Below, in pieces: positions 1 through 20,000 of a DNA stretch of 20,000 bases. The first letter of the stretch is position 1. Each line of letters opens with the position of its first letter. The notes beneath the pieces were generated by a model. That model was not told the DNA's origin. It was given only the letters and a program-made list of their open reading frames with translations, and did no database searches. Source of the DNA: Reclinomonas americana ATCC 50394 (lineage: Eukaryota); contig PS015022.1 of NCBI GenBank assembly GCA_048213135.1, positions 447,959-467,958 of the forward strand. Direction: 5' to 3'. The position numbers and the translations under genes are program-made.

Positions 1-10719: not shown

Positions 10720-12433
10720 ATGCGCCATGAGTTCCCCTCACTCCAACGACCGTTGCTTGTCGTGTTAGTGCTGGCCGTCCTCGTGTGTGCCATCGTGTTC
10801 TTTGTGGTCTCCTCTCGTGACACCTCCACAGTGCACTCGGAAGAACCTCGTCGACCTGTCGCATCCGTCGCAGCTCACGTTGCGTTCTTGCTGCTTCTCA
10901 AGCATGTGTGTGTACCTGAGGCCGACGACATGCACGTTGCAGAACTCGTGTTTCCATTTCACGCTCTCGTCGGTGGCCTCGTTGAGTGCCTTTGACAGTG
11001 GTGGCGGTCTGCTGGGGCACGGTGTGTGTCGCGAGCCTCTGCCACAGGCCATGACAAGCGCAGAGCGCGCAGTGTGCATTGATCGCCGAGCTGGGGCCTT
11101 GGCGAGTGAGCGAGAGGCAGGTGTGGTCGGGCTGACGCACACTGCCAGTGTCATGCTGACGCCGATGTTTGTGGCGGGGGGGCATGCGGAGGAGGTGCCG
11201 ATCGTGCGCTTTACGATGCTGGTGTGGCCGCCGTCTGTGGATCAGCACGTCAGTGGGTCGTTGTTGTCGGGCGCTGGCGCGTGGGATCCGACCACCTCCA
11301 TGTTCATGCAGTGGGTGCTGCGGAGTTGCGCTGCTGTTCTTGCCCCCCTTGTGCCCACCCGCGTGCTCACCTGCGTGAGGGCAGATGCTCCCGAAGGGGC
11401 GTTGGTGGTGGATGCTGGGGCGCATGTGGGCTACTTTGCGCTGCTGGCCACGCATGTTGCGCCGCGATCGACGCGCGTTCTTGCGGTGGAGGCCTCGTCG
11501 GCCAACTTGGCGCTCTTGCAGCGCAACATTGGTCTCGTGTGATTCTTTTGGAAGCACTTTCGGTATTGCTGGTGGCTGACCTTCTCACAGTGCGCAGCTC
11601 GCTGGCGTCGCGGGTGGTGGCCGTGCACGGGATTCTCAGCGATCAGTGCGCCGGACCCGAACAGATTCTCGTGCCGGCCGACAAGTCGGAAGCCAACATG
11701 GGCGCTGGTCATGTGGCGATTGCGCAGCACGGTGGCAGCAGCAGTGGTGGTGACGAAGGCGAGAGGTACCGCGCGCCTCCTTCTTTCACCTGCCGGCGCC
11801 TCTGCTCACTTGGTGCAGTGTTCCCGTGTTCACCGTCGATCAGCTGGTCGGCGACACCGACTACGTGTCCCTGCTAAAGGTGGACGTCGAAGGAAGTGAG
11901 GCGCAAGTTCTGCGAGGCGCCCTTTCGCTACTGCAGGCCGCCAGTCGACGTGCGCCGTTCTTGGCGTTGGAGGTGAGGAAAGGAAGCGAGCGATTGCACA
12001 CGAGTCTTGCCTTGAACGCCCCGTCGCAGATCTCGCCACGCAAATTGTGCGCGCGCGACTGCAGCGCCACCGAACTCGTGCGGCACTTGTTGTACAGCGG
12101 ATACCGCGTGTTTGAAATCGAGCGACTGTTCGAGGGAGAGGTGTGCGCGCGCTGCAGACTACCGTCGTCTCCCACCCCTCGTCTCACTTCCCCGCCCTGC
12201 AGGAACCTCAATCGCAGTATCGCGGCTACCCAGCACCAGCCTGCGTGCACCGCTGTACCGCCTGCCGACCTGTGGCCGAGGAGTACCGGTGGCACGAGAT
12301 CACCACGCACCGCATGACAGCGTGGATGCTGCGTGCTCGTGTCACCGCCTCCCTCGACATGTACGCCGTCGACGCCCGTCACCTCCCCGACGCCACCGAC
12401 TGGTGCACGCGCGCAGCCATCCATCAACGATAG
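10720..12433 (+). CDS. FkbM-family (Methyltransf_21) SAM-dependent methyltransferase with an N-terminal signal anchor; multi-exon
   Basis: N-terminal hydrophobic LLVVLVLAVLVCAIVFFVV. Motifs: VVDAGAHVGYFALLA (motif I), VLAVEASSANLALLQRNI, TVDQLVG..VSLLKVDVEGSEAQVLRGA, LALE|ISP, L..GYRVF. Stop TAG at 12431-12433. Confidence 0.85.
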
Positions 12434-12453
12434 AACCGGACAGGCTTCACTCA

Positions 12454-12943
12454 TCACGTGGTTCCCTGGCTGCTGGCAGCAGTCGATGCCGCCGACGACG
12501 ACTCAATGAGCTGCACTCTTCTCCGCAGCTCCGCGACCTCCTCTCGCACAGCCTGCACGGTCTCCGCCGTGCGCACTACAGTGCCCTGCATGTCCACCTG
12601 CTGCTGCTCCTCCAGCTCACGCGCCTCGCGTCGTCTCTACTCTCTCGCACGCGCAATGAGAGACAATGACAGCGAACAAGACAGGATGCCCGCTCAACTC
12701 TCTCCTCCTCGTGCATTCTCCGTCGCACACCCGACATGGTAATGACAATGAACAGCGCTGGCAAGCTGGCCACTGCCAGATTCCGCGCATGAAACCATCG
12801 ACGCGATCGCTGACACAACAATGTGAGCAACAAAGAGAGACAGACATGCGCGCGCGCGCGCAAACCGTTGACTGCAGCTGCTCAGCAACAGTGTTCCGAG
12901 AGGCAGTTGCGGGCTGGAAGAGCACCTCAAACTCCTTGCTCAT
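12454..12943 (-). CDS. Small (~120 aa) single-TM plus coiled-coil protein, 3 exons
   Basis: Splicing gives MSKEFEVLFQPATASRNTVAEQLQST|RSRRWFHARNLAVASLPALFIVITMSGVRRRMHEEER|RRREARELEEQQQVDMQG...VREEVAELRRRVQLIESS...QGTT*. It fills the space between the FkbM stop and the GTPase start. Confidence 0.55.
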
Positions 12944-13014
12944 GAGTGTGAGTAGAGAGTGAGAGTAAGGAGCGAGCATGTTTGTCTCCGTCGTGTGTGG
13001 ATGTGTGTTGCGAG

Positions 13015-15484
13015 ATGGGCAGTCAGCACTCTCGACTGAAGCCTGTGATTGGCGCCGCCAAGACCAGTGTTCTTGGGCTGGAAGGCTGCGGGAAGACGGC
13101 GCTCTTGCATCACCTTGTCACGTGCGGAAATACTCATTGTTCTCACACCAAACACACACGCAAGAGAGAGAGAGAGAGAGGAGGGAGAGAGACGACCAAG
13201 ACAGACGCATGCATACGTGTACACACGAGAGAGTGAACGTGTGTGCTTGTGAGTGTGTGAGTGAACGTGTGTGAGAGAGAGAGAGAGGGAGCCTGCTCAG
13301 CCTATGGCGTTGGTAAGGCGCGCCTTGTCATTCCGATCTCTCTCTCTCTCACTCTCTGTTTGCTTTGTTCAGTGATGAGTTTCTTGCACGACCATCGCGC
13401 GACTACTTTGTGGATGCCTTTCATAATCTGGGTCCGGTGCACAAGTTTCAGGGATCGTCTTCTTCGTCGGCATCGTCGTCGAGAAGGCCGATGAGTGGTG
13501 GTGCTGGTGGAGGTGGTTCTTCGTCGTCGGCGACTACGCAGCGGGATTTGGTGTTGCAGCTGCAGGTGGGTGGTGGAGGAGGGCGAGAGGGAGAGGGACG
13601 AAGAGGTTGTACATCTTTCTCACCTTTGCTTAGACAGTCTCCCTTTGCTACTCATCGCACAAAAGATAGAGACGAACAGGATGCAGGGCACGTTGCTTTC
13701 CCAGTCTCTCTTTTCTTCGCGTTGCGCTCTTCTCAAGCAGGATGCAGCTCACGCGAGAGAGAGAGAGAGACGAACAGGATATGTGCCCTTGCTTTCTCTT
13801 TTCCGTTCTCTCTCTTCGACTGCTCTGTTCATTCAGACGGCGTTGCACTCTTCTCCCTCTGCTTCTCGTCGCACAAAAGAGTACGTGCCTTTGCTTCCAC
13901 TCTTTCGTTCTCACTCTCACTGCGCCTGCTTTGCGTTATTCCTTGAGCAACGGCGTTGCTCTCTTCTCTTGTGTTCCACCCTTGGTGCTCGAGAGAGAGG
14001 TCTATCCTCTCTGCATCCACGCTTGCAAAGTAATCAAGAGCACCATCGCCCTTTCTCCTGCGTCTGCGCCGCACTACTCTTTGAGAGTGTTTTCGAGACG
14101 ATGTTGCGCTCTTCTCCCTTCTCTACTCATCGCACACGAGAAGAAAAGAGGAATAGGAAACGTGTTCTTTCTCTTGCGCACTCTCGCTCTCTCTCTCTCT
14201 CTCTCTCTCCTCGTCTACTTCGCTGCACTATTCCTTGATTGTGTGTTCGAGTCGATGTTGAGAGTTTCATTTTTTCCTCTCTGTGGTCTCCCCCAAACTC
14301 ACTTCCTCCCTCTTCCCCCCTCTTCCGTGTCGCAGGATACCTCAAGTTCTATACCCCGGCATGTGCTTCGCTTGTTTTCACATTTCGCTCCTTCTCACGT
14401 CGTAAGTGCAGACGTAGCAGACGTGACGACACTCAAGGCCAAGTGTACCGGCTCCAGTTGCATCCTCATATGCTTCAGCGTTGTTTCGTGCTGCGAGACC
14501 ATGGTTGCGATTGTTCGTTTCCGTCTCTCACTCACCTGCTTCTCGATACAGGAGGGTCACACGTCATACGAGTTTGTTCGCAAATGGGTGCGTGTTCTTC
14601 TGTACACGCGTGAGTTTGAGAAAGAGAGAGCGTCTCATGCACCCATGCAGCTCGGACCCAACACAAGGAAAACCTTTCCGCATGTGCCGGTGCTGCTAGT
14701 CGGCACCAAATGCGACCTGCGCGAAACTGTGGAGAACGAGGAGGTTCTCGTCACGCCAAAAGAGGTGCGCTCCTTTGCGTTTCTTCGCACAGTGCATGTA
14801 GGCTCACTTGCACTGTGCAGGCTCTGACACTCCGCGAGGACATTGGCGCGGTGGACTATGTCGAGTGCAGCGCGCTCACCGGACACAACGTGGCGTACGT
14901 TTTCCACCTTGCCGCGCAACTAATATGTCGACCGCCATTGAAGACTGGTTTGTGGGGAGTGAGAAAGAGTGTGCGCGCGCAAAGAAGCTTTTCTGCACAA
15001 AAAGAGTGATGGGTAGACACACATGGCAGGCACTTACATTGTCGTTCTCTGATGTCTCGCAGGGTTTGTGATCAAGGAGGGTCGGAATGTGAGGAACTGG
15101 AAAGGCCGCTATTTTTCCGTGGCGAACCGTGTGCTGCAGTACTACGCCGACGAGCAAGTTGCGTGCGGTTGCCTGACTCTGATAATGTGCGCTTCTCACC
15201 ACCGCGCAGATGACACTGCTCAAGGGCGAAATCGATCTCAGTCAGGCCACGGCCGTGATTGAGGAGTACGACGGGGAGAGATATCTTGCCACTCTCAACA
15301 TCCCCTCACAAGAACGCGTGTTCCGCATGTCGTTCCCGTCGGAGGCGGAGCGCAGCGAATGGGTGCAGGTTTTCAGATCGCAAATCTGTCAAGTCGAGGT
15401 GAGCTGATTATGGTGATTGTGGTTGATGATCGGGTTGCTTACCGTGGGCGCGCACAGACAAAGGCTCCCCTAGGGGGCGTGTAG
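13015..15484 (+). CDS. Atypical Rho-like small GTPase fused to a C-terminal PH domain, with an N-myristoylation motif; multi-exon
   Basis: Exon 13015-13121: MGSQHS...SVLGLEGCGKTALL (P-loop). Exon 13373-13565: DEF...FVDAF...LVLQLQ. From 14336: DTSS...CILICFSV. Exon 14552-14587: SYEFVRKW. Exon 14651-14764: PHVPVLLVGTKCDLR. Exon 14821-14947: IGAVDYVECSALTGHNVAYVF...PLKT. Exon 15063-15157: GFVIKEGRNVRNWKGRYF...LQYY. Exon 15210-15398: KGEIDL...ERSEWVQVF. Last exon 15458-15484 (or stop at 15407 if unspliced). Confidence 0.85.
13600..14300. repeat. Degenerate intronic repeats in the long GTPase intron (13566-14335)
   Basis: Recurrent gttgc(g/a)ctcttct and ctactcatcgcac elements, interspersed with (GA)n/(TC)n. 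Confidence 0.55.
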
Positions 15485-16032
15485 AGGCGAAAGTGTATGT
15501 GTGTATGCGTGTGTGTAAGGGTGATTGGTACAAGAGTTGTGCAATAGTTGGCTGCTGGTCGCACGGCGCGGAGTTGTTGTTCGCTTCTTTGTGTGATTAC
15601 ACTCGCGGAGCAACTGTCGAGAAAACGTCGACGCTGTCATCAAATCCTTACCCATGCAGTCCCCACGTCTATGGATCTTGCAGTCATACACTCATACGAA
15701 TGTTGTGCAAGACAACAAAGAAGGAGGGTGTTCCGCGCGATCTAGATTTAATTTTTCCTTTTTCGCCTCTGGCTCCACTCCCTCCTTTTTTTCTGTCGCC
15801 TCCAGTTGCTTGACTCTCTGTACGCACTCACGCTGTACGAGCTCCTCCCGTTTTTTTAATTACTTTCTTTCACACCCAGGGAGTTTGTGTTCAGTGACTT
15901 CGGAGATTCTCGGTCACGGGACACAATCACACACTGCACACGCACACGCAGAACGCATTCTCTTCTTGCGCTCCTCCCCCCTCCCTCTCCCTCTCTCTTT
16001 CCCTCTGCCTTCCTCTCCCTTCCCTTGCCCCA

Positions 16033-17106
16033 ATGGCCTCCGCCTACCACTTTCTGTCCATTCCAGAGTGGCAGGCCCACGGAGTGCACTCAGTCGCCTT
16101 CACTCCCGACGGTCAGCACGCTGTGAGTGGTGGCAGTGACTGCGCAGTGTGCGTGTGGTCGCTATCGACCGGGAAACAAGTGCGACGAATGGAGGGACAT
16201 ACTCATGTCGTGGTATCGGTCGCCGTCTCCTCCGACGGTCATCTCATCGCGAGTGGCAGTGAGGACTATACAGTACGAATCTGGTCACTGGCGAGCGGTG
16301 AAGAAGTGCGACGGTTGGAGGGACACAGTCGGACGGTTTATTCTGTCGCCATCGCGCCTGATGGTCAGCACATTGTGAGCGCGAGTCCGGAAGACCGTTC
16401 AGTGCGGGTGTGGTCTGCGGCGAGTGGCAAACAAGTGTACATACATACAATTATGGTGTGGGGCGTCGCCGTCACCCCCGATGGTCTGCACTTTGTGAGT
16501 GCTGACAACGACCGCACAGTGCGAGTGTGGTCACTGGCAAGTGGCAAGAGGGTGGGTCGATTTGAGGGCCACGCATCGTTGGTGGAATGCGTCGCCGTCT
16601 CTCTCGATGGTCAGTGCGTTGTGAGTGGGAGTTGGGACAGAACAGTGCGAGTGTGGTCGTTGACGAGCGGTGAGGAAGTGCGACAATTTGTGGGTCACAC
16701 AGACTGGGTAATAGCGGTCGCTTTCAATCCCGACAACCAGCACATTGTCAGTGGAAGCCGAGACAACACTGTGCGTGTGTGGTCGATGGCGAGCGGAGAG
16801 CAGGTGCGACGATTGGACGGGCACACGCGGTTGGTGGCTTCCATCGCTGTCACCGCCGATGGTCAGCGCATCCTGAGCGGGAGTGCGGACATGGCTGTGT
16901 GTGTGTGGTCGACGGCATGTGACCTCGCGCGCATCGACCTAGCCGAGGCGCGATCGGCGATGCACGCTGTCCGGGAGATGCAAGAAGGAGACGACGACGA
17001 GGCCGAGTTGAGATGCCTGCCGGAGATCGTGCTGCGATGCTTCATTGTCGAAGACGCGGCGGCTGTGCTTTTCCGCTGCTGCACGGACCCCGCGTTCTAT
17101 CTGTAA
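16033..17106 (+). CDS. Intronless WD40-repeat protein (7 repeats) with a ~60-aa helical C-terminal tail
   Basis: Continuous 357-aa ORF with seven GH..V.SVA..PDG..IVSGS.D.TVRVWS units. Confidence 0.95.
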   Translation: MASAYHFLSIPEWQAHGVHSVAFTPDGQHAVSGGSDCAVCVWSLSTGKQVRRMEGHTHVVVSVAVSSDGHLIASGSEDYTVRIWSLASGEEVRRLEGHSRTVYSVAIAPDGQHIVSASPEDRSVRVWSAASGKQVYIHTIMVWGVAVTPDGLHFVSADNDRTVRVWSLASGKRVGRFEGHASLVECVAVSLDGQCVVSGSWDRTVRVWSLTSGEEVRQFVGHTDWVIAVAFNPDNQHIVSGSRDNTVRVWSMASGEQVRRLDGHTRLVASIAVTADGQRILSGSADMAVCVWSTACDLARIDLAEARSAMHAVREMQEGDDDEAELRCLPEIVLRCFIVEDAAAVLFRCCTDPAFYL

Positions 17107-17667
17107 GCAGTCATGGTTGACTGCGTTGCAGATGGTGATCATCGATACGGTGAAGATCGCAGGTCTCGACTTGTTCGAAGCTCCACACACAAGACACCTG
17201 CTGCTTCCTCATGATTGGTGTTTACGTGTTTGTGTTGATTTTGGACTTGGTCATCAAGACAGCTTGCTAATAATAATAGAAACTTCACTGATCCATACAC
17301 AACAATGAGCATCTACTAGTTAGTGATCGCCAACAAGTCTCGTGTGCTTCCCTTCTACAACTAAAACTGTTTTAAGTGTGTTGTCGATGTTGAGAATAAA
17401 GCCCTATTCAGGACACACGGCCTCCAGGCCAGGAAGAAGACTTCGTCAGCTGTTTGTTGGTGAATGAATTTGTTGTTGTTTGATTTCGAATTCATTCAAC
17501 CGACGTCGCGATTGAGCAGTTTTTCTCTTCAACCCTCTACATACGAGCACGTTAACATCGCCGAGGAGCTCACCATCACAGCCCACGCAAGCGAGTCAGT
17601 TTTTCCACACCGTAGACCCAACTGTCCAATACGGTGCTCGCGCGGCGCCGTTTTAACCCATTCACGC

Positions 17668-19737
17668 ATGGCCGACGACGAGGCACAGGCATCATCTCCA
17701 CCACCACCACCCGACGCGGTGGACGGTGAAGAAACAGTGCCTGCTGAGGAACCAGAAGCGGAAGCAGGCGGAGAAGAGCCTCACGAGCAGGCAGAGGAAG
17801 ACAACGGGGATGGAGGTTCACACACTCTTTTGCACACACACATAGACACACACGCTCATCTCCTTTCTCTCACAGCAGCAGCAGCAGTGGCTGATGACAT
17901 TGTCGCCGAGGAAGACAACGCAGGTGCGACTTCACTCACTCACACACACACACTCACTCACTCACTCACCCTCTCACTCACACAGTCGGCGCCGATGAAA
18001 TGGAGTACTCTGTAGGCGGTGAAGGCGCTGCGCAGGCGGATGTAGGCGCCGAAGAAGGCGCGGATGAGCAACCACAAGACGCCGAGTCGCCACTTGCAGA
18101 GGAGGGAGGCATCGGTGGCGACGAGGAGGAAGAAGAAGATGATGATGAGCACTCGCCTCCGCCAGCGCCCGAGGATCTCGGCGGTGACTTGCGCCGAGGA
18201 CCGCGTGAGCCCGGAGATGAGGATGAGTCAGCGGTGGTGGGCGAGGCGCGATCGCCGGGCTCTGAAGGGGGCGCGGAGATGGAGAGCATTGATCGGCAGG
18301 TGGACGAGGATGATGGTGCGATGAGTCCGGGAGTGGAGGACTCGTCGAGTGAGCATCACCATCATCATGACTTTGGGGCGAATGCCGATATGACGGGCAG
18401 TGCGGAGGAGGGGGAGATGAGTGGCGATGTGTTGGGCGAGGATATGGGAGGTGAGGGTCTGAAAATGGCGAAGGGGAGAGGAGAGAGCAAGAAACGAACT
18501 TGCAGAAGCTTGTATCGTCTGTTGTGATGTGAGTGTGCGAGAGAGAGAGAGAGAGAGGAACAAAGAGGAGAGAGCAAGAAACGAACTTGCAGAGGCCTTA
18601 GTATGTGTGAGAGCGACAAAGAGGAATGGAGAAGAAGCGAAGTTGCAGAAGCCTTCCATCGTCTGTTGTGATATGAGAGAGAAAGAGGAATGGAGAAGAG
18701 AGAGAGAAAACGAACTTGCAGACGCCTTGTTCGTGTGTTGTCAGTGTGTGAGACAGAGGAATGGAGAGGAGAGAGCAAGAAAACGAACTTGCTGAAGCCT
18801 TGTATCGTGTGTGTGAGTGAGCGAGAGAAAGAGGAATGGAGAGAAAGCACGAAACGAATTTGCAGGAGCCTCGTGTCGTGTGTGAGACAGAGGAATGGAG
18901 AGGAGAGAGCAAGAAAACGAACTTGCTGAAGCCTTGTTTTGTGTGTAGTGTGTGAGTAGTAAGATACAGAGAGAAACAGGAGTGGAGAAGAGAGCACGAA
19001 ACGAACTTGCTGTAGCCTCTTTGTGTGTGCGTGTGTATCTCTCATCTGTGCAGTTCGCTCACCTCCGCGCTTCGCAGCCAATGTTCCACCCGACAAGATG
19101 GAGGTCAAGTTTGTGTCGGTTGTAGACGAGTTCGAGCATGTGCTGGTGCTGGATGAGACGGCCTATGTACACGTGGCGGTCTCGGCGATTCGCCGTGCGC
19201 TCAACCTGGATCACAGCGCCAGTGTTCAGCTGCAGTATCAAGGCGCGTGAATGTGATCAGTACTCGTTTGAAGAAGCGTGCAATAACGAATTGTGGTGGT
19301 GCAGGTCGCGAGCTGTCACCCGAGGAGCGGCTGTGTGATCTTGCGTCGGACGACGATTTCAGGCGGCGACACGTCGAGGTGGCCATGAATCTGCTGTTCG
19401 ACAGTCGCGAATCCATCTTCCCATGTGTACTGGAGGTGCCCATCTTTGGTGAGTTGATGCGCGCTCCCTGTCTCCGGGTACTCTGCTGTCGCTCAATCGC
19501 ATTCGTGCAGCCGACTCGGGCGAACAGTACATTGTCGAAGTGGAGGTGCAGCGTGATCAGCAGTTGAGTCTGTCTCTTGTGGTCTGGATTGTTGCATCGT
19601 GCGCTCATTGTTGTTCTCGTCGGCGTGACAGTCGCAAGCCATTCTTGGGTGGCTTCCGCAACAAGCGAAATGGCATCGAGTACCACCACGCCGTCACACA
19701 AACACCGCCACTTCCAAGACGACCGGAAGAGATTGCA
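17668..19737 (+). CDS. IQUB: IQ and ubiquitin-like domain-containing protein (IQUB/FAP253), 5' portion; continues beyond the window
   Basis: Long acidic N-terminus, then a ubiquitin-like segment (MEVKFVSV...IRRALNL...VQLQYQ|GRELSPEERLCDL), then YIVEVEVQRDQ|HRKPFLGGFRNKRNGIEYHHAVTQTP. The last motif matches the IQUB signature KPFLGGFRHKxTGxEYHxAxTQT as recalled. Confidence 0.88.
18470..19030. repeat. Intronic ~60-bp minisatellite, about 9 degenerate copies
   Basis: Unit gaggaatggagaggagagagcaagaaa(a)cgaacttgc(a/t)gaagccttg...gtgtga. The cgaacttgc-like core recurs at ~18495, 18582, 18638, 18711, 18784, 18855, 18918 and 19002. Confidence 0.9.
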
Positions 19738-19784
19738 GTTGCGCGTGGTTCTTGCGCATTGGGCGTGACCAACTCGCGCGCCCT

Positions 19785-20000
19785 GTTCCTTCCCCCACCG
19801 CTTTCCCTTCCCCCGCTTTCCCTTCCCCCTCTTCCTTGCCATTTTTCCTCGCTTTCTTTCCCGTCCCCCTCTTTCCCCGCTTTCCCTTCCCCCTCTTCCT
19901 CTTTCTCCTTCTCCTTCCCCCCTTCTCCTTCCCCCCTTCTCCTTCCCTCCTTCTCTTTCCCCTTCTCCCTCCCCCTTCTCCTTCCCCCCCTTCTCCTTCC
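19785..20000. repeat. Polypyrimidine low-complexity tract (ccttctccttcccc units), probably within an IQUB intron
   Basis: Almost purely C/T, following a GTTGCG donor at ~19738. Confidence 0.85.

Follow-up and report, generated by a model that had tools for sequence, protein, structure and literature searches.

Rho proteins are the textbook prenyl-anchored, RhoGDI-chaperoned switches, and the locus described here raises the question of whether a Rho-like G domain and a PH domain encoded next to each other form a single protein and, if so, how such a protein could be held at a membrane when neither end of it carries a prenylation signal. A preliminary description of the window (the whole 20,000-nucleotide stretch of DNA that was analysed) had proposed one gene with an N-myristoylation motif and no CAAX box, in which a lipid anchor and a phosphoinositide reader replace prenylation. 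Our analysis favours a single gene and predicts both anchors, and it also points to a G domain in which the nucleotide switch is damaged.

The gene is modelled with GT–AG introns as eight exons on the + strand (13015–15407), giving 338 codons in a frame that is open throughout (Table 1). Splicing is predicted from GT–AG sites, their phases, and colinearity with family profiles; all seven introns have the form GT...CAG, and the GC3 of the model is 0.64, compared with intron GC contents of 0.50–0.60. There is no further in-frame ATG between the start codon at 13015 and the upstream stop at 12949–12951, which agrees with the predicted MGSQHS start proposed earlier. Left unspliced, the exon 1 frame runs into a stop within intron 1. 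Low-complexity sequence makes up one-third of exon 2, and the ORFs within intron 2 have no Pfam matches. For the segment 14336–14587, a total of 259 open GT–AG combinations were scored as exon structures against the canonical Rho protein P0001, the alignment to which is colinear once intron 3 is removed. Exon 3 contains an optional mini-intron (14399/14402–14443, 42–45 nt), removal of which would trim a 20-residue insert; an intron formed by the GTAAGT at 14402 and the CAG at 14451 was rejected because it breaks the frame. A local tblastn search found no second copy of the gene in the window.

Table 1. Predicted exons and introns of the GTPase–PH gene, with coordinates in the window.
Feature	Coordinates	Strand	Content
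Exon 1	13015–13121	+	Start codon; MGSQHS (Gly2, Ser6, Arg7); P-loop GLEGCGKT (13075–13098); ends in phase 2
Intron 1	13122–13372	+	251 nt; GTGCGG...TTCAG; contains (AG)n microsatellite
Exon 2	13373–13565	+	Putative switch-I region; Ser/Gly-rich low-complexity insert; beta3-like LVLQLQ; ends in phase 0
Intron 2	13566–14335	+	770 nt; GTGGGT...CGCAG; (CT)n and C-rich repeats near 3' end
Exon 3	14336–14482	+	Degenerate G3 DTSSS (14336–14350); beta4 ILICFSV
Intron 3	14483–14551	+	69 nt, in frame; alternative donor 14480
Exon 4	14552–14587	+	36 nt; ...SYEFVRKW
Intron 4	14588–14650	+	63 nt, in frame; GTGCGT...TGCAG
Exon 5	14651–14764	+	beta5; G4 TKCD (14705–14716), then shortened Rho-insert region
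Intron 5	14765–14820	+	56 nt; GTGCGC...TGCAG
Exon 6	14821–14947	+	G5 ECSAL (from 14863); helix alpha5 through LICRPPLKT; ends in phase 1
Intron 6	14948–15062	+	115 nt; GTTTGT...TCGCAG; GTPase/PH junction
Exon 7	15063–15157	+	PH beta1–beta3; basic K-x8-K-x-R stretch at about 15074–15109
Intron 7	15158–15209	+	52 nt; GTTGCG...CGCAG; PH profile positions colinear across it
Exon 8	15210–15407	+	PH beta4–beta7; C-terminal helix; stop 15405–15407

The evidence for a single gene lies largely at the 14947/15063 junction. Exon 6 ends with ...LICRPPLKT and one base of a Gly codon, followed by the GT at 14948, and the CAG of the acceptor ends at 15062; exon 7 supplies the remaining two bases of the Gly codon and then FVIKEGRNVRNWKGRYF. 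A phase-1 splice from the last GTPase exon directly into the PH domain had been proposed before, and its sites, phases and coordinates are as described, the splice itself being predicted. The PH frame is closed by a TGA at 15050–15052, inside intron 6 and four codons upstream of exon 7, and has no in-frame ATG, so that the PH exon would be untranslatable without an upstream exon. The unspliced GTPase frame also ends inside intron 6, at a stop at 15007–15009. The Pfam Ras and PH matches are colinear, exon by exon, across the introns; the Ras profile match in exon 6 reaches position 160 of 162 and the PH profile match in exon 7 begins at position 7, with a linker of about 8 residues between helix alpha5 and the PH domain. 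One gene is the most economical reading of these features, and the earlier view of a single protein is supported by the phase-compatible junction, the colinear profiles and the upstream closure of the PH frame.

The predicted PH domain is complete, and exon 8 alone scores above the curated Pfam cut-off (PF00169, E 4.1e-6, 27.7 bits against a cut-off of 25.1, profile positions 44–104 of 105) and falls within PH clusters in the Atlas. Exon 7 matches the same profile with an E-value of 0.026 (positions 7–36) and PH_11 with an E-value of 0.012. It has 19 matches in the PDB (E 0.02–1.4), including TAPP1 (E 0.02), KIAA0053 (E 0.041) and DAPP1 (E 0.086), with PLEKHA4-7, GRP1/cytohesin-3 and Akt3 among those weaker than DAPP1; exon 8 has no significant match in the PDB (best E 0.6). 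The beta1-beta2 loop of PH domains that bind 3-phosphoinositides is marked by the basic pattern K-x(n)-[KR]-x-R, and this loop reads K-x8-K-x-R in the model. The beta1-beta2 region appears most like those of 3-phosphoinositide-binding PH domains, at weak E-values.

The G domain clearly belongs to the Rho family in its C-terminal half only, as judged by sequence comparison. Exons 5 and 6 match the Pfam Ras profile (PF00071; E 8.8e-4, positions 102–124, and E 0.011, positions 131–160 of 162, respectively), and exon 6 falls within Ras clusters in the Atlas at 0.96. When the read-through of exons 3–5 is compared with the PDB, the best 60 of 111 matches (E<=1) are all Rho-family (top E 0.0037); these include Rac, ROP, Rho, Cdc42, Rnd3 and RhoU, with Rac, ROP and Rho the best, and the exon 3 segment ILICFSVVS is aligned to FLICFSLVS of Rac3. 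The best 60 of 155 matches of exon 6 (E<=10) are also all Rho-family, with ARAC7 (E 1.4e-5) and Rac1 (E 2.6e-5) at the top; exon 6 aligns to Rac1 residues 143–183, and helix alpha5 of the model ends at the position of Rac1 residues 176–183. Model residues 144–240 share 43 of 104 alignment columns (41% identity) with P0001, which carries a CAAX box, and the alignment is colinear across introns 3, 4 and 5. It has one 7-residue gap, in the region of the Rho insert (in Rho proteins a helix of about 13 residues linking beta5 to alpha4), and the G4-to-G5 spacing in the model is 35 residues, which indicates that the predicted Rho insert is shortened by 7 residues relative to P0001. The Rho-family signatures ILICFS, LLVGTKCDLR and ECSAL are all kept.

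Searched individually, exons 1–3 give no GTPase match: exon 1 has weak generic P-loop matches only in Pfam (Arf E 0.14, NACHT E 0.06), exon 2 matches no Pfam family and no GTPase in the PDB, and exon 3 nothing in the PDB. Apart from the P-loop, the first 143 residues do not significantly resemble any GTPase. The switch-I alignment scores no better than expected by chance (1242 of 2000 shuffles do as well), and the putative switch-I region in exon 2 contains no recognisable switch-I Thr. The Rho-like assignment made previously is thus sustained in the C-terminal half by the PDB matches and the 41% identity to P0001, but not in the N-terminal half of the G domain, where exons 1–3 have no GTPase match.

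The five G motifs of Rho proteins are G1 GxxxxGK[ST], the switch-I Thr of G2, G3 DxxG(Q), G4 [NT]KxD and G5 SA[KL]. In the model, G1 (residue 21), G4 (TKCD, residue 180) and G5 (CSAL, residue 215) are present and G3 reads DTSSS (residue 101). The preliminary description had missed the DTSSS at G3. A DTQGQ occurs in another frame (14428), but it lies within the optional mini-intron and no GT–AG combination that places it in frame scores better. The glycine of DxxG links switch II with the gamma-phosphate; none of the 338 residues of the model form a DxxG, and the catalytic Gln is also gone. Because G3 is DTSSS and the model contains no DxxG, a normal GTP switch is unlikely, and the protein is probably an atypical, hydrolysis-deficient Rho derivative.

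The N-terminus of the predicted protein, MGSQHSR, fits the N-myristoylation pattern, in which Met-Gly is followed by a small uncharged residue at position 3 and Ser or Thr at position 6, with no Pro at position 7, and which is modified by NMT. By our estimate about 1–2% of random N-termini fit this pattern, and the motif match makes Gly2 a candidate myristate site. The C-terminus can be read in two ways, and both of the endings previously reported exist in the sequence: a read-through ending ...QVEVS (stop 15405–15407), and a splice from a donor at 15399 to an acceptor at 15457 that would add an 8-codon tail ending ...TKAPLGGV (stop 15482–15484). The reported absence of a prenylation signal is also confirmed, as there is no CAAX in the model, at the unspliced read-through end or in any other reading, no polybasic tail, and no Cys-x-x-x-stop in any + frame from 14940 to 16100. 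In the model the PH domain occupies the place of the hypervariable region and CAAX box of canonical Rho proteins.

A G domain and a PH domain are, as proposed earlier, the only domains that Pfam predicts in the gene, and there are no matches to BTB, ArfGAP, ankyrin or second GTPase domains in the exons, at the locus (14 ORFs) or in the window ORFs searched (103 of 144 with 75 codons or more). Pfam gives no additional domain on the opposite strand, in other frames or in the segment 15430–16136, and no EF-hand or transmembrane segment is detected at the locus or in its flanks.

Orthologues and paralogues were not found in any of the collections searched. The 143-residue exon 3–5 read-through, of which about 40 residues are translated intron and lower the sensitivity, has no match at E<=0.001 among 1.84 billion representative proteins and, from 111 candidates, none at E<=0.01 in the protein collection; a near-relative search with it yielded 7 candidates and a single match at E 4.4, which is the canonical Rho P0001. 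Exon 6 gave 4 candidates in the protein collection and none at E<=10. Scans of metagenome contigs with exon 8, and of metagenome, viral and prokaryotic genome contigs with the exon 3–5 read-through (for which 3 of 6 peptide patterns are wholly or partly intron-derived), revealed no relative. The neighbouring WD40 protein has no exact entry in the protein collection either, and the organism's proteome, or that start, may be absent there. Because no orthologue or paralogue was found to show that the fusion is conserved, the gene could be young, decaying or mis-modelled.

Two alternative readings differ from the model in the extent of the gene. It is very unlikely that the locus encodes two products, a CAAX-less small GTPase reading into intron 6 (...KTGLWGV...SAQKE, stop 15007–15009) and a separate small PH protein. 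The unspliced GTPase frame does stay open for 21 more codons before that stop, and the ATG at 15009–15011 together with the G after it, which precedes a GT, could serve as a first exon of 4 nt; joined to 15063, it would give a PH protein beginning Met-Gly-Phe-Val. However, this ATG overlaps the GTPase stop and leaves no space for a promoter, a 3' UTR or a poly(A) site, the coding exon would have to be as short as 4 nt and its intron 49 nt, and the PH frame has no other start. The phase-1 junction, moreover, rebuilds a Gly codon exactly at position 7 of the PH profile, and the GTPase would be without a CAAX under this reading too. The least probable of the readings considered is a longer gene, in which splicing from the GTGAGC donor at 15399 to an acceptor at 15951/15952 joins the GTPase–PH protein to a seven-blade WD40 protein (16033–17106). 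The WD40 ORF is on the same strand 630 nt downstream, no other donor in the locus fits the consensus as well, and the acceptor (CACGCAG at 15951) preserves the frame, which stays open across a Pro/Ser/Leu-rich linker into the WD40 ORF. Nonetheless, an in-frame acceptor has a one in three chance of occurring, and the linker is a translated (CCTCTC)n microsatellite that lies just upstream of a good ATG at 16033 and resembles a 5' UTR or promoter; a stop also lies two codons past the donor, and the nearer acceptor at 15457 yields a short tail.

The other two alternatives concern what the gene does. We give the greatest weight among the rivals, while still considering it unlikely, to a copy that has lost its function or is decaying, or to an over-interpreted model, namely a Rho-derived pseudogene beside a PH exon from which the protein modelled here is not produced. 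Its G2 and G3 are degenerate, it has low-complexity inserts and the DTQGQ string in another frame, the draft assembly contains runs of N, and there are neither relatives among the representative proteins at the threshold given above nor exact or near copies in the protein collections. These features are set against a 338-codon frame that is open over eight exons with canonical GT–CAG introns, intact G1, G4 and G5 motifs and an entire PH domain, as well as the GC3 of the model relative to its introns and the position of DTQGQ within the optional mini-intron. Rather improbable is a working switch of the same architecture, with unconventional catalysis and its own GEF and GAP, in which the PH domain and myristate serve localisation only. 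The intact G1, G4 and G5 are compatible with such a switch, and some GTPases with divergent motifs still hydrolyse GTP, the RGK family being assigned to class iii (PMC5593906); but the DxxG glycine, the catalytic Gln and a recognisable switch-I Thr are all missing, and Rnd, with milder changes in switch II, is already described there as non-hydrolysing (PMC5593906).

We therefore prefer, with slightly better than even confidence, the reading of a single spliced gene (8 exons, about 320–340 residues) that encodes a lineage-restricted, fast-evolved Rho derivative with the following inferred properties. Guanine nucleotide binding would be kept and hydrolysis would be poor or nil, as in the Rnd-like class ii, and because of this presumed lack of hydrolysis the protein would not act as a GEF/GAP-driven timer. 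Two weak anchors would cooperate to hold it at the membrane, an N-myristate added co-translationally and the PH domain, with a beta1-beta2 loop similar to the ones in the 3-phosphoinositide readers TAPP1, DAPP1 and GRP1. Lacking a prenyl group, it would evade extraction by RhoGDI, and its output would depend on the local level of phosphoinositides and on its expression, rather than on the GTP cycle. The predicted combination of PH domain and myristate is a plausible new membrane-anchoring mode for a Rho-family protein. That it is the first known member of an undescribed Rho-derived class with a disabled switch and a phosphoinositide-reading PH domain in place of the hypervariable/CAAX tail, a myristoylated and RhoGDI-independent scaffold gated by 3-phosphoinositides and not by GEFs and GAPs, is a more speculative proposal that we advance tentatively and with some doubt.

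If a PH domain and myristate have indeed taken the place of the prenyl tail, with loss of DxxG and the Gln, then the membrane-anchor tinkering of Rheb, Arf and Rab would extend to the Rho family, and the gene would be a natural experiment on the function of the Rho fold without a GTP cycle or GDI control. On the more speculative scaffold proposal, it would show that a thinly sampled lineage of eukaryotes has been able to turn Rho signalling from a nucleotide timer into a detector of lipid coincidence. The practical value of what is an orphan gene, and a predicted one, is limited at present.

Among known systems, the canonical Rho/Rac/Cdc42/ROP proteins are the best-matching family for exons 5 and 6 among the PDB matches listed. 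The model differs from them in having neither CAAX nor polybasic tail, DTSSS at G3 and no recognisable switch-I Thr, inserts of about 33 residues (beta2-beta3) and 6–20 residues (switch II-beta4), about 11 extra residues at the N-terminus, including the Gly2 start, and the added C-terminal PH domain. RhoBTB and Miro are multidomain Rho relatives without a classical CAAX, but their BTB, second GTPase, EF-hand and transmembrane elements are not detected at the locus. Like the model, Rnd proteins have a Rho-family fold in which the sequence near switch II is degraded; they retain the glycine of DxxG and carry a farnesyl group on a CAAX box, whereas the model has lost this glycine and has a PH domain and a putative myristate instead of a prenyl group. 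By analogy, nucleotide binding without hydrolysis is probably the outcome here too, as Rnd is a class ii pseudoGTPase that binds nucleotide without hydrolysing it and is regulated by localisation and expression (PMC5593906).

In AGAP/centaurin-gamma and its PIKE-S isoform, as in the model, the PH domain comes after a Ras-like G domain. PIKE-S is a GTPase–PH product without the ArfGAP domain and ankyrin repeats (PMC4028201), and the AGAP G domain is also without several G motifs (PMC5593906). However, ArfGAP and ANK domains are part of the AGAP gene and neither is found in the model, the G domain of which matches Rho and not centaurin; PIKE-S arises by splicing from a larger metazoan gene and has a proline-rich N-terminus, whereas the model is stand-alone and putatively myristoylated. 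A text search of the literature returned no Rho–PH or myristoylated Rho protein.

The closest parallels in logic are the re-anchored Rheb, Arf and Rab proteins, mostly lineage-specific paralogues, in which prenylation is replaced by N-acylation and/or a phosphoinositide-binding domain (PMC5869587, PMC8358228 and PMC13393502). The published cases include Rheb proteins with PX or FYVE domains or N-acylation and an N-acylated Rab5 paralogue (PMC5869587), PH-Arf-like proteins (PMC8358228), and a microsporidian Rho that has switched to C-terminal palmitoylation (PMC13393502). The replacement of prenylation suggested in the preliminary description agrees with the myristoylation-type start, the PH domain and the lack of a CAAX, but its principle is already published (PMC5869587, PMC8358228), and PIKE-S is a precedent for a GTPase–PH product without ArfGAP and ankyrin parts (PMC4028201). 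The Rho–PH architecture is a variant of published anchor replacement, and the principle is not new. The accreted PX, FYVE and PH domains of the re-anchored Rheb, Arf and Rab proteins are N-terminal, whereas the model places a C-terminal PH domain on a Rho-type G domain together with an N-terminal myristoylation signal.

The gene under study is best represented by eight exons with GT-AG boundaries (see table), giving an open frame of 338 codons that begins MGSQHS at the ATG at 13015; upstream there is no in-frame ATG as far as a stop at 12949–12951. All seven predicted introns have CAG acceptors after pyrimidine-rich tracts and GTG or GTT donors. Part of the insert preceding strand beta4 may be a further intron of 42–45 nt (14399/14402–14443). 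Intron 2 (13566–14335) is unusually long at 770 nt, compared with 52–251 nt for the others; by eye it contains several degenerate copies of a ~100–190 nt motif, a long repeat not reported by TRF, and there are (CT)n and C-rich repeats toward its 3' end.

Coordinates of the predicted GTPase-PH exons and of other features in the window
Feature	Coordinates	Strand	Remarks
Exon 1	13015–13121	+	GT-AG model
Exon 2	13373–13565	+	GT-AG model
Exon 3	14336–14482	+	GT-AG model
Exon 4	14552–14587	+	GT-AG model
Exon 5	14651–14764	+	GT-AG model
Exon 6	14821–14947	+	GT-AG model
Exon 7	15063–15157	+	GT-AG model
Exon 8	15210–15407	+	GT-AG model
zf-C3HC/NuBaID ORF	1126–2352	-	N-terminal domain match, E = 8.2e-8
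Second zf-C3HC/NuBaID profile piece	1679–2116		other frame, E = 7.5e-4
Assembly gap (N run)	3346–3392
Assembly gap (N run)	8617–8701
ORF	4012–4614	+	no Pfam match
ORF	5340–5708
ORF	6466–6828	+	no Pfam match
Methyltransferase-like gene	10769–12314	+	Methyltransf_21 (FkbM-type), E = 1.3e-5; TRM5/TYW2, E = 0.0034
WD40 gene	16033–17106	+	357 codons; Pfam WD40, E = 9.4e-68, 7 stretches

The surrounding sequence is a eukaryotic draft (GC ~50–64%) with intron-bearing genes and common (AG)n/(CT)n microsatellites, and long homopolymers and low-complexity sequence lie on the flanks of the assembly gaps. The two ORFs lacking Pfam matches are ~2.4 kb apart, share 50 of 91 aligned residues and appear from their sequences to be tandem paralogues of unknown family; the ORF at 5340–5708 shows only a faint similarity. 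The zf-C3HC/NuBaID profile is split over two frames, which suggests an intron or a frameshift, and the weakly matched methyltransferase-like gene upstream, which occupies at least two frames, is therefore probably spliced. The downstream WD40 gene is a single-exon ORF encoding a seven-repeat beta-propeller with very similar repeats, has a (CCTCTC)n tract immediately 5' of its ATG, and its exact sequence is absent from the protein collection searched.

The C-terminal half of the G domain matches the Rho family. Exons 5 and 6 match the Pfam Ras profile (E = 8.8e-4 and 0.011 respectively), and an in-frame read-through of exons 3–5 has 111 PDB matches at E<=1, the best 60 of which are all Rac, ROP, Rho or RhoU. 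Exon 6 has 155 at E<=10, with the best 60 all Rho-family, headed by ARAC7 (E = 1.4e-5) and Rac1 (E = 2.6e-5); it aligns with Rac1 residues 143–183, ending where the polybasic/CAAX tail begins. The lone database protein retrieved (P0001), a canonical Rho with a terminal CAAX box, has 43/104 identities with residues 144–240 of the spliced model, and the alignment is colinear over introns 3, 4 and 5 with one 7-residue gap, in the Rho-insert region; this sequence comparison speaks for the splice model as well as for placement in the Rho family. The preliminary description of a Rho-like GTPase holds for this half, but the N-terminal 143 residues are without a GTPase match except to the P-loop: exon 1 has generic P-loop matches only, exons 2 and 3 have no GTPase match, and resemblance to switch I is no better than chance (1242/2000 shuffles).

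The G domain is also more degenerate than that description supposed. G1 (GLEGCGKT, residue 21), G4 (TKCD, 180) and G5 (CSAL, 215) are intact, but it missed that the G3 position (residue 101) reads DTSSS and that DxxG occurs nowhere in the model. In the established Ras-superfamily mechanism the DxxG glycine couples the gamma-phosphate and switch II, and the glutamine is catalytic; both residues are therefore lost here. Extra loops separate beta2 from beta3 (Ser/Gly-rich) and precede beta4. A canonical-G3-like DTQGQ (14428–14442, +, other frame) some 30 codons 3' of DTSSS was considered and rejected, as it lies inside the optional mini-intron and in no open GT-AG model; it may be either chance or a relic.

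The N-terminus (Gly2, Ser3, Ser6, Arg7) fits, as a motif match, the N-myristoylation pattern, and the start of the P-loop is shifted by ~11 residues toward the C-terminus compared with Rac; this would leave space for a putative acylated extension. The reported lack of a CAAX box is borne out in the model, in an alternative C-terminal tail (donor 15399, acceptor 15457, end 15484), in the unspliced read-through and in every + frame down to 16100. Exon 8 by itself clears the Pfam PH cut-off (27.7 versus 25.1 bits), and Atlas neighbours of the PH domain are PH clusters. In its beta1-beta2 region exon 7 carries the basic stretch K-x8-K-x-R, and it has 19 PDB neighbours, with TAPP1, KIAA0053 and DAPP1 first, then PLEKHA4-7, GRP1/cytohesin-3 and Akt3. 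Several PH domains of these types read 3-phosphoinositides, and such a specificity is only a lead here because the E-values are weak (0.02 upward).

Predicted exon 6 ends in LICRPPLKT plus one base, intron 6 spans 14948–15062, and exon 7 supplies the rest of a Gly codon and then PH strand beta1, so that the phase-compatible junction at 14947/15063 is as first described. Exon 6 reaches position 160/162 of the Ras profile and exon 7 starts at position 7/105 of the PH profile, leaving a linker of ~8 residues. The PH frame is shut by a TGA (15050–15052) four codons 5' of exon 7 with no ATG in frame, so translation of the PH exon depends on a coding exon 5' of it. Two separate genes could be drawn using the sole conceivable PH start, an ATG at 15009–15011 followed by G and then GT, although this overlaps the stop codon that ends the GTPase frame when unspliced, and it would require a 4-nt coding exon; we regard this arrangement as improbable, and the matching phases, profile ends, closed PH frame and implausible separate start favor one fused gene. 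The opposite strand and other frames of the locus have no family match. An in-frame acceptor at 15951/15952 could extend the gene into the WD40 gene, a reading slightly less credible again.

The missing DxxG and the poorly matched switch I could reflect a decaying or mis-modeled locus; with the open frame and the intact PH domain on the other side, we consider this unlikely, if the least so of the alternatives. A little less likely is the same architecture with a G domain that is a working switch, which would accommodate G1, G4 and G5 and leaves DTSSS to be explained. For the fused gene with a degenerate G domain, we infer a derivative of a Rho protein in which binding of guanine nucleotide is probably retained, because G1, G4 and G5 are intact. 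GTP hydrolysis and switching would not be normal, as in Rnd-type proteins, which are class ii pseudoGTPases in PMC5593906, where G motif roles are also summarized. Membrane placement would come from coincidence of myristate and PH-phosphoinositide binding in place of a prenyl group, and without that group the protein may lie outside RhoGDI control. At the sequence level the features first described are all present, and their interpretation is partly supported; the degenerate G domain changes the likely mechanism.

Searches for relatives used single exons or the intron-containing read-through, with lower sensitivity. Of 1.84 billion representative proteins none matched at E<=0.001, word-indexed protein searches gave nothing but the canonical Rho P0001 (E = 4.4), and metagenome, viral and prokaryotic contigs yielded no relative; either the gene is restricted to one lineage or its lineage has not been sampled. 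Pfam searches of the exons, locus and flanks found no ArfGAP, ankyrin, BTB, EF-hand or second G domain, and the protein is therefore not an AGAP, RhoBTB or Miro. PIKE-S likewise has GTPase and PH domains without ArfGAP and ANK, but it comes from a centaurin gene (PMC4028201). Text searches of the literature gave no description of a G domain of the Rho type followed C-terminally by a PH domain, but replacement of the anchor is itself familiar. N-acylation or an added lipid-binding domain has taken the place of prenylation in Rheb (PX, FYVE or myristoyl/palmitoyl) and in a Rab5 paralogue (both PMC5869587), in kinetoplastid and choanoflagellate Arf-like proteins whose PH domain is N-terminal (PMC8358228), and in microsporidian Rho proteins, which have changed over to palmitoylation (PMC13393502). 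The predicted Rho-PH architecture would be a fresh variation on this evolutionary theme of prenylation replaced.
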